A DNA stretch of 64,000 nt from Planctomycetota bacterium (GTDB taxonomy: Bacteria; Planctomycetota; PLA2; JAEUHO01). The first letter of the stretch is position 1, and each line of letters starts with the position of its first letter. Shown in pieces: positions 1 to 64,000 of the stretch. A model generated the notes under the pieces. That model saw only the letters and a program-made list of their open reading frames with translations, did not search any database and was not told where the DNA came from. The DNA lies in NCBI GenBank assembly GCA_965222115.1, contig CBDCTJ010000001.1:192001-256000 (forward strand), given 5' to 3'. A program made the translations under genes and the position numbers.

Positions 1-644
1 ACAGGAAGGCCGGAGTCATGGAGCAAGGCAAATGCCTCAATGAGCACATGATGTGCCTTCTCGATGCGAAGATTTCCAACGGTGCCAATTGTGACAGTCG
101 AACTCTGTCGCTTGGGTATGCCCTCGGGCACGCTCACGCAGCACGGGTTTCGCATCGTCACGAGTCGACTTGGGTGGATACCAACGACCTCTACATTAAA
201 TTTGGCAACAGCATCGGAGACCGCCACAATTCGAGATGTGATGCGAGACAGGCCACGGTCGATCCAGCGGTGTATTCGACTTTTCCAGGCATGCATGCCA
301 TGCTCTTCCGCGATGCGGACGGGCGTACGCGCAAGCCATCCGGCAATTCGAGCATGAAAGTTGCTGTCGAATTGGCTACCCTGAACCACGCGCGCATTGT
401 TCCGACGAATGTAGCGCCAAAGTGCCCACGTAGTTCTTGTGGAATAAAATGCATGAGAGCGCCCAAGCACCTCGACAGAAACACCCTCGTCGCGCAGATG
501 TGCTGCAAGTTCGGACTCCCCACCCAATATGCAGATGGAAAACGGAACGCCTCGACGAATCAACTCACGTGCCACGCAGGCACGCAACACCTCAGCGCCT
601 CCAAGACCAAACGTACCATGAACGAATACTATGGGACGGCGCAT
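1..644 (-). CDS. Glycosyltransferase family 4 (GT-B), N-terminal part; runs off the left edge
   Basis: Not in the ORF track. Manual translation from ATG at 644 gives MRRPIVFVHGTFGLGGAEVLRACVAREL...IAEEHG...IVAVSDAV...IGTVGNLRIEKAHHVLIEAF, which carries typical GT4 motifs. No stop before base 1. Confidence 0.85.
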   Translation of the reverse strand, partial: MRRPIVFVHGTFGLGGAEVLRACVARELIRRGVPFSICILGGESELAAHLRDEGVSVEVLGRSHAFYSTRTTWALWRYIRRNNARVVQGSQFDSNFHARIAGWLARTPVRIAEEHGMHAWKSRIHRWIDRGLSRITSRIVAVSDAVAKFNVEVVGIHPSRLVTMRNPCCVSVPEGIPKRQSSTVTIGTVGNLRIEKAHHVLIEAFALLHDSGLP

Positions 645-697
645 GGGTCTGGAGCTCGGTCTAGTGGCGATTGCACTAAACCTCTGGGGAAAAACTC

Positions 698-1267
698 GTG
701 AGAGGCGCACTCGCGAAAACGAATCGAATCTTTGTGCGTACATGGCGATTCGTTCGCACGAAGATTCGTCATGCTGTGCTTCGAACAAGGTACCCCACGT
801 TGCGCATAGGACGCGGCGCGAAAATCCGCGAAGGTGTAGAGATAGCGATCACGGACAACGGATCGTGCTCGATCGGAAGAGATGTCGTGATCAAGCGCGG
901 CACAACGATCGTTGTGAAATATGGGCGACTTACGATTGGTCACGGCGTTGAAATCGGCGAGTGGAATGTGATTGTGGCACGAGGACGAGTACACATTGGC
1001 AAAGGCACGCTCACCGCGGAGCGCGTCACCATTCGAGATCAGAATCACGTCACCGCTAGCCGATCGGTTCCAATCAAAGAGCAGGGATTGGAGTGCAAGC
1101 CCGTGCGCGTCGGCGCTGATGTGTGGGTCGGAGCAAACGTTGTAGTTGTGGCGGGAACCCGTATCGGTCGGGGGAGCGTTATTGGTGCAGGAAGCGTCGT
1201 AACGCGTGACATCCCGCGATACTCCGTTGCAATGGGAGTTCCAGCGCGAGTTCATCGGTCGAGGTAG
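698..1267 (+). CDS. Hexapeptide-repeat (LbH) O-acyltransferase, polysaccharide modification
   Basis: IG-x-x-x-x hexapeptide repeats; VWVGANVVVVAGTRIGRGSVIGAGSVVTRDIP...GVPAR. Confidence 0.85.
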   Translation: MRGALAKTNRIFVRTWRFVRTKIRHAVLRTRYPTLRIGRGAKIREGVEIAITDNGSCSIGRDVVIKRGTTIVVKYGRLTIGHGVEIGEWNVIVARGRVHIGKGTLTAERVTIRDQNHVTASRSVPIKEQGLECKPVRVGADVWVGANVVVVAGTRIGRGSVIGAGSVVTRDIPRYSVAMGVPARVHRSR

Positions 1268-1279
1268 CACAAGTTCACC

Positions 1280-3982
1280 CTACGAAGCCCCATCCTCAAT
1301 CCGATACTTATAGTCCTTCCCATAGCCGTAGTACCCATACACGCTGTACCCGTACCTTGATCGATCCGGCTTGCGTGCATCAAACCCATTGAATATCGCG
1401 CCGAACAACGTACCACCGAGCCGTTCCACGCGGTCCGCCGCGCTCTGAACGACGTCGAGCGACGACTTTCCGTAACGCACAAGCAACAAGATACCGTCGA
1501 GTTCTCGAAAGAATGATGCCGAGTCGGCCACCGCCAGTACGGGCGGAACGTCGAACAACACCTGATCGTAGCTCTCCTTAAACTGGGCAATGAGGCGGCG
1601 GAAGCGGTCCGAGTCGAGGAGCGCACCGGGATTGGCGTGCGACGTTCCGGCACCAATGACATGCAGGGTCTTGCCCTTCGTGGGTACAGTCTGGAGGAAA
1701 GGTCGGTAGTCGTCCGACTCCGGCATGGCTTCGAGGCAGTCCGTGAGTCCGGGCGCGCGCTCGATATCGAGGTGCTTGTGGGAAGTGGGACGCCGGAGGT
1801 CGGCGTCCACCAACAGCACGCGGTCACCGGCCTGCGCCATGGCAACGGCAAGATTGAGGCTGGTGACCGTCTTGCCTTCGGCGGGTTGCGCAGAGGTGAT
1901 CGCGATGGCCTTCATGTCGCGCTCTGCATCGGCGTAGCGGACGTTGGCACGCAGGGTGCGATAGGTCTCGGAGATGACGCTTCTCGGCCTTGTGAGCGTA
2001 ACGAGCGTAGAACCGCGCACGGGACGCTCCTTGCGAGGGACCGTCTTGTGGTCGGGAATGGCGGCGTGAACGGGGAGGTCGAGGCCGTCCTCCAACTCAC
2101 CCGGGCCGCGAATCTTGCGGTTTAGCTGATCGAGAAGTAGCGCGACGGCGAGAGCCAAGCCGAGGCCCAGCACAAAGGCAACGACAGCCTTGTTCATAAG
2201 CTGAGGACTAATGCGGCGGGTGGGGACGAGTGCGGAGTCCACCAACAGTGCCGTGTCTTGAAGCGTTGATGTGGCAAGGTTGAACTCGGTGTTTCGATCG
2301 AGAAGCTGACCCAACTCAGAGCGGGGGGTTTCGACTTTTCGCCGGAGTTCGACAAGCTTGAGTTCGACGTCTGGCACCCGACCCAACATCGCGTCGGTAT
2401 CGTCGCGGCGACTCCTAATGTTCTTGATCTCGGCTTCCAAGGCGCGGATGCGCTCGTGGATCGCCGCTGACTGGTTCTCGCGTAGTGCGGCAATGGAAGC
2501 TGGGAGCTCGTTGTTAATCAGGCCAAGTGAAATGCGCAGGTTTTTGATGGTCGAGTCGGCCTCCGTGAGGCTCCCTTCTTTGAGCAGCGCATCGAGCTGA
2601 CGTTTGGTTTCCACATAGTCGGACGCGAGCTTGCTCGTGATCGAGTCAATGCCACGTGCACCGAGGGGAATCAGTCGCTGCTGCAAATCGTTGGCGCTGG
2701 CAATTGGACCGGTCGCCTTGTTGGCAGCCAATTGTTGTTGCTCCCAGCGGATGGACGTGAGCTTTGCCCGTGCCGCTTCGAGATCCAATTTGAGTTTGGC
2801 ACTGGTATCAATCAGTGACTTTGCCCGTTCACTCAAGTTTCGGGCCTCATCGCTATACATGTACTTATCGAGGTTGCGCTCCGCCTGAGTGATGGAGCGT
2901 TGAATCTCCCAAAGCCGCCTCTTGGTCCAATCGCGACCGGCGGAGATGGTCTTATAGCGATTCTTCCACCGGTGCAGGAGGTAACCCTCGGCCAGGGCAT
3001 CGGCCATGCGCGCCGTGTGTGAAGGCCAACTCGATGTGGCGCCCACGGCGATCAGGCCCGTGTTGTAGCCTATGGACTGCACCGTGCCACTGCGCTTGAA
3101 GACCGCGGCGAGCGCCCCGAGGCCGCGTACATACACCAGGATGACGCGACCGTTGAGCGGCGTATTTGAAGCAAAGCGAAAACGGCGATCAAACGCCTTC
3201 ACGACTTTGTCGAGTTTGAAGTCCTCGATCATCTCTGCAGGGGATGGGTCACCCAGTCGCTCAACGGAAGCCGATCGACCGTCCGCACGCATAGAGAAGC
3301 GAAACGTCTGGTTGAGCCCCGCGAGTGTTTCTTCATCGATGTAGTCGGTGTGTACGCGCACGTCCACGGGGCGGCGGCCGAATCCAAAGGAGCGCAGCGT
3401 AGTCTCAAGGGGGCGGTAGCCGTGTTCCTCTACCGCCATGACTTCCACGAACGGCGGTGGGTCGGGCTCCTCCCTCTCCTTGGTTGGCTTCCACGTCTCT
3501 TCTTGCTCTGTATTGCTGCCCGCATCACTGTCGTCGTCACTGCCTGAGTCTTTGCCGTCGTCTTCGCCCTTCTTCTTTCTTGACGTCTGTTCCGGACTCA
3601 GCGTCTGGCGAACCATCTTTTCATACTCTTCGAGCCGCCAGCCAACCCCCGAATAGATCTTGGCTGCCAACTTCGCAACGGCACGAGAACGCACCATCTG
3701 CATTTCGGTCTCGAGCGTAGAGGCACCCTCAAGCGCGGCAATGTCTTCCACCAACTTGCCCGAGCGTTCCGCGTCGAGAATGCGTACCGTCGCGCTGGAC
3801 GTATACGTGGGCACGGAGTAGAGGGTCTTGGCAGACATGAGCCCAAAAACGGTCAAGAACGCAAGGAGCGCGCCGAGCTTGTGCTCGCGCAGGATCCCCA
3901 AATAGTGCGCGATCTGATTACGTCCACGGCGCTTGGGCGAACGCTTGCGACGCTGCGGGCGCTCTGTGGACGTACTGCTCAT
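1280..3982 (-). CDS. wzc: Polysaccharide co-polymerase / BY tyrosine kinase (Wzc family)
   Basis: Two TM helices flanking a coiled-coil; ETYRTLRAN, Walker A AEGKT, VDADLRRP, Tyr-rich tail YGYSVYGYYGYGKDYKY. Confidence 0.92.
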   Translation of the reverse strand: MSSTSTERPQRRKRSPKRRGRNQIAHYLGILREHKLGALLAFLTVFGLMSAKTLYSVPTYTSSATVRILDAERSGKLVEDIAALEGASTLETEMQMVRSRAVAKLAAKIYSGVGWRLEEYEKMVRQTLSPEQTSRKKKGEDDGKDSGSDDDSDAGSNTEQEETWKPTKEREEPDPPPFVEVMAVEEHGYRPLETTLRSFGFGRRPVDVRVHTDYIDEETLAGLNQTFRFSMRADGRSASVERLGDPSPAEMIEDFKLDKVVKAFDRRFRFASNTPLNGRVILVYVRGLGALAAVFKRSGTVQSIGYNTGLIAVGATSSWPSHTARMADALAEGYLLHRWKNRYKTISAGRDWTKRRLWEIQRSITQAERNLDKYMYSDEARNLSERAKSLIDTSAKLKLDLEAARAKLTSIRWEQQQLAANKATGPIASANDLQQRLIPLGARGIDSITSKLASDYVETKRQLDALLKEGSLTEADSTIKNLRISLGLINNELPASIAALRENQSAAIHERIRALEAEIKNIRSRRDDTDAMLGRVPDVELKLVELRRKVETPRSELGQLLDRNTEFNLATSTLQDTALLVDSALVPTRRISPQLMNKAVVAFVLGLGLALAVALLLDQLNRKIRGPGELEDGLDLPVHAAIPDHKTVPRKERPVRGSTLVTLTRPRSVISETYRTLRANVRYADAERDMKAIAITSAQPAEGKTVTSLNLAVAMAQAGDRVLLVDADLRRPTSHKHLDIERAPGLTDCLEAMPESDDYRPFLQTVPTKGKTLHVIGAGTSHANPGALLDSDRFRRLIAQFKESYDQVLFDVPPVLAVADSASFFRELDGILLLVRYGKSSLDVVQSAADRVERLGGTLFGAIFNGFDARKPDRSRYGYSVYGYYGYGKDYKYRIEDGAS

Positions 3983-4077
3983 GATTGCGAATAATCCCCT
4001 GTTTCCAGTGACTTAGGCATCCACTGATCTACGGGTCTTGCGAGCGCGCGACGGCTCGATTCGGTGATCCTATGCGA

Positions 4078-5139
4078 CTAACGGCCAATCGCGGTGGAAA
4101 CAGCGGCCGCCGAAGTCGCCAGATTGATCGGGGTCTGAATAATGGGGAAGATTTGCTTGAGTGCTCTCGCATAACAACCCATTTCGGACGTTCCCACGAG
4201 AACGCGATCACCGGGCTTGAGCTGGATACTGGCCCCCGCCTTCATCATGTCGCAGTGAGAGACCGTGTAGCAGCCGGGTTGACACCAGTTGCCGCGAAAT
4301 ACACGGATCATGCCACACTCGGCGAAGTCGCGGTTGACGTCCCCCGAGGCCGCAATCGCCTCGACCAGCGACAGGCCGTCTCTGGGAATGGGGACGACGC
4401 CCGGCTTCTTGACCTCGCCGACCACATACACACGCGGTTCTTTGCGGGTGGGAACGAAGAGCACGTCATTGTCCTGGATACGAACATTGTTGCGCAGGTC
4501 CCCCACCTGAACGAGCCGCGTGAGGTTTACGGGAATCAACTGCGAGTGCCGCGCCAGCACCGCTTGGTCGATGTCGCCGTCGTCGGGTATCCCACCGCAC
4601 TCACTCACGGCGTCGAGCAAACGTGTCTTCTCTCCAATGAAGAACTTGCCAGGGTTGTTGACCGCACCGAACACGTAATAGGAGCGGCTTTTGTTCTCCA
4701 CAAGATCTACGGAAACGAAGGGATCCTTCTTGTACTTGCTTGCAAGTTTGGCAATTTCGCCCTGGAGTTGGACCGCGGTGAGCCCTTCGGCCTTGACGGC
4801 TCCGAGTCGCGGCAAGTAGATATTGCCGTCGCTCTTGATGCGGGTGCCTACGACATCGCCTTTGCTGGTTTCGCCGAATGCAGCCAAGAATGGGGCGTCG
4901 CTTACAACCTGAACGCGATCGCCAACGCCCAGTACGTAGGGCAAGCTTGCAACGTTGGCAAGCTGTACGAGTTCGCTTGGGGGAACCGGCTCAAACTTCG
5001 GAGGATTCGCCTGCATGAGTGCCTGGACGCTTTGGGGATGCGTCTGCGGAACTTCTCGAGATGCGCAACCAGGCATGACGCCGTAGGTCAAACCGAGCCC
5101 GAGCACACCCAAGGCAAGCATTCGAATCGAACGTGTCAT
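4078..5139 (-). CDS. wza: Polysaccharide export lipoprotein (Wza/SLBB)
   Basis: Lipoprotein-like signal ending in PGC; YVLGVGD, DGNIYLP, repeated VxGxVxxPG SLBB motifs; GGAGGGAG RBS before ATG 5139. Confidence 0.85.
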   Translation of the reverse strand: MTRSIRMLALGVLGLGLTYGVMPGCASREVPQTHPQSVQALMQANPPKFEPVPPSELVQLANVASLPYVLGVGDRVQVVSDAPFLAAFGETSKGDVVGTRIKSDGNIYLPRLGAVKAEGLTAVQLQGEIAKLASKYKKDPFVSVDLVENKSRSYYVFGAVNNPGKFFIGEKTRLLDAVSECGGIPDDGDIDQAVLARHSQLIPVNLTRLVQVGDLRNNVRIQDNDVLFVPTRKEPRVYVVGEVKKPGVVPIPRDGLSLVEAIAASGDVNRDFAECGMIRVFRGNWCQPGCYTVSHCDMMKAGASIQLKPGDRVLVGTSEMGCYARALKQIFPIIQTPINLATSAAAVSTAIGR

Positions 5140-5373
5140 AGGACCTGTCTCCCTCCGACGAACGGTCCTCAGTCCGCCGACCGCTAGCGTATCCATTACT
5201 CGGTTCACCTGACGAGAACTGGTGCTAGAGAGTCGAGGATTACGACCTAGTAGCCCAATCTTCGTATGAGGGTTCGTATCGAGTTAGCAGTCAGGTACGG
5301 CTGATGGGAAGCACGCGGTCCTCGAGCACCGCGCGTAGGGTCTCAGTCGAGTTTTGGCAGCGAGGATCGAACC

Positions 5374-6567
5374 GTGGTGCGTCGGCGAATCGGGATCATC
5401 ACCACATTTGCCTACCTGTTCACGTTGCCTTGGATGGCGCACAGGTTTCTACTGCTGGACAAACACCAAGTCATCGCCGCAGATCTGTTGTTCGCCGCTG
5501 CCGCTGTCGTCGCATTGATTCGCATCACGGATCGTGACGTTCGTACGCGCCTCTTGAGGAGCCGTGTCGCATGGGGATGCGGGGCGTTTTTCGCTGTAAC
5601 GGCAGCAGCAGCACTTGCAGGCCCGACCCCCGAGGCCAGCAAGACGGTATTGCTTCGAACGCTCTACTTGGTCTCAGTCCCTCCGGTTCTGATTGTCAAT
5701 CTCGGTGACGTACGTCGTGCCTGGATCGCACGAGCATGGTTGGGCGGCGCTGCCCTCGCATGCGCCGTGGCAGCGTGGGGAGTGGCTTCGTACTACGTGA
5801 GCAGACCTACATTCGCGGTGGCTGCCCCCGGCAACATCCCCAGTGGATTCGTTCCCCGGATTCAAGGGCCGTTTCACTCGCCGAACACATTCTGCAACTA
5901 TCTGATTGCGACACTGGCTGTAGCGGCGTGGTGCGCGAGTCGCCCCATCGCCAGAGGATGGGCCATTTGCTGTTCGCTCACGGGCGTCTTTACGCTTTCA
6001 CCGGGACTAGGAGCGCTTGCCGTCATGGTCTCACGGATGTGGTCGAGTCGCCTGTTGCGTGGACTTGCCTAGTGTGCAGCGGTAGGAAGCGTTGTGTTGG
6101 CCGCACTCTCCATTAGCGATCTTATGCGTGGCGAAATCGAGGCGTCACATCGCGTCCGCTTGTGGGAGCAATCGTTGGAAACGATGGTCGCCCATCCACT
6201 CACTGGCGCGGGGCTGGGTAACGAGGTATGTGCCACGCATCACGTGACGCCGAACGGCGAACGCCAGCGGCTCAATGACCCGCACGAGACCTTCTTGAGC
6301 ATCGGTGCACAGTCCGGACTGCCGGCCCTCATGGCGTTCATGCTGCTGCTTGTCCTTGTCATTCGTGCGAGACGAACCCTTGCACCGAGCCTCGCCTTGG
6401 GCGTGGGACTCTGCTGGATACTCCACGGCCTATCAGGCTCGTTTGAGGAAACGCGGCATGTGTGGGCATTGCTGGGGCTGCTCTGTGTCGCTGAGACCTC
6501 AGGACGCCTCACCGGAGACACGGCCTTTGCGCCGTCGGATGAGCCAACGAGCCAACAAGATGCCTAG
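5374..6567 (+). pseudogene. O-antigen ligase/Wzy polymerase-like membrane protein interrupted by one in-frame TAG at 6070-6072
   Basis: ORFs 5374-6072 and 6094-6567 are in the same frame (GLA*CAAVGSVVLAAL). The first half has RIQGPFHSPN; the second has RVRLW...HPLTGAGLG...DPHETFL...GLP (Wzy_C-like). Confidence 0.75.
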
Positions 6568-6963
6568 AACGGCACCCACGGCATCGAGCGCGAGGTCTCT
6601 GAGTTGCCCGTGGCGCATGGGATTGCTCGACTGAAGCATCTCGTCACACACGGCCACCAACATTGCGACGAGAAAGGCCCACTTGTATCTCGGCCGTAAC
6701 GCCCATGCGGCCACGAATCCTATGGCGGCGTAGGCCGGAATGTGAAGCGCCTTGCGGGTGAGTGGAATCAACCAACTCGCCGTTTCCTGTTCGATACCGA
6801 GCGCGGTGTACACCCTCCTCAAGAACGGCCATAGCCCCGTCGCGAAGCCCTGTTTCTGTGCCGCCCACAACACGGTACCTGTTCCAACAAGCAGCAAGAC
6901 GACGCCCGCAGATCGCCACTTCATCGGCCGATTCGTTGGAAATTCGCTCATGCCACTACACAC
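6499..6963 (-). CDS. VanZ-like family membrane protein
   Basis: RKALHIPAYA...DEMLQS...RHGQLRDLALDAVG pattern. Confidence 0.8.
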   Translation of the reverse strand: MCSGMSEFPTNRPMKWRSAGVVLLLVGTGTVLWAAQKQGFATGLWPFLRRVYTALGIEQETASWLIPLTRKALHIPAYAAIGFVAAWALRPRYKWAFLVAMLVAVCDEMLQSSNPMRHGQLRDLALDAVGAVLGILLARWLIRRRKGRVSGEAS

Positions 6964-7192
6964 GATTGGCCGATTGCGAGAGTGTTAACATCCCATAAAC
7001 GTAGCCGGCACCTGGTCGAATCGGTCGAGCAAAGTGAATCCTCCGTGGCCTACCCCTACAGCTAAATACGAGCATGGGAATCAACTCGACCGTTTTCGTT
7101 CATCGCCGGACCGGCGAGTACCTACAGAATTTCTTGCGTTCGATCGTTCTCCCCCTACAACCACAACCATTGGTGGCGGGGAGAGACTCGTG

Positions 7193-8635
7193 ATGAAGCA
7201 TCCATGGAAGACGTTCCCGGGGATACGAAGGCGAGTTGTCATCATCGCGGTGGTTGTCTCGATCGCTGCGGCCCTGATCTTCGCAGTCGGACATACCCTC
7301 CTGGCTGTTGCGCTTGTTGCGGGCACGCTCACAACTTCTCTCCTGGTGCCCGTAACAAGCCATTTTGCCGATCGGCTCGGCGCCGTCAGCGAACCCGGCG
7401 GACGCGCCGTACACGATGCGCCAACACCGCTGTTCGGCGGTATCGCGCTCATGCTGCCGGTGCTTGGACTCCTCACATGGTCTGCACTCCAGGGTAACCA
7501 CTATCTACTCGGCGTGACGATTGGCAGCGCCATCATCTTCGCGCTTGGCGTGCTGGACGATGTGAATGGCGTTCGCGCACGAACCAAGCTCATTGTGCAG
7601 CTCTTGGCCGCGACGGTACTTGTGGCCTTTGGCGCGTCGATTCCGGCACTCGGCGTTCACGGCTTGGGGACACTCTCCACAGGCTGGGCAGCCATCCCCC
7701 TGGCCGTGGTCTTCGTCATCGTCATGACCAATGCGATGAACATTGTGGACGGTCTCGACGGACTGGCGTCGAGTATGGGCCTCTTGGCGGCCGGCTCGCT
7801 CGCTCTGCTAGGTATCCACCCGCTGATCACCGTAACGCTAGCGGGCTGTTGCCTGGGGTTTTTGATATTCAATCTTCCGCGTGCGAGGGCCTTCCTGGGT
7901 GACACGGGTAGCCTCACGTTGGGATTCCTGCTTAGTGCGTTGGCACTCAAACTTCCCGTTGAACAGAACGTGCCCCTTGCCCTTGCCCTCTTTGCCTACC
8001 CCGTCGGAGACGTTGCGCTGGCCATCGCGAGGCGTGTGGCTCGCGGCAAACCCATCATGTCGCCCGATTCGGGACACGTACACCACAAGCTGCGTGAACA
8101 CCTCGGCGGCACGGCCCCCGCGCTCTTGTTCATTGTCAGCATGACCGCAATCGTCACGCTGGTCGGCATGCTACGCCCCACGATCCTGTTCTTAGGGCTC
8201 GCCAGCGCCGCCTGGATCTCGCTTGCTGCCATGCTGGCCGTTGCAGGCAACTACCGAATGAACACCGTGCTGGCCTCCAGAAACCCCTTCCGCCGCCTCC
8301 ACGTGGTTCACCGCTATGCGGCCGACAGCATCCGCTTGGCTCCTTCATTGGCACACGTCAATCAGGCGCTTCGCCATGCATTTGAGGCGCTCAATGTGGA
8401 TGTGGCGCTGCTGGAGTCCGTTACCGGCAAGACGCTGAATCCAAAGTTTGACGCCTTGAGGGCCGTAAAGGCCCCCGCCAAGGCGTCGACCATGACACCT
8501 GCGGTCCAGCGAGAGCGCATCAATCTCGTGGTGGATATCCTCGCCCGCGCCTCAAATCGAATTGATGCGCTTGAACGAAGCGGGAATCGGCAGACAGTCT
8601 CAACGGCTCGAAGGCGGCGATCGGCGGTTTCTTAA
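7193..8635 (+). CDS. wecA: WecA/MraY-family undecaprenyl-phosphate sugar-1-phosphate transferase with C-terminal extension
   Basis: RAVHDAPTPLFGG, GVLDD, NAMNIVDGLDG, FLGDTGS, DSGHVHHKL motifs; start placed at ATG 7193. Confidence 0.85.
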   Translation: MKHPWKTFPGIRRRVVIIAVVVSIAAALIFAVGHTLLAVALVAGTLTTSLLVPVTSHFADRLGAVSEPGGRAVHDAPTPLFGGIALMLPVLGLLTWSALQGNHYLLGVTIGSAIIFALGVLDDVNGVRARTKLIVQLLAATVLVAFGASIPALGVHGLGTLSTGWAAIPLAVVFVIVMTNAMNIVDGLDGLASSMGLLAAGSLALLGIHPLITVTLAGCCLGFLIFNLPRARAFLGDTGSLTLGFLLSALALKLPVEQNVPLALALFAYPVGDVALAIARRVARGKPIMSPDSGHVHHKLREHLGGTAPALLFIVSMTAIVTLVGMLRPTILFLGLASAAWISLAAMLAVAGNYRMNTVLASRNPFRRLHVVHRYAADSIRLAPSLAHVNQALRHAFEALNVDVALLESVTGKTLNPKFDALRAVKAPAKASTMTPAVQRERINLVVDILARASNRIDALERSGNRQTVSTARRRRSAVS

Positions 8636-8706
8636 GATCTCACCTAAAAGGTGGCCCCGCTGGTGCGCGAAACACGTACCGATGGCAGGGCTGGATAACG
8701 AGAGTT

Positions 8707-8853
8707 TTAAGGCATTCGCATTGCGTTTCGACCGTCTGAAAGGTGTGGTTGCTCCATATATACCCCGGAAGCACTCTGCGTCAGTGAGCGAATCGAGCCG
8801 AAGCTCTGCAGATTGGGAGCAGCATATCGTCGACGTGTCTTTGCCTTGGTCAT
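8707..8853 (-). CDS. Lasso peptide precursor A1 (48 aa); predicted core SASGVYMEQPHLSDGRNAMRMP
   Basis: MTKAKTRRRYAAPNLQSFGSIRSLTQ|SASGVYME: YxxPxL leader motif, Gx5T with Thr at -2, Ser1, Glu8; GGAG RBS; directly downstream of a cyclase gene. Confidence 0.85.
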   Translation of the reverse strand: MTKAKTRRRYAAPNLQSFGSIRSLTQSASGVYMEQPHLSDGRNAMRMP

Positions 8854-9067
8854 GTCAATCTCCGATTCCGATCCACCGATCTCAGGGACCACCGGAGAGG
8901 TTACGGGCAGGATGAAAGGCCTGAACAAATTTTCAATGGGCTCAGAAGAAAGTGGTGCGCCCGGGCGATTTGACAGAAACGCGCACTGAGAAGTCGGTGC
9001 TCAGACTCGAGAGTGTTTGTCGATGCGGTATCCCAGTCGTTCCTCGCCGCCGATCTTAATGCGCTTC

Positions 9068-10843
9068 TCACAAGTTCAGCCAACGTAAGGCAACGGCGGC
9101 GTGCCACCGTTTCGCCTCCGGAAAGGAGCCCGATGTCATGTCGGCGACCCAATCCGAACGTGCGCTAAGGGGTACATACCCGGCGGTCCAGTCTTCGTGG
9201 CGCTTGAAGAACGCCTTAGAGAAGTCAGGGTTTTGTGCCCATCGGCGCGTTCGCACGGCAGGTGGTACCCATCCGACATTCGCTGCCACCAGAGGTCCCT
9301 TGAAATAGGGGAGGTGGGCCCAATCCGCACCACGCAAAGCCAGTGACCAATCAACGATGCGCCGGTCTACGAATGGATACGTAACCGTGAGACCAAATGG
9401 TCGAGCCGATTGTGCGTACCGCTCAAATGCGCACGCGTAGTCATTGCCATTGAGCATTGCCGCCACACCATGCGGCGGCGGGAGGAACTTGGTGCGACGA
9501 AACGCGTCCGCTAGCCGCTCCCAAACCTGTGTTTCTTGAGCGAACTTCACCCGAATCATATCGCTACTACGCCGCTGCTTAAATGGTCTACGAAGTCCGG
9601 TGATGCGGCGCACGACAGAAGGCAAGAATGGACGCACAATCTGATGGATCACCGCCGATGGCAATGAACAGGAATATCCGTGGCGATAGGCTTGCAGCGT
9701 GCGTAGCGCCGACGGTACTCGGAGATGCCGGAGCAGAGCCCACGTTGTGGATTGGTTAACGGCCAGAAGCTCATCGGGCCCGATGCCAACCATGGCTTGC
9801 TTCATGCCTTTTCGGCCCGCGTGCCAAAACAGTCCGGCACGCAGTCCGGCTTGAGTCAACGCAAAAAGCGCATCACAATGCTTGAGCATTTCCCGAAACG
9901 GTTCGCTAAGAAACCCCGGGGTTTGAGGTGAAACAACATCACAAGGGCCGCTGTGACCAGTGAGCATGTTTCGCACAAATCGTGCATCGGGGCAGGTTTG
10001 CTCGTTAGATTCGACCGCCGAAAACGTGTGAATTGAGGCTCCCGCCGCCCTACTCGCGCCCAATAGCGTGCCCGAGTCAACGCCTCCACTTAGAAGTAGC
10101 CCCGTAGCGGGTTCGCCATGAATCCGACTGCGGATTGCATCCAAGATAAGCGGCCGCAAACTCTCTCCCATCTCCTTGGCATTTCGAAATCCGTGGGCGG
10201 TTTGAGGCTCAGCCCTCCACCATCGATGTTCCTTCTCGCGACCGGAAGGGTCAATAACAACGACGTGTGCCGGTGGAACGCGGGATACGCGTTGAAAAAA
10301 CGTTCGACGTGAATCGCTCCATTCGAGAGGTGGGACGAGGTAGTCAGCTACTCGGTAGGGATCGGGTGTCAGCGGAACGAATGGAGTACACCGAAACGCA
10401 TCGGGTGTTGATGCGAAAGCAATGAACTCGCTCCCTACGTGGTAGTAGAGCGGTCGAACAGCGAATATGTCCACGCCAATCATGAGCTCACGAGTCTGTG
10501 TGTCGAGTACCGCGAACGAGAAGTCGCCGTACATGTGTTTCGCGGCGTCCCGTCCATACGTCTCGTACGAAGCGAGGAACTCACTGGATAGCCCCCCCTT
10601 TGCATCCAAACCACGACGTGCACGGACCTCGTCGAGGTTGTCGATGCGCGCGTCGCACACGGCGACTCCTTTGGGGCTGGACGCGGGATCCTCAGTACCC
10701 GTCTGTCCCAAAGCCGCCCCATCGCACTCGTAAATGTGATACGCCCCGCCGAAGGGCGCGCTAACGCGTTGGCCCATTGCCTGCAAAACTTCGGAATCGA
10801 TCGGCGCGCCATCGAGTGAGACAATGCCGAAGATGCCAGACAT
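9068..10843 (-). CDS. Lasso peptide cyclase (asparagine synthetase-like) C1
   Basis: N-terminus MSGIFG (Ser replaces the AsnB catalytic Cys); DARIDN, GDFSFA, LLSGGVDS, GIGPDE, PFVDRRIVD; adjacent precursor. Confidence 0.8.
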   Translation of the reverse strand: MSGIFGIVSLDGAPIDSEVLQAMGQRVSAPFGGAYHIYECDGAALGQTGTEDPASSPKGVAVCDARIDNLDEVRARRGLDAKGGLSSEFLASYETYGRDAAKHMYGDFSFAVLDTQTRELMIGVDIFAVRPLYYHVGSEFIAFASTPDAFRCTPFVPLTPDPYRVADYLVPPLEWSDSRRTFFQRVSRVPPAHVVVIDPSGREKEHRWWRAEPQTAHGFRNAKEMGESLRPLILDAIRSRIHGEPATGLLLSGGVDSGTLLGASRAAGASIHTFSAVESNEQTCPDARFVRNMLTGHSGPCDVVSPQTPGFLSEPFREMLKHCDALFALTQAGLRAGLFWHAGRKGMKQAMVGIGPDELLAVNQSTTWALLRHLRVPSALRTLQAYRHGYSCSLPSAVIHQIVRPFLPSVVRRITGLRRPFKQRRSSDMIRVKFAQETQVWERLADAFRRTKFLPPPHGVAAMLNGNDYACAFERYAQSARPFGLTVTYPFVDRRIVDWSLALRGADWAHLPYFKGPLVAANVGWVPPAVRTRRWAQNPDFSKAFFKRHEDWTAGYVPLSARSDWVADMTSGSFPEAKRWHAAVALRWLNL

Positions 10844-11044
10844 AGACTGGTGCTCCGGGTTTTCGGGTTGCGACTAGGCTACAGATGCCGACACGCAGTC
10901 CGCAACCCAATCCATTGTGCCCGAACGCTCCAGGCAGAAGCTGCTATTTCAGTGTAGGCAGGATGAGGCAAAGCCGGATATCGACTGGCCGTAACCGTGT
11001 CCGATTCGGTGCGTTTTTACGTTGGCGCCAAGCTCGAGCCGTAA

Positions 11045-12172
11045 ATGATGCACCAGCGGTTCAAAATGAGGTGCGCCTTGGCCTACGTGAGAGAAGAGGT
11101 AGATTTCCGATCCTCAATCCGAATCTCCGTTGCAATGGGTACATACAATGGCGCACAGTTTCTATATGAGCAACTGGAGAGCCTCGCGTCGCAGCAAACA
11201 CTTCCGCTTGAATTGGTCGTATGCGACGACGACTCGCAAGACGCAACGCTGGATATTCTATCTGACTTTGCCTCATCGGCGCCATTCCCCGTACATGTCC
11301 ATCGGAACGAACACAGACTTGGTTTTACCAAGAATTTCTTGAGAGCTGCCAGCCTCTGCATAGGCGAGTGGGTGTCGTTTTGCGATCAAGATGATGTATG
11401 GCTACCCAACAAGCTCTCAAACGCGGCGAATGCCATTGTGCGCTACAAGGAGGCAAACTTGATTCTTCAGAAGGCGCACGTATGTGATGAGAATCTATCC
11501 AAGGCCGGCACACTATTTCCCACGGGATTTGCGGCTGGCGCCTATGGACCGCGGAAGATCTACGGCTTCTGGCTATGGCCTGGATTCTTACAGACAGTTC
11601 GGCGCGAGTTATTGAACTTGTCAGTGAACACGACCTTGCCGCCGAATTACGACTCAGGTATGCGACTGCAGTCGCACGACAAGTGGGTGTGCATGCTCGG
11701 CAATTCGTTGGGAGGAGTCGTCATACTCGCTCCTGCGTCGGCCTTGTATCGCCGACACCGGCGCACCGTTAGCAATAGCGGCGGCGCCCGATCTATGCGC
11801 CAACGCGTAAAAAAGTCGATATCTGTGGGAGCAAGTCGCTACCGATTTCTAGAGCAAGTTGCTATTGCATGTGGCAACCATTTGAGAGAGATAGCCGTCA
11901 CATCCAATCGGGAAGACTGGCGCAAAATGCTCCGCGCGTCCGCAGTCGCGTTCGACCGGCTTGCGGGTGTACAGGCGCGTCGGGCAACTATTCATGGAAG
12001 CCGCTCCATATTGACTCGAACGCGGCATTTCGGCTCGCTGCTCATACGGGGTGGCTACGTAGGTCCGACGTTTGTGGCGTCGGGGTGGAAGAGCGCGGCT
12101 AAGGATGTACTAGCTGTATTCACACCCTCACTGCTACGCCGGATGCGGAACTTCGGGAACGGAAAGAACTGA
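11045..12172 (+). CDS. Glycosyltransferase family 2 (start uncertain)
   Basis: ISVAMGTYNGAQFL, VCDDDSQD, FCDQDDVW, HD, YRRH motifs. Confidence 0.9.
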   Translation: MMHQRFKMRCALAYVREEVDFRSSIRISVAMGTYNGAQFLYEQLESLASQQTLPLELVVCDDDSQDATLDILSDFASSAPFPVHVHRNEHRLGFTKNFLRAASLCIGEWVSFCDQDDVWLPNKLSNAANAIVRYKEANLILQKAHVCDENLSKAGTLFPTGFAAGAYGPRKIYGFWLWPGFLQTVRRELLNLSVNTTLPPNYDSGMRLQSHDKWVCMLGNSLGGVVILAPASALYRRHRRTVSNSGGARSMRQRVKKSISVGASRYRFLEQVAIACGNHLREIAVTSNREDWRKMLRASAVAFDRLAGVQARRATIHGSRSILTRTRHFGSLLIRGGYVGPTFVASGWKSAAKDVLAVFTPSLLRRMRNFGNGKN

Positions 12173-12245
12173 ACCTAGTTACAACCGCGATACGATCAGG
12201 CCAACTCAGGCGTTGGAATCTCAAGAGGCGACACCGTCGGAAACG

Positions 12246-14054
12246 TCAGCACAAGATGGGACCCGAAGACTCCCAATGAAGAAGGCGCCAACTCTCAAGC
12301 GTTGAAACGTTCCAATACTCCGGCGATTCGAGGCGGGACGCAGAATGCTCGTTCTTCACCCACCCCGACCCACGCGCTGACTCGACGAGACCGGTCATCC
12401 ACTCGATTCGATTCGCATAGAGCGTCGTCTCGAAGTCCGGATTTCCGTCCTGAGCACGCGTTCGGACACTTTCGGGAACCCACGGTTTGGCAGCGGCTGC
12501 CAGGGGCGCCTTGACATGGGGCAACAAGGACCACGCACTGGCATCAAGGCCGAGCGCCCAGTCCACAATTCGCCGATCCACGTAGGGATGGGTGGGCACC
12601 ACGCCGAAGGGACGGGCCATTTGAGCGTAGCGCTCAAATGCGCAGGGAAAGTCACCGTCGTTTAATACGCGGGCAATGCACTCGCCTGCCGATGCGATCG
12701 GCTGAATGGGATACGCCTCGGCGAGTCGTTCGCGTACGCGAGTTTGGGTCGCCAGCCCCTTACTGATGAGGTGACCAATGCGACTCGCACGAACGGAACG
12801 AAGGGAGCGAATGATCCTCCGGATGGGGAAAGGAACCGCAGGTCGAAGAAGACGATGAAACAGCACGCTGCGCTTGGATCCACCGTAACTGCGATGGTAG
12901 GAGCGAAGCGTGCGTAAGGACTGACGCAGGCGCGCTCGACGTAGAAGCCACGACGGTGCGAATAAGGGGAGTCCCATGCACTCGTCGGGCCCTACGCCCG
13001 TCATGACGACGTCCACACCCTTCGTACCGGCATGAGCGAATAGAGAAGTTCGGAGACCTGCCTGCCCGAATACGAAGAGTGCATCGCAATTGGATAACAA
13101 CGTGTCGATGTGCGAACCCATGAGGCCCGGCATATCGGGTGTCAAGATCTCTGACGGACCCTCGTGTTGCTGAAGCACATCGCGTACATAACGAGCATCG
13201 GGACACTTCGTTTCGTCTCTCTCGATACCAGAAAACGTATGCAACGTGGCGCCGGCGGCGCGACTGGCGCCTAGCAACGTCCCGGAATCGAGCCCGCCGC
13301 TGAGCAAAAGCCCTGGGTGTTTGGCTTGCGATGCCCTGGAGCGAATGGCCTCCACAATCAGGGGTCGAAGACTCTCGCCCATCTCCTCTGCGCTTCGAAA
13401 CCGATGCGGCGTTCCGGGCTCCGCCTTCCACCACCGATATTCTCGTACTGTCGCGTCCGTTGCAATCGAGACGACATGTGCCGGTGGTACGCGTTTGACC
13501 GCACGGAAAAACGTGCGACGGCTCGTACTCCACTCCAGTGCGGGCACAAGGTAGTCGGCCACACGATAGAGATCGGGATCGAGTGGTACGTGGGGAACAT
13601 AGCGAAATGCGTCGGGCGTTGACGCAAACACGATCCACGCCTTGCCTACGTGAAAATACAGCGGCCGGGTAGCGAAGACATCGACACAGAGAACGAGCGT
13701 ACGCGACGTCGAGTCATACACAGCGAAGGCGAAGTCGCCGAACATAGACGTGCACGCGTCGCGCCCCCACTTCTCGTATGAGGCCAAAAACTCGCCGGAA
13801 AGGACGCTAGAAGATTCTGTGCCGAGCCGCGTACGTAGCTCGTTCAGGTTGTCAATCCGCGCATCACACACCGCGATACCGGCCGGACTTTCCGCGGGTA
13901 GCTCGCTGCCTACCTGACCGAGTGCTACACCCTTGGCGCGGTAGGTCTTGAACGCTCCGCCGAAGGGTGCTGCAACGTGACGGCCCAACGCTTGAAAAAC
14001 TGTCTCGTCAATGGGCGTACCGTCGCGTGCGATGATTCCGAAGATGCCGGACAT
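12246..14054 (-). CDS. Lasso peptide cyclase (asparagine synthetase-like) C2, paralog of C1
   Basis: MSGIFG start at 14054; DARIDN, LLSGGLDS, GVGPDE, PYVDRRIVD; colinear with 9068-10843. Confidence 0.8.
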   Translation of the reverse strand: MSGIFGIIARDGTPIDETVFQALGRHVAAPFGGAFKTYRAKGVALGQVGSELPAESPAGIAVCDARIDNLNELRTRLGTESSSVLSGEFLASYEKWGRDACTSMFGDFAFAVYDSTSRTLVLCVDVFATRPLYFHVGKAWIVFASTPDAFRYVPHVPLDPDLYRVADYLVPALEWSTSRRTFFRAVKRVPPAHVVSIATDATVREYRWWKAEPGTPHRFRSAEEMGESLRPLIVEAIRSRASQAKHPGLLLSGGLDSGTLLGASRAAGATLHTFSGIERDETKCPDARYVRDVLQQHEGPSEILTPDMPGLMGSHIDTLLSNCDALFVFGQAGLRTSLFAHAGTKGVDVVMTGVGPDECMGLPLFAPSWLLRRARLRQSLRTLRSYHRSYGGSKRSVLFHRLLRPAVPFPIRRIIRSLRSVRASRIGHLISKGLATQTRVRERLAEAYPIQPIASAGECIARVLNDGDFPCAFERYAQMARPFGVVPTHPYVDRRIVDWALGLDASAWSLLPHVKAPLAAAAKPWVPESVRTRAQDGNPDFETTLYANRIEWMTGLVESARGSGWVKNEHSASRLESPEYWNVSTLESWRLLHWESSGPILC

Positions 14055-14231
14055 GCCGCAGTTTTCGCTCCCACCACACGCGCGGGCACTCGGGCAGCCG
14101 CTATATTCGACGCAGTAGACCAAACCGAATTGTCTCGGGCGCACAACGAGTACGATAAGATCTTCTAATTCCTATCTCAACGGCAACGCGACTCAGTAAG
14201 CCCGCTCGATCATTCGTAACTACACATGCAT

Positions 14232-14375
14232 CTACGACATTTGCTTTTTCGGGGCATTGCCGTTTCCCTCTGCCTTTGACCCCGAGCCGCCCAGTGTGAG
14301 ATCCTCAATAGTCCCAAGCTGCCGAAGGATCGGCGAGGCGTACGACTTGGCTGGCGGTCTAGGAGCGGACTGCAT
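14232..14375 (-). CDS. Lasso peptide precursor A2 (47 aa); predicted core GGSGSKAEGNGNAPKKQMS
   Basis: MQSAPRPPAKSYASPILRQLGTIEDLTL|GGSGSKAE: YxxPxL, Gx5T with Thr at -2, Gly1, Glu8; GGAG RBS before ATG 14375. Confidence 0.88.
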   Translation of the reverse strand: MQSAPRPPAKSYASPILRQLGTIEDLTLGGSGSKAEGNGNAPKKQMS

Positions 14376-14635
14376 GTAGGTCTCCAGAAACGTAGACCGG
14401 GTACTTGAGACTTGCTGGCGCGTCAACAGGCTATCACAGCAACCTGGGGATCTTGAGAACTTAAGGAAAATGATGCCACCAAGAAGCATCGACAGGTGGT
14501 AGCAGCGCGTACATGTGCGTGTCGGTTGAGTTCGGCTGAATCCGTAGAGAACAGAACAATCGGTCGGTGCACGCGAAATCCTCAACGGCTTCCGCGAAAC
14601 ACCCGCGTGGCATGTAGCCGACCGCCATAGATTCG

Positions 14636-15628
14636 TTATGGTTTCGACCGAAACCACCACTTCGCTTCTACGTAGGCTCGCGCAAGCCCTATCGCCTCGC
14701 CGGGGCCCTCCAGTAACGAGATCTTTCGCATGAGCTGGCGTAGTCGCCCTGGCTCACGAAACTGAACCAGTTCGTCGGCTCCAGGAGCACATCGGGGGGA
14801 GACATCCTGAACCCGGGCCTCGTGCCGCCTCAACATATCCACCACAGCCAGGCTTGCGCGGATGGCCTTGCCGAGGCGAAACCTGTGGGCCCGATCAAGC
14901 AGGCGTTCGCGGCCGCCATCGCCAAGACGATACAGGAGACGCGAAGCGTCTACATAGGCGATGCACGGAACCCAGAACTGATGGCGCGATGCGTGAACCA
15001 AGTGAAATAGTGTTTCGTCTAAGGGGTCGAGGAGAAAGGTTGTGGGAGCGTCGGGCAGGGGTAGGGCACGTTGCCACACGTCGTTCAGGTCGATGCGGCT
15101 TCGGTAGGGCTGCGTAATGGAGCGGTGCAGGTCGATGCAACCCGTCCATGGCGCGGGTTGGCCGAGTGTCAATGCGTGGTGTGCCCTCGACAGTCCATGA
15201 AACTTGCCGTCGATGGTGTAGCCGAGTTCTTTGAGCGTGTCTGTTGCGCGTTGGAACTGCGCCTGGGGCACGAGAAGGTCGAGGTCGTCCATCGGTCGCA
15301 GGGCGGCATCAGCATAAATCGTACGGACATATGACGCGCCCTTGATGAGCGCGACTTTGACGGAAGCGTTGCCCAGCGCATCGAGTGCTTCGCGAAGTTG
15401 ACGTTCGCGCTCGAGTGCTTGGGCGGCACTTGCAATGAAGTCGTTTCGAAAAGCTTCATGCCCACGATGAAAGCATAGGGGCGCAAGCCGGTTGTGTCGG
15501 ACGAGGCCCACGGGCATAGGATGATCGTCGAGACGTGCGGAGTTTTCGTCCGCGGTCATGAGTAGCTGGAGCAAACGCCGCATTGCAGCGATGTCATGAT
15601 CAGCGACGTTAGGGTCCATGGAAGCCAA
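14636..15628 (-). CDS. Nucleotidyltransferase family protein (NTP_transf_5-like), common in lasso clusters
   Basis: LIKG...IY...RPMDDLDLLV...LGY...IDLH...HASRH pattern. Confidence 0.8.
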   Translation of the reverse strand: MASMDPNVADHDIAAMRRLLQLLMTADENSARLDDHPMPVGLVRHNRLAPLCFHRGHEAFRNDFIASAAQALERERQLREALDALGNASVKVALIKGASYVRTIYADAALRPMDDLDLLVPQAQFQRATDTLKELGYTIDGKFHGLSRAHHALTLGQPAPWTGCIDLHRSITQPYRSRIDLNDVWQRALPLPDAPTTFLLDPLDETLFHLVHASRHQFWVPCIAYVDASRLLYRLGDGGRERLLDRAHRFRLGKAIRASLAVVDMLRRHEARVQDVSPRCAPGADELVQFREPGRLRQLMRKISLLEGPGEAIGLARAYVEAKWWFRSKP

Positions 15629-15651
15629 TCATGGCGTAGGCCCCGATAGAG

Positions 15652-17568
15652 CTACGTCATCCCATACTTATCGAGCTTACGTTGGAGCGTAAATCGGGAG
15701 ATGCCAAGGAGGTCGGCGGCGCGGGTCTTGTTGTTGCTGGTGACGCGGAGGGCCTTTTCGATCTCGGTGCGCTCGACGTTTTCGACGAGTTCGATGATGT
15801 TGCGGACTTCGCCGTCGTCTTCGTCGGCAAGGCCTTTGGCGCCGCGTAAGACGTGATCGGAGAGATCCTGTTCATTGACGACATCGCCGGATAGCGCGAC
15901 CATGCGCTTGACTTCATTCTCAAGTTCGCGAATGTTGCCAGGCCAATCGTAGGCCGCGAGTATGTCGAGTACTCCATCGTCCAGTCGACGCACGGAACGG
16001 CGCTCGCGGGCGGCGTGACCGTGGAGGAAGTGATCCACGAGCAGTGGGATGTCTTCCTTGCGATCACGAAGAGGCGGGAGATCGACCGTGAGCACGCGCA
16101 GGCGGTAGAAAAGATCCTCGCGGAATTCGCCGGCACGAACCAAGCGATCGAGGCGCTTGTTGCTGGCACTGACGATACGCACGTCCACCTTGCGGACTCG
16201 CTTGCCCCCCACCGGCCGCACTTCGCCTTCTTGCAAGGTGCGCAGCAGCTTCTTCTGCATGTCGGGACTCATGTCGGCAACTTCGTCGAGGAAGAGCGTG
16301 CCCTTGTCGGCGAGTTCAAAAAGACCCTTCTTGTCGCGATCGGCACCGGTAAACGAACCGCGCACATGACCGAAGAGCTCACTCTCAAGCAACGTGTCGG
16401 TGAGTGCTGCGCAGTTCTCAGAAAGGAATGGAAGTTTGGCGCGCGGGCCATTGGCGTGAATCGCTTTGGCGATCAGTTCCTTGCCCGTGCCCGACTCACC
16501 CGTAATGAGAACCGGCTCGTCGGTAGCCACAATCTTGTCGAGCAGCCGCAACACGTCGCGCATGGCCTTGGAGCTACCGATGATCTTGGGATAGACGCCC
16601 TGTTGCTCACCCACGCTGCGTAGGCGATCACGCACCACATTGAGTTCGCGCGCTTGGCTGTCTACGCGATTCTCAAGACTGCGATTGAGCACTTCCAACT
16701 CGCGCAGATGGCGCTCGTTCTCTTCGTAGAGCGACGCGCGCTCAATTGCCGTGCCCGCGAGGTCGGCAAACGAAAGCAATACGTCTTGATTGCCGCTCTT
16801 GAACGCATCCATCTGGAGGCGATTGTCTACGTAGACAGCGCCGAGAATCTTGTCGCGCACGCGGAAGGGAAGACACATCACGCTGCGCGCACGAATCGCA
16901 TTGATCGACAGCGTGCCCGCAAAGCGATCGTCTTCGACGGCGTTGGCGGTCACGATCAGCTCGCCGCTCTTCATCACGCGATCCACGATGGATGCCGAGA
17001 ACGACGCTTCGGGGCTCTGGACGTCTTCCTGCTCGAAGTTTCGCGCGACGCGCACGCGCAGCTTGCCATCGGGTTCGGCGAGCACGAGGAAGCCACGCTC
17101 GGCGCCGGTGAGTTCAACCAAGTGGTCCATGACGATGCGGAGCAACGGGTCGAGGTGAAGCTGACTATTGAGTGCTTGGGCCACGCGCTGAAGGCGCTCG
17201 AGCTTGTCGGCGCCCTCGGTGTCGAGTCCCAACTCCTCGGGCGTTGAAATCATGGTCTGGCTGAGGCGCGGATCGTCGGGGGGCGGTGCCTCTTCGAAAA
17301 AGAGGCGAGCATTGCCCACGCCGATTTCGTCGCCACGTTTCAGGGACACGCGTTCGACAAGATGGCCGTTGAGTCGGGTGCCGTTTTGGCTGCCAAGGTC
17401 TACGAGGACGAACTGTTCCTTGTGGCGATCGACGCGGCAGTGCTCACGGGACGCGCGAAGATCCAGCACCGCGATGTCGCTTTCGGCCGCCCGGCCCACA
17501 ACGACCTGGGGCTGGTCGAGTTCAAACACGGTGCGCGTGTCGCGTTCGTCGAGGATGAACCGTGGCAC
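15652..17568 (-). CDS. FHA-GAF-sigma54 AAA+-Fis HTH transcriptional activator
   Basis: FHA (GR...SREH...SQNGT); GESGTGKE, ESELFGHVRGSFTGA, FLDEV, WPGNIRELEN; C-terminal HTH. Confidence 0.93.
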   Translation of the reverse strand: MPRFILDERDTRTVFELDQPQVVVGRAAESDIAVLDLRASREHCRVDRHKEQFVLVDLGSQNGTRLNGHLVERVSLKRGDEIGVGNARLFFEEAPPPDDPRLSQTMISTPEELGLDTEGADKLERLQRVAQALNSQLHLDPLLRIVMDHLVELTGAERGFLVLAEPDGKLRVRVARNFEQEDVQSPEASFSASIVDRVMKSGELIVTANAVEDDRFAGTLSINAIRARSVMCLPFRVRDKILGAVYVDNRLQMDAFKSGNQDVLLSFADLAGTAIERASLYEENERHLRELEVLNRSLENRVDSQARELNVVRDRLRSVGEQQGVYPKIIGSSKAMRDVLRLLDKIVATDEPVLITGESGTGKELIAKAIHANGPRAKLPFLSENCAALTDTLLESELFGHVRGSFTGADRDKKGLFELADKGTLFLDEVADMSPDMQKKLLRTLQEGEVRPVGGKRVRKVDVRIVSASNKRLDRLVRAGEFREDLFYRLRVLTVDLPPLRDRKEDIPLLVDHFLHGHAARERRSVRRLDDGVLDILAAYDWPGNIRELENEVKRMVALSGDVVNEQDLSDHVLRGAKGLADEDDGEVRNIIELVENVERTEIEKALRVTSNNKTRAADLLGISRFTLQRKLDKYGMT

Positions 17569-17878
17569 TGAACTCCCTTCTCGGTGTGGGCCGTCTTGAG
17601 GTGCCTCGTCACTGGCGAGGGGCCGATGAGGCGGCCCGTGCTTACGATATTTTTGCGGATCCTACCGAAGTGAATGCGCACGTGGGCGCGCATCACACCG
17701 CTATCTTAGGGGATGAGCGCGCGCCGTGTCGCGCCCTGCCAGGGCTCTTCCGGGCCGATGACGTGGTCGGCAAGTCCAAATCGTCTTGCTCGTCGAGTTG
17801 GGGGACCGCAGGGCTACAGTGCGCGTAGCGCTGGGCGGGCTCGATCCGCCTCGTTTTGTGCCCGCGAGGGAGTCGGCA

Positions 17879-18919
17879 ATGAAGACGTACGAAGTGGATG
17901 AACTGGCCGCATTGGCCGGTGTTGCCCAGAGTCAGATTCGCGACTGGGAGGTCCAGGGCTACTTGGGCGAAGTCGAGAAGGACGAACAGGGCTACTCCAT
18001 CTACCGCTTCCCGCAAGCAGAACGGTGCGTAGAACTTGGCGGTCGTGGCATTCCACGTCGCATTTGTGTGGTGAATCAAAAGGGCGGTGTGGGCAAAACC
18101 ACCACGGCCTTTACGCTCGCAGCCGCCTTCGCCGACCTCGGACGTCGCGTGCTGGCTATCGACCTGGATGCACAGGCCAATCTCACGACGTCGTTTGGTT
18201 TGGATCCCGACGCGCTCGACCTCACCAGCGCCGACCTCTTTACCGACGAGCGTGTGGGCCCCGAAAACGTCATCCTGGAAACGGGTATCGAAGGCGTGCA
18301 TGCCATTCCCGCCGACATCACCATGTGCAATGTGGAAGCGCGCATTCAAGACGCCATCCAACGCGAGCGCATTCTCGACTCAAAGCTTGAGATGCTCTAC
18401 GACCGCTACCACATTATCTTGTTCGACTGCCCGCCCAACTTGAGTCGCATCACCATCAATGCACTGTGTGCCAGCCAAGAAGTTGTGGTGCCCATCGAAA
18501 CGCAGTCCTATTCCATCAAAGCTATCAGCGACTTGACGAACACGTTTTCGCTGCTCAAAGAAAAGATGGGCCACGAACTCGTTACGTGGATTCTTCCAAC
18601 AAAAGTCGACCGACGCATTCGATTGGCCACCGACATTTTGGAAGCCCTCGACGAAGCCTTTCGCGGGCGCATCCTCGATCCCATTCACGTCGATTCCAAT
18701 CTCGTGCGCGCGCCGCTCGTTTGCGAACCCGTAACACGCGCGTTTCCCACGTCGCGCTCTGCACTCGAGTACGCGCGTCTCGCTCGCTTCCTCACACTGC
18801 CCGACCAAGACCGCACGCAGTGGATGGCCATGACCCTCGACGAACGCCGCCGCATCATCGAACAGGTCGAACGCGAGCGTCACGAAGACAGCGACACCGG
18901 CGTTTCTCGCACTGGATAA
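17879..18919 (+). CDS. ParA/Soj-family ATPase with N-terminal MerR-like HTH
   Basis: NQKGGVGKTT, DLDAQAN, DCPP motifs; N-terminus ELAALAGVAQSQIRDWEVQGYL. Confidence 0.85.
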   Translation: MKTYEVDELAALAGVAQSQIRDWEVQGYLGEVEKDEQGYSIYRFPQAERCVELGGRGIPRRICVVNQKGGVGKTTTAFTLAAAFADLGRRVLAIDLDAQANLTTSFGLDPDALDLTSADLFTDERVGPENVILETGIEGVHAIPADITMCNVEARIQDAIQRERILDSKLEMLYDRYHIILFDCPPNLSRITINALCASQEVVVPIETQSYSIKAISDLTNTFSLLKEKMGHELVTWILPTKVDRRIRLATDILEALDEAFRGRILDPIHVDSNLVRAPLVCEPVTRAFPTSRSALEYARLARFLTLPDQDRTQWMAMTLDERRRIIEQVERERHEDSDTGVSRTG

Positions 18920-18940
18920 CGCGCCAGCGCACCCCGGTCG

Positions 18941-19045
18941 TGCGCCACAAAAGCCTGGCTTTTGTGGCGCATCGGGTGGCAGCGATCGGCGACAGAGGCC
19001 CATTCGCTCCGGCGTGCGCCAGAAATACCAGGTTTATTTGGCGCT
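18941..19045. repeat. Pair of ~31-bp palindromic (REP-like) elements between convergent genes
   Basis: Perfect palindrome TGCGCCACAAAAGCC-T-GGCTTTTGTGGCGCA at 18941-18971 and a degenerate copy from about 19015; same family at 48099-48184. Confidence 0.7.
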
Positions 19046-20131
19046 TTTGAGGAGGGCGGCGAGGTGGGTGAGGACGCGGACGGGGGAAATCTTGGTGAGG
19101 CAGGGGTGGCCCGGAATGGGGCAGGTGCGAAGGAAGCAGGGGCTGCAGGGCTCGGGGTCGTAGATGAGACGACAGGGCGCGGAGACGTTGGGACTTGACA
19201 CCACAGGATCGGTGGCACCAAAGATGGCGACGAGGGGAATGCCGAGGGCCGCGGACACGTGCATGGGGCCGGTATCGTTGGATACGACAGCATCGGCGGA
19301 CGCGATGACGCCCATAAGGGCACCTACGTCGGGTGTTTTTCCGACGCCGCGCAAGAGTTTCGGACCGGCAACGCGTGCAATCTTGTGTTCGACGAGCGCG
19401 GACTCGCTGGTGCCGACGGTGAGGACCTCGCAGCCCAACTCGTGAATCGCGGCGCGTGCGAGTTCGCCAAACTGCTGTGCCGACCAGCACTTTGCCGGTC
19501 CGTAGCTGGCACCAGGTTCGAGCACAACCAGCGGCTTATCCCGGTCGCGCCCGAGGCGAATGAGGATCGCGTCTGCGGCATCGCGGTGGTCCTTCGTCGG
19601 AATCGCACGCCATGCGGGAAGCGTGACATCGCCGAACGGCTTTGCGACCGCGGCATAGTAGGCACTGCGATGAAACGAACGGAGCGGACGCCAGTTTTCA
19701 ACGCGATGCGTGAGCATGCGACGGCGTCCGGTGGCGCCTAGGCCAAGTCGTGTGGGTATGCGAGCGAGCCAGGGAGCAATTGCGGCTCGCGTAGACCGCG
19801 GAAACACCACCGCCAAATCGAACTCATACGTACGAAGCCGGTTACGGCTAGCACGGAAATCGGCAAGACGTCGATCACGTCCGCACGGGACCGTCTCGGA
19901 TACGCCGGGAAGCAATGCCGCCAAGGGAAGAAAAGGGGCGGGTGCTGATGCAACGATGTGGGCCTGTGGATGTGCCTTCGCGATGGTGTGCACGGCAGGT
20001 GCCGCCATCACGATGTCACCCAACCAATTGGGCAGTCGGAGGAGAATGCGCCGCGCGTTTGCGTCGATGGACGGAATCGCTAGCGCGCCGAGGGCTGCTT
20101 GCGCGCCAGGATCAAGAAGCCCGCCCGCCAT
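19034..20131 (-). CDS. waaF: Lipopolysaccharide heptosyltransferase II (GT9)
   Basis: PNWLGDIVMA, PGASYGPAKCW, NDTGPMHVSAALG, IFGATDP, CSPCFLRTCP. Confidence 0.88.
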   Translation of the reverse strand: MAGGLLDPGAQAALGALAIPSIDANARRILLRLPNWLGDIVMAAPAVHTIAKAHPQAHIVASAPAPFLPLAALLPGVSETVPCGRDRRLADFRASRNRLRTYEFDLAVVFPRSTRAAIAPWLARIPTRLGLGATGRRRMLTHRVENWRPLRSFHRSAYYAAVAKPFGDVTLPAWRAIPTKDHRDAADAILIRLGRDRDKPLVVLEPGASYGPAKCWSAQQFGELARAAIHELGCEVLTVGTSESALVEHKIARVAGPKLLRGVGKTPDVGALMGVIASADAVVSNDTGPMHVSAALGIPLVAIFGATDPVVSSPNVSAPCRLIYDPEPCSPCFLRTCPIPGHPCLTKISPVRVLTHLAALLKSAK

Positions 20132-20154
20132 GACGTGGGGATCGGTCGTTGACG

Positions 20155-20337
20155 CTATTTAAACTGCGCCGCTGTGGGCTGCGCACCGACCAAGTACGTC
20201 ACGAGATACACCACCGCAACGAGGTAGAGGAAGCCCAGAAAGCCCAAGAACCACTTGGGGGCCGGTGCGTCACCTTCAATAATCCCCGCATCTTCAAAGA
20301 CGTGTTCGCCGTGTCCCGAATCCGACGCTGAACTCAT
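20155..20337 (-). CDS. Small membrane protein resembling the N-terminal (FixP_N) segment of cbb3 CcoP
   Basis: HVFEDAGIIEGDAPAPKWF followed by a TM helix, like the CcoP HxxDGIxExDNPxPxW motif; at the end of the cco operon. Confidence 0.6.
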   Translation of the reverse strand: MSSASDSGHGEHVFEDAGIIEGDAPAPKWFLGFLGFLYLVAVVYLVTYLVGAQPTAAQFK

Positions 20338-20394
20338 CTGACCCTACCTCTCTGCTTGCAAGCAATCCCGTGCGCACCGCCACGTAAGTGAGCG

Positions 20395-20619
20395 TCACGA
20401 CTTGGCTTGCATGGCTTTCGCGGACTTTGCCTCCGCGCCCTCCGCTTTGGGCGTATACCAAACCTGTCGATCTTGCTCGAGCATGGCCTCCGCAACCGCA
20501 TCGGGGTCATCGAACTGACCCGTGCGAATGCTCCACGCGAATACAAGCCAGGCCGCCAACCCCATGAGGAGGCAAACGGCGAAGATCCACCAGATGACGG
20601 ATACGGCGAGCGGAATCAT
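20395..20619 (-). CDS. ccoS: cbb3-type oxidase assembly protein CcoS
   Basis: TM helix followed by FAWSIRTGQFDD. Confidence 0.8.
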   Translation of the reverse strand: MIPLAVSVIWWIFAVCLLMGLAAWLVFAWSIRTGQFDDPDAVAEAMLEQDRQVWYTPKAEGAEAKSAKAMQAKS

Positions 20620-20650
20620 GCCCGCATTCTACGTCGCGACCGGACCGAGG

Positions 20651-22768
20651 TCACGACGAGGATCGGGGCTCAGGCAGCTCTTTTGATTCGCGCGCCAATT
20701 CACTCCCGAGTTCGGCCCGCAGGCGCAATGAATTGCCGATCACGCAGAGGCTCGACACGATCATGGCCAGGGCCGCGAGCAGAGGCGGCAGCCCCATCCA
20801 CACCGCCCACACGACTGCGGCGAGGTTGTAGCCGAAGGCCCATACCAAGTTCCAGATGACGGCCCGCCGGGTCTTGCGCGCGGCACCAAAGAGCAGCGGA
20901 ATGCGCGCGAGATCGGCGCCGAGCAGACTCACATCGGCTGACTCTCGCGCCAAGTCGGTTCCGCTCCCCACAGCGATACCAAGATCGGCTGCGGCCAATG
21001 CGGGTGCGTCATTGATTCCGTCCCCCACGAACACCACGGCCCCCTCGGTTTGCCCCGTGAGACGCGCCACGACGTCCACCTTTTCAGCGGGAAGCAATCC
21101 GCCATGCGCGTGTTCATTCGGCACGTGGAGTTGCGCGGCGATCGCGTGAACAACAGTCTGAGCATCGCCCGATACCAGGTGAACCCCAACGCCCTCGCCT
21201 CGCAGTCGCTCAACAGCTGCGTGCGAACTCTGCCGCAACGGATCGCTGAGTGAGATCGTGCCTACCAATTTGTCGTTGCGCATGACCACCACATCGGACG
21301 ACGAAGCGTCGCCCGCCAACCAGGCAGAGGAACCTACGCGAACCACGTCGCCATTCTTGAACGTGGCTTCGATGCCTCGCCCTGCGTTCACATGCATCGC
21401 GTTCGGTCGCTCCAGCGTAATGTCCTCGCGCCGCGCCTCGTCTACGATGCCGCGCGCCCACGGGTGTTCACTTTCGAGTTCCGCGGAAGCGGCCCAGCGC
21501 AGCAACGATTCGCGCGACTCATTGGCAGACGGTGTCAATTCATCAACACGCGGCGCTCCCTGTGTAAGGGTACCCGTCTTGTCAAAGGCCACAACGGCAA
21601 CGCGTCGGAGCGCTGCGAGGGCTTCACCATGGCGAACAAGAATGCCGTGTTCCGCAAGTCGGCCGAGCGCGGCCGTAACGGCAAGCGGCGTTGCAATGCC
21701 AAGCGCACATGGACACGCAACCACCAACACACTTAGTGCGTGAAAACACGCGGGCTCAAAGCCCTTGCCCCCCACCACGATGTCGTAGATCGCAACGACG
21801 ATGGCAAGCAGGATCACTAGCGGCACAAAGACGGTGGCCACACGGTCCACGAGGCGTTCCATCGGACTTCGCCGCGCACGCGCCTCCACCAAGATGCGTT
21901 GCACCTCCGCCACGACGGTATCGCGCCCCACGGCCGATGCTCGAACGTCGATCGCGCCGTCAAGTGGCACGGTCATGGCACGTACGACGTCATTAAGACC
22001 CACGACGCGAGGACGCGCTTCGCCGGTGAGCGCCGCTTCCTCGACTCGCGCGCCACCGGAGACGACAACGCCATCCACCGGAATGCGCTCGCCCGGTTTG
22101 ACGCGCACGACGTCATCCACGGCAAGCTGTGATACATCGACATCGATCGTTTCGCCCGTGGGCACGACCCGCCGCGCCGACCGTTGATCGTCACTCAAGA
22201 ACCGCCGCAGACTCGCGCTTGTCTGTCGCTTGGCAGCGGCTTCAATCCAACGACCGACGGTCATGAGTGTGGCAAGTCCGGCCGCGGTATCAAAGTAAAG
22301 CGGCTCGCGCTCGCCTTTGAGCAACGTAAAACAACTCACGCCGTACGTGGCGGTGATGCCCAGTGCCACCAACACATCGGCACCCACGCGACCGGATTGC
22401 AACTGCTTGACAGCGCTCCACACATACGGCACGCCCAGCAAGAGCATGACCGGCGTACACAGAATCCACTGAGCGATGGGAGCAATGGAAGCATAGCTTT
22501 CGCGATCTATCGCTGTCGGATCGAGATACACCACCCACTGAATGAACATGACGACCATTGTGAGCAGAAAGCCGAGGCCCAGGCGCGCAAGCAATGACGC
22601 CGACTCACTGCCCCCCTCGCGCTTGACGTCGCCCGCAAGCCGAAAGGCAATCGAACACCCCACACAACAGAAGTGCGCCTCGACGTCCTTGATGGCGCGC
22701 GTCACACGACCGGCCCCCGCTGGAAGTTGGCAGTGTTCACAGAAGAGCGGTGCGCTTGCTTCGTTCAC
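20651..22768 (-). CDS. ccoI: Copper-translocating P1B ATPase (CcoI-like)
   Basis: CEHC/FCCVGC N-terminus; TGE, CPCALG, DKTGT, SEHP, GDGINDAP motifs. Confidence 0.88.
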   Translation of the reverse strand: MNEASAPLFCEHCQLPAGAGRVTRAIKDVEAHFCCVGCSIAFRLAGDVKREGGSESASLLARLGLGFLLTMVVMFIQWVVYLDPTAIDRESYASIAPIAQWILCTPVMLLLGVPYVWSAVKQLQSGRVGADVLVALGITATYGVSCFTLLKGEREPLYFDTAAGLATLMTVGRWIEAAAKRQTSASLRRFLSDDQRSARRVVPTGETIDVDVSQLAVDDVVRVKPGERIPVDGVVVSGGARVEEAALTGEARPRVVGLNDVVRAMTVPLDGAIDVRASAVGRDTVVAEVQRILVEARARRSPMERLVDRVATVFVPLVILLAIVVAIYDIVVGGKGFEPACFHALSVLVVACPCALGIATPLAVTAALGRLAEHGILVRHGEALAALRRVAVVAFDKTGTLTQGAPRVDELTPSANESRESLLRWAASAELESEHPWARGIVDEARREDITLERPNAMHVNAGRGIEATFKNGDVVRVGSSAWLAGDASSSDVVVMRNDKLVGTISLSDPLRQSSHAAVERLRGEGVGVHLVSGDAQTVVHAIAAQLHVPNEHAHGGLLPAEKVDVVARLTGQTEGAVVFVGDGINDAPALAAADLGIAVGSGTDLARESADVSLLGADLARIPLLFGAARKTRRAVIWNLVWAFGYNLAAVVWAVWMGLPPLLAALAMIVSSLCVIGNSLRLRAELGSELARESKELPEPRSSS

Positions 22769-22780
22769 ACGATCATTCTG

Positions 22781-23473
22781 CTAGAGATGATGATGCCCAT
22801 GACCAAAGAGACCGTGGAGAAACTCGGGAAACGCACCGCGAATGGCCGTAACGAGGCCCAAAAGAATGATCCACACGCCCGCCACCCGAACCATACGACG
22901 ACGCAGGGCCGGTCCCATGGCGGAACCACCGAGAACCACTGCCATCAACGCGGGCATGCTGGCGAGACCGAGAATGGCCATTACAAGTATGGCGCGAAAG
23001 AGGGAACCCTGTTCAAGGGCCGCTGCGAGAAACGCATACACCAATGGACACGGTAAAAACCCGGTGAGCATGCCCATGGCTGCCGGCGCCGCGGCGCCCC
23101 GCATATTGACCACGCTCTTCACCGCGCGTCCGTACAGCGAGTCAGGGCCAAAGAGTCCCCCCACGGGAAGCTCTTTCAACACGCCCAGGAATTGAAGTCC
23201 GGCCACGATCATGAGCAGGCCAGCCAAGACGGAGAGCAGCGTTTGCACGGCCGAAAACCATGGCGCCTTCACTAGCGCTACGCCCGCGATCCCAACGATG
23301 GCACCGAGAAACACATAGGTAAGCGTCTTGCCCAAGTGAAACAGCACTTGCGTGGCAATGCGCGAGGACGCAGTGCGTTCGGATCGGTCCACGGCAAGCA
23401 CAAAACCGCCGCACATCCCAACGCAATGAAACGAGCCGAGTAGTCCGGCGGTTAAGAGCGCCCACATCGGCAA
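22781..23473 (-). CDS. DsbD_2/TauE-like membrane protein associated with cbb3 maturation
   Basis: GSFHCVGMCGG and GFLPCPLVY motifs; multi-TM. Confidence 0.85.
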   Translation of the reverse strand: MPMWALLTAGLLGSFHCVGMCGGFVLAVDRSERTASSRIATQVLFHLGKTLTYVFLGAIVGIAGVALVKAPWFSAVQTLLSVLAGLLMIVAGLQFLGVLKELPVGGLFGPDSLYGRAVKSVVNMRGAAAPAAMGMLTGFLPCPLVYAFLAAALEQGSLFRAILVMAILGLASMPALMAVVLGGSAMGPALRRRMVRVAGVWIILLGLVTAIRGAFPEFLHGLFGHGHHHL

Positions 23474-23492
23474 GCGCTCCTCACGATGCCTC

Positions 23493-25523
23493 TTATTCTT
23501 CTTCCATGATGTTGGGCCATTCGAGACCCGACAGGTGCATCACGTAGTAGACGAGCGCCCAGTCATCGCCGAAGACCCATTCGTCATCGACGACTTCGCT
23601 GCGGACGAGTGACTCGACGTACTCGGTGACGGTGCCGTCTTCGCCGGTTTCGGTGACCACACCCTCAAGATTCTCGTCCTTCAATGGAATGAAGAGCGAA
23701 CGGCGGGCACGCTTTGCGAGCTTGGCGATCTCGTCTTCGGATGCACCGGCCTTCTTCGCGGCTTTCAATGCATCGGCTTGATCAAATGCATTTTCAAAGT
23801 CGACGATGTTGGCCGGCATACCAGTGCCTTCCAGACCCGTCATGATGGTACGATAGAGGTCTTGGGGTGTTGCGCCCGCGCGGTAGCGCATCTCGGGCTG
23901 ATCACGATCGCTGCGAGGCGCGAAGTCGCGCGGCCGCACTATGCCGCCGTTGTCCTTTGTCGTGCCATTCCAACCGGGACCATCACCGCGGCCTGTAGCA
24001 CCGTGGCAGTTGCTGCACTTCATTGCCGAGTACATCATTTTGCCGCGTGCCAAGATCTCTTCTTCCATCTCCGGATCGAGCGGCGGTACGGGAGGCACGG
24101 CGAGTGCTGCGTCGTCGTCGTCCCACGGCTTGCCACGGTCCCCGTCGGTGGTCTCTGCGAAGTGCTTGAGGTAGTCGACAAGAATCCAGAGATTCTCGTC
24201 ACCGAGTTTTCGCCAATCGGGCATCGAGGTGCCCGGCAAACCGCGATAGAGCGTGCGATAGAGATCGCCATCCAGCGGACGGTTGCCGACGGTTGTGCTG
24301 CGGTAGCGATACTTGGCTCGCGTAAAGTCGCGCGGACGAATGCGAAGCCATTGAGCGGCCTCACCATTGCCGCGGCCCTCTGCGCCGTGACACGGAGCAC
24401 AGTTTTCCACGTAGAGCTCTTCGCCCTTACGCAGTCGCGTGTCCCACTCAGGGTTCGCCTTGCGCCACGCCTTCATGAGTACGTCGTACTCGCGAATCGT
24501 GTCGTCTCGCTCCTGCAAATCCTCTTTGGATGCCTTTTCAAGCGCCAAACCGTACATCCGTGCTTCCACAGCGCGCATGGGCATGAGCCCGTCGGCAATG
24601 GAGACGGTCCAGTCCTCTGTGTCGTCGCCTTCACCAGTCGCCTTCTCTATAAGTACGTCTTCGACACCCTTCATGGGTGGCGTGTAAGCACGCGTGGGCG
24701 TTCCTCCGGGGATGGGCCTACGCCACTTGCCAATCGCAATGCCGAGGCGCTGCAAATAGGCCACGAGGTCTTTCGCTTCCTGAGTGGGACGCGGACGGAT
24801 GTCGTAGTCGGTCAAGAGGCCGTCACCTACGTCTCGACCTGTCCACTCGTCTTTGTAGGACCCGTCTCGAACATCGTCGCCGCTCAGTGAGTGAGCCTTT
24901 GTTGGTGCAAGTACGCCGCCTGCGTCAATACGAGCGATACGAACTTCCTTGAGCACATCAAGACCACCAGGCCATACCGACTTGTCGTCAAACTTAGGGG
25001 AAACGATGCCGTCCCCGTCGGTGTCGAGGGCTCGCAACAACTTGCCGGCCTCTTCCGCGTTCCCCCAAGGCTTGAACAACCAGGTGAACGCCGGCATGAC
25101 CGACGTGCCCACCGTGTAGCGTGGGTTGTAGAGATGGGCCATCTGCCAATCGTCGTGACGGCGACCGCCTTCGCGCGCGAGGTCGGGGCCGATTCGGCGC
25201 GTCGAAAACAAATGCGGCTGATCCACCATGCTCTCGCCCGCTTGGCTCACGGGTCCCCAACGCACGTCCTCTTCATTCACAGGACGAACAAACTGGCTGT
25301 GGCAGTGCCAACAAATCTCGCGAATGTAAATCTCACGCCCACGGGCTTCCTGCTCGGTGTACTCGGGAACCGGAATCTTTTCGCCGGTCTCAAAGTGGCG
25401 CACCATGGGTATGGCGGCGTCGGTCATGATGTGAGGCGCCACAATCAGCAGGCAAAAGGCAAATGCGTAACACAGCACGCCGCCAATAATCGCGATGCCA
25501 CCAAATCGTTCGAAGAAGTTCAT
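23493..25523 (-). CDS. ccoO: cbb3 oxidase subunit II (CcoO) fused to two further cytochrome c domains
   Basis: GREIYIREICWHCHSQFVRP, RIGPDLAREG, SVMP; additional CAPCH and CSNCH. Confidence 0.85.
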   Translation of the reverse strand: MNFFERFGGIAIIGGVLCYAFAFCLLIVAPHIMTDAAIPMVRHFETGEKIPVPEYTEQEARGREIYIREICWHCHSQFVRPVNEEDVRWGPVSQAGESMVDQPHLFSTRRIGPDLAREGGRRHDDWQMAHLYNPRYTVGTSVMPAFTWLFKPWGNAEEAGKLLRALDTDGDGIVSPKFDDKSVWPGGLDVLKEVRIARIDAGGVLAPTKAHSLSGDDVRDGSYKDEWTGRDVGDGLLTDYDIRPRPTQEAKDLVAYLQRLGIAIGKWRRPIPGGTPTRAYTPPMKGVEDVLIEKATGEGDDTEDWTVSIADGLMPMRAVEARMYGLALEKASKEDLQERDDTIREYDVLMKAWRKANPEWDTRLRKGEELYVENCAPCHGAEGRGNGEAAQWLRIRPRDFTRAKYRYRSTTVGNRPLDGDLYRTLYRGLPGTSMPDWRKLGDENLWILVDYLKHFAETTDGDRGKPWDDDDAALAVPPVPPLDPEMEEEILARGKMMYSAMKCSNCHGATGRGDGPGWNGTTKDNGGIVRPRDFAPRSDRDQPEMRYRAGATPQDLYRTIMTGLEGTGMPANIVDFENAFDQADALKAAKKAGASEDEIAKLAKRARRSLFIPLKDENLEGVVTETGEDGTVTEYVESLVRSEVVDDEWVFGDDWALVYYVMHLSGLEWPNIMEEE

Positions 25524-25536
25524 TGCAGGTTCCCTT

Positions 25537-26991
25537 CTACGCCGCCGTGCCAGAGTCGTCGTCGCCGATCTCTGGCATTGTGATGGATTCGTGTGAGTCG
25601 TACGGCACGCGCTTGCCGCACGCCATGGTCATGATCATGTTGTAGAAAAAGAACGCGATGCCCACATCCATCATGGAGCCACCGAGCGTTCGCATAATCC
25701 AATAGGGCCGAATCGCCGTTACGGTGTCGATCCAACGCGTGTCGTCGGTCTGGAGCAAGGCGCCCTGGGCGAGACCCGCAATTGTTAGCGCTGCGAACAT
25801 GACGCCGAAGCCGAGGATCTGCAACCACCAGTGCCACGCCATGAGTTTCTGACTCCACACGCGACGACCGGTCACGCGCGGCAATACGTAATAGATGGCC
25901 GCCATCATCCAAACGATGAACGCGCCATAGACCGCACTGTGGGCGTGCCCAACGTTGTAATCACCGAAGTGTGTTAGCGCCTGCATATCGCGGAACGCCT
26001 CGGTGGGTCCCTGAATACACGTTGCGAGGTACCACACGGTGCCCAACACCGTAAGTTTCAAGGTGTAGTTGCGACCCGCGAACTGCTTCCACTCGCCGAA
26101 CATGGTTCCGAACATGTTGAGGACGAACGCGCCGACGGGAAGCATAAGCATCCACGACGCGGTGATTGCAATCGTCTGTGCCCAGTCAGCGATCGGGCTG
26201 TAGATGTAGTGGTGAACACCATTGAGAGGATAGAAGAATGCCAATCCCCAGAAGCCGATGAGCGACAACTTGTGGCTAAACAACTTCGCCTTCGTAGTGG
26301 CCGGCATCATGTAGTAGGCAACACCCAAGCCAAGCGGCGTAATCCACAGTCCCACCACGTTGTGGAGGTAGAAGCCATGCATTGCAGCGCTAGTAACACC
26401 CTTCATTTGCGGGAGGATGAGCGAACCGAGGGGCAGATTGATCACGCTCCACACAATGCCCGCGACCCAGTACCAGAGGCTCACGTACATGCGCGAATTC
26501 TCGCGCTTGATGATGGTGTGGAGGTACACGCCCACGGTGAGCACGATGCCCACGGTGGCAACGAGGTCCACGGCCATGGGGTATTCGCCGGCCTCGACCG
26601 GCTGGATGTAACCCAAGAGGATGCAGATTTCACCCGCCAATACGGCGAGGTTGAAGAAGCCGTAGCCCCACCACGCCATGCGCGTGCTCGTGAGCGGCCG
26701 TCCGCACAGCTTGGGAATCGCGTAGTTCATAAACGCGAAACATGCCGCGGTGAAGAAGCCGAACACAACACCGTTTACGTGTGCAACACGAAGTCGACCG
26801 AACTGCAGCCAGTGAATATTGCGAAGAAACTCGGGATCATCGAGCTTCATGGCCGCGATCAGGCCGAACACGGGCGTGATCACGCCCCAAAAGAGCGCCG
26901 TCATGATCCATGCGAGCGCCAACTGGCGGTTTACAAGTGGAACTTGCCCGGGGCTACGAGGCGGCTGGACTACCGCGGCTTCCGTGCTCAT
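25537..26991 (-). CDS. ccoN: cbb3-type cytochrome c oxidase subunit I
   Basis: FGRLRVAHVN, HNVVGLWITP, GVHHY, GHAH His ligands; about 12 TM. Confidence 0.92.
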   Translation of the reverse strand: MSTEAAVVQPPRSPGQVPLVNRQLALAWIMTALFWGVITPVFGLIAAMKLDDPEFLRNIHWLQFGRLRVAHVNGVVFGFFTAACFAFMNYAIPKLCGRPLTSTRMAWWGYGFFNLAVLAGEICILLGYIQPVEAGEYPMAVDLVATVGIVLTVGVYLHTIIKRENSRMYVSLWYWVAGIVWSVINLPLGSLILPQMKGVTSAAMHGFYLHNVVGLWITPLGLGVAYYMMPATTKAKLFSHKLSLIGFWGLAFFYPLNGVHHYIYSPIADWAQTIAITASWMLMLPVGAFVLNMFGTMFGEWKQFAGRNYTLKLTVLGTVWYLATCIQGPTEAFRDMQALTHFGDYNVGHAHSAVYGAFIVWMMAAIYYVLPRVTGRRVWSQKLMAWHWWLQILGFGVMFAALTIAGLAQGALLQTDDTRWIDTVTAIRPYWIMRTLGGSMMDVGIAFFFYNMIMTMACGKRVPYDSHESITMPEIGDDDSGTAA

Positions 26992-27073
26992 CGCTTCCTC
27001 CCGTTTCGACCCGACCCGCGACCCTCACCGCGAGCACGCACCCTGCCCTTCTCGAGACTTTCGCGCGAACTTT

Positions 27074-28099
27074 CTATTTACCGACGGGCATCTTGAAGTC
27101 GGCCGTGGCCGTTTCGCCTGCCTTGACTTCAATCTCGCGCGTCTCCACCCAATCGTCGCCGTAGTTGTAGGACGAGATCTTGCCGCCTGTGCCCATGACC
27201 GGCACTTCAACGATGCTCTCGTGCCAAACCTCTAGGGTGTACTTGCCCGGAGGCACGTCGCTGATCGTGAACTGACCATCCGTGCCCGTGACGGCGAAGT
27301 AAGGATTGGTTACGGCATGCAAGTAGGCATTCATCCAGGGGTGAATATCGCACTTGACAATGTACTTGCCCGGCTTCTTCATCTTTGTATCGGCCGTACT
27401 CATGGGCTCAGCCCCGGCAGGCGTCGTGATGTTGCACCACGTGTTGGCAAACGAACCGAAGTAGCCGTGAATGTTGTGCTCCGTGTTGTCGGAGTTACCA
27501 AACTTCATCTTCGTTCCGGCGCGAACGACTTTTACGTGCGGGATGTACTTGCATGCCTTCTGATCGAGAACCGCGGTGGGCTTCTTTTCGGCCATGGGCC
27601 CTGTCCAGGCTTTGCCCGTCTTCACATCGAGGAGGCGCACGACGCAGTTAGCAAGCGTAAGCGTCTTGGGATCAAACACGCAGCGTTCACTTGGATGCGA
27701 TTCATGCCCACACTTGGCCGTATCGCGATCGAGCTTCACGTCTTTCACGGTGGGTGCCGATGCCAACGTAATGGTCCCGCTGATCGTTCCGCCCCCTTCA
27801 ACGGTCATGGGCTTGTACTTGGTGCCTTTGCCCTTTTTCTTACTCCGTCGCTTGGCGGGCGTTGCTGTGGCGCCCTTCTTTGACGACGAAGACGTTTTCG
27901 GTGCGTCGACCCGCGTTTCACCGACTTCAAGGTCAACACCGCCGCCTTGCTTGGGCGCTGCATCAGCCAGTTCCCAATTCACACCGTAGCGCTTAACCCC
28001 GGGGCCATTCAAGTCCACCTCGTCGCTGTCACACCCACCGAGTGGAAGGAGCGAGAGGACGGCCAAACCCGCAAACACGCGCGTGAGATTTCGATGCAT
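27074..28099 (-). CDS. Lipoprotein with cupredoxin-like copper-site motif and carboxypeptidase-regulatory-like domain
   Basis: Lipobox LGGC; HNIH...CDIHPWM; DGQFTISDVPPGKYTLEVWHE. Confidence 0.7.
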   Translation of the reverse strand: MHRNLTRVFAGLAVLSLLPLGGCDSDEVDLNGPGVKRYGVNWELADAAPKQGGGVDLEVGETRVDAPKTSSSSKKGATATPAKRRSKKKGKGTKYKPMTVEGGGTISGTITLASAPTVKDVKLDRDTAKCGHESHPSERCVFDPKTLTLANCVVRLLDVKTGKAWTGPMAEKKPTAVLDQKACKYIPHVKVVRAGTKMKFGNSDNTEHNIHGYFGSFANTWCNITTPAGAEPMSTADTKMKKPGKYIVKCDIHPWMNAYLHAVTNPYFAVTGTDGQFTISDVPPGKYTLEVWHESIVEVPVMGTGGKISSYNYGDDWVETREIEVKAGETATADFKMPVGK

Positions 28100-28332
28100 G
28101 GTGATTGAACTCCGTGGTTGGGATGCGCCGATCTCGAATTGGAGCGCGACGCATCAAGTCAATCTTAGTTACCAAGCACGCTCGGTCCCCGGAATGTCGG
28201 CCACGGAATGCAGAAAAATCCAGCGATCGGTAGTCGCCCGACGAGTAGTCTACCGTGAGAACTTGCGAATGAATTTCAACGCGAGGGCTGCGCCTACGTC
28301 CAGGCGTCACACCGACCGAGTTTCAGACGACG

Positions 28333-28554
28333 TCAGTCTCCTGACCCGCTTTCCGTCCGTGCCTCGCCGGTCCCAACCGTTGGCGGAAGTGGCACAACCT
28401 GTTCGGGTGACGCCTTGGGCCCCACGATCCAGCGACGGGCGTCCTCGCCTTCCTTCGTGCCGCAGTTGCGAACGAGTGCGAACACACCCGCGGCAAGGAA
28501 CACGAGCGCCATAAACGCGCCCCACTTCCAGCGCTGCACAAAGGTCGAACTCAC
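28333..28554 (-). CDS. Small single-TM hypothetical protein
   Basis: Starts immediately after the stop of the octaheme gene; one hydrophobic helix. Confidence 0.5.
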   Translation of the reverse strand: MSSTFVQRWKWGAFMALVFLAAGVFALVRNCGTKEGEDARRWIVGPKASPEQVVPLPPTVGTGEARTESGSGD

Positions 28555-31500
28555 CTACTTATCCTCTGACGACGATGACTCAACCGGCGATAGGTCGTCC
28601 TCATAGTGCCAAATGACATAATCGGTGAGTGCATCCATCTGAACACGAGCCAACTCGCGGAACGCGCGTGCCTTGCGCTCGGCGTCGTCGCTCTCAAAGT
28701 CGGCCACCCACTGGAGGTCGTTTCGAAGCTGAAACTGGAACTTGCGAACGTTTTCGTCCACCTTCCGCGAGTTGCCATCGAGCTGCGAGTAGAAGCCCGG
28801 CATGCTCGTGCCGTCGATCAGATGCAGCGGCTCGTTGATGAGCATGCGCACCCAGCCGTGGCGGAGGCGCTCACGCGTGAGCGAGAAGGGCGGCGAAACA
28901 CCGCCCTTTCCAGGCTCAACGCCTGGCGTGCCCTCTGGCAGGTGACACATATTGCAATTGTGGGCCTCAAAGAGCTGCTTGGCCTCGTCAATCGCGTTCT
29001 CGAAACCACCCCCGTACGACTTGCCCACGAGCTGGCTGTCGGGCTGTGGAATCGTCATGCCCTGATCGGGTCCCGCCAAACGAATGAAGTAGCGCGTGAG
29101 GGCCTCGGCCTCTTCGTCCGTGAATTCAAACTCCGGCATATGAACCTGGACGATCGGACGTAAGTCGATGGGTTTCTTCAAGAACTTGTGCAGCCACTCG
29201 GTGCGTGTTCGCAGGCCTTGCGTAAACAGATTGGGCGGCAGCACTTTACCTGGCACCGACTGATCGCTCAGGTAGCCCCAAAGCAACCCGCGCTTGCCCT
29301 CAATGGTGTGGCAGTTGTTGCAGCCATAGCGATTGACGACGCGGCGGCCATTGATAATGTCGCGTTGATAGTTATTGGGCTTGAAGAGCGCGCCATCCTT
29401 GATGGGCTCCTTGACGAAACCAAGCAGCATGCCCACAACCGATGTGCGCGTGGGAATCCACGTCTCGGCTTCTTCTTCGTCGGCGGGCGGCTCTTCATCC
29501 ATGCGGAAATTGAAGCGCGGCATGCGCGACTTGTCTTGCCACACTTTCTCGCGCGCGTAGTCCCAGATCCGCGGGGTCTTGATCTTGTTGAGGAAGAACG
29601 ACTGACGCGAATGGTGAATGAGATCGTGGGGAATCATGCCAAAGTCGAGCTGGTGCAAGTCTTTGATGCCGTGGCGCGACAACTCAACGCCAATGGGCTG
29701 ATCCTTTTCATGCCCCGCAACGCCGTGGCAACCAAAGCAGCCATGTTGCGCCATGAGTTTCTCGCCAACCTTTGCAAGCAGCGTCGCGAGGCTCGAGGCG
29801 TCGCCGACGCCCCCGGCCTCCGCCTCAATCGCGCGACGGCGCAACCACGTGCCTTCCTTGGTCTTGCCGAAGAAGGTCTCGTACATATCGGCCAAGATGT
29901 CTTTGTAGTTGGATGGGAACTGCGTGGCCGGCAGCCCGTCGAACTCTTCATCCTTGAACGACAAAAGGTAATCGATGATGTCGGCGCGTTGTTGTGCCGC
30001 AGAGATCTCAACCTTGCCTGAAACGGGATTCACCACGTCCTCGATGCGCATATTGGGCATCAACGTGTGTGCGGTGTAGTGGCGGGGACGCATCAACCAA
30101 GCGTTGAGCCACTTGCGATCTTTGAGCTTGCTTCCAAGCGAATTGAGTCGCGGGCCGCGCATTAGGAGCGGGTCGCCATTGAAGCGCGGATTCATGGGGC
30201 TGTCGGGCTCGTAGTTCTCGCCAGCGCCCACCTTTACCTCAGGCAACACGTGACAGGCAGAACACCCGAGTTCATTTACGAGTTTGCGACCGTTCTCGAT
30301 GTTTCCTTGCGGAAGCTCAAGGTGATAGTTGGGATCGGCATCGGGGCCTTCGTCCAAGCGCGAGAAGATGGGGCCAACCGCGTTGCCTTCTTTGTCCTTG
30401 GGGCGCTGGTTCATCAAGTACGTGGCCATCGCCTTGATTTCGACGTTGATGCGATCGACATCGGCCTGCGTCATCTGTGGACCCAAGCGCTCGGCGAACT
30501 TGGGATCGAGCATGTGCGCGTCCATCACGGCACGGATGTCGAGTTTGCCGTCGGCGGTACGCTTGGCGTTCCAGTCGCGATCCTTGTTCACGAAGTAGAA
30601 GAACGAAGGCATCTTGGTGTCAATGCGATAGGCCTCGGGATAACGAATCCACTTTTCGAGCCACGTCATGTCCACCTTGTCTCGAATGTAGGTGAGGTCG
30701 GGGCCCACGCGCGGCGGTGTATCGGGATAGCCGACTTGCTTGCCGAAGTCTTTGACTTTGTGGCATCCCTGGCAGCCATAACGGATAATGGCGTCTTCGC
30801 CCCGCGCGTAGCGCTCGGCCTCCCAGTCAAATGCGTGCACCATGCTGTCGAGCACGCTTTCGTCCACTTCTTCGTTGTCTTCGAAGTGATCGGCGAGCGA
30901 ATCGTATAGCGCGTCGGCGATGTCAATGCGCGTGCCATCAACGGGCTTGGGCGCGCGCGGCAGGCGGAACTCGTCGTAGACCTCCATCGGGCCCAAGAGG
31001 CGATTGCCCAGTGCGCCGGGATCTTCGGGGTCGGCCCACTGGCCGAGCGGCATGTAGTCCTTGCGCGTCTTGTCAACGTCAGGGGGATCTTTCACCATCC
31101 CATGGTCAAGCGACTCGTGATACGTGACGGGATAAAACATCCCTTCTTTGTGGCACTTAAAGCACTGCCCCTGAACGTACTTAAGCGGAATCATGGGAAA
31201 ATCGATGTATTTAGCTTTGTACCAATCGTGTTGCTCTTCCCACTGATGCTGTTGTTCGTGGTCGCGCGGCGTGTGTGAGGCGCGCGCAAAATCGGTGGAC
31301 CACCCCACGCCGTGGTGACAAACACTGCAACCAATCTTGTCCATCTTGTGAGGACTCTTCGATCCCAACATGAGATCGAGGCCCGGGTGCGCCTGCATGA
31401 AGGCCGGAATGTCGAGCGACTCGATGAGTTCGGTCCGCGCCACGTCTTCTTCGTCTTCTGATTCGGGATCGAACTCGAAGTCTTTTTGATCGACGCCCGT

Positions 31501-32394
31501 GTGACACGTAATGCAGCGATCGACCTTTCTATTGGTTGCGAAGTTCCAGTTGTCGTGAATGTCGTCGAGGACGATCTGCCGCACCTTGATAGACGGCGAA
31601 ATGAAGTCAGCAAACGGCGCGTTACGCCACTGGTTCTTCTCGTAGAGTCCCGAAAGTCCCTCCAGCTTGGCCTGCTGCGTGGTGAGCGTGTGTTCGATTT
31701 CGGCAAGTTCCGCAGTCTTGACACGCCAGTCTTCTTCTAGCGCCGCGATGGCGTCGCGAACTTCCGCGTGATCGGCAGCTCGGTTTCGAAATTCCGTCTC
31801 GGCATCGAACAACATCTGCGCTTGACGATTGACATCTTTGCCCGCTTCGATCATGGCCTCGCGGGCGCTCTTCACTTCGCTGCTGTCGGGAGCGTGCCCG
31901 GCCTGGAGCTCTTCCTGCACACGCCGCTTGGCCATCTCGTAGATGTACTTTGCCGGTCCGAGGAGGCCCTTAATGCCCTTCACTTTTGCGTCGGCCGCCA
32001 CCTCGTCCTTCTTGCGCGCGTGAGCCTCTTCGAGCAATCGTGCATATTCGCTGGAATCGTCGAGCTTCTTTCGGGCCGCATCCACGGCATCGCGCATAGG
32101 TCCGATCTCATCGGCCATGGCCGCATTCTGTTCGCGGATCTGCTTGAGCTCCGCCTTATTGAGGGCGATCTTCTTCTCGAAGTAGTCCTTCTGATACGTC
32201 TTCCAAGGACGGTTGTAGTCCTTGATGACCATCCATACGAGTGCGGCAATCAACGCAATGGACGAGAACGCAAAGACGGTGCTCAATCGACCGGGCTTGT
32301 AGATCGACTCGCGGTCGCGGTTCTTCCGCGCCATGCTCGCGGCCGGTGCGCCCTTGGGGGTCTTAGTCGCAGGCGTTGTCTTAGTAGCAGGCAT
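28555..32394 (-). CDS. Membrane-anchored octaheme cytochrome c (1279 aa) of the Rieske/cyt b complex
   Basis: N-terminal TM, coiled-coil stalk; eight CxxCH motifs (CITCH, CSVCH, CFKCH, CQGCH, CSACH, CFGCH, CNNCH, CNMCH). Confidence 0.9.
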   Translation of the reverse strand: MPATKTTPATKTPKGAPAASMARKNRDRESIYKPGRLSTVFAFSSIALIAALVWMVIKDYNRPWKTYQKDYFEKKIALNKAELKQIREQNAAMADEIGPMRDAVDAARKKLDDSSEYARLLEEAHARKKDEVAADAKVKGIKGLLGPAKYIYEMAKRRVQEELQAGHAPDSSEVKSAREAMIEAGKDVNRQAQMLFDAETEFRNRAADHAEVRDAIAALEEDWRVKTAELAEIEHTLTTQQAKLEGLSGLYEKNQWRNAPFADFISPSIKVRQIVLDDIHDNWNFATNRKVDRCITCHTGVDQKDFEFDPESEDEEDVARTELIESLDIPAFMQAHPGLDLMLGSKSPHKMDKIGCSVCHHGVGWSTDFARASHTPRDHEQQHQWEEQHDWYKAKYIDFPMIPLKYVQGQCFKCHKEGMFYPVTYHESLDHGMVKDPPDVDKTRKDYMPLGQWADPEDPGALGNRLLGPMEVYDEFRLPRAPKPVDGTRIDIADALYDSLADHFEDNEEVDESVLDSMVHAFDWEAERYARGEDAIIRYGCQGCHKVKDFGKQVGYPDTPPRVGPDLTYIRDKVDMTWLEKWIRYPEAYRIDTKMPSFFYFVNKDRDWNAKRTADGKLDIRAVMDAHMLDPKFAERLGPQMTQADVDRINVEIKAMATYLMNQRPKDKEGNAVGPIFSRLDEGPDADPNYHLELPQGNIENGRKLVNELGCSACHVLPEVKVGAGENYEPDSPMNPRFNGDPLLMRGPRLNSLGSKLKDRKWLNAWLMRPRHYTAHTLMPNMRIEDVVNPVSGKVEISAAQQRADIIDYLLSFKDEEFDGLPATQFPSNYKDILADMYETFFGKTKEGTWLRRRAIEAEAGGVGDASSLATLLAKVGEKLMAQHGCFGCHGVAGHEKDQPIGVELSRHGIKDLHQLDFGMIPHDLIHHSRQSFFLNKIKTPRIWDYAREKVWQDKSRMPRFNFRMDEEPPADEEEAETWIPTRTSVVGMLLGFVKEPIKDGALFKPNNYQRDIINGRRVVNRYGCNNCHTIEGKRGLLWGYLSDQSVPGKVLPPNLFTQGLRTRTEWLHKFLKKPIDLRPIVQVHMPEFEFTDEEAEALTRYFIRLAGPDQGMTIPQPDSQLVGKSYGGGFENAIDEAKQLFEAHNCNMCHLPEGTPGVEPGKGGVSPPFSLTRERLRHGWVRMLINEPLHLIDGTSMPGFYSQLDGNSRKVDENVRKFQFQLRNDLQWVADFESDDAERKARAFRELARVQMDALTDYVIWHYEDDLSPVESSSSEDK

Positions 32395-32463
32395 AGTGCG
32401 TGCTCCGTCGATCGAATTCGCTTGTTGCTGGCTTGCTCATGACGTCCACCGAGTGCGCAAAGG

Positions 32464-33567
32464 CTAGATGTTGAGCTGTAGCTCGGGAATGTTGACGATG
32501 TACTTCAAGTTGAACGCCCACCGCAGTCCCATCTTGATGGGTACGGCTAGCATCAACAGCCCGAGGTTGACGACCACACCAAAACGTATGGCGCCAAGTT
32601 CTCGGAACAGCTTCTTGCCCCACGTAAGCGCAAATACCAGTGGCACCACCGTGAAGTAGAAGACGACCATCAAAATGCCCGGCAATTCGCGCAAGAGCGT
32701 GCTGTCGGGCTCGTGTTGACCGAGCATCTTGTTGTAGAAAATCTCGGACACGTCGATGTTTTGCAGCGGCTCGACTTTGTTGACGTCCCAATATTCATAG
32801 ACGCCAAAGAAGTTCCATCCGGGGCCTCGAAGGAACGTGCCCAGGAACACCTGGAGCACCCACAGGATGAAGAAACCGAGCAAGAAGACGAAGATCGCGC
32901 CCTGCCGTTCCTTCAAGGTGTAGTAGCCATTGCCCTTGGGGTTGCGATCGATGTAGGGAATCGCAATCAACCCAATCATGATCAACATGGGAATCAAAAT
33001 GCCCGCCAGCCACGGGTCGAAGTAAACCAGCATTTCCTGGAGTCCCAGGAAGTACCACGGCGCCTTTGACGGGTTGGGCGTACGCGCGGCATTGGCGGGT
33101 TCTTCGATGGGTGCGGGCAAAAGAACCGACCACACAATCAAGGCAACGGTGCAAAGCACCATGGCGATCAACTCGGTGTAGACCAAATCGGGCCACACCA
33201 AGACTTTCCGGCTCTTCTCTGCGGCCTCCACCGGTGGTTCGCCGCGCGCAATGCGTTGGTCGTTGATGACTGCCTTGCGAAGCGAGAGCCAATAGAAGAA
33301 GTAGAGCAGTGCCAAAATGATGATGATGGGCACGTTGTCGGCCTTGGTGACGCTCTCGCGGAACTGAGCGTGGCCTTCGCGGATGCCAATGTCGAGGCAC
33401 GAGTACACAACGAGCGCACCGAGAAACGCCCCGATGGCCAATGCAATCGGCGGTTTGGTCCAGACGTGCGCAAAGCGCAAGCTGAGAATCAGCAACACGG
33501 TAGCCAGCGGAAACAGAATCTCCGGCTTCGTGAGCACATTGAAAATCGAATCGATGGTCTCGAACAC
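32464..33567 (-). CDS. Cytochrome b C-terminal (subunit IV-like) protein with extra TM helices
   Basis: VWPDL...EEPAN...TPNPSKAPWYF (PEWY variant), IPYIDRNP. Confidence 0.85.
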   Translation of the reverse strand: MFETIDSIFNVLTKPEILFPLATVLLILSLRFAHVWTKPPIALAIGAFLGALVVYSCLDIGIREGHAQFRESVTKADNVPIIIILALLYFFYWLSLRKAVINDQRIARGEPPVEAAEKSRKVLVWPDLVYTELIAMVLCTVALIVWSVLLPAPIEEPANAARTPNPSKAPWYFLGLQEMLVYFDPWLAGILIPMLIMIGLIAIPYIDRNPKGNGYYTLKERQGAIFVFLLGFFILWVLQVFLGTFLRGPGWNFFGVYEYWDVNKVEPLQNIDVSEIFYNKMLGQHEPDSTLLRELPGILMVVFYFTVVPLVFALTWGKKLFRELGAIRFGVVVNLGLLMLAVPIKMGLRWAFNLKYIVNIPELQLNI

Positions 33568-33588
33568 GATGTCTGCCCCTACCGCGAC

Positions 33589-34368
33589 TTAAAGTGGCCC
33601 GCTAATGCCGCCGTCCTTACGGACGCGCCAGAAGTGAACCGCCATCAACACCATGGCAATGACCGGCACGGCAATGCAGTGCAGGACATAGAAGCGCAGC
33701 AACGTGCCTTCACCCACGAAGCGACCGCCGAGCAGCGCATAGCGAATGTCGTTGCCGCTCGTGACCAACTGCACGTCGTCGATCTTGAGCAAGTTGGACG
33801 CCGGGCCCTCGTAGCCAATGCCCGGGTGGGCGCGCGCCATGTTGGTACCCACCGTTACCGCCCAAATCGCGAGCTGATCCCATGGCAAGAGGTAGCCCGT
33901 GAACGAGAGGAACAGGGTGACCACCAGCAACACAACACCGATGCCCCAGTTGAACTCACGCGGTGGTTTGTAGGACCCCGTCATAAAGACACGGAACATA
34001 TGCAGCCACACGGTGATGACCATCGCGTGGGCGCCCCAGCGATGGATCTCTCGCATGATGCCCAGCGGGACATCTTCGCGCAGCGCCATGATGTCGCTGT
34101 AGGCACTTGCTGCGACGGGACGGTAGTAAAACATCAGCAAGATGCCGGTGACCGTCTCCACCAAGAAGAGGAAGAACGTGAGGCCGCCCATGCACCACGT
34201 AAACGACAGGCGAATGCCCGACGCACGCGCACGCACAGGGTGCAGGTGCAAAAACACATTTGCCAACATGACCATCGCGCGATTGCGGGCCGTAGTGGGT
34301 GGACCGTGGCGGAAGATGCTCTTCCAGACCTGCGATCCGCGAATGTAGTCGGATACCTTTTTGAGCAT
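33589..34368 (-). CDS. petB: Cytochrome b6-like N-terminal subunit
   Basis: WCMGG (heme ci Cys), IHRWGAH...[20 protein letters not shown]...VHF. Confidence 0.88.
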
Positions 34369-34380
34369 GCCTGCCTCGGA

Positions 34381-35013
34381 TCACGCCACGTCAATGTAGA
34401 ACTGCGACGCTTCACACGTCCCGAGTTCCACTTGGCATTTGACCGTCTTGTCCACAATCACGTTCCCTGTTACTGGATCTTCGTAGATACGAAATCGTTC
34501 CAAGGGTCGCGGCGTGGGTCCCTCAAAGTTGACGCCATCGATGTAGTAGCCCGAGCCGTGGCACGGACACTTGTACTTTTTCTCACCGGATGCCCAGTTG
34601 GGCGTGCAGCCCAAGTGCGTACACACGGTGGAAATGGCCATGAGCTTGCCGCCAGTGTTTGCAATCCACACGGCGTCGGATTCTTTCCACGACTCGTCCA
34701 CCGCCTCGGCGTTGAACGCAGTCTTTGGCTTGTCGGTCGAAAACACTTGCGCCGGCTCGAACGACACATTGGGAAATAAGAAGCGCACCAGGGCGAGCTT
34801 GCCCATTCCGCCAGCCGCGGCAAAGCTCATCCATCCAACCGTCGCGGCGCTAAAGAGCCCGCGGCGCGATGTCTTTAGCGGGGGCGTAGCGTCCTTGGGT
34901 TTGAGACGATCAACCTTGTCTGCGGAATGCGTGGCGGGAAAGTCGTAGGGCCAGGGGCTGGGCCATTGCTGGGTGGCTTGGGGCACCTTGGATGATGTCT
35001 TGGAATCGGCCAT
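34381..35013 (-). CDS. Rieske 2Fe-2S subunit
   Basis: Tat-like SRRGLF + TM; CTHLGC and CPCHGS. Confidence 0.93.
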   Translation of the reverse strand: MADSKTSSKVPQATQQWPSPWPYDFPATHSADKVDRLKPKDATPPLKTSRRGLFSAATVGWMSFAAAGGMGKLALVRFLFPNVSFEPAQVFSTDKPKTAFNAEAVDESWKESDAVWIANTGGKLMAISTVCTHLGCTPNWASGEKKYKCPCHGSGYYIDGVNFEGPTPRPLERFRIYEDPVTGNVIVDKTVKCQVELGTCEASQFYIDVA

Positions 35014-36150
35014 CTACTGCTTCCTCCAGCTTTCAAGGACCCGGCGAGCGAGCGCGCGAACCGCGTCATCCGGTTCATGCTCATCGAGGGTCAGGCGAAC
35101 CACCAGCGGTCGCAAGCTTTCGTCGCCCAGGAACCCGGCGGCACGGATGCCATTGGCCACAGCGGGTGAGACCATTTCGGGCTTCAGCTTGAGCGCCGCG
35201 AGCGACTCGCGATTCAACGATCGTTTAATCATGTCGATGCCGGTGGCGTCCTTGCGATAGGCCAAGCCGTAGGCGGCGTTGAGGCGCACACCGGCATTGG
35301 CGTCTTCCAGGCCCGCACGCAGCGCGCGGCGAACCTCTTCACTTTCGCTGTGGCCACCCCCAACGCGATCGAGTCCCAACATGGTGAGCCCCGAAAAGGC
35401 CATGGTGCGGACCTCGGGATCGGTCTGTTCCTTGGCCATTTTGAGAAGCGCGGGCTCGGTATCACGGTGTTCCATGAACATGATGCCGGAGGCCGCGGCT
35501 CGGCGAACGATTTGGGGTGCTTCGCGAGCGCCCTTCCCGGGATACATCGTGCCCAAAAGAGTGGGAATAGCCTCGGTAATCTGCGCGCGACCGAGGGCGC
35601 GCGCCAACATGATCTGACGGCCTTCGCTTTCTTCCTTGCGGGCCGACTCAAATGCACGAATGAGTCCCTCGCGAAACGTGGGATTCTCGTAGAACGCCGG
35701 CGGACTCTCTTCGGACTGTTTGTAGGTGCCGTCGAGCGTTTCCTTGTCAACGCGCGTTCGCTCTTTGGTAATCATGATCGCGAGCTGTTGGCCAGCTTGC
35801 TTTTGAACGTTTTCGCCGCCGTGCAACACGTCTTCGAGCAGTTCCGCGGGCGACTTCTGTGAACTGCCAAGCGCACCAAAGAGGACAAACAGCCCGACCG
35901 CTATGCCCACAATCAGCAGCGGAAACAGGAAGAATTGCCAAACTAGCATGGCGCCCTTCTTTGAAGGGTTCGATGCTTTGGGATCGGTTTGGTGAAAGAT
36001 GGGATCGTCGGACGCTGGCCCACCACCGGGAACGCGCGACCCGTCGGATCCGTCGGGATCCGTTGATTTGGACGCTGATGAAGATGGAGTTGGCGGCAAC
36101 GCGGATCCTTCGTACCGCTGCGGCGCGTGGTGGGTTGCCCACGGTCGCAA
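35014..36150 (-). CDS. Membrane-anchored HEAT-repeat protein (start uncertain)
   Basis: TM helix followed by ARALG, DPEVR, VRLNAAYGL, DDAVR repeats; stop abuts the Rieske start. Confidence 0.7.
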   Translation of the reverse strand: MRPWATHHAPQRYEGSALPPTPSSSASKSTDPDGSDGSRVPGGGPASDDPIFHQTDPKASNPSKKGAMLVWQFFLFPLLIVGIAVGLFVLFGALGSSQKSPAELLEDVLHGGENVQKQAGQQLAIMITKERTRVDKETLDGTYKQSEESPPAFYENPTFREGLIRAFESARKEESEGRQIMLARALGRAQITEAIPTLLGTMYPGKGAREAPQIVRRAAASGIMFMEHRDTEPALLKMAKEQTDPEVRTMAFSGLTMLGLDRVGGGHSESEEVRRALRAGLEDANAGVRLNAAYGLAYRKDATGIDMIKRSLNRESLAALKLKPEMVSPAVANGIRAAGFLGDESLRPLVVRLTLDEHEPDDAVRALARRVLESWRKQ

Positions 36151-36240
36151 AACGGAGGTCGAGCAGCGCCAAGAGGATACGTCCGCGGCGTCGTTCCCCC
36201 AGTCAAATACGCGCGCTACTTACCTACGACCGGTCCGAGA

Positions 36241-37296
36241 TTACGTTCCCAAATCGTGCGCGCTTTCGCGCGTTCCCGTGGTTCGTGAACGGCGCGCGGC
36301 GGCGATCAACTGAAGGTCTTCACAGAGATCCAAAAACGCGGCAGGCCGAAGCGCTTGACGGGCGTCGCAGCGCGCCCGAAGCGGGTCCTCGTGGACCTCA
36401 ACCATCACCCCGTCGGCCCCGGCGGCGCACGCCGCAAGCGCCATAGGCGCCACATACTCCGCGTGTCCGGTCGCATGGGCCGGATCCACAATGATGGGAA
36501 GGTGGGTTCGCGCTCTAAGCGCCGGAACAGCAGCAAGATCAAGTTGATTTCGAGTCGCAGAATCAAATCCGCGGATCCCGCGCTCGCAGAGCACCACATT
36601 CGCATTGCCCTGCGCCAGGATGTACTCGGCAGCCGATAGCCAGTCGGCGAGCGTGGCCGAGCGCCCCCGTTTGAGCATGACAGGGTGCCCGCTCTTTCCG
36701 ACCTCAATCAGGAGATCGAAGTTGCTCATGTTCCGTGTGCCGATCTGGAGCATGTCCACGTTGCTAATGCACGCCTCAATGTGGCGCGGATCACAAACTT
36801 CGCTCACGACGGGAAGTCCCGTTTCCTGACTGGCCTCGCGAAGCATCTTTAGACCGTCGAGACCCAGTCCGCGAAACGTGTAGGGGTTGGTGCGCGGCTT
36901 ATACGCACCGCCACGCAACACGTGGGCACCGGCAGCCTTTACGGCACGCGCCGTACGCAACAACACGCCCTCATCTTCAACGGCACACGGACCGCCGATA
37001 ATCGTAAAATGCCCGTCAACGCCTCCAAATCGTGCGTTTCCAACCTTTACGACAGTCGGTACCGATTGATGCGCAAGACTTGAAAGCATGTGGCGCGAAC
37101 GAATGGGAACAACTTTGGCAACACCAGGAAACAAGCCCAACGGTATGTCGCGAAAACGATCGAGTTCGCCTTCAAGTTTCCAAATCACGCGATCGGCTTC
37201 GTCAATGATCCGCGGCGTGCACCCCGCCTCGCGCACAATCTCATCCACCCGCCGCCGATCGGCATCCGTGGCATGACTGCTGAAAATCACGAGCAT
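36241..37296 (-). CDS. aroF: 3-deoxy-7-phosphoheptulonate (DAHP) synthase, type Ibeta
   Basis: GPCAVE, RGGAYKPRT, QIGTRNMSNF, LCERGIR, DPAH, EVH motifs. Confidence 0.9.
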   Translation of the reverse strand: MLVIFSSHATDADRRRVDEIVREAGCTPRIIDEADRVIWKLEGELDRFRDIPLGLFPGVAKVVPIRSRHMLSSLAHQSVPTVVKVGNARFGGVDGHFTIIGGPCAVEDEGVLLRTARAVKAAGAHVLRGGAYKPRTNPYTFRGLGLDGLKMLREASQETGLPVVSEVCDPRHIEACISNVDMLQIGTRNMSNFDLLIEVGKSGHPVMLKRGRSATLADWLSAAEYILAQGNANVVLCERGIRGFDSATRNQLDLAAVPALRARTHLPIIVDPAHATGHAEYVAPMALAACAAGADGVMVEVHEDPLRARCDARQALRPAAFLDLCEDLQLIAAARRSRTTGTRESAHDLGT

Positions 37297-37667
37297 CGAA
37301 GCGCTCCAAATCCATACTTCGCCGGGATTCTCCCCTGGCACTCAGCAAGCCGCGAGGGGAATCGGGCCGGGCTCGAAGCAGCCTCGCTCGAAGTCCGGAT
37401 TCACGTGAAGCCAACATAGCAATAACAAACTACTGGAAATTGGGGGCGGGGCACGGCTCGCATCGAAGCCGCGAGAAGGCGAGCGCAAAGCGCACCCCAA
37501 GTTGGTGCTCGCTCCCAATCTAGTCTTGCTGAGTGCACCAGTCTCAACTTCACTCAGCAATCAGAGCGATTGAAGCCACGCATCCGCCAATGGACGCTTG
37601 TGTACCCTCTACAGTAGCGAGAGAATCTGGCGAACCTATGTTGTTTGGGAATGGAGACACGAGCCAA

Positions 37668-39941
37668 ATGAGTACCCAGATCAATGATCCCTTTCTGGGT
37701 GTTCTACTGGACGGTCGGTACAGGATCGCGGAGAGACTTGCCAAGGGTGGTATGGGTTCGGTATACGCGGCCAAAGACAAGAAGCTCCGCCGCTACGTTG
37801 TAATCAAGATTCCAGCGCAACACATTGTAGACACCGAAACTGGACGCAAGCGCTTCCTGAGAGAAATCAGATCACTGCGACGAATTGAACATCCACATGT
37901 CGTACCCATTTTGGACTCCGGAGAAAGAGACGGGCTCCCTTGGTACGCGCTGCAGTTCATGCGCGGCGGGGCGCTAGATCGTCACATCCCGATGCCAGCA
38001 ACACGAAAGGGCACTCGGTGGATCTCGGAGATTGCAGGTGCGCTCGACCATTGCCACGATGGCGGAGTCCTCCATAGGGACGTCAAGCCCGCCAACATCT
38101 TGTTCGATGAACACGCGCACGCGTATATCACCGACTTCGGCGTAGCCAAGGGGGACGACACCGCCAATGGCACCCGTCTCACGAAGACCGGCATGCTCGC
38201 CGGGTCGCCTGCATACATGGCGCCTGAACAGGTGTTTGGAGGCAATGTCGACGGACGCGCGGATCAATACGCCCTCGCAGTGACGGCATACGAAGCGTTG
38301 AGTGGCGAGCTTCCATTCAAAGGTGACACCGCGATAGAAATCGCAGTCGCCAAGCGCCGGGGACAGAAGGAATCACTTGAGCGCGTAGCGCCTCACATCC
38401 ACCCCGCCGCGGGCCGAGTACTCGACATTGCAATGTCGTCAAGGCCGGACCTCAGATATCCTTCGTGTACATCATTCGCAGAGGCTCTAACGAAGGGCCT
38501 TGCCGGGGCTGCGGCTACCACAGGTGTTGCACCGCGCTCCCGTTCAAGCCGAGGAAACGAGAAGAGCAGGTCGTGGCCGCGCGCTGCATACGCCCCCGCC
38601 GCAATCGGATTTCTTGCGATGCTACTCATGTTAGTCAAGGGCAATGATATCAATTCGGGTGCAGATCCTCAACACGGAGAACCGCGGAAAGCCCAAGAAC
38701 TGGATGTCACCAACAATGCAAGCAGAGATTCGAAGACACCCCGGGAAGCATCCTCCCCTCTGTATCTAGACATTGTATCGCCCAAACCTGGCGAAATCTT
38801 CTTCCCTAGATCGTCGTTAGTGTCAGGGACTGTGCGGGGTCCCGACTTAGCTGGCCTAGCCGTTGAAGTCGATGGAATCCGGGCGGACGTCGTTACTGAA
38901 GAGGAAGATCGGGCGTCATTCGCGGCGCAACTGCCTCCGGATATTAACAGCGGTAAGCGTACAGTCCGCGTACGAGCGTGGAACATGCGAAGCATGTCTG
39001 AGGTTACAACAGATATCAACTGCAAAGTAGATTCCAAACCTCCATCAATTGACAAGATTCACTTAAGTATGGCGAATATCTCACAAAGCGCCTTAAAAGT
39101 TACCGCCTTCGCACGTGATCCAAATCTCAACTCTGTATCTGCAAATGGCGTCAAGCTGATTCAAGGCGAGCGCTCTAAGGAGTATTCCGGCATAATACGA
39201 TCGATGGAATTCGGCAGAAGGCCTTGCGAGATAAAGCTAGTTGCAGATGATCTCGGGGACAATCGCGCCACGCGACGATTGAGCATTCCAGCCATTCACA
39301 TAGACCCTGAGATACATGAGAAGTGCCATGGGCTACACTTTGTTGGGAGGACTTCGGGCGAAATTCAGTTGAGGTATTCAGGAATGCGAGCCGGTGATGT
39401 ACTTGAACTCCAGATCACGAAGACTCACTTTCAGGGTAAGACGCCGAAACAAACGTTCTTAGCGACCCCCAAGAATTCATCTTCAGGCAAGATTTCGATG
39501 GCATTCTCAGATGTACCCTCTGGAGAGTCGCGGGTCATGGCGAGGTTGTCCCGAGTTCAGGACGACACTCAATTCTCCGCAGAGCTGCTTGTAGGTCGAC
39601 TATCAGCTGACTTCTCACGACCTAAGATTTCCAAGTTGCAGAGTGTCAGCAAGAACGGCGGGGCGTGGCAAGGCTTAGCGTTTGAGTTTCAAGACAGGTC
39701 ACCAATTCTGGAGGTGACTTTCGAGACGCATGAGGGACGAGAATCAGATGGTCCACATCGAGTTAATCTGCATCCAATATTTAGAGGGAGTATGCTGTTT
39801 AGTGGTGTTCTTGAAAGACGGTTCGTCCGAGCGCCTGTGACTGGAGACAGAATGTTGGTGAGAGATTTAGCGGGTAACGTCCTTCGAATCAACCTGCCTG
39901 AAGTGTATCGAAAGACCATGAAGCGAGATTCAAAAAAGTAG
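37668..39941 (+). CDS. Membrane Ser/Thr protein kinase with C-terminal extracytoplasmic beta-rich region
   Basis: GGMGSVY, HRDVKPAN, DFG, YMAPE, then a TM helix; start uncertain (37533-37668). Confidence 0.9.
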   Translation: MSTQINDPFLGVLLDGRYRIAERLAKGGMGSVYAAKDKKLRRYVVIKIPAQHIVDTETGRKRFLREIRSLRRIEHPHVVPILDSGERDGLPWYALQFMRGGALDRHIPMPATRKGTRWISEIAGALDHCHDGGVLHRDVKPANILFDEHAHAYITDFGVAKGDDTANGTRLTKTGMLAGSPAYMAPEQVFGGNVDGRADQYALAVTAYEALSGELPFKGDTAIEIAVAKRRGQKESLERVAPHIHPAAGRVLDIAMSSRPDLRYPSCTSFAEALTKGLAGAAATTGVAPRSRSSRGNEKSRSWPRAAYAPAAIGFLAMLLMLVKGNDINSGADPQHGEPRKAQELDVTNNASRDSKTPREASSPLYLDIVSPKPGEIFFPRSSLVSGTVRGPDLAGLAVEVDGIRADVVTEEEDRASFAAQLPPDINSGKRTVRVRAWNMRSMSEVTTDINCKVDSKPPSIDKIHLSMANISQSALKVTAFARDPNLNSVSANGVKLIQGERSKEYSGIIRSMEFGRRPCEIKLVADDLGDNRATRRLSIPAIHIDPEIHEKCHGLHFVGRTSGEIQLRYSGMRAGDVLELQITKTHFQGKTPKQTFLATPKNSSSGKISMAFSDVPSGESRVMARLSRVQDDTQFSAELLVGRLSADFSRPKISKLQSVSKNGGAWQGLAFEFQDRSPILEVTFETHEGRESDGPHRVNLHPIFRGSMLFSGVLERRFVRAPVTGDRMLVRDLAGNVLRINLPEVYRKTMKRDSKK

Positions 39942-39957
39942 ACCTTGGCGAATTCGT

Positions 39958-41145
39958 ATGGCTGTTCGATTCAAAATACTAGAGGGAGCCAACAAAGGCG
40001 AGCACTATGAATATGATGCGAATTGTTCGTTCGTAGTAGGCCGTGACACCAGTAGAAGTACGCACCTAGCGGTTCCGCAAGACCAATACATGTCGCGATT
40101 TCACTTTGTGGTAGAAGTCGGAGTTGGAGAGTGCTTGATTCGAGATTGTGGAAGCAAGAATGGGTTGTTCGTCAATGATGACCGAGTTTCAGAGTGCGCA
40201 CTAAAGGATGGTGATGTCGTAAAGGCGGGGCGCACGAAGATGGTGATACGCTTCGACTCAATCCGGACAACATCTCCGCTCGAGGCAGGAATGGACGCCG
40301 TCGACGATCGATTCCATCTCATCAAACAACTCAAGGGAGCAGGGGGAGCCCGCGTGTTTCAGGCGCGCGATACGAGCACGAATACGATCGTTGCTCTCAA
40401 GTTCCTGCGATTCGACCACGACCATGGATCCGAACTCGAATCGCTGTTCCGGCGCGAACTTGATGCGGTGTCAATGCTCCGGCATGAGTGCATCGTTCCG
40501 GTGTTAGCTACCGGCATGCGAGACGACGAGGCGTGGTTGGCCGCCGAGTGGATTGAAGGCATGAATCTCGAAGAGCGCATCGAAAGCAGTTCGCTGTATA
40601 CCGAGCTTCAAGCCGTGGACCTGGGCATCCAAATTCTTGGGGCTCTCTCGTATGCACACAACAAGGGCTACGTTCATCGTGACGTCAAGCCTGCAAACAT
40701 ACTTCTGCAAGATCGACCGTGGGGAGCCAAGCCACTGCTAACCGATTTCGGACTTGCCAAGCGCGTGGGCCACGAAGACTCATCGCTCACCAGCACCGGA
40801 ACAACCAGGGGAACCCCCAGATTCATGCCCCCGGAGCAAATCATGAACAGCAATTCTGCTCGTTCAGAATCGGATCAATTTGCGATGGCGGCAACGATTT
40901 ACTACGCCGCGACGGGAAAGTGGCACTACGAGCAAGTCGACCACTCGATCTGGGAGGTCTTACTTAGTGGCCCGGTCGTACCGATTCGCATGCGACGCAG
41001 GAGCTTGAGCAGAGAACTCGAGTCCATTCTCCTACGTGCCATGGAACCTGACCCCGCTGATCGCCACTCCTCAACGGCAGAGTTTCGACGAGCATTAATT
41101 CACCATCGAGAATCGCTTGCGAGAGAGCCTAAGACTGATACGTAG
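39958..41145 (+). CDS. FHA-domain Ser/Thr protein kinase
   Basis: FHA (GR...SRFH...SKNG); HRDVKPAN, DFG, FMPPE. Confidence 0.9.
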   Translation: MAVRFKILEGANKGEHYEYDANCSFVVGRDTSRSTHLAVPQDQYMSRFHFVVEVGVGECLIRDCGSKNGLFVNDDRVSECALKDGDVVKAGRTKMVIRFDSIRTTSPLEAGMDAVDDRFHLIKQLKGAGGARVFQARDTSTNTIVALKFLRFDHDHGSELESLFRRELDAVSMLRHECIVPVLATGMRDDEAWLAAEWIEGMNLEERIESSSLYTELQAVDLGIQILGALSYAHNKGYVHRDVKPANILLQDRPWGAKPLLTDFGLAKRVGHEDSSLTSTGTTRGTPRFMPPEQIMNSNSARSESDQFAMAATIYYAATGKWHYEQVDHSIWEVLLSGPVVPIRMRRRSLSRELESILLRAMEPDPADRHSSTAEFRRALIHHRESLAREPKTDT

Positions 41146-41270
41146 CAGTCCATTGCGGGCACAGGTTCGATCAATGTCGACGGATGCTGCATGACGATTC
41201 GAAATCGTGTCAGCACGACGACTGACTCCAACGATACTCGTATCCCACAACTCGCCGCGAGGTCCCGACT

Positions 41271-42926
41271 GTGCCACGACAAGCAACCCGAGTTCTTTGG
41301 TTGTCAATCGCTCTGAGCGCCACCGTCTCGGTAGTTGCTCATGCCAAGCCCGACAACGACAAGAATGCCGCATTTAAGAAGGCGAGTGCAGCTGCAAGTC
41401 GGTTGATGAAGAAGCCGGGGGAAGGAGAGAAGAAGCTCGCGGCGATCGATGTGCTAGCAAAGGATGACTCGAAGCGCGCGACAGAGGTACTCATTCGGTG
41501 GGCCGACGTTACACATTCGCTGCGATCCAAGAAGCTTGGGCCCAAGGCCGACAAGGCCAAGAAGACCTATGACGAATTGCTTGCAAAGACGATTGCGTCT
41601 CGTGGGCGGTCGATCCCCATGTGGCCGGAGCCGATTCAAGAACGGGTAGACAAGAAGAAGGTAGCCTCCGAAGAACTCGCCGCACTCGTTCGCACGGAAG
41701 TCAATGTTGCTTCGAGACTCGCTGACGCCATTGGCAAGGTGACCAATGAAGACGCCATTGCGTGGATTGCATCGTCCGGCCTGCCGGGCCTACTCAGCAA
41801 GAAGGGTCCGCGTGAGGTTCCCGGTGCCTGTGTCTCGCTAATTCTCAAGAACGTCACCAACGATGCATCACCCGCATTGCTAAAGGCGGTGCAGTACGAG
41901 ATTACACCGCGTGCGCGCGTTCAGGCATTGGATTGGATTGCCAAGGAGTCTATTCCCGGCGCGGCGAGCAAACTCGGTGACTGCCTGAGTTCCAAATCAA
42001 TTATGGTTCGTCGCGCATGTGTACGAACAATGAAAGCGCTCAATGATCCGGTAGCGGTTCCCATGCTCATCGACGGACTCAAGTCGGCCGACGGATTGCT
42101 CGCCGCCGAGATCGCTGACGTGCTGCACAACTTCACAGGCATGACATTGGGACGCGATGCCAAGCCTTGGAAGGCGTGGTGGAACAAAGAAGGCAAAACG
42201 TGGCTCGCTGCCGAGGATAAAAAGCGACATGGCTCCTTGCCATCGAAGGGCAAAGTGGGGTTTTACGGAATCACGTCGCCCTCCAATCGCATCGTATTTG
42301 TGCTCGATCGCTCGGGATCGATGATTGCCAAGGCCAAACAGAAGGTGGCGAGCAAGGCCGGTGGCACGGCAGAGCAAGGGGGCTCCAAACAGGCCGCAGG
42401 AACCATGCTCGACTTGGCCAAACGAGAGTTGCGTCGGAGCATCAATCGACTCGATTCGCGCGTGCTGTTCAATGTGGTTTTCTACAACAGCAGCGTGGAG
42501 GTGTGGAAGAAGCCGCCGAACCTCTTGCCCGCAACCGACAAGAATAAGATCGCCGCACAGTCGTGGTTTATGCCGCTCAAACCCATTGAGTCAACGGCGC
42601 TATTCTCAGCGCTACACAAGGCACTCGAGTACGCCAACCAATACGGAAGTGACGATCGTTATGGCAAACCGGGCGCCGACACGATCTTCTTATTGTCCGA
42701 CGGCACGCCCACCAAAGAGCTAAAAGGCGCGGCCAAACTCACGGAGTCACCGCCGGAGTTAACCGACGAAGAGATCGACGCTGCATTCAAGAAATTCATG
42801 AAAGCCAACGAACTCGTGCGTTGCGTGGTCCATACCATCGGGCTCGGCCCCGCCCACAACCGCGATCTCATGCGCCGCCTCGCCAAAGCCACCGGCGGCA
42901 CCTACGTCGCCGTTGGCATGGACTAG
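41271..42926 (+). CDS. Secreted HEAT-repeat/VWA protein
   Basis: Signal peptide, HEAT-like helices, MIDAS DRSGSM, LSDG, HTIGLG. Confidence 0.85.
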   Translation: MPRQATRVLWLSIALSATVSVVAHAKPDNDKNAAFKKASAAASRLMKKPGEGEKKLAAIDVLAKDDSKRATEVLIRWADVTHSLRSKKLGPKADKAKKTYDELLAKTIASRGRSIPMWPEPIQERVDKKKVASEELAALVRTEVNVASRLADAIGKVTNEDAIAWIASSGLPGLLSKKGPREVPGACVSLILKNVTNDASPALLKAVQYEITPRARVQALDWIAKESIPGAASKLGDCLSSKSIMVRRACVRTMKALNDPVAVPMLIDGLKSADGLLAAEIADVLHNFTGMTLGRDAKPWKAWWNKEGKTWLAAEDKKRHGSLPSKGKVGFYGITSPSNRIVFVLDRSGSMIAKAKQKVASKAGGTAEQGGSKQAAGTMLDLAKRELRRSINRLDSRVLFNVVFYNSSVEVWKKPPNLLPATDKNKIAAQSWFMPLKPIESTALFSALHKALEYANQYGSDDRYGKPGADTIFLLSDGTPTKELKGAAKLTESPPELTDEEIDAAFKKFMKANELVRCVVHTIGLGPAHNRDLMRRLAKATGGTYVAVGMD

Positions 42927-43493
42927 TGCGAGCGTAAGTTCGAACTTTGGGTGCGACGCGTGATGTAGCTCTTCGTTGGCGAGCGTGGCGAGTTGATGCC
43001 CCAACCCCCTACCTCGAAGCTTGGCTCTAGCCTCATGCTGTGTCCACGCACGCCAGAATAGTCGCGGGCGATCTTCGTCGGCATATGCACCTATCTGCCT
43101 AGTCAAATCGGCGCCAAGTGTTTGAGTCGCAACGTCACCCCAATCAGGAAATGGGCGTACTTCTTCGATATCAATACCGACTTGGGCCCGATGGACGATT
43201 GCGATGGCAGCAAACGGACCGGATGAAGTTGCATTGAATCCAATATCATCGAATCCTCGCACACGCGGTTTGCCGAACTGCCCATAGTCAAAGCGAATCG
43301 CGGACGGCTCAATGTGAATTTTCGCCGCGAGTTGCTCACGAAGCCACCCACGCCGACACATCCAAAACCGCCGCGAGCGTTGATCCGAATACTGTTCGGC
43401 GGTCGCGACGTCGTCGTCCGAAAGTGTCCGTTTGAGCACGTCGTACCGTTCCATCAACTCGCCCAAACGCGTAATGAGGATTCTTGGCTTCAT
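42759..43493 (-). CDS. Sfp-type 4'-phosphopantetheinyl transferase
   Basis: GKP...FNATSSG...VGIDIE...WTQHEARAK.RGRGL; ATGA overlap with the NRPS stop. Confidence 0.8.
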   Translation of the reverse strand: MKPRILITRLGELMERYDVLKRTLSDDDVATAEQYSDQRSRRFWMCRRGWLREQLAAKIHIEPSAIRFDYGQFGKPRVRGFDDIGFNATSSGPFAAIAIVHRAQVGIDIEEVRPFPDWGDVATQTLGADLTRQIGAYADEDRPRLFWRAWTQHEARAKLRGRGLGHQLATLANEELHHASHPKFELTLALVHANGDVGAAGGFGEAAHEIAVVGGAEPDGMDHATHEFVGFHEFLECSVDLFVG

Positions 43494-46400
43494 GCACGCA
43501 CCTCACGTTCCTTGTTTGCGATCGGCTTGGTGGGGCTACCGGCGAACGTTGTGTTCGACGAGAGTCGCTCGCGCTTCATAACAACACTTTGAGGCATTAC
43601 GCACGCCCCTTCTCCGATATCTGATCCGTAGAACAGAATCGCACCGTCACGCACGGTTGCGCCCTTGCCAATGCGTATCGTATCAATCTTGAGGATGCGA
43701 TCTTCAAACGTGTGCGCCTGAAAGTGACCGCTTACCGTGGCTTCGTCGTCGATGGAAATCATGTCGGGATCCACAACTTGGGCGAAGCCACCACCAAGCA
43801 CAACGCGCTTGCCGACACGCATGCCCATCGCGCGCAGATACCACGCCAAGAACAAGGTTCCTTCGAAAGCGGACATCAAGCCTCGAATCCACGCGTTCCA
43901 ACACACGTACACGAAATCCCAGCGACAGCACCAGCATGACCACAGTGCGTGTTGTCCAGGTCGGACCCGTCCAAGCAGTGTCCATTTAAGAAATAAGACA
44001 AGGAGGCCGAGCGTGGCGGCGGCAAGGATCACGGAAACCGGCAGTAGCCACAGGAACATCTGAGTTGAAGACATCGTCGCGGATAACACGGAGACGCCAT
44101 GTAACCAAACAAGCAAGATGAACAATGGAACAATCGGGATTAGAAAGCGTAGCGACTCGAAGAAGATGCGCGTTACATACTGCACGGGCCCCGGGTCGTG
44201 CGTGAGGCGGCGATCGGCGTTCACGACTTCACGACGCGGCAATGTAAACGCGGGATGGCCGAACCACGTCGAGTCTTGTGTCATCTGCTCATCGTCGGCA
44301 ACGGTCGCCACGCCAACCAAAAGGTTGGATGGGAGTGAGCTGCCGGCGGGGACCACCGCGTGATTCCCAAGAAACGAATCGCCTCCGAGTGACGTCGCCC
44401 CATGCTCAACCACGCCTTGTCGAATCCGCGCGCCGCCAAGGTAGATTCCATCCGCAAGGAAACACTCAGAACCAAGCGCAACGGACGATGGCACGACGTC
44501 GGTGATAGTACTAATCTCAGACTTTGAGCCGACTTTCATGCCGGCGAAACGGAGCCACACAGGCCAAAACAGTGAACCGCTCAAGAGTCGCCCTACGCCC
44601 GATACGGCGTCACTTGCCAACCGATCGCGTATACGTGCCAGACTAAGATTCCAAATGACCGCTGGACGTTGATACGCCAGCAAGCGAATTGCAACGGCTG
44701 AACTCACGAGCGTTACAAGCAGAGAGACAACGATCAGGGCCGTCAACTCGCCGAAGATCCCCGCGCCGCCTGTGCCCGCAAACAGACCATCAAGCACGAA
44801 AGCGGTATCGACCCCCGGCCACGCGATGAGTAGTAGCGCGAACGGCGCATAGTAGGCCAGTGTTCCAAACGCAAACCGCGACATCATCATGGCTACGCCA
44901 TGCATCAATGGTGTCAACGGCCGATCGGGCGAAGGCTTTATCGGCGTGCCGAGACGCTCGACTCGTTTCGCCGGTACACCGTTCCATCGCTCACCATCCG
45001 GAAGCGTCTTCCCCTGCGGCAGCCACGACAGCGAAGTGAGATGCGAGTCCTCATCAAGTGTTGTGTGTGCATCGACGCCGGCACGAGTCTCAAGGACGCA
45101 TCGATCGCCGAGGGAGACAGGCCCAATGACCAGATCGCCCCGGTCGTAATCGATGAGCCGGATTGAGGCATCGCGACCAATGCACACGTCGTCGCCGATA
45201 TGGAGAAGATCCCAGCCACCGTTTCCCAGCGCCACGCCTCGGTGAATATGAACACGTTCACCGATCTGCGCCCCAAGCGCACGCAGCGCGGAACAGAAAA
45301 ACACCGTTTCTGATAGGGCGCCCCACGGGACGAATCGCGCGAGATGGGCGAGCAACCAATGCCTAAGATAAAAGCCGCTCCAGACCGGCACGCGCATCGA
45401 GCGGTAGCGGCCAATCAAAACGCGCTTTGCCAGAACGAGAAGCGCTACGGACAAGGGTGCATACAACAAAAATGCGATGAAGCTCGCTAATGGCAACGCA
45501 AGCAGCGTGGTAGTGAGTCCAAACTCATGCAGCACAAAAGGGAGTAAAAGGAAGAAAATCGCGTAGAGCGTCGCTGCACCCACAACCGTTTCTGCGAGGA
45601 GCCAAATCCCTTGACACGTCGTAACGAGCAGCGGGCGACGGCGACTCGCCATCGACGAATCGATACTTGAGACTGAGTCGTTTGAGACCGCGTCGCTTGT
45701 CGTCGCCTTCGTTGCAATCGCGTCAATCGTGCGCAACTCGTAGATATCGCGCACCGAAATGGATGCTGTACGCGGATCCTTTCGAAGCTTTGACACCGCC
45801 AGTGCCGCGCCAACGGAGTTGCCGCCTAGGTCAAAAAAGAAGTCGTCCTGGCGCCCAGCCGAAGCGCGCCCCACAGCCTCTGACACGGCACGAAACACGA
45901 CGGATTCGACATCATTTGGGCCGTCGGGCTTGGGAGTGAACTCGATCGTCGGAACAAGTAAGGAATCGCGGTCGAGCTTCCCGCTGGGTAGCGTAGGTAG
46001 CCTGTCTATCGCATAGATGCGTGCCGGCACAAGCGTTGCGGGAACACTCGTCTGCAGCCGTGCAAGAAGCGCGGCTTCGTCAATGCCCTGTGCATCCCGT
46101 TCACTGACAACAAAACCAATGAGCGCGTCGATTTCACCCAAACGACGGACACACGCGGCTGCATTCGCAACGCCAGGAAGCCTCGTGAGATGCGCCTCGA
46201 CTTCTTCAAGTTCAATGCGATGACCGTGCAACTTGACTTGCGCGTCCATGCGACCCAAGTAGTAGAACGCGCCGCTTGCATCCTGACGCACACGATCCCC
46301 TGTGCGATAGATACGCCCATGTTTCGGGTGAACCGGAAATCGCGCTTGCGTGAGTTCGTCACGATCCAGATAGCCGCGCGCAACCCCCACGCCGCCAATC

Positions 46401-47476
46401 ACGAGTTCTCCCTCCACTCCGTTCGCACATGGCGTGAGATCCTCATTCAGCACACGGGCCATCGTCCCTTCAACGGGAACGCCTATGGAGATCTCTTCAC
46501 CTTTTCCGATGTCGGCCCGCAACGTCGTGACCGCGCATTCCGTGGGTCCATAGCCGTTGACGAGGCGTCGCCCAATCGACCATGCATCTGCGATGTCACG
46601 CGGCAGCGGCTCGCCGCCCACATACATCAGCCGAATACCTGGCAACTGCTCATGCGGCGCGCTTACGTCCAGCGTTCGCAGCAGTGTTGGCGGAGGACAA
46701 AAGACGGTTATCTGCTCTTCCCGTAGCCAATGGGTTAGGTCAGGACCCCCGCGAACCGTCTCGTCATCCAATACAACAACTGCAGCACCGACCGATAACG
46801 CAAGCCATGTTTCCTCGACCGACGAGTCGTAGGCATGCGACGATCCTTGCGCCACGCGATCGTGTGTATCCAAACCAAAGTGATTTCGATCGGACTCAAC
46901 GAGATTGACAATGCTCCGATGTTCGATCAACACACCCTTGGGCTTTCCAGACGTTCCGGATGTGTAAATCACATAGGCAAGATCCGATGCGGAGGGTGTA
47001 AGGCTGCCCTCAGCATTTGTTATCGACAAGGGTTGTGAACTCTCGTCCACACTCGGAGGAACGACAATATCTTCAGCGGGAATACCTAGTTGCGTCAGCC
47101 GTGAAGCACCCTTCTCATCCGCGACAATCAGCATAGGCGACGCGTCTTGTATGAGGTCCGCAAGCCGTGCATCGGGATAGCTTGGCTCAAGCGCAAGAAA
47201 CGCCCCTCCGGACTTGAGCACAGCCAACTCTGTCGCAAACAGCGCAGGATCGTCGCGTGGAATCAAAATGGCAACGATCGCGTCGCTCGTCACTTGCGGA
47301 CATAGGCGGTTGGCTATTGCATCGGACCACGCGTCAAAGTGCGCATACGTCACGGTCCTACGTCTCACCCGTGTCGCCGCAGGTGGAACCTCAATCGCAA
47401 CACGATTCGGATATTGCCGAACCGTCGATCGAAACACGTCAACCAGCGTCTGAAAGGGAACCGTGCCTGAAGTCAC
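43490..47476 (-). CDS. Pls/PosA-family membrane-bound single-module NRPS (A-T-6TM with three LbH-containing domains)
   Basis: YTSGTSGKPKG, YGPTE, YRTGD, PSGKLDR; PCP motif DLGGNS; six TM helices; QAHTFEDR; GTG start at 47476 overlaps the SET gene stop. Confidence 0.88.
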   Translation of the reverse strand: MTSGTVPFQTLVDVFRSTVRQYPNRVAIEVPPAATRVRRRTVTYAHFDAWSDAIANRLCPQVTSDAIVAILIPRDDPALFATELAVLKSGGAFLALEPSYPDARLADLIQDASPMLIVADEKGASRLTQLGIPAEDIVVPPSVDESSQPLSITNAEGSLTPSASDLAYVIYTSGTSGKPKGVLIEHRSIVNLVESDRNHFGLDTHDRVAQGSSHAYDSSVEETWLALSVGAAVVVLDDETVRGGPDLTHWLREEQITVFCPPPTLLRTLDVSAPHEQLPGIRLMYVGGEPLPRDIADAWSIGRRLVNGYGPTECAVTTLRADIGKGEEISIGVPVEGTMARVLNEDLTPCANGVEGELVIGGVGVARGYLDRDELTQARFPVHPKHGRIYRTGDRVRQDASGAFYYLGRMDAQVKLHGHRIELEEVEAHLTRLPGVANAAACVRRLGEIDALIGFVVSERDAQGIDEAALLARLQTSVPATLVPARIYAIDRLPTLPSGKLDRDSLLVPTIEFTPKPDGPNDVESVVFRAVSEAVGRASAGRQDDFFFDLGGNSVGAALAVSKLRKDPRTASISVRDIYELRTIDAIATKATTSDAVSNDSVSSIDSSMASRRRPLLVTTCQGIWLLAETVVGAATLYAIFFLLLPFVLHEFGLTTTLLALPLASFIAFLLYAPLSVALLVLAKRVLIGRYRSMRVPVWSGFYLRHWLLAHLARFVPWGALSETVFFCSALRALGAQIGERVHIHRGVALGNGGWDLLHIGDDVCIGRDASIRLIDYDRGDLVIGPVSLGDRCVLETRAGVDAHTTLDEDSHLTSLSWLPQGKTLPDGERWNGVPAKRVERLGTPIKPSPDRPLTPLMHGVAMMMSRFAFGTLAYYAPFALLLIAWPGVDTAFVLDGLFAGTGGAGIFGELTALIVVSLLVTLVSSAVAIRLLAYQRPAVIWNLSLARIRDRLASDAVSGVGRLLSGSLFWPVWLRFAGMKVGSKSEISTITDVVPSSVALGSECFLADGIYLGGARIRQGVVEHGATSLGGDSFLGNHAVVPAGSSLPSNLLVGVATVADDEQMTQDSTWFGHPAFTLPRREVVNADRRLTHDPGPVQYVTRIFFESLRFLIPIVPLFILLVWLHGVSVLSATMSSTQMFLWLLPVSVILAAATLGLLVLFLKWTLLGRVRPGQHALWSCWCCRWDFVYVCWNAWIRGLMSAFEGTLFLAWYLRAMGMRVGKRVVLGGGFAQVVDPDMISIDDEATVSGHFQAHTFEDRILKIDTIRIGKGATVRDGAILFYGSDIGEGACVMPQSVVMKRERLSSNTTFAGSPTKPIANKEREVRA

Positions 47477-48012
47477 TCGTCGTAGATTTGCACAATGTGC
47501 GGACTCAAGAGGTGCGCAATGCGTTTGCGTTCGGGATGACTGAGGTGCATGAATCCGCGGATCTTCTGTTGGCGACACGTTGGCCTCTGACATTCGCAGA
47601 AAAACGGCTCGGCGATTTCAAGTTCCGTCGTGTTGTAGTCAAACGTTAGCTCATCGCCCTCCGCGATGTCGTCAATCGCAATGACTTCGGGCGCAGCAAT
47701 CCGAACCGTGGGCGCGCAACTGTGATTGAGAAAGCGCCAGGGGTAGGGGTGGCGTCCTGCCGCTTCCGAATCACCGACACACGCATCGAGATGTAATCGG
47801 CTGCCAATCTGTATGGACCAACGAGTGGGTAAATTCGTCAGTGTTCCTGCCAATTGGAGGACGACCTCGCCGGAACGAAATCCACGCGATGCAAAGAGCC
47901 CGAATTGCCCACTTTCCTTTCGCCGGACGTGCACGCCACTGGCCTCGGTTTGATAGGGAGACACCTGGCCCATCTCGTTCATCCCAGTTTTGCAGTCTTC
48001 GGAGATTGACAT
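47473..48012 (-). CDS. SET-domain (lysine methyltransferase-like) protein with post-SET Cys motif
   Basis: FGLFA, FLNHSCAP, GDELTFDY, CECQRPTCR. Confidence 0.88.
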   Translation of the reverse strand: MSISEDCKTGMNEMGQVSPYQTEASGVHVRRKESGQFGLFASRGFRSGEVVLQLAGTLTNLPTRWSIQIGSRLHLDACVGDSEAAGRHPYPWRFLNHSCAPTVRIAAPEVIAIDDIAEGDELTFDYNTTELEIAEPFFCECQRPTCRQQKIRGFMHLSHPERKRIAHLLSPHIVQIYDE

Positions 48013-48098
48013 GTGGGATGGGCCTCAAGAGATTTCACGTGTAGCCGCCGATGCGACCGCGCGGTACTGAAACCCCATATGCCGCTGTCTGTTTCTGC

Positions 48099-48184
48099 GC
48101 GCCAAAAATACCTGGTAATTCCGGCGCACCCCATAGGTCGACTTGTTGCGGCGTGCGCCAGAAATACCTGGTATTTGTGGCGCA
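48099..48184. repeat. Second pair of ~31-bp palindromic elements, in the divergent SET/tpiA intergenic region
   Basis: GCGCCAAAAATACCTGGTAATTCCGGCGCA and TGCGCCAGAAATACCTGGTATTTGTGGCGCA; 48150-48168 is identical to 19011-19029. Confidence 0.7.
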
Positions 48185-48205
48185 TCGCGTATGCTCGGCG
48201 GCCCT

Positions 48206-48961
48206 ATGGTGCAGCGAACTCCCCTAATTGCAGGTAACTGGAAGATGAACGGCAGCGCGGACGAAGCGTCGCTGTGGGCACATCGAGCGGCCGGGGCTGC
48301 GGCGGCGAGCAAAAATGACGTGGCGGTGTTTCCGCCGGCCGTGCATTTGGATCGCGTGCAGGAGATTGTGGCCGAGAGCAGGGTGTCGCTCGGAGCGCAG
48401 TGCTGCCATCCCCAGTCGTCGGGCGCGTTTACGGGCGCGATATCCGCGTCGATGTTGCCGGTCTACGGCGTGTCGATGGTGCTCTGTGGTCACAGCGAGC
48501 GAAGGCACTTGTTTGGCGAAGACGATGCGTTTGTCGCCGCATGCATGAAAGCCGCGCTTGACGCAGGATTGACGGCGGTGCTGTGCATTGGCGAAACCCT
48601 CGACGAGCGCGAGGCCGGCAAGACGCGCGAGGTCTTGATGCGACAGCTCGACGCGGGCCTCAAGCAGTTGGACGCGACACATCGCGACAAATTGATTGTG
48701 GCCTACGAGCCGGTGTGGGCCATTGGCACCGGCAAGGCGGCTTCCCCGGTTGAGGCCGGTGAGGCCCATGCCTGGATTCGAGCCCGAATTGCCGAAGTGG
48801 ACGAGGAATGGGCCGGTCGCCTGCGAATCCTCTACGGAGGAAGCGTGAAGCCCGCCAACATAGAGGGCTTCCTGGCAGTTCCCGATATCGATGGGGCCCT
48901 GGTCGGCGGCGCAGCGCTCAAGCCCGACGACTTTGCGGCACTCATTGCGGCCGGTAACTGA
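48206..48961 (+). CDS. tpiA: Triosephosphate isomerase
   Basis: AGNWKMN, GHSERR, AYEPVWAIGTG, YGGSV, LVGGA. Confidence 0.97.
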   Translation: MVQRTPLIAGNWKMNGSADEASLWAHRAAGAAAASKNDVAVFPPAVHLDRVQEIVAESRVSLGAQCCHPQSSGAFTGAISASMLPVYGVSMVLCGHSERRHLFGEDDAFVAACMKAALDAGLTAVLCIGETLDEREAGKTREVLMRQLDAGLKQLDATHRDKLIVAYEPVWAIGTGKAASPVEAGEAHAWIRARIAEVDEEWAGRLRILYGGSVKPANIEGFLAVPDIDGALVGGAALKPDDFAALIAAGN

Positions 48962-49050
48962 TTCAGGAGGCCGCCCTCTAAGAGGGCACCGCAGGTCCGT
49001 TGATACGATGGGCGCTGATCAAGCGGGCAGTACGTACTGAGGTTTTTCAC

Positions 49051-49536
49051 ATGCCGATCGCAACATCCACGCTCACCACACTCGAGTTCGCTACGCCCCT
49101 AGCGGCCAGCGGATTCATTCGCGGCCTCGTCATGACCCTCTTCATCATCAGCGCCATCCTCACGCTGTTCGTAATCCTCGCCCAGGAAGGCAAAGGCGGT
49201 GGACTTGCTGGCGCATTTGGTGGTGCGGGCGCCGACGCATTTGGTGTCAAGGCAGGAACCGTCAACCGCGTCACGTCGTGGATCTCCGGTGCGTTTCTCG
49301 CACTTGCACTGCTCTACGCAGGACTGTCTTCTACCGCCAATCGCGCCACGGCACCCACCGGTTCAAATTCTAGCGGCCCGGATATCGAGGCGTTCGATCC
49401 CAACAAGGCTGATGACAGCGTCGCACCCAAAGACGACGGCGCTTCCAGTGGATCGTCCACCGAAGAGTCAACGCCTGGCGGCTCAAGCGAAGGCGGCACG
49501 GATGAGAGCGGATCCGGATCCAGCGAAGACAAGTAG
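49051..49536 (+). CDS. secG: Preprotein translocase subunit SecG
   Basis: ILAQEGKGGGLAGAFGG between two TM helices; follows tpiA. Confidence 0.9.
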   Translation: MPIATSTLTTLEFATPLAASGFIRGLVMTLFIISAILTLFVILAQEGKGGGLAGAFGGAGADAFGVKAGTVNRVTSWISGAFLALALLYAGLSSTANRATAPTGSNSSGPDIEAFDPNKADDSVAPKDDGASSGSSTEESTPGGSSEGGTDESGSGSSEDK

Positions 49537-49558
49537 CGTAGAGCGTTAGCGGTAAAGC

Positions 49559-50476
49559 ATGAGCACCGCATCAAACGACGATCCATTAGGCGCCACCATC
49601 CAGTCGATGACGGGTAGCGGGCGCGCCCTCGTTCAAGACGGCCCCATTCGCATCGAAGTCGATGCCCATTCGGTGAACAACCGCTTTCTCAAGACATCGG
49701 TGCGCACGTCGGGCGGCTTGCGACGCATGGATGCCAACGTTTCGGCAACGACGAAAGCACGCTTTCAGCGCGGGCACATCACGATCGCCATTCGTTTGGA
49801 GCGCGACGCCGCGACGGAAACTGCCTCGCGCATTGACGCCGCCGCATTTGAACGAGGTGCCAAGCAGTTGGATGCATTGGCCAAAGCGTCGGGCATCGCG
49901 AGTGTTACGCCGCGCGATGTGCTCGCCATTCCCGGGGTCATCATTGAGCACCGAGATGCACCCGACGAAGCGATGCTCGACAAGCTCATTGCAACGGCAC
50001 TAGAACAAGCTCTGGCTTCGCTTGAAGCATCACGAACAAGCGAGGGTGCCCATCTCGCATCGGAGTTGGCGATGCTGTTTGGCGAAGTTGAGTCCTTGCG
50101 TACGGAGCTTGTCGCCGTTGCCGACAGACTCCCGGCCGCCGTACAGGCCAAACTCGTCGATCGATTGAAGGATCTGCTAAACGGCACCAACGCGGAAGTC
50201 GAACCTTCGCATCTCGCTCGCGAAGTCGCGATGCTTGCCGATCGCGCCGACATTCGAGAAGAGTTGACCCGCTTGGCATCTCACGGCAAGCAGGCGCGCG
50301 AATTGCTAGGCAAGGGCGGCGGCGTGGGTCGAGCCCTTGAATTCTTGCTCCAAGAGTTTCACCGCGAAATCAACACGATTGGCAGCAAGGCGGCCGACCT
50401 CAATGTGACGAATTCGGTATTGGCCATGAAATCCGTTCTCGAACGCATTCGCGAGCAGGTTCAAAACGTTGAATAG
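49559..50476 (+). CDS. yicC: YicC/YloC family endoribonuclease
   Basis: SMTG, SVNNRFL, DIREELTRL, QEFHREINTIGSK, REQVQNVE. Confidence 0.93.
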   Translation: MSTASNDDPLGATIQSMTGSGRALVQDGPIRIEVDAHSVNNRFLKTSVRTSGGLRRMDANVSATTKARFQRGHITIAIRLERDAATETASRIDAAAFERGAKQLDALAKASGIASVTPRDVLAIPGVIIEHRDAPDEAMLDKLIATALEQALASLEASRTSEGAHLASELAMLFGEVESLRTELVAVADRLPAAVQAKLVDRLKDLLNGTNAEVEPSHLAREVAMLADRADIREELTRLASHGKQARELLGKGGGVGRALEFLLQEFHREINTIGSKAADLNVTNSVLAMKSVLERIREQVQNVE

Positions 50477-51113
50477 CGGTGAGCCTGCGGTCAATGCGCG
50501 TCGCCCTCGCGTCGTGATACTCAGCGGTACAAGCGGCGCAGGTAAGACGTCCCTTTCGGTTCGCCTCCTCCAAGACAAACGCTTCGGACGTGCGGTTACG
50601 GCCACGACGCGCAAATCCCGCGGCGATGAAGTTCACGGTACGCACTATTTCTTCTACTCACCCGTTGACTTCGCCGAACGCGAGGCGCGGGGCGAGTTCC
50701 TCGAAACGGCAGACGTCTATGGGCACCGTTACGGCACGCCGCGCAGGAGTGTGCTCAAGGTGCTTGGCGCGGATCAGCACTGCATATTGGTGATCGACGT
50801 TCAGGGATTCCTCACACTCGACGACTCTCGCGCGCTGACGGGTCTCGGCGGCGACGTCTTGACGGTGTTCGTACGGACCGAGAACCTAGAGACCCTGGCC
50901 GCACGTCTCCGCAGCCGAGGCGAAGACGACGAAGCCACCATTTCCAGGCGTTTGACGCACGCCGAGCAGGAACTCGCACATCAATCGCGCTTCGACCACG
51001 TCCTTATCAACGATGACTTCGAGGCCGCGGCGCGCAGGCTGATCGGCATCGTTCTTGACGAATCTTCACCCGCTGCACCTCGAACGGATGAGGACGAGCC
51101 CGCGGACGAGTAG
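50469..51113 (+). CDS. gmk: Guanylate kinase
   Basis: SGTSGAGKT, TTRKSRGDE.HGTHYFF, YGT, IDVQG. Confidence 0.93.
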   Translation: MNSGEPAVNARRPRVVILSGTSGAGKTSLSVRLLQDKRFGRAVTATTRKSRGDEVHGTHYFFYSPVDFAEREARGEFLETADVYGHRYGTPRRSVLKVLGADQHCILVIDVQGFLTLDDSRALTGLGGDVLTVFVRTENLETLAARLRSRGEDDEATISRRLTHAEQELAHQSRFDHVLINDDFEAAARRLIGIVLDESSPAAPRTDEDEPADE

Positions 51114-51159
51114 TAAAGTCCGTGGTTTGGCGTCGCGATTGCGGCTCAGGAGCCCTGCC

Positions 51160-51402
51160 ATGATGGAAGAAAAGATCCGCGTGATCGACGAACTCGAGAC
51201 CGCCGTAGGCGGCCGCTTCCGCTTGATTGCGCTCATCCACAAGCGCGTGCGCGAACTCGTGGCCGGCGCCCCCCGGCTCGTTGACATTCGCTCCGACAAT
51301 CCCATCGACATCGCACTTGAAGAAATCCGTGCAGGCAAGGTCGAGCTCGTAGAAGACGACGACAACCCCGTGATCGGCGACGCAGCACTGCTCGGGAATT
51401 AG
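51160..51402 (+). CDS. rpoZ: RNA polymerase omega subunit
   Basis: GGRFRL..LIHKRVREL..GA...IALEEI; follows gmk. Confidence 0.85.
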   Translation: MMEEKIRVIDELETAVGGRFRLIALIHKRVRELVAGAPRLVDIRSDNPIDIALEEIRAGKVELVEDDDNPVIGDAALLGN

Positions 51403-51471
51403 AACCACCCGCGTGACGGCGTGCTCGTCATGTCGGCATCGATTCACCTTGGCTAAGTAGACGAACGCACT

Positions 51472-52020
51472 ATGGCACGACTTGTTATAGCCGTCGGCGG
51501 AAGCATCGCCGCCTACAAGGCGTGTGATCTCACGTCCAAGGCCGTGCAAGCGGGCCATCGTGTAGACATTGTGCTCACACGATCGGCGCAGAAGTTTGTA
51601 CAGCCGCTTGCGTTTTCCGCGCTCACCCATCGAACGGTATTTACGGATGCGTCCATTTTCGGCACGAATGACGAGGGCGGACCCGCCAACCATCTGCGAG
51701 TTACGGAAAAGGCCGACGTATTCGTGGTCGCTCCCTGCACGGCAAACCTCATGGGCAAGTTCGCCCATGGCATCGCCGACGATCTTGTCTCGACGACCTA
51801 CCTCGGCGCATCGTGCCCCGTGCTGCTGGCACCGGCGATGAACACACGCATGTGGAATCACAAGCGCGTGCAGGCCAATCTCAAGATTCTCAAGAACGAC
51901 GACGTTCAGTTCATCGGCCCCGAACGAGGCTATCTGGCCGAGGCTGAGGAAGGTGTGGGACGCATGAGCGAGCCCGCCGACATACTCAAAGCCATCGAGC
52001 ATCTCGTTTCAGAAGAGTAG
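51472..52020 (+). CDS. coaC: Phosphopantothenoylcysteine decarboxylase (CoaC flavoprotein half only)
   Basis: GSIAAYK, APCTAN, PAMNTRMW, G.GRM.EP; ends at 182 aa with no CoaB domain. Confidence 0.85.
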   Translation: MARLVIAVGGSIAAYKACDLTSKAVQAGHRVDIVLTRSAQKFVQPLAFSALTHRTVFTDASIFGTNDEGGPANHLRVTEKADVFVVAPCTANLMGKFAHGIADDLVSTTYLGASCPVLLAPAMNTRMWNHKRVQANLKILKNDDVQFIGPERGYLAEAEEGVGRMSEPADILKAIEHLVSEE

Positions 52021-52163
52021 TCGTTTCAGCAGAGTAGATCAAGCGCGACAAGAGTGAATCTCTTCACGATTTCGAATGTCGTTCTGTTCTGGGCAAGAGA
52101 CTGTCTACGCTTGATCTAAATTGGTTCTACAAACGTAGGTCCACGCAAGGAGTTCGACTCACG

Positions 52164-54344
52164 ATGAAGTTTGCCGTTTCCATTGCATTTGCACTCGCCG
52201 CTTCGTTGGCCAGCACAGCATCCATCGCGTATGCCAAAGGGAAGAAGGCCGCGGTCGCGACCGGCCAGACAATTCTCATCTTTGACGCGTCAGGATCGAT
52301 GATGGGCTACGTGGGTGGGCGCGCGAAGATTGAGATCGCGCGCGAGACCACACTCAAGTTGATTGCGTCGCGACCTGCGGGATTGGCCATGGGTTTGATG
52401 GCTTATGGCCATCGCCGCAGCCAAGACTGTACCGATATTGAGTTGCTGGCCTCGCCCGCACTTGAGAACTCTTCATCGCTTGCGAGTGCCGTTCGCGGAT
52501 TGAAGGCTCGTGGTCAAACGCCAATTTACAGGTCCGTTATGCAGGCCGCCGAACTGCTTCGCTACAAAGAACAACCCGGCTCCATCATTTTGGTGAGCGA
52601 TGGTGAGGAAACGTGCGGAGGCAACCTGGCTGAACTCGGCGCTAAACTTGCCAAGATGGGTGTGGACTTCAAGACGCATATCATTTGCTTCGCAATGACC
52701 GACGCGCAAACCCGTGACCTGCGGGCGCTCGCCGCCGCCACCGGCGGCCTCTGCATCGAAGCCGGGGATGCAGATAGCCTTGGCGAGGCACTTCGTGTCG
52801 CTACTGAAGCTGCGGCGGCCAAACCAACCACACTTTCGCTGGTCCCCATGGATCAAGACGGAAGCTCGTTGATCAAGAACGGCGTGTCGTTTTCGGTGTT
52901 CAAGAAAAAGGGTGACGAAAGACCCGTCGCTGAGGGACGTGGCGGACAATGGTCTACGACGCTCGACGCCGGCGATTACTTCGCCACCGCGGTGTTTGGC
53001 ACCAAGACCATGGAAGCCAGCATCAAGGTAGTGGCCGAGCGCAACACGCAGCACACGTTTGTCTTTGCGGCGCCCGTCCTCACCCTTCAGGCAATCATGA
53101 AGGAAGGCGGCGAGCCCATGGAGGAGGGTGTCACGTGGCGGGTGACGGCGCCTACGAAGGATAAGAAGTCACGCTTCGTTACGCGCTCCTACGACGCGAT
53201 TGCCACGATTCGACTCGCGCCTGGAAGCTACACCGTGACAGCCGAACGAGGTACCACGCGCGTGAGCAAAGACATTACATTTGAGGACAAACCCCAAACG
53301 GTAACCGTCGTACTCGGCGCGGGCACACTCGCTCTAACGGCATCCACGACCAAAGACGGACCATCGATTGAATCGGGAAATATGAAGTGGACCGTGCACG
53401 GCGCACCCGACGCACTGGGGAAACGACCCTACGTCACCGTCTCGAGGGAACACAAGCCCACGCTCACGTTGCCCGCAGGCAACTACTTGGTCACGGTTCA
53501 AATGGGCGACGCGCGCACAAAAGCATCCTTCGACGTAACGCCGGGAGAAACAACCCAAAGTCACATCGTTATGGGCAGCGGTACGCTACGTGCCACATTC
53601 AAAATGCATGCTAGCGCCGAGCCCTACAGCGGAACGGCGGGTGTGAAGTGGACCGTCTACGGCGAGGCCGACGAACTGGGTAAGCGCAAGTATGTGTCGG
53701 TAGGGCGCAGCAGCGAATACACGTTCAAACTCGCGTCGGGCACCTATCTCCTTCAACTGCAAGTCGGTTCGGCCAGTGTGTCGCAAGAGGTTGACGTCGA
53801 ACCGGGCAAGCAGACCAACGCCGCGCTCAATCTCAATGCGGGACGCCTCCAACTGAATGCAACAATGAGTGAGGGTGGCCAACCCATCGAGTCGGACGAC
53901 CACATGAAGTGGACCATCTACCGCGCAACCGACGACGATCAGCGCGGCAAGTATGTTGTCGTCGTTCGCAAAGCAAGCACCGACACACTACTCAACGCGG
54001 GACGGTACTTTGTGACGGTAGAACGGTTTAGCGCGAAGTCGTCATTGGTCCTGGACGTGCGTCCCGGCGAGCCCACCAAGCAGACCCAGAACCTTAATGC
54101 CGGCATCCTTCGACCCAAACTAACTGCCGAACCCTCAGGGCGAATCAAGTGGTCGCTCTACCTGGCACCGAAGGACGACGTAAAGCGCAAATTCATAACC
54201 GTCCAGCGAAAGGCCGACGCACTCTTCCTTGTGAATGCCGGCGACTACATTCTCAAACTCGAAGTAGGCAAGAAGTCGAGCGAAACACCCGTGACTGTTG
54301 TCGCCGGCCAAACGGCTACGCCTGAGATTTCGATGCCGGAATAA
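52164..54344 (+). CDS. Secreted VWA protein with tandem ~90-aa beta-sandwich repeats
   Basis: Signal peptide; DASGSM, SDGEETC; repeated KWTV...GKR.YV...LxxGxY units. Confidence 0.85.
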   Translation: MKFAVSIAFALAASLASTASIAYAKGKKAAVATGQTILIFDASGSMMGYVGGRAKIEIARETTLKLIASRPAGLAMGLMAYGHRRSQDCTDIELLASPALENSSSLASAVRGLKARGQTPIYRSVMQAAELLRYKEQPGSIILVSDGEETCGGNLAELGAKLAKMGVDFKTHIICFAMTDAQTRDLRALAAATGGLCIEAGDADSLGEALRVATEAAAAKPTTLSLVPMDQDGSSLIKNGVSFSVFKKKGDERPVAEGRGGQWSTTLDAGDYFATAVFGTKTMEASIKVVAERNTQHTFVFAAPVLTLQAIMKEGGEPMEEGVTWRVTAPTKDKKSRFVTRSYDAIATIRLAPGSYTVTAERGTTRVSKDITFEDKPQTVTVVLGAGTLALTASTTKDGPSIESGNMKWTVHGAPDALGKRPYVTVSREHKPTLTLPAGNYLVTVQMGDARTKASFDVTPGETTQSHIVMGSGTLRATFKMHASAEPYSGTAGVKWTVYGEADELGKRKYVSVGRSSEYTFKLASGTYLLQLQVGSASVSQEVDVEPGKQTNAALNLNAGRLQLNATMSEGGQPIESDDHMKWTIYRATDDDQRGKYVVVVRKASTDTLLNAGRYFVTVERFSAKSSLVLDVRPGEPTKQTQNLNAGILRPKLTAEPSGRIKWSLYLAPKDDVKRKFITVQRKADALFLVNAGDYILKLEVGKKSSETPVTVVAGQTATPEISMPE

Positions 54345-54663
54345 TCGAACACGCCTTTCGAGACAATTCTCGCAATCGAATGAAACCCCATCACGCCGCG
54401 CCTCGTCCAAGTGTCACAATGAACGAGCCGCGTCCCCATTTCGCCACAGCCCGTCAATTCGCAACAGCACGTAGCATCGCGACGGCGTTTTACAACCACT
54501 CGCGCCGACTCACGTAGGGGTCGAGGCCGCACGCGTGCAGATCGAACGTGCGCACGCGTGCACGCTGCGGATGAAGCCAAGCCAAGGGCGAGGCCCTCGA
54601 CCCCACAACAGCATGCGCGGCGTCACGACGATTCCTGTGTGATCGATGACCCCATATACCCAC

Positions 54664-54737
54664 GGGGGCGTAGCCCAACTGGCAGAGGCATCTGATTTAG
54701 GATCAGAAGGTTGGGGGTTCGAATCCCTCCGCCCCTA
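54664..54737 (+). tRNA. tRNA-Leu(TAG), short variable loop, CCA not encoded
   Basis: Acceptor GGGGGCG/CGCCCCT, anticodon arm TCTGA-TTTAGGA-TCAGA, T-loop TTCGAAT, discriminator A. Confidence 0.88.
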
Positions 54738-54861
54738 CGTTGACAACGTCAAACGAAGACGAAAGCCTCCATCCCGGCAAATGTCGGCCTGGAACGGCGC
54801 ATCGGATACCGTTTCGCCCACAATTGCACGACCTTCTCTCACTCTTTGTTCGGAGACGCCC

Positions 54862-55539
54862 ATGAAACTCAATTTGCTCGTCTTGGCCCTCGCAACGGCA
54901 ACTGCAATCACCCTTGGAACCGGCATCGCGCGTTCGGATGATGAAAAGCCTGAACCGGCCAAGCCTTCGGAAGCAAAGTCAGATGATGGCGCCGTCCCCC
55001 AAATGCCAGACATGAGTGATCCGGAGTTTCAAAAGCGGATCATGGCGGTTACGTCTCCCGGTGCGATGCACAAGAAACTGGAGTATTACATCGGCGATTG
55101 GGACGTCACGATCGCGAGTACGATGATGCCCGGTGAACCTACGAAGGCAACGGCCACGTTTGCTTGGAAGATCCCAGGTCGATGGGTGACCCACGAGATG
55201 AAGGGCACGATGATGGGACGCCCCTATCACGGATTCGGCATCATTGGGTTCGACAACTATCGCAAGTGTCACGTGTCTACGTTTGTGAGCAACTTTGATA
55301 CGTCGATGTCGAGTTTTAGTGGACCGGTCGTGGACCCATCACACAAGGTCTCCGTCGAGTACGGGACCATGAACGAGTACCTGAACGGAACGCTTGGCAA
55401 GTTCGCTAGGGTCGTGACGCGCCAGATTGACCAGAACACCTTTGAGTTGGAAATCTGGGACATGCAGATCGGCGAAAGCGGTAAGCCAGTGCTGGAGTTT
55501 CGCTACACGCGCAAGAAACAGGAGCCGGAATCCAAGTAA
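54862..55539 (+). CDS. Secreted DUF1579-like protein
   Basis: Signal peptide; PGAMHKKL...GDW...GRW...GFDN...Y pattern. Confidence 0.7.
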   Translation: MKLNLLVLALATATAITLGTGIARSDDEKPEPAKPSEAKSDDGAVPQMPDMSDPEFQKRIMAVTSPGAMHKKLEYYIGDWDVTIASTMMPGEPTKATATFAWKIPGRWVTHEMKGTMMGRPYHGFGIIGFDNYRKCHVSTFVSNFDTSMSSFSGPVVDPSHKVSVEYGTMNEYLNGTLGKFARVVTRQIDQNTFELEIWDMQIGESGKPVLEFRYTRKKQEPESK

Positions 55540-55641
55540 GCGCAAACCTTCCACATCGCCTGGATTTGGCAACTCAGTGACGAGTCGCCCTCGTCGCTCA
55601 CTAAACTTGGGGGACGTAGAGAACTTGACCCGGAGCCCGTC

Positions 55642-56412
55642 ATGAAGTTTTTCGTTCCTGCATTGTTGGTTGGGCTTGTCGCGGGCGGCGCCGCGGGATG
55701 GTTCGCGGCGGGAATGCGTAGCAATCGCGGGGATGCCGGGGATGCCTTGTCGGTTGCGGGTAAGCTCGACGAGATTGAGTCGCGCATTCGAGATATGGAA
55801 GATCGGTCCGCACCCGGAGAGACGGGGCTTACAGCACCGTCCACGAACCAACCCTTGCGCGGCGCGGCGGACGTTAACACCGAAGAACTCACCCGTCGAT
55901 TGAACGAACTGCTCTCTGCGCGGCTCGGCAAGGCCATGGATGCTCACCTGGAAACGCGCGGGTTACCCAAGGAAAAGAGCTTTGGCGATTGGCTGGAGGA
56001 GAACCGACCGCTCGGATCGAATACGCAGGCGCGCGAGAAGAAAAAGGTCACGCTAGCCGAAGTCGCGCGCGAACTGGAAATGACACAGTCGGAGGAAGAA
56101 GCGATCCGCGAGCTGGCCGAGGAGTTCAGCGACAAGATGATCGGTCTTTTGACGACCGAGGACGAAACCAAGGAGCAGGTGATTGAGGAGTTGCAGGCGG
56201 CGAAGGATGATCCCACCAAACAGATGGCACTCATGGGCAAGTACATGGGCCGCGCCATGACAAACCTACCCAAGCTGATGGAAACCATGGGCTCGCTACA
56301 AACACGTGGCGTGAAGATTCTTGGCGCAGAGCGCTGGGGGAAATTCGAACGCGATTACGAAGTGACGGATCTCGACCCCTACGGATTGACCGGCATTTTC
56401 GACAACGATTGA
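55642..56412 (+). CDS. Hypothetical protein, N-terminal membrane anchor, helical
   Basis: 256-aa ORF with GGAG RBS, co-oriented with its neighbours. Confidence 0.65.
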   Translation: MKFFVPALLVGLVAGGAAGWFAAGMRSNRGDAGDALSVAGKLDEIESRIRDMEDRSAPGETGLTAPSTNQPLRGAADVNTEELTRRLNELLSARLGKAMDAHLETRGLPKEKSFGDWLEENRPLGSNTQAREKKKVTLAEVARELEMTQSEEEAIRELAEEFSDKMIGLLTTEDETKEQVIEELQAAKDDPTKQMALMGKYMGRAMTNLPKLMETMGSLQTRGVKILGAERWGKFERDYEVTDLDPYGLTGIFDND

Positions 56413-56544
56413 TCTCGCCCGGTAGCCGGCATTACAACTCACGAACGACGTGGACGTGTTGCGCGCGCTGCCGCGGCAACGAAGCGCTAACACCCCAATT
56501 CGACTTTGAATGCGGGAAGCCCTGGATCCGATCTCCCGTAGGGC

Positions 56545-58920
56545 ATGGCACGAACCACATCCACGGCGTCGGCGAGGCGCAAATCTGCACGCTCCAAAGC
56601 CGCGAAAAGAGCGGCCACGGTAGATGCATCCGCAGGTTCGCTCACGCTTGAGTTCTTGGGCGTAGCGCTCTTCTTGGGATCGGTCCTGTTGCTGGGGGCC
56701 TTGTTCACTTTCGCGCCCGAGGGCGCGCGCGGTGGCATGGTCAACGTCACCGGCCCGGCCGGTCGCGCCGTTGCATCCGCACTCTTAGGTTCGCTCGGTG
56801 CGGGCGCCTGGCTCTTCCCCCTCTTTATCCTTGGTTGGTCTCTCCAATGCTTGCGCGGCGTTCGGCCCAAATCGTGGTCACGCAAAGTCATGTTGTTGCC
56901 GCTCCTTATGGCCCTCACCGCCATTACCGCAGCACTACTCTTTCGCAACATTCCCCTACCTGGCGTGGAACGGTATGGCCCCGGTGGATTCTTCGGACTC
57001 GCGATCGGCACAGCGCTCTTTGGTGCATTCGGAAAGGGCGCTGGGCTCCTTGTGTTTACAGCGGCATCTATGATAGCTCTATGGATGACGGATATACGCT
57101 TTGAAGACGCAGTTGCGCGTGCCATGACATGGTTTGGCATCGATCCGCGCGCGAAGCCGAAGAAGAAGCGCAAGAAGAAGACTGGCGACGAGGAATGGGA
57201 CGAAGATGAGGGTGATTGGGAATACGAAGACGACGACGAAGCGTGGGAAGACGAGGAAGGGTACGACGACGAAGAGGAGTGGGAGGACGAAGAGGACAAC
57301 TCCCCCGATCCACAAGCCGTAGCTCCCGCCCCTCGTCCAACACCGCGGAAGATTCGCCCCAAACCTGCCAAGAAGCGCCCCAAGCAGCGCGGTGCCTACG
57401 TACCACCCCCATTGGATCTGCTGCAACCCGGCGAGTTGACCGATCCCGAATCCGTCAAAGACGAAGTCGCCATGAACGCCGAAAAGTTGGAAGCGGCATT
57501 GGCTTCGTTTCGCATTGAAGCCAAGGTCGAGTCGTCGCTGCGCGGTCCGGTCATCACATTTTATGAAATCCGAGTGCCCTCGGGCGTCAAACTCGGCAAG
57601 ATTCGCGCGCTCTCCGAGGACTTGGCCGTGGCGCTCAAGGCGCGCAGCGTGCGCATGGTGGCGCCTATTCCCGGCAAAGACACCATCGGCATTGAAGTCC
57701 CCAATATGGAACGCGATAGCGTTGCGCTGCGCGATCTCTTGGAAGAAGTCGGGGCGCGCACCGACCACAAGCAAGTACCGATTCTCCTTGGTCGCGACAC
57801 CGCAGGCCGCCCGATTATTGAGGATCTCACGCGCATGCCCCACTGCTTGATCGCAGGTGCCACCGGCTCGGGTAAGAGCGTCTGCATCAACTCGGTGCTG
57901 CTATCGATTCTCTACACACGCGGACCCGATGAAGTCAATCTCATCTTGGTTGACCCCAAACAGGTTGAACTCTCGTGTTACGAAGGGGTCCCGCACCTGC
58001 TCACCCACGTCGTGACCGAAAGCCGGCGCGCCGCCAAGATTCTCGACTGGGCCGTGGATCGCATGGAAGAGCGCTACTCAAGCTTGCTCGCGTGCAAGGT
58101 GCGAAACATCAACGGATACAACAAACTGCCAAAGGCCAAGAAGGCCGCCGTTCGCGAACGTCTGGATGTAGACGAAGAAGCTCTGCCCGACAAGATGCCG
58201 TTTATCGTCATCGTGGTTGATGAACTGGCAGACTTGATCCTCACAGGCGGCAAGGAAGTCGAACTCGCCATTACGCGCCTCGCTCAAAAGAGTCGCGCGG
58301 TGGGCATTCACATGATCCTGGCCACGCAACGTCCCTCAACGAACGTCATCACCGGCCTCATTAAGGCCAACATGCCCACGCGCATTGCCTTCACCGTAAG
58401 CAGCAAGATCGATTCACGCGTAGTACTTGATCAGAATGGCGCCGAAAACTTGCTTGGCATGGGTGACTTGCTCTTCATGAGTCCGCGCAGCCTTTCGCTC
58501 GTTCGTGCCCAGGGCGCACTTGCCAGTGACGAAGAAGTGCTCGACACCGTGGATCATCTCAAGGAAAAGTATCCCGAGATCGAGTACGACGACATTCTGC
58601 GCGTCAATAGCGAAGGTCTTGGCGATCCCATGAAGGTTGACGAGATCTACAACGAGGCCGTGCGACTTGTGCTTACCAAGAACCAGGCCAGCGCCACCAT
58701 GCTCCGCAGCATGTTCGGCCTTGGTCACACGCGCGCTACGCGTTTGATTGCGCTCATGGAGCAACACGGCGTCGTAGGCCCCCACCGCGGCAGCAAAGCG
58801 CGCGAACTTCTTCTCACTCTCGAAGAGTGGGAAGGCATGCAGAACTCGGTAACGGCTGCCGTCAATGCGCAGGGGTATGACTACGACGACCCGCCGTGTG
58901 TGGATGAAAGCTGGGACTAG
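56545..58920 (+). CDS. ftsK: DNA translocase FtsK/SpoIIIE
   Basis: 4TM N-terminus; IAGATGSGKS, VDPK, DELAD, ATQRPS, GAENLLGMGDLL; gamma domain. Confidence 0.95.
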   Translation: MARTTSTASARRKSARSKAAKRAATVDASAGSLTLEFLGVALFLGSVLLLGALFTFAPEGARGGMVNVTGPAGRAVASALLGSLGAGAWLFPLFILGWSLQCLRGVRPKSWSRKVMLLPLLMALTAITAALLFRNIPLPGVERYGPGGFFGLAIGTALFGAFGKGAGLLVFTAASMIALWMTDIRFEDAVARAMTWFGIDPRAKPKKKRKKKTGDEEWDEDEGDWEYEDDDEAWEDEEGYDDEEEWEDEEDNSPDPQAVAPAPRPTPRKIRPKPAKKRPKQRGAYVPPPLDLLQPGELTDPESVKDEVAMNAEKLEAALASFRIEAKVESSLRGPVITFYEIRVPSGVKLGKIRALSEDLAVALKARSVRMVAPIPGKDTIGIEVPNMERDSVALRDLLEEVGARTDHKQVPILLGRDTAGRPIIEDLTRMPHCLIAGATGSGKSVCINSVLLSILYTRGPDEVNLILVDPKQVELSCYEGVPHLLTHVVTESRRAAKILDWAVDRMEERYSSLLACKVRNINGYNKLPKAKKAAVRERLDVDEEALPDKMPFIVIVVDELADLILTGGKEVELAITRLAQKSRAVGIHMILATQRPSTNVITGLIKANMPTRIAFTVSSKIDSRVVLDQNGAENLLGMGDLLFMSPRSLSLVRAQGALASDEEVLDTVDHLKEKYPEIEYDDILRVNSEGLGDPMKVDEIYNEAVRLVLTKNQASATMLRSMFGLGHTRATRLIALMEQHGVVGPHRGSKARELLLTLEEWEGMQNSVTAAVNAQGYDYDDPPCVDESWD

Positions 58921-59156
58921 AGGTGGTTGCATAAGGGTCCGTCGCGAGTGTGCAGAGACCGCAGCGAGAGACGATGGACGAAGAAATTGGACCGCAGGCG
59001 TGGTCTGTTCACGTCGAGGAGCCAATTTCGAACGGACGCGGCTCGCAGCAAGAGGATCTGTACACGCAGCAGGTCCTCTTATGAAACCACCTCTAGCCAC
59101 CGCCTCGGCAATTCAGCTTTATCTGGAGGTCTGCGCTAGCCGATAGGGCCCGCACG

Positions 59157-59681
59157 ATGTCTAGTGGCGCACTCTATCGATCGGGTGAAGAAGTCCTTGC
59201 CGGTGGCCTCAGCAAGGCGTCACGCATCATTCTTGGTTGCGCGGTCGGATTGATGGGTGTGGGCGTGGCATTGAACGCTTCGAACGCACCCAACCCGACG
59301 CTCACATGGATCTTTGCCGGATTCTGCATGGCCGTGGCGCTCATGTGTGTATTCAACGGCCGCTTGCGACGAGCCATAGGGCGCATCGTCGCTGCCACGA
59401 TCTTCGTAACGTGCGTATGGTACGTCATCGACTGTGCGTACACAGAACCCGTATCCAGCGGCTCGCGCTCCCAACCAAGTCTCATGAACGCGGTGCTTTT
59501 GATGCTCTTCGCTGGCATTCCAGCGGCGTACTTCGCGATACGTGGTCGGTTTCGAGACCGCGCCTACCCTCAGGCAGACGATCAATTCGAGTGGCACCAT
59601 GATGACGAATTCGCATCGGATGACGCGCGGATTGAAGCGATGGAAGAGTTGGAACGGCGGGAGGCGGCGAAGAGGGCTTAG
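59157..59681 (+). CDS. Hypothetical four-TM membrane protein
   Basis: Four hydrophobic segments and an acidic tail. Confidence 0.55.
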   Translation: MSSGALYRSGEEVLAGGLSKASRIILGCAVGLMGVGVALNASNAPNPTLTWIFAGFCMAVALMCVFNGRLRRAIGRIVAATIFVTCVWYVIDCAYTEPVSSGSRSQPSLMNAVLLMLFAGIPAAYFAIRGRFRDRAYPQADDQFEWHHDDEFASDDARIEAMEELERREAAKRA

Positions 59682-59821
59682 GGCTGCCCCATTCGGATAG
59701 GGAGGAACCCATGATTTGGGGGATTCTCCCCCAAACCCCATGTCGCCTGCAACCAGTCGCGCTATCTCACGCTTATTTGCTTCGATCGCCTACTTTCCCG
59801 TTTCAAATACCTTCTCATCCT

Positions 59822-59898
59822 CGGGGCGTAGCGCAGCCTGGTAGCGCGCCTGCTTTGGGAGCAGGAAGTCGCTGGTTCGAATCCAGTCGCCCCGACCA
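59822..59898 (+). tRNA. tRNA-Pro(TGG) with encoded CCA
   Basis: CGGGGCG acceptor, CCTGC-TTTGGGA-GCAGG anticodon arm, GGTTCGAATCC, ends ACCA. Confidence 0.96.
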
Positions 59899-59950
59899 AT
59901 CCCTCTGCCAACGTTCCTGTACGAGAGACAACAATACCTCCAATCTACAG

Positions 59951-60529
59951 ACCAGCGACTGGGTTGGGGGATAGCATCGGCGTAAGCCGATGCGTAAGGG
60001 GGCATACATATGCCCCCTTGGCAAATACGCCGCCATACGTGACGATGCGAGCTTTGCGAGCACGCGGCGCGTTGGTTCGAATCCAGTCGCCCCGACCACT
60101 TATCTACGTAGCGTTCTCAAAGTTGCGCTATTACCGTGCCATGCACCCATTCGCTTGGAAGCCGGTTGTCCGCGCGGCGTAGCGCAGCCTGACGTGTCTT
60201 CTAGGGGTATCCCCCAGACCCCCCATGCGCCTGCTTTGGGAGCAGGAAGTCGCTGGTTCGAATCTAGTCCTTCGCGCCCGGTCGATGACGCTAGTCAGCG
60301 AGCAAGAGCCGAGCCGGCGAGGCTCGCGCAGGGCGGGCGACCAATCTTTCGACAACGTTCCTGCACGAACACCAATGAGACTCAAGGGAACCAACCAGCG
60401 ACTGGGTTGGGGGATAGCTTCGGCGTAAGCCGAAGCGTAAGGGGGCATACATATGCCCCTTGAAGTCACGCCGCCATACGTGACGACGCGAGCAAAGCGA
60501 GCGCGCGGCGCGTTGGTTCGAATCCAGTC
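59951..60529 (+). repeat. Two ~137-bp structured direct repeats (59951-60088, 60394-60529), each ending in a tRNA-Pro T-arm
   Basis: Near-identical units; the first continues into an exact 26-nt tRNA 3' end (60073-60098). Confidence 0.85.
60176..60269 (+). pseudogene. Degenerate tRNA-Pro(TGG) copy with a 35-nt insertion in the D-arm and a lost 3' acceptor strand
   Basis: GGCGTAGCGCAGCCTG + insert + GCGCCTGCTTTGGGAGCAGGAAGTCGCTGGTTCGAATCTAGTC. Confidence 0.75.
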
Positions 60530-60704
60530 CTTCGCGCCCGATCGATGACCTTAGTCATCGAGTAAGAGCGTAGCAGGCGGGGCTCGCGCATGGCGGGCGA
60601 CTACTTTGCCCGGTGGTGATATACCGGACACCCGAGCTAAAGGGCGGGAGCAAACTACGGAGAAAGTGAGCCACGGGGCTCGACGCAGATAGGACCACTT
60701 CACT

Positions 60705-61139
60705 ATGCATCTAGAAGTCGAACCGACCGGCACGTCGAAACCCGTTCCTTGCAGTTGCTGCGGACACGAGTCGCAAACAGTGTGGGGGTTCGTACATCAG
60801 GTCGAAGGCACGATTGCTGCCTACTATGTGCAGTGGACGAAGAGGCGGCCACAGGACGGCGCCAGCTTTGATCTCATCTTGGGTCCGTGGGGAGACGAAG
60901 CCTCGTCCGCCGATCGGGTCGCTGTCGCCCTTGAGTATCGTGCCAATGAAGGCAAGCCGGGATTCATGATCATTGATGCAACTACGCGTCCAATCGGATC
61001 AAGTGAACTTGCAGATCGAATACTTAGCCGGGAAGATGTCGTAGGTAGCGAATTGGCAAGCCATGCATTCAATGTCATTGACGCAATTTGGATCCAAGAC
61101 AGACGCATCAAAGAAGTGACGAAGTGGTATGGCTCTTGA
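60705..61139 (+). CDS. Hypothetical protein with N-terminal CSCC motif
   Basis: 144-aa ORF with AGGA RBS and globular composition. Confidence 0.65.
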   Translation: MHLEVEPTGTSKPVPCSCCGHESQTVWGFVHQVEGTIAAYYVQWTKRRPQDGASFDLILGPWGDEASSADRVAVALEYRANEGKPGFMIIDATTRPIGSSELADRILSREDVVGSELASHAFNVIDAIWIQDRRIKEVTKWYGS

Positions 61140-61154
61140 AGTTTGGAACGCTCG

Positions 61155-61607
61155 TCACGAACATTCGACATACGCGGCAATGTTCTTGGCCTGGATGTCC
61201 CAGCCTTCTGTATTCGAACGCAACACGTCTTGTCTCTTCGATTCCGGTATCTGATGGAACCCCGATTCCCGAATCGTGAGCCGCGTGCCGTGCTCCGTGG
61301 GCTCCAGTTGGAACGTCACCAGCATCTTTGCGCTGTCGTCGTATGTCGTGTCGGGGTCAACGGCACTTGGGGGCCATGAAAAGACGAATGCGCGCTCAGA
61401 CTCGATGCGCTCGGTAGTGGATACCCACTTCACGTGTTCGTGGCCCGGAAAGGTCATGGTCCCGGTAGTGGTCGCTCCAACATCAAACGGTCCATCGAAG
61501 CGCACCCGAAACCACGCGCCGAATTCTTCGTGATTCGAAATGGCCCGCCAGACACGCGCGACAGACGCCTTTAGATCAACAACCTTTACGATCTCGTTTG
61601 GGTTCAT
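61155..61607 (-). CDS. SRPBCC/AHSA1-like domain protein
   Basis: ARVWRAI...W...FSW...VTFQL...GTRLTIRESGF...GW pattern. Confidence 0.85.
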   Translation of the reverse strand: MNPNEIVKVVDLKASVARVWRAISNHEEFGAWFRVRFDGPFDVGATTTGTMTFPGHEHVKWVSTTERIESERAFVFSWPPSAVDPDTTYDDSAKMLVTFQLEPTEHGTRLTIRESGFHQIPESKRQDVLRSNTEGWDIQAKNIAAYVECS

Positions 61608-61811
61608 GTGAACTCCGTTGCGTGAAGCGTTTCGGCTCTCACGCTAACTGAGGTTCCACAATCCTGCGAGCAACGTGTGGCCTAGACCAAGCTCGCGCGT
61701 AGTAGGAACTGTCTACGGGATAGATGCGCTTGCTTGGGCACCAAGTTCGGAGCCGACTGGTCTCTAGTGTCTGCAGGTGGGCGCTCCACAAGCGGATTTC
61801 AAGATTCGCCC

Positions 61812-61839
61812 TTGACAGTGATTTACTTATAGGTAAACT
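61812..61839 (+). promoter_or_regulatory. Candidate sigma70 promoter with overlapping palindromic operator for the TA module
   Basis: TTGACA-16 nt-TAAACT; inverted repeat TTTACTTATAGGTAAA at 61822-61837. The -10 lies very close to ATG 61841, so the assignment is tentative. Confidence 0.45.
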
Positions 61840-61840
61840 A

Positions 61841-62190
61841 ATGCAAGACCATCTGTTTTACGCTGGCGCCAGGCGCACCGTTGTGTGTGTTTGTAGGCCA
61901 AATGGCCGGAGCCCTGCGAAGGAGTTTCTAGACAACCTGAACAGGGAGAGACCCAGCGAATTCCGTGGACTAGAGGCTCGCCTCATTTTCATCGCCGAGT
62001 ATGCAGGAACAATTGATCGCGAGAAGTTCAAGAAGCTAAGCTCGACGAAAGGGCTCTGGGAACTGAGATTTAAGGACATTCGATTACTTGTTTCGTTCAG
62101 CGCGGGACGCTGCTGCTGTTGACGCACGGCTTCGTAAAGAAACGCCAGAAAATCGCCGCACGCGAACTCGTAGGTCCGGACTATTCATGA
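61841..62190 (+). pseudogene. RelE/ParE-superfamily (Gp49/HigB-like) toxin, frameshifted near 62089
   Basis: One frame reads GRSPAKEFL...GLWELR...IRLL; the LLLTHGFVKKRQK motif continues in another frame. Confidence 0.75.
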
Positions 62191-62401
62191 AGCGCGCGTC
62201 GATGAGTCTCCAAACTCCCGTCCAGATACCCTTCGCGCTAAGACTTGGCATTGCTCGGCAGCTACAGTTTGTTCTCGCGAAGGATTTGGATTCAAGGTCG
62301 AAGCGGTGGTTCCGAGGCGATGCCAAAAGCATCGTCGAGCGGTTCTCCGCAAAGAGATTGGATTCGAAGACCAGCGAGAACCGCGCGATTCACGCCAATT
62401 C

Positions 62402-62734
62402 ATGAATAGTCCGGGCAATAGCTACCAGGATTATGAACGAATGGCTACAAGCAAACGAGAAGCACTAAGCAGGGGATTATGCAAGATCCGGTCCCTCGAG
62501 TTTGAGCTGGAGTGGGCTTGGCTTCACATTACAGAGGCCCTCTTAGCTGAAATGGAAGCGCAAGGCGTGAACCGCACAGAGTTGGCCCGCCGAGTTGGTA
62601 AGAGCAAACCTTGGGTCACCAAGGTGCTCTCACTGGAGAGCAATCCAACGCTGAAATCGCTCGTGATTCTGGCTCGTGCGCTTGGACTGCGATGGGAGGT
62701 GCATCTTGCGTCACCCGGCAAACCATCGCGTTGA
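62402..62734 (+). CDS. XRE-family HTH antitoxin (HigA-like)
   Basis: GVNRTELARRVGKSKPWVTKVL...NPTLKSLVILARALG. Confidence 0.8.
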   Translation: MNSPGNSYQDYERMATSKREALSRGLCKIRSLEFELEWAWLHITEALLAEMEAQGVNRTELARRVGKSKPWVTKVLSLESNPTLKSLVILARALGLRWEVHLASPGKPSR

Positions 62735-62817
62735 CCGCGACACGAATGGGTCCGCTGAAACGCTATACGGCGTTAGCGTTTCGCTTCCGAGGCCGTTTTC
62801 TCCCCTACCATAGATGA

Positions 62818-63042
62818 AGTGTCCTCCACTCTCAAACCTTCAGTTTCGAGCCCTTCAAACGCGCATCGCGGCGTTGTGCGAGGTGCAATGCCGTCGTACT
62901 TAGTACGAGCAAGGGCTTATATTCGGAGATTCACTCGTTCTTGTGTGTATTCACGTATGGAACCTGGTGGCTCCTTTGGAAGATCTTCACCAAACTGAGA
63001 ATCTGCGGCCATCGGTGCCCGAATTGCGGTGGTCGGGCTTAG
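62818..63042 (+). pseudogene. LITAF-like zinc-ribbon membrane protein frame lacking an in-frame start
   Basis: Manual translation: RRCARCNAVV...HSFLCVFTYGTWWLLWKIF...HRCPNCGGRA*. Confidence 0.45.
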
Positions 63043-63066
63043 ACGCTTGAATGAACAAGTCTCTGC

Positions 63067-63885
63067 CTATTTCTTCTTACGCTCCTTCGCAAGCTGAAGC
63101 TCAAGCGCACGAATCATGGCGTCCACATCGGGTCCTTGATTGCCACGAAACGCGATCTTCCCATCGGACCCGACGACGTAAAGACGATTGGGGTAGGCTC
63201 CATAGGCGATGCCCGCGGAGTCCGCCATGTCATCGACAAGTACGGGAATCGTGAACTTTGCGGTTTTGATGCACGCACTCGCGGTAGCCACGCGTTCCTT
63301 GAACGTTTTGGGATCCTTTAGCTTTACGACGCCGCTCGACGTGGGCGCTGCGCTCCAGCCGTCCGTGGGATGGGCTTCGCGAATGTAGATGAAGTAGAAA
63401 TCAGCGGATTTCTTGAAGCGCCGATAGATCCCTTGCAGGCGAACTGCCTGACTCATAAACGGGCCTCAGGTGTAGGAACCAAACATCAATACGGTCGGTC
63501 GTTTGGGTTTGGACAGATCGACACTTCCCGAGCCGTCCAGTTTCGCAACCCACACTTGAGGCGCTGCGTCACCTACTTTTCGCGCCACAACCTTGTAGAT
63601 CTTACGCGTCTTGTTTAGTTGCTGAGCGAACGCCGCCGCCCACTCCTTGACATCCAGCTTGCCGTCGCGGTTGGTATCGGCGATTTTGTAGAAATTAATC
63701 CACTCTTGCAACGACACATCGCCATCGCCATCCGTGTCGAGATCGGGATCGTCCGGAGGGACCATAGGCCCACGCGGAGCGACGGGGGGCCCATTTGTCT
63801 TTCCGGGAGCGGGCGCTTTGGGATCATCGGCCATGACCGGCAACACAAGCATGAGCACAACGAAGAGGGAGATTGCGTACTTCAC
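63067..63885 (-). CDS. Secreted EF-hand + iodothyronine deiodinase-like selenoprotein (UGA=Sec at 63466-63468), 272 aa
   Basis: Two ORFs joined in frame across TGA: FGSYT-U-GPF...IYIREAHPTDGW...DDM...YGAYPNRLYVVG.DG; two EF-hand loops; signal peptide. Confidence 0.85.
63436..63450 (-). promoter_or_regulatory. Candidate bacterial SECIS hairpin
   Basis: CAGGC-AGUUC-GCCUG starting 15 nt after the UGA, with G in the second loop position. Confidence 0.55.
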
Positions 63886-64000
63886 GGTTCTTTAGTAATC
63901 GCAAATCGAGGTCGATGTGGGAGATTCACTATCGCGGTGACGGAACGCGGATGCAGTCGTGACAATCACTGCAAATCAGCGTGACTTCCGTACCGAGTCT

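Follow-up and report, generated by a model that had tools for sequence, protein, structure and literature searches.

A SET-domain methyltransferase gene tied to a distinct clade of Pls/PosA-type membrane synthetases: a probable pathway to a methylated, positively charged amino-acid polymer

Gene organization of the locus

On the minus strand of the analyzed window (the whole 64,000-nucleotide stretch of DNA from a Planctomycetota bacterium), a SET-domain methyltransferase gene is followed by the genes of a single-module NRPS of the Pls/PosA type and of an Sfp-type 4'-phosphopantetheinyl transferase (Table 1). The first-pass annotation, made from the letters of this stretch, described the three genes as chained by 4-nt overlaps, and both junctions are readily seen: GTGA at 47476-47473 and ATGA at 43493-43490. 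SET, NRPS and PPTase thus form a tightly coupled unit. In other genomes, a start/stop overlap of 4 nt is possible in 26 out of 68 SET-NRPS pairs. The open frame of the NRPS extends further upstream, up to an ATG; in tblastn searches with the query cut at residue 41, the matches of NRPS relatives begin at query positions 1-25. Because homology to the relatives starts at the GTG, the shorter form of 1328 aa is supported. Consistent with the first-pass annotation, no Pls-associated aminopeptidase lies nearby: a scan of 19 neighbouring ORFs turned up no peptidase.

Table 1. Genes, domains and junctions of the SET-NRPS-PPTase operon (coordinates of the window)
Feature	Position	Strand	Remarks
SET-domain methyltransferase gene	47473..48012	minus	179 aa; first gene of the operon; ORF and translation
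Pls/PosA-type single-module NRPS	43490..47476	minus	1328 aa from GTG
NRPS, longest open frame	43490..47593	minus	1367 aa, up to ATG at 47593
NRPS adenylation (A) domain	45977..47434	minus	residues 54-539 of the 1367-aa frame
NRPS thiolation (T, carrier) domain	45713..45892	minus	DLGGNS phosphopantetheine site in the translation
NRPS C-terminal Pls/PosA region	43532..45616	minus	three pairs of TM helices (six in all), interleaved with three soluble domains
Sfp-type 4'-phosphopantetheinyl transferase (PPTase)	42759..43493	minus	244 aa
SET stop/NRPS start overlap	47473..47476	minus	GTGA; SET TGA overlaps in-frame NRPS GTG
NRPS stop/PPTase start overlap	43490..43493	minus	ATGA; NRPS stop overlaps PPTase ATG

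The PPTase matches PF01648 with 36 bits (cut-off 25), and its matches to HetI- and AcpT-like models stay under their respective cut-offs. An ACPS domain above the cut-off and a length close to the two-lobed size of about 230 aa characterize it as an Sfp-type enzyme. Two other ACPS genes of the genome are short open frames (132 and 152 aa). Homologous PPTases are found downstream of the same NRPS in five loci (L026, L120, L122, L123 and L124); within the 80 SET loci described below, no homologue of the window PPTase was found at E 1e-5.

Domain architecture of the synthetase

Pfam matches of the NRPS are AMP-binding, AMP-binding_C and PP-binding. The A domain is recognized by PF00501 (E 4.8e-66), by PF13193 and by TIGR01733 (373.7 bits; cut-off 317.4), the T domain by PF00550 (22.6 bits; cut-off 20.8); a canonical condensation or thioesterase domain is absent according to the Pfam search (E <= 0.01). 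The A-T-6TM architecture proposed in the first-pass annotation holds: a Kyte-Doolittle scan places three pairs of TM helices at residues 631-681, 868-930 and 1112-1162 (counted from the GTG), and these separate three soluble stretches. That each of the three contains an LbH fold, as was also claimed, is less well founded; the soluble stretches are there, but the LbH signal itself consists of one Hexapep match, which reaches 20.3 bits where 27 is the cut-off.

The model of the Pls/PosA family, TIGR02353, aligns to the NRPS over almost its whole length (positions 2-694 of the 695 in the model), and the score of 379.2 bits lies under the curated NCBIfam cut-off of 423.1. This is typical of its clade, marked by the specificity code DSECYGGVTK: all clade members score between 324 and 409 bits, classical members of the same phylum between 604 and 722.

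Specificity code and phylogeny of the DSECYGGVTK clade

The Stachelhaus code of the window NRPS differs from the Lys- and Orn-type codes present in other genomes of the phylum, where the classical Pls/PosA genes read DMEHNGTVSK in two genomes and DAESIGTVVK in one, a further one being truncated. It recurs exactly in 53 of 58 complete NRPS rows of our alignment as well as in 15 of 16 further clade members; one locus, L028, carries the variant DSECYGGITK. The stretch YDSSVEETW, initially taken for the substrate pocket, is the A4 core motif, of which only the D and the first E are code positions. These two acidic residues, D235 and E239, do bear out the earlier remark on an acidic pocket, as they correspond to the two positions that every cationic homo-poly(amino acid) synthetase is reported to conserve (PMC10522769).

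In the tree, the clade is split from the enzymes with other codes at 100% local support, and 53 positions are conserved within the clade (>= 93%) and different in all three other-code enzymes. Many of these clade-specific residues are aromatic and located in the C-terminal domains. Among the Pls/PosA-type membrane NRPSs, the window enzyme is a member of a distinct clade that is monophyletic and of wide distribution.

As to the substrate, the only biochemistry for this clade that we found in the literature is an assay of an A domain with exactly this code, which was modestly active with L-Arg and not more so with Lys, Orn, Dab or Dap; the authors suggest a larger analogue as the substrate (PMC10522769). 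Because of this result, the monomer is probably not one of the four diamino acids that the first-pass annotation had put forward.

The same features bear on the question of whether the enzyme is a polymerase at all. It might instead transfer one activated cationic amino acid to a lipid, polyamine or envelope acceptor, with the SET protein modifying the conjugate or its precursor. Such a role would agree with the scores of the clade under the TIGR02353 cut-off, with the 53 clade-specific residues, with the fusion of the NRPS to an acyltransferase-3/HGSNAT-like membrane domain in some relatives, and with the fact that arginine lacks a side-chain primary amine as a suitable nucleophile for isopeptide growth in the manner of Pls. 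We nevertheless regard it as very improbable: the layout of the proven polymerases, A-T followed by three times a TM pair and a soluble domain, is kept from end to end, and no conserved partner gene for an alternative acceptor accompanies the enzyme.

The SET protein and its closest relatives

The first gene of the operon encodes a SET protein with 40.9 bits for PF00856 (cut-off 22.4); its motifs include WRFLNHSC and TFDYNTTE, and there is a C-x-C-x4-C cluster. Pfam score, NHSC and FDY motifs and the post-SET cysteine cluster agree in placing it among the SET-domain methyltransferases. In the alignment of its own family, W92, N96, H97, C99, Y126, C139 and C141 do not vary, and C146 hardly does. 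The best sequence match of the family profile in the PDB is BurB (E 9.2e-19), ahead of the best histone methyltransferase (6e-13). The AlphaFold model of the protein (pLDDT 87) leads to the same relative; in a Foldseek search, BurB occupies ranks 1 to 3 (E 1.8e-11, TM 0.64/0.70).

BurB methylates a free amino acid, methionine, which it grips by the backbone groups (PMC12542666). The earlier description of SET domains as SAM-dependent amine methyltransferases is therefore too narrow, since the closest solved relative is an S-methyltransferase. Methionine S-methylation itself was considered as the function of the window SET and down-weighted, because W92, invariant in the family, replaces BurB Ser88, the residue between substrate sulfur and SAM, and because neighbours of the DMSP pathway are absent. 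BurI and BurD are of the aminotransferase and decarboxylase kinds; neither family has a match in the 19 neighbouring ORFs scanned. From the NHSC and FDY motifs and from W92 in place of Ser88, we assume that the SET protein N-methylates its substrate. Phe124 presumably occupies the position of the Phe/Tyr switch of lysine methyltransferases, and the enzyme may therefore methylate more than once. To our knowledge, no SET enzyme methylates guanidines.

Linkage of SET and NRPS genes across genomes

Among the best 80 loci with relatives of the SET protein, 54, from at least seven phyla, possess the NRPS directly downstream on the same strand. Because the same gene order recurs so often, the arrangement is far beyond chance. 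The conserved linkage that the first-pass annotation asked for is hence strongly evident, and the adjacency is not unique to this genome. Cultured strains of Lentzea and Amycolatopsis are among the carriers of the pair, namely Lentzea aerocolonigenes NBRC 13195, Lentzea nigeriaca DSM 45680 and Amycolatopsis pigmentata CGMCC 4.7645. A search for further partners, in which we clustered the ORFs flanking SET-NRPS pairs with a long match to the C-terminal region, yielded no third gene conserved across phyla; clusters reflect synteny within lineages only, the largest comprising eight loci. The net charge of the SET proteins has a median of -2 both with and without an adjacent NRPS and so does not tell the two groups apart.

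The association extends to genomes in which the two genes are separated. In a sample of 401 genomes of the window's phylum, 27 contain a TIGR02353 match and 17 a strong SET homolog (E <= 6.5e-49; the next best match has 7.5e-27). All 17 also possess the NRPS, adjacent in 15 cases and on other contigs in two. Strong SET homologs are absent from all four genomes of the sample with a classical Pls/PosA gene. Furthermore, out of 20 tested genomes with a non-adjacent SET relative, seven contain the NRPS elsewhere, and all six readable codes are DSECYGGVTK. No Pls-type gene was found in the remaining 13, for which genome completeness is unspecified; because of these, some members of the SET family have another role.

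Could the adjacency be fortuitous, or a mere consequence of shared ancestry among close relatives? Kin are not independent, and many of the loci stem from related MAGs. However, record titles of the linked loci name at least six phyla (Planctomycetota, Verrucomicrobiota, Actinomycetota, Pseudomonadota, Armatimonadota and Acidobacteriota), the genes flanking the pair differ between lineages, and co-occurrence persists where SET and NRPS are unlinked. We consider the probability of a fortuitous association to be next to nil. A minimal, BurB-like SET is genetically tied to exactly the DSECYGGVTK clade of NRPSs. In agreement with the first-pass annotation, our searches brought up no publication on a Pls cluster that has a SET partner, and in the literature searched the SET class has not earlier been tied to NRPS-like polymerases.

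SET as a dispensable partner

The first-pass annotation spoke of a dedicated SET enzyme. The linkage to the NRPS clade agrees with this, but not every member of the clade needs the enzyme: a strong SET is missing in 5 of the 22 clade genomes of the phylum sample (G032, G033, G242, G251 and G365), which are 87-95% complete, four of them 91-95%. Hence, SET is an accessory rather than a defining step. In the tree, seven rows with no SET detected in their genomes (four of these five genomes, plus L028/G007, L031/G002 and L138/G251) are scattered among SET-bearing rows, which forces at least four changes. All seven retain the clade code or, in L028, its variant. The 53 clade-specific positions are kept as well, 15 of them with an exception in a single row.

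This distribution bears on the idea of an obligatory precursor supply, according to which a methylated cationic amino acid made by SET (an N-methylated lysine or arginine, or S-methylmethionine) is the sole substrate of the A domain. Several points speak for it: the nearest relative with a solved structure, BurB, has a free amino acid as substrate and holds it by the backbone groups (PMC12542666), the BurB-like strands are conserved in the SET family, the same-code A domain is poor on standard cationic amino acids, its authors suggesting a larger analogue (PMC10522769), and SET is the first gene, translationally coupled to the synthetase. Yet the NRPS genes in SET-less genomes, four of the five being nearly complete, are intact and sit on long branches among SET-bearing relatives with code and clade residues kept. 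Because loss of the substrate should bring decay or a changed pocket, we judge such an obligatory supply to be improbable.

Dispensability would also agree with a protein lysine methyltransferase that acts on the synthetase or on another protein, for regulation or stabilization, and leaves the product unmethylated. The canonical SET motifs, the histone lysine methyltransferases as next-best matches, the near-equimolar synthesis that tight translational coupling would yield, and the SET relatives in genomes where no Pls-type gene was found are all compatible with this role. On the other hand, there is not a single conserved lysine among the 53 clade-specific positions, the SET is a minimal one of 179 aa, nearest in sequence as well as in fold to an enzyme with a small-molecule substrate, and within the phylum sample it never occurs without this NRPS; protein methylation is therefore, in our estimation, quite improbable. 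A complex prediction for SET and the A-T didomain gave a score of 0.00 in two runs, both without controls, and speaks neither for nor against binding. Among fused SET-NRPS proteins, for which we also searched, none scored, which is weak evidence.

Proposed pathway and its significance

Taken together, the operon points to a putative, undescribed amino-acid polymer of positive charge that would probably be methylated. The PPTase would prime the T domain of the NRPS, and the A domain would activate a cationic amino acid that is long, either similar to arginine or a bulkier analogue. Within the pocket, D235 may bind the alpha-amine and E239 the cation of the side chain; Y299, G301 and G322 would make the pocket wide and less polar. 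In the manner of Pls and PosA, the C-terminal domains would then link the units into an oligomeric or polymeric chain of cationic amino acids. With methyl groups drawn from SAM, SET would methylate the amino-acid building block of the pathway as a dispensable tailoring step, so that the product would be methylated in SET-bearing genomes and plain in the others. For SET as a dispensable accessory methyltransferase of a cationic poly(amino acid) pathway, we see an even chance.

Several versions of this step are conceivable. That SET acts on the released oligomer, the polymer or the chain end is somewhat unlikely, though clearly to be reckoned with; that it acts on the free amino acid, the A domain tolerating both forms, is unlikely. 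A more specific proposal, which we make tentatively and regard as rather unlikely, is that SET may be a free-amino-acid N-methyltransferase in the manner of BurB and may yield a cationic amino acid with methyl groups and perhaps a permanent charge, which the DSECYGGVTK clade would incorporate as repeat unit or chain-end cap. If true, this would reveal a new class of natural methylated polycationic polyamides, the product of a mobile two-gene cassette that six named phyla, or more, harbour.

Cationic homo-poly(amino acid)s, e.g. epsilon-polylysine, are antimicrobials in commercial use. Six are listed as known before a seventh was added (PMC10522769). The present analysis delimits a clade of such synthetases that is large, coherent in its phylogeny and as yet linked to no product, and whose dedicated partner represents an enzyme class new to NRPS-like polymerases in the literature searched. 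As the pair has cultured carriers, its chemistry is directly testable. If the pathway is real, small-molecule chemistry by bacterial SET enzymes would moreover reach further than BurB.

Comparison with known systems

Like the window NRPS, Pls (the epsilon-poly-L-lysine synthetase) and PosA have a single A-T module ahead of a region with six TM helices and three soluble domains, and classical C or TE domains are lacking in all of them. Positions 1 and 3 of their codes are likewise D and E (PMC10522769). The differences lie in the TIGR02353 score, which for the window NRPS stays under the family cut-off, in the remaining code, which is DMEHNGTVSK in PosA and of the DAES type for Lys as opposed to DSECYGGVTK (PMC10522769), and in the genetic context: PosA, the delta-poly-L-ornithine synthetase of Acinetobacter baumannii, is described as a single-gene operon (PMC10522769), whereas the window NRPS has a SET partner.

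The sole member of the DSECYGGVTK clade with biochemistry found in the literature is OFZ39577.1 (Bdello_A), a CHPA homologue from "Bdellovibrionales bacterium" with a code identical to that of the window NRPS; its isolated A domain alone was assayed, and the passages drawn on here report no product, gene neighbourhood or SET partner (PMC10522769).

For the SET protein, the closest counterparts are the methionine S-methyltransferases BurB of Burkholderia thailandensis and MSMT of Streptomyces mobaraensis, which are likewise minimal SET domains of about 170-180 aa. BurB and the window SET have in common the Q/H strand, the NHSC-type motif, the catalytic-site Tyr and the C-x-C-x4-C cluster. The BurB-like strands are kept in the SET family as PSRYSIQ (BurB: CRLHTLQ) and TTE (BurB: STE). 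The fold search gives an identity of only about 25-28% to these enzymes. Their partners differ, i.e. the bur assembly line for BurB and a Pls-type NRPS for the window SET.

Finally, the integrated N-methyltransferase domains of NRPSs resemble the window SET in the SAM-dependent methylation of an NRPS building block. They have the class I Rossmann fold and sit within the A domain as insertions, whereas the window SET is a free-standing class V enzyme, encoded by a separate, overlapping gene.

The SET–NRPS–PPTase operon

The operon comprises genes for a 179-aa SET-domain methyltransferase (SET), a Pls/PosA-type synthetase (NRPS) and an Sfp-type PPTase. The first-pass annotation had described them as chained by 4-nt overlaps, and the minus-strand sequence bears this out, with GTGA joining the SET stop to the NRPS start and ATGA joining the NRPS stop to the PPTase start. 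Because similarity to relatives starts at the GTG (tblastn), the NRPS most likely has a length of 1328 aa. Its C-terminal 695 residues match the NCBIfam model TIGR02353 ('Pls/PosA family non-ribosomal peptide synthetase') from end to end, so that the proposed Pls-type assignment stands, though the score of 379 bits lies below the curated cut-off of 423. A hydropathy scan predicts six transmembrane helices in three pairs, in agreement with the six-helix architecture claimed after the A and T domains.

The flanks of the operon are ordinary, with divergent tpiA, secG, yicC and gmk upstream; on the downstream side lies a convergent HEAT/VWA gene, followed by two Ser/Thr kinase genes. A scan of 19 neighbouring ORFs revealed no peptidase, as expected from the earlier remark that no Pls-associated aminopeptidase lies close by. 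The 3' ends of the PPTase ORF and the HEAT/VWA gene overlap by 168 nt; the C-terminal tail of the PPTase aligns poorly with homologues, so its true stop or frame in this region is uncertain. A 29-nt palindrome (GCGCCAnAAATACCWGGTATTTnTGGCGC) occurs in the window at the positions tabulated below and 61 times genome-wide at up to 3 mismatches (reversed control: 0), often clustered in twos or threes; it appears to be a REP-like element of intergenic regions and not an operator dedicated to this operon.

Features of the operon and its surroundings (window coordinates)
Feature	Position	Strand	Remarks
SET ORF	47473-48012	minus	Pfam SET, 40.9 bits (cut-off 22.4)
NRPS ORF	43490-47593	minus	Pfam AMP-binding, AMP-binding_C, PP-binding
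PPTase ORF	42759-43493	minus	Pfam ACPS
SET/NRPS overlap	47476-47473	minus	GTGA, 4 bases
NRPS/PPTase overlap	43493-43490	minus	ATGA, 4 bases
HEAT/VWA gene	41271-42926		convergent
PPTase/HEAT/VWA overlap	42759-42926		3' ends
Two adjacent Ser/Thr protein kinase genes	37533-41145		just past HEAT/VWA gene; second with N-terminal FHA domain
Palindrome copies	48155-48183, 48099-48127		between SET and tpiA
Palindrome copy	19016-19044

Linkage of SET and NRPS genes across phyla

Among 61 genomes, i.e. the window's own and 60 relatives, ten contain the NRPS. SET lies directly 5' of it in the window, as it does in each of the three genomes from one other genus; both genes are present on separate contigs in one genome (G016), and SET was not found in the remaining five of the ten. 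A profile built from the window's SET protein and 25 others retrieved by a protein search (26 in all) was then scanned against one genome per species and found 231 encoded relatives. For 54 of the best 80 of these 231 loci, the NRPS follows immediately 3' of SET on the same strand (tblastn); the adjacency is thus not unique to the window's genome. By their record titles, such pairs belong to Planctomycetota, Verrucomicrobiota, Actinomycetota (Lentzea, Amycolatopsis, Actinocrispum), Pseudomonadota, Armatimonadota and Acidobacteriota. The 4-nt overlap of the window is possible in 26 of 68 pairs, and no further gene is conserved beside the pair across phyla.

Of the 26 loci lacking an adjacent NRPS, two have insufficient downstream sequence to judge, and the other 24 SET genes lie in unrelated housekeeping contexts. 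Twenty genomes with a non-adjacent SET were searched: seven contain the NRPS elsewhere, four of them with a PPTase 3' of it, whereas the search found no copy in the remaining 13 genomes, all of them MAGs whose completeness is not known. Some pairs show signs of decay. One locus counted among the 54 (L055:6440-7117, Amycolatopsis sp. NPDC058986) retains just a truncated AMP-binding remnant after SET, and the SET gene of another genome (G282:C7:25335-25799) has an in-frame TAA.

Three further observations concern neighbouring or related genes. On a different contig, the window's genome carries another SET-domain gene (G000:C7:853954-854208; PF00856, 38.6 bits), which is not among the strong SET-family matches. 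In two SET-less genomes other genes lie directly 5' of the NRPS: a D-Tyr-tRNA deacylase gene abutting the NRPS start (L029:2335-2766, genome G033) and an M54 archaemetzincin-like peptidase gene (L028:10746-11804, genome G007).

Reciprocal distribution in Planctomycetota

For the reciprocal sample, 401 genomes with a completeness of 85% or more were drawn from the window's phylum; related genomes in it are not independent, so counts are given without a statistical test. TIGR02353 matches occur in 27 genomes: 22 possess a window-type NRPS, four a classical enzyme, and one a fragment that was left unread. SET profile scores are bimodal, with 17 genomes at E <= 6.5e-49 and the next best at 7.5e-27. 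All 17 strong-SET genomes contain a window-type NRPS, adjacent in 15 and on another contig in two (G102, G255). A strong SET is present in none of the four classical genomes and is absent from five window-type ones (G032, G033, G242, G251, G365).

The classical genes have codes of their own. DMEHNGTVSK, the PosA code, occurs in two Pls-type genes (L135 and L137, from G229 and G243), which are predicted delta-poly-ornithine synthetases; the lysine-type DAESIGTVVK occurs in one (L133, G199), and the fourth code is truncated.

In this sample SET depends on the window-type clade, never occurring without the NRPS. The reverse does not hold: several SET-less lineages keep an intact NRPS whose pocket is unchanged. 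Such an asymmetry fits accessory tailoring better than an obligatory supply of monomer by SET, which we regard as unlikely given the persistence of the NRPS in those lineages.

Specificity code and phylogeny of the NRPS

The ten Stachelhaus positions of the window's NRPS, located by motif in the alignment following the positional rule for such codes, read DSECYGGVTK. Of 58 rows with all ten positions, 53 have exactly this code; the others are DSECYGGITK (two), DSEAYGGVTK, DSECYGGVVK and a misaligned fragment. It is likewise exact in all six readable copies unlinked to SET and in 15 of 16 further Planctomycetota clade members.

In a FastTree phylogeny of 74 full-length proteins, the window-type clade is split from other-code enzymes with 100% local support. 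Seven rows from genomes without a detected SET are scattered among SET-bearing rows; the distribution of SET requires 6 changes on this tree, at least 4 of them forced by well-supported branches. Furthermore, 53 positions are conserved within the clade (>=93%) and different in all three other-code enzymes, several of them being Trp, Tyr or Phe in the C-terminal domains. SET-less rows retain these residues, except that a single row deviates at 15 of the 53 positions in each case.

At one locus (L061, 10400-11476) the NRPS frame extends by a further 350 aa or so and enters a membrane domain matching DUF418, Acyl_transf_3 and HGSNAT_cat, and four other loci (L036, L109, L128, L146) have a similar long frame. 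The extension may be a fused trans-membrane acyltransferase and, if so, would add a second amine-tailoring activity to the clade.

The same code is printed in a 2023 Commun Biol article (PMC10522769) for a 'Bdellovibrionales bacterium' homologue. Its expressed A domain activated L-arginine, an activity that the abstract of the article calls 'modest', and the four known diamino-acid substrates gave no higher activity. The article also states that all such synthetases share Asp at position 1 and Glu at position 3, and that position 2 sets chain length (PMC10522769); the residue at position 2 is Ser in the window-type clade, whereas PosA has Met and Pls has Ala. That the NRPS catalyses a non-polymerising transfer reaction seems to us scarcely probable.

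The SET protein and its putative role

The best PDB sequence match of SET is BurB of Burkholderia thailandensis (E 1.3e-8, single sequence), described in PMC12542666 as a SET enzyme of 172 aa that methylates the sulfur of free methionine and binds its amino acid through main-chain contacts. The family profile matches BurB over most of the protein (E 9.2e-19; best histone methyltransferase 6e-13). An AlphaFold model from the family alignment (pLDDT 87, pTM 0.82) is likewise closest to BurB in Foldseek (E 1.8e-11, TM 0.64/0.70), followed by histone SET domains (E about 1e-8, TM about 0.5). Protein methylation by SET appears quite improbable. Since the family retains the NHSC and FDY motifs and the Cys cluster, but has an invariant Trp in place of BurB Ser88, which lies between substrate and SAM, SET resembles a small-substrate enzyme of the BurB type whose nucleophile is a different one, probably nitrogen.

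The asymmetric distribution leads us to prefer an optional, SAM-dependent methylation by SET of a building block of a cationic oligo- or poly(amino acid), a reading to which we give about an even chance. The similarity to BurB, together with the cytoplasmic location, keeps the free amino acid a candidate substrate, provided that the A domain takes both forms.

Comparison with known systems

Literature searches, which covered sources other than subscription journals, listed no relevant paper on a SET partner of Pls-type enzymes, in line with the initial statement that no such described cluster was known. The pair is clearly of interest to specialists in natural products and in SET enzymes, and cultured strains allow it to be tested. 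In its size and fold SET resembles BurB, yet it has neither the BurB-specific residue nor the corresponding gene context. The NRPS shares all architectural features with Pls and PosA and would be expected to work alike. Judged by sequence, however, the window-type enzymes constitute a distinct, product-less clade, since the curated TIGR02353 score is not reached and the code is neither of the lysine nor of the ornithine type.
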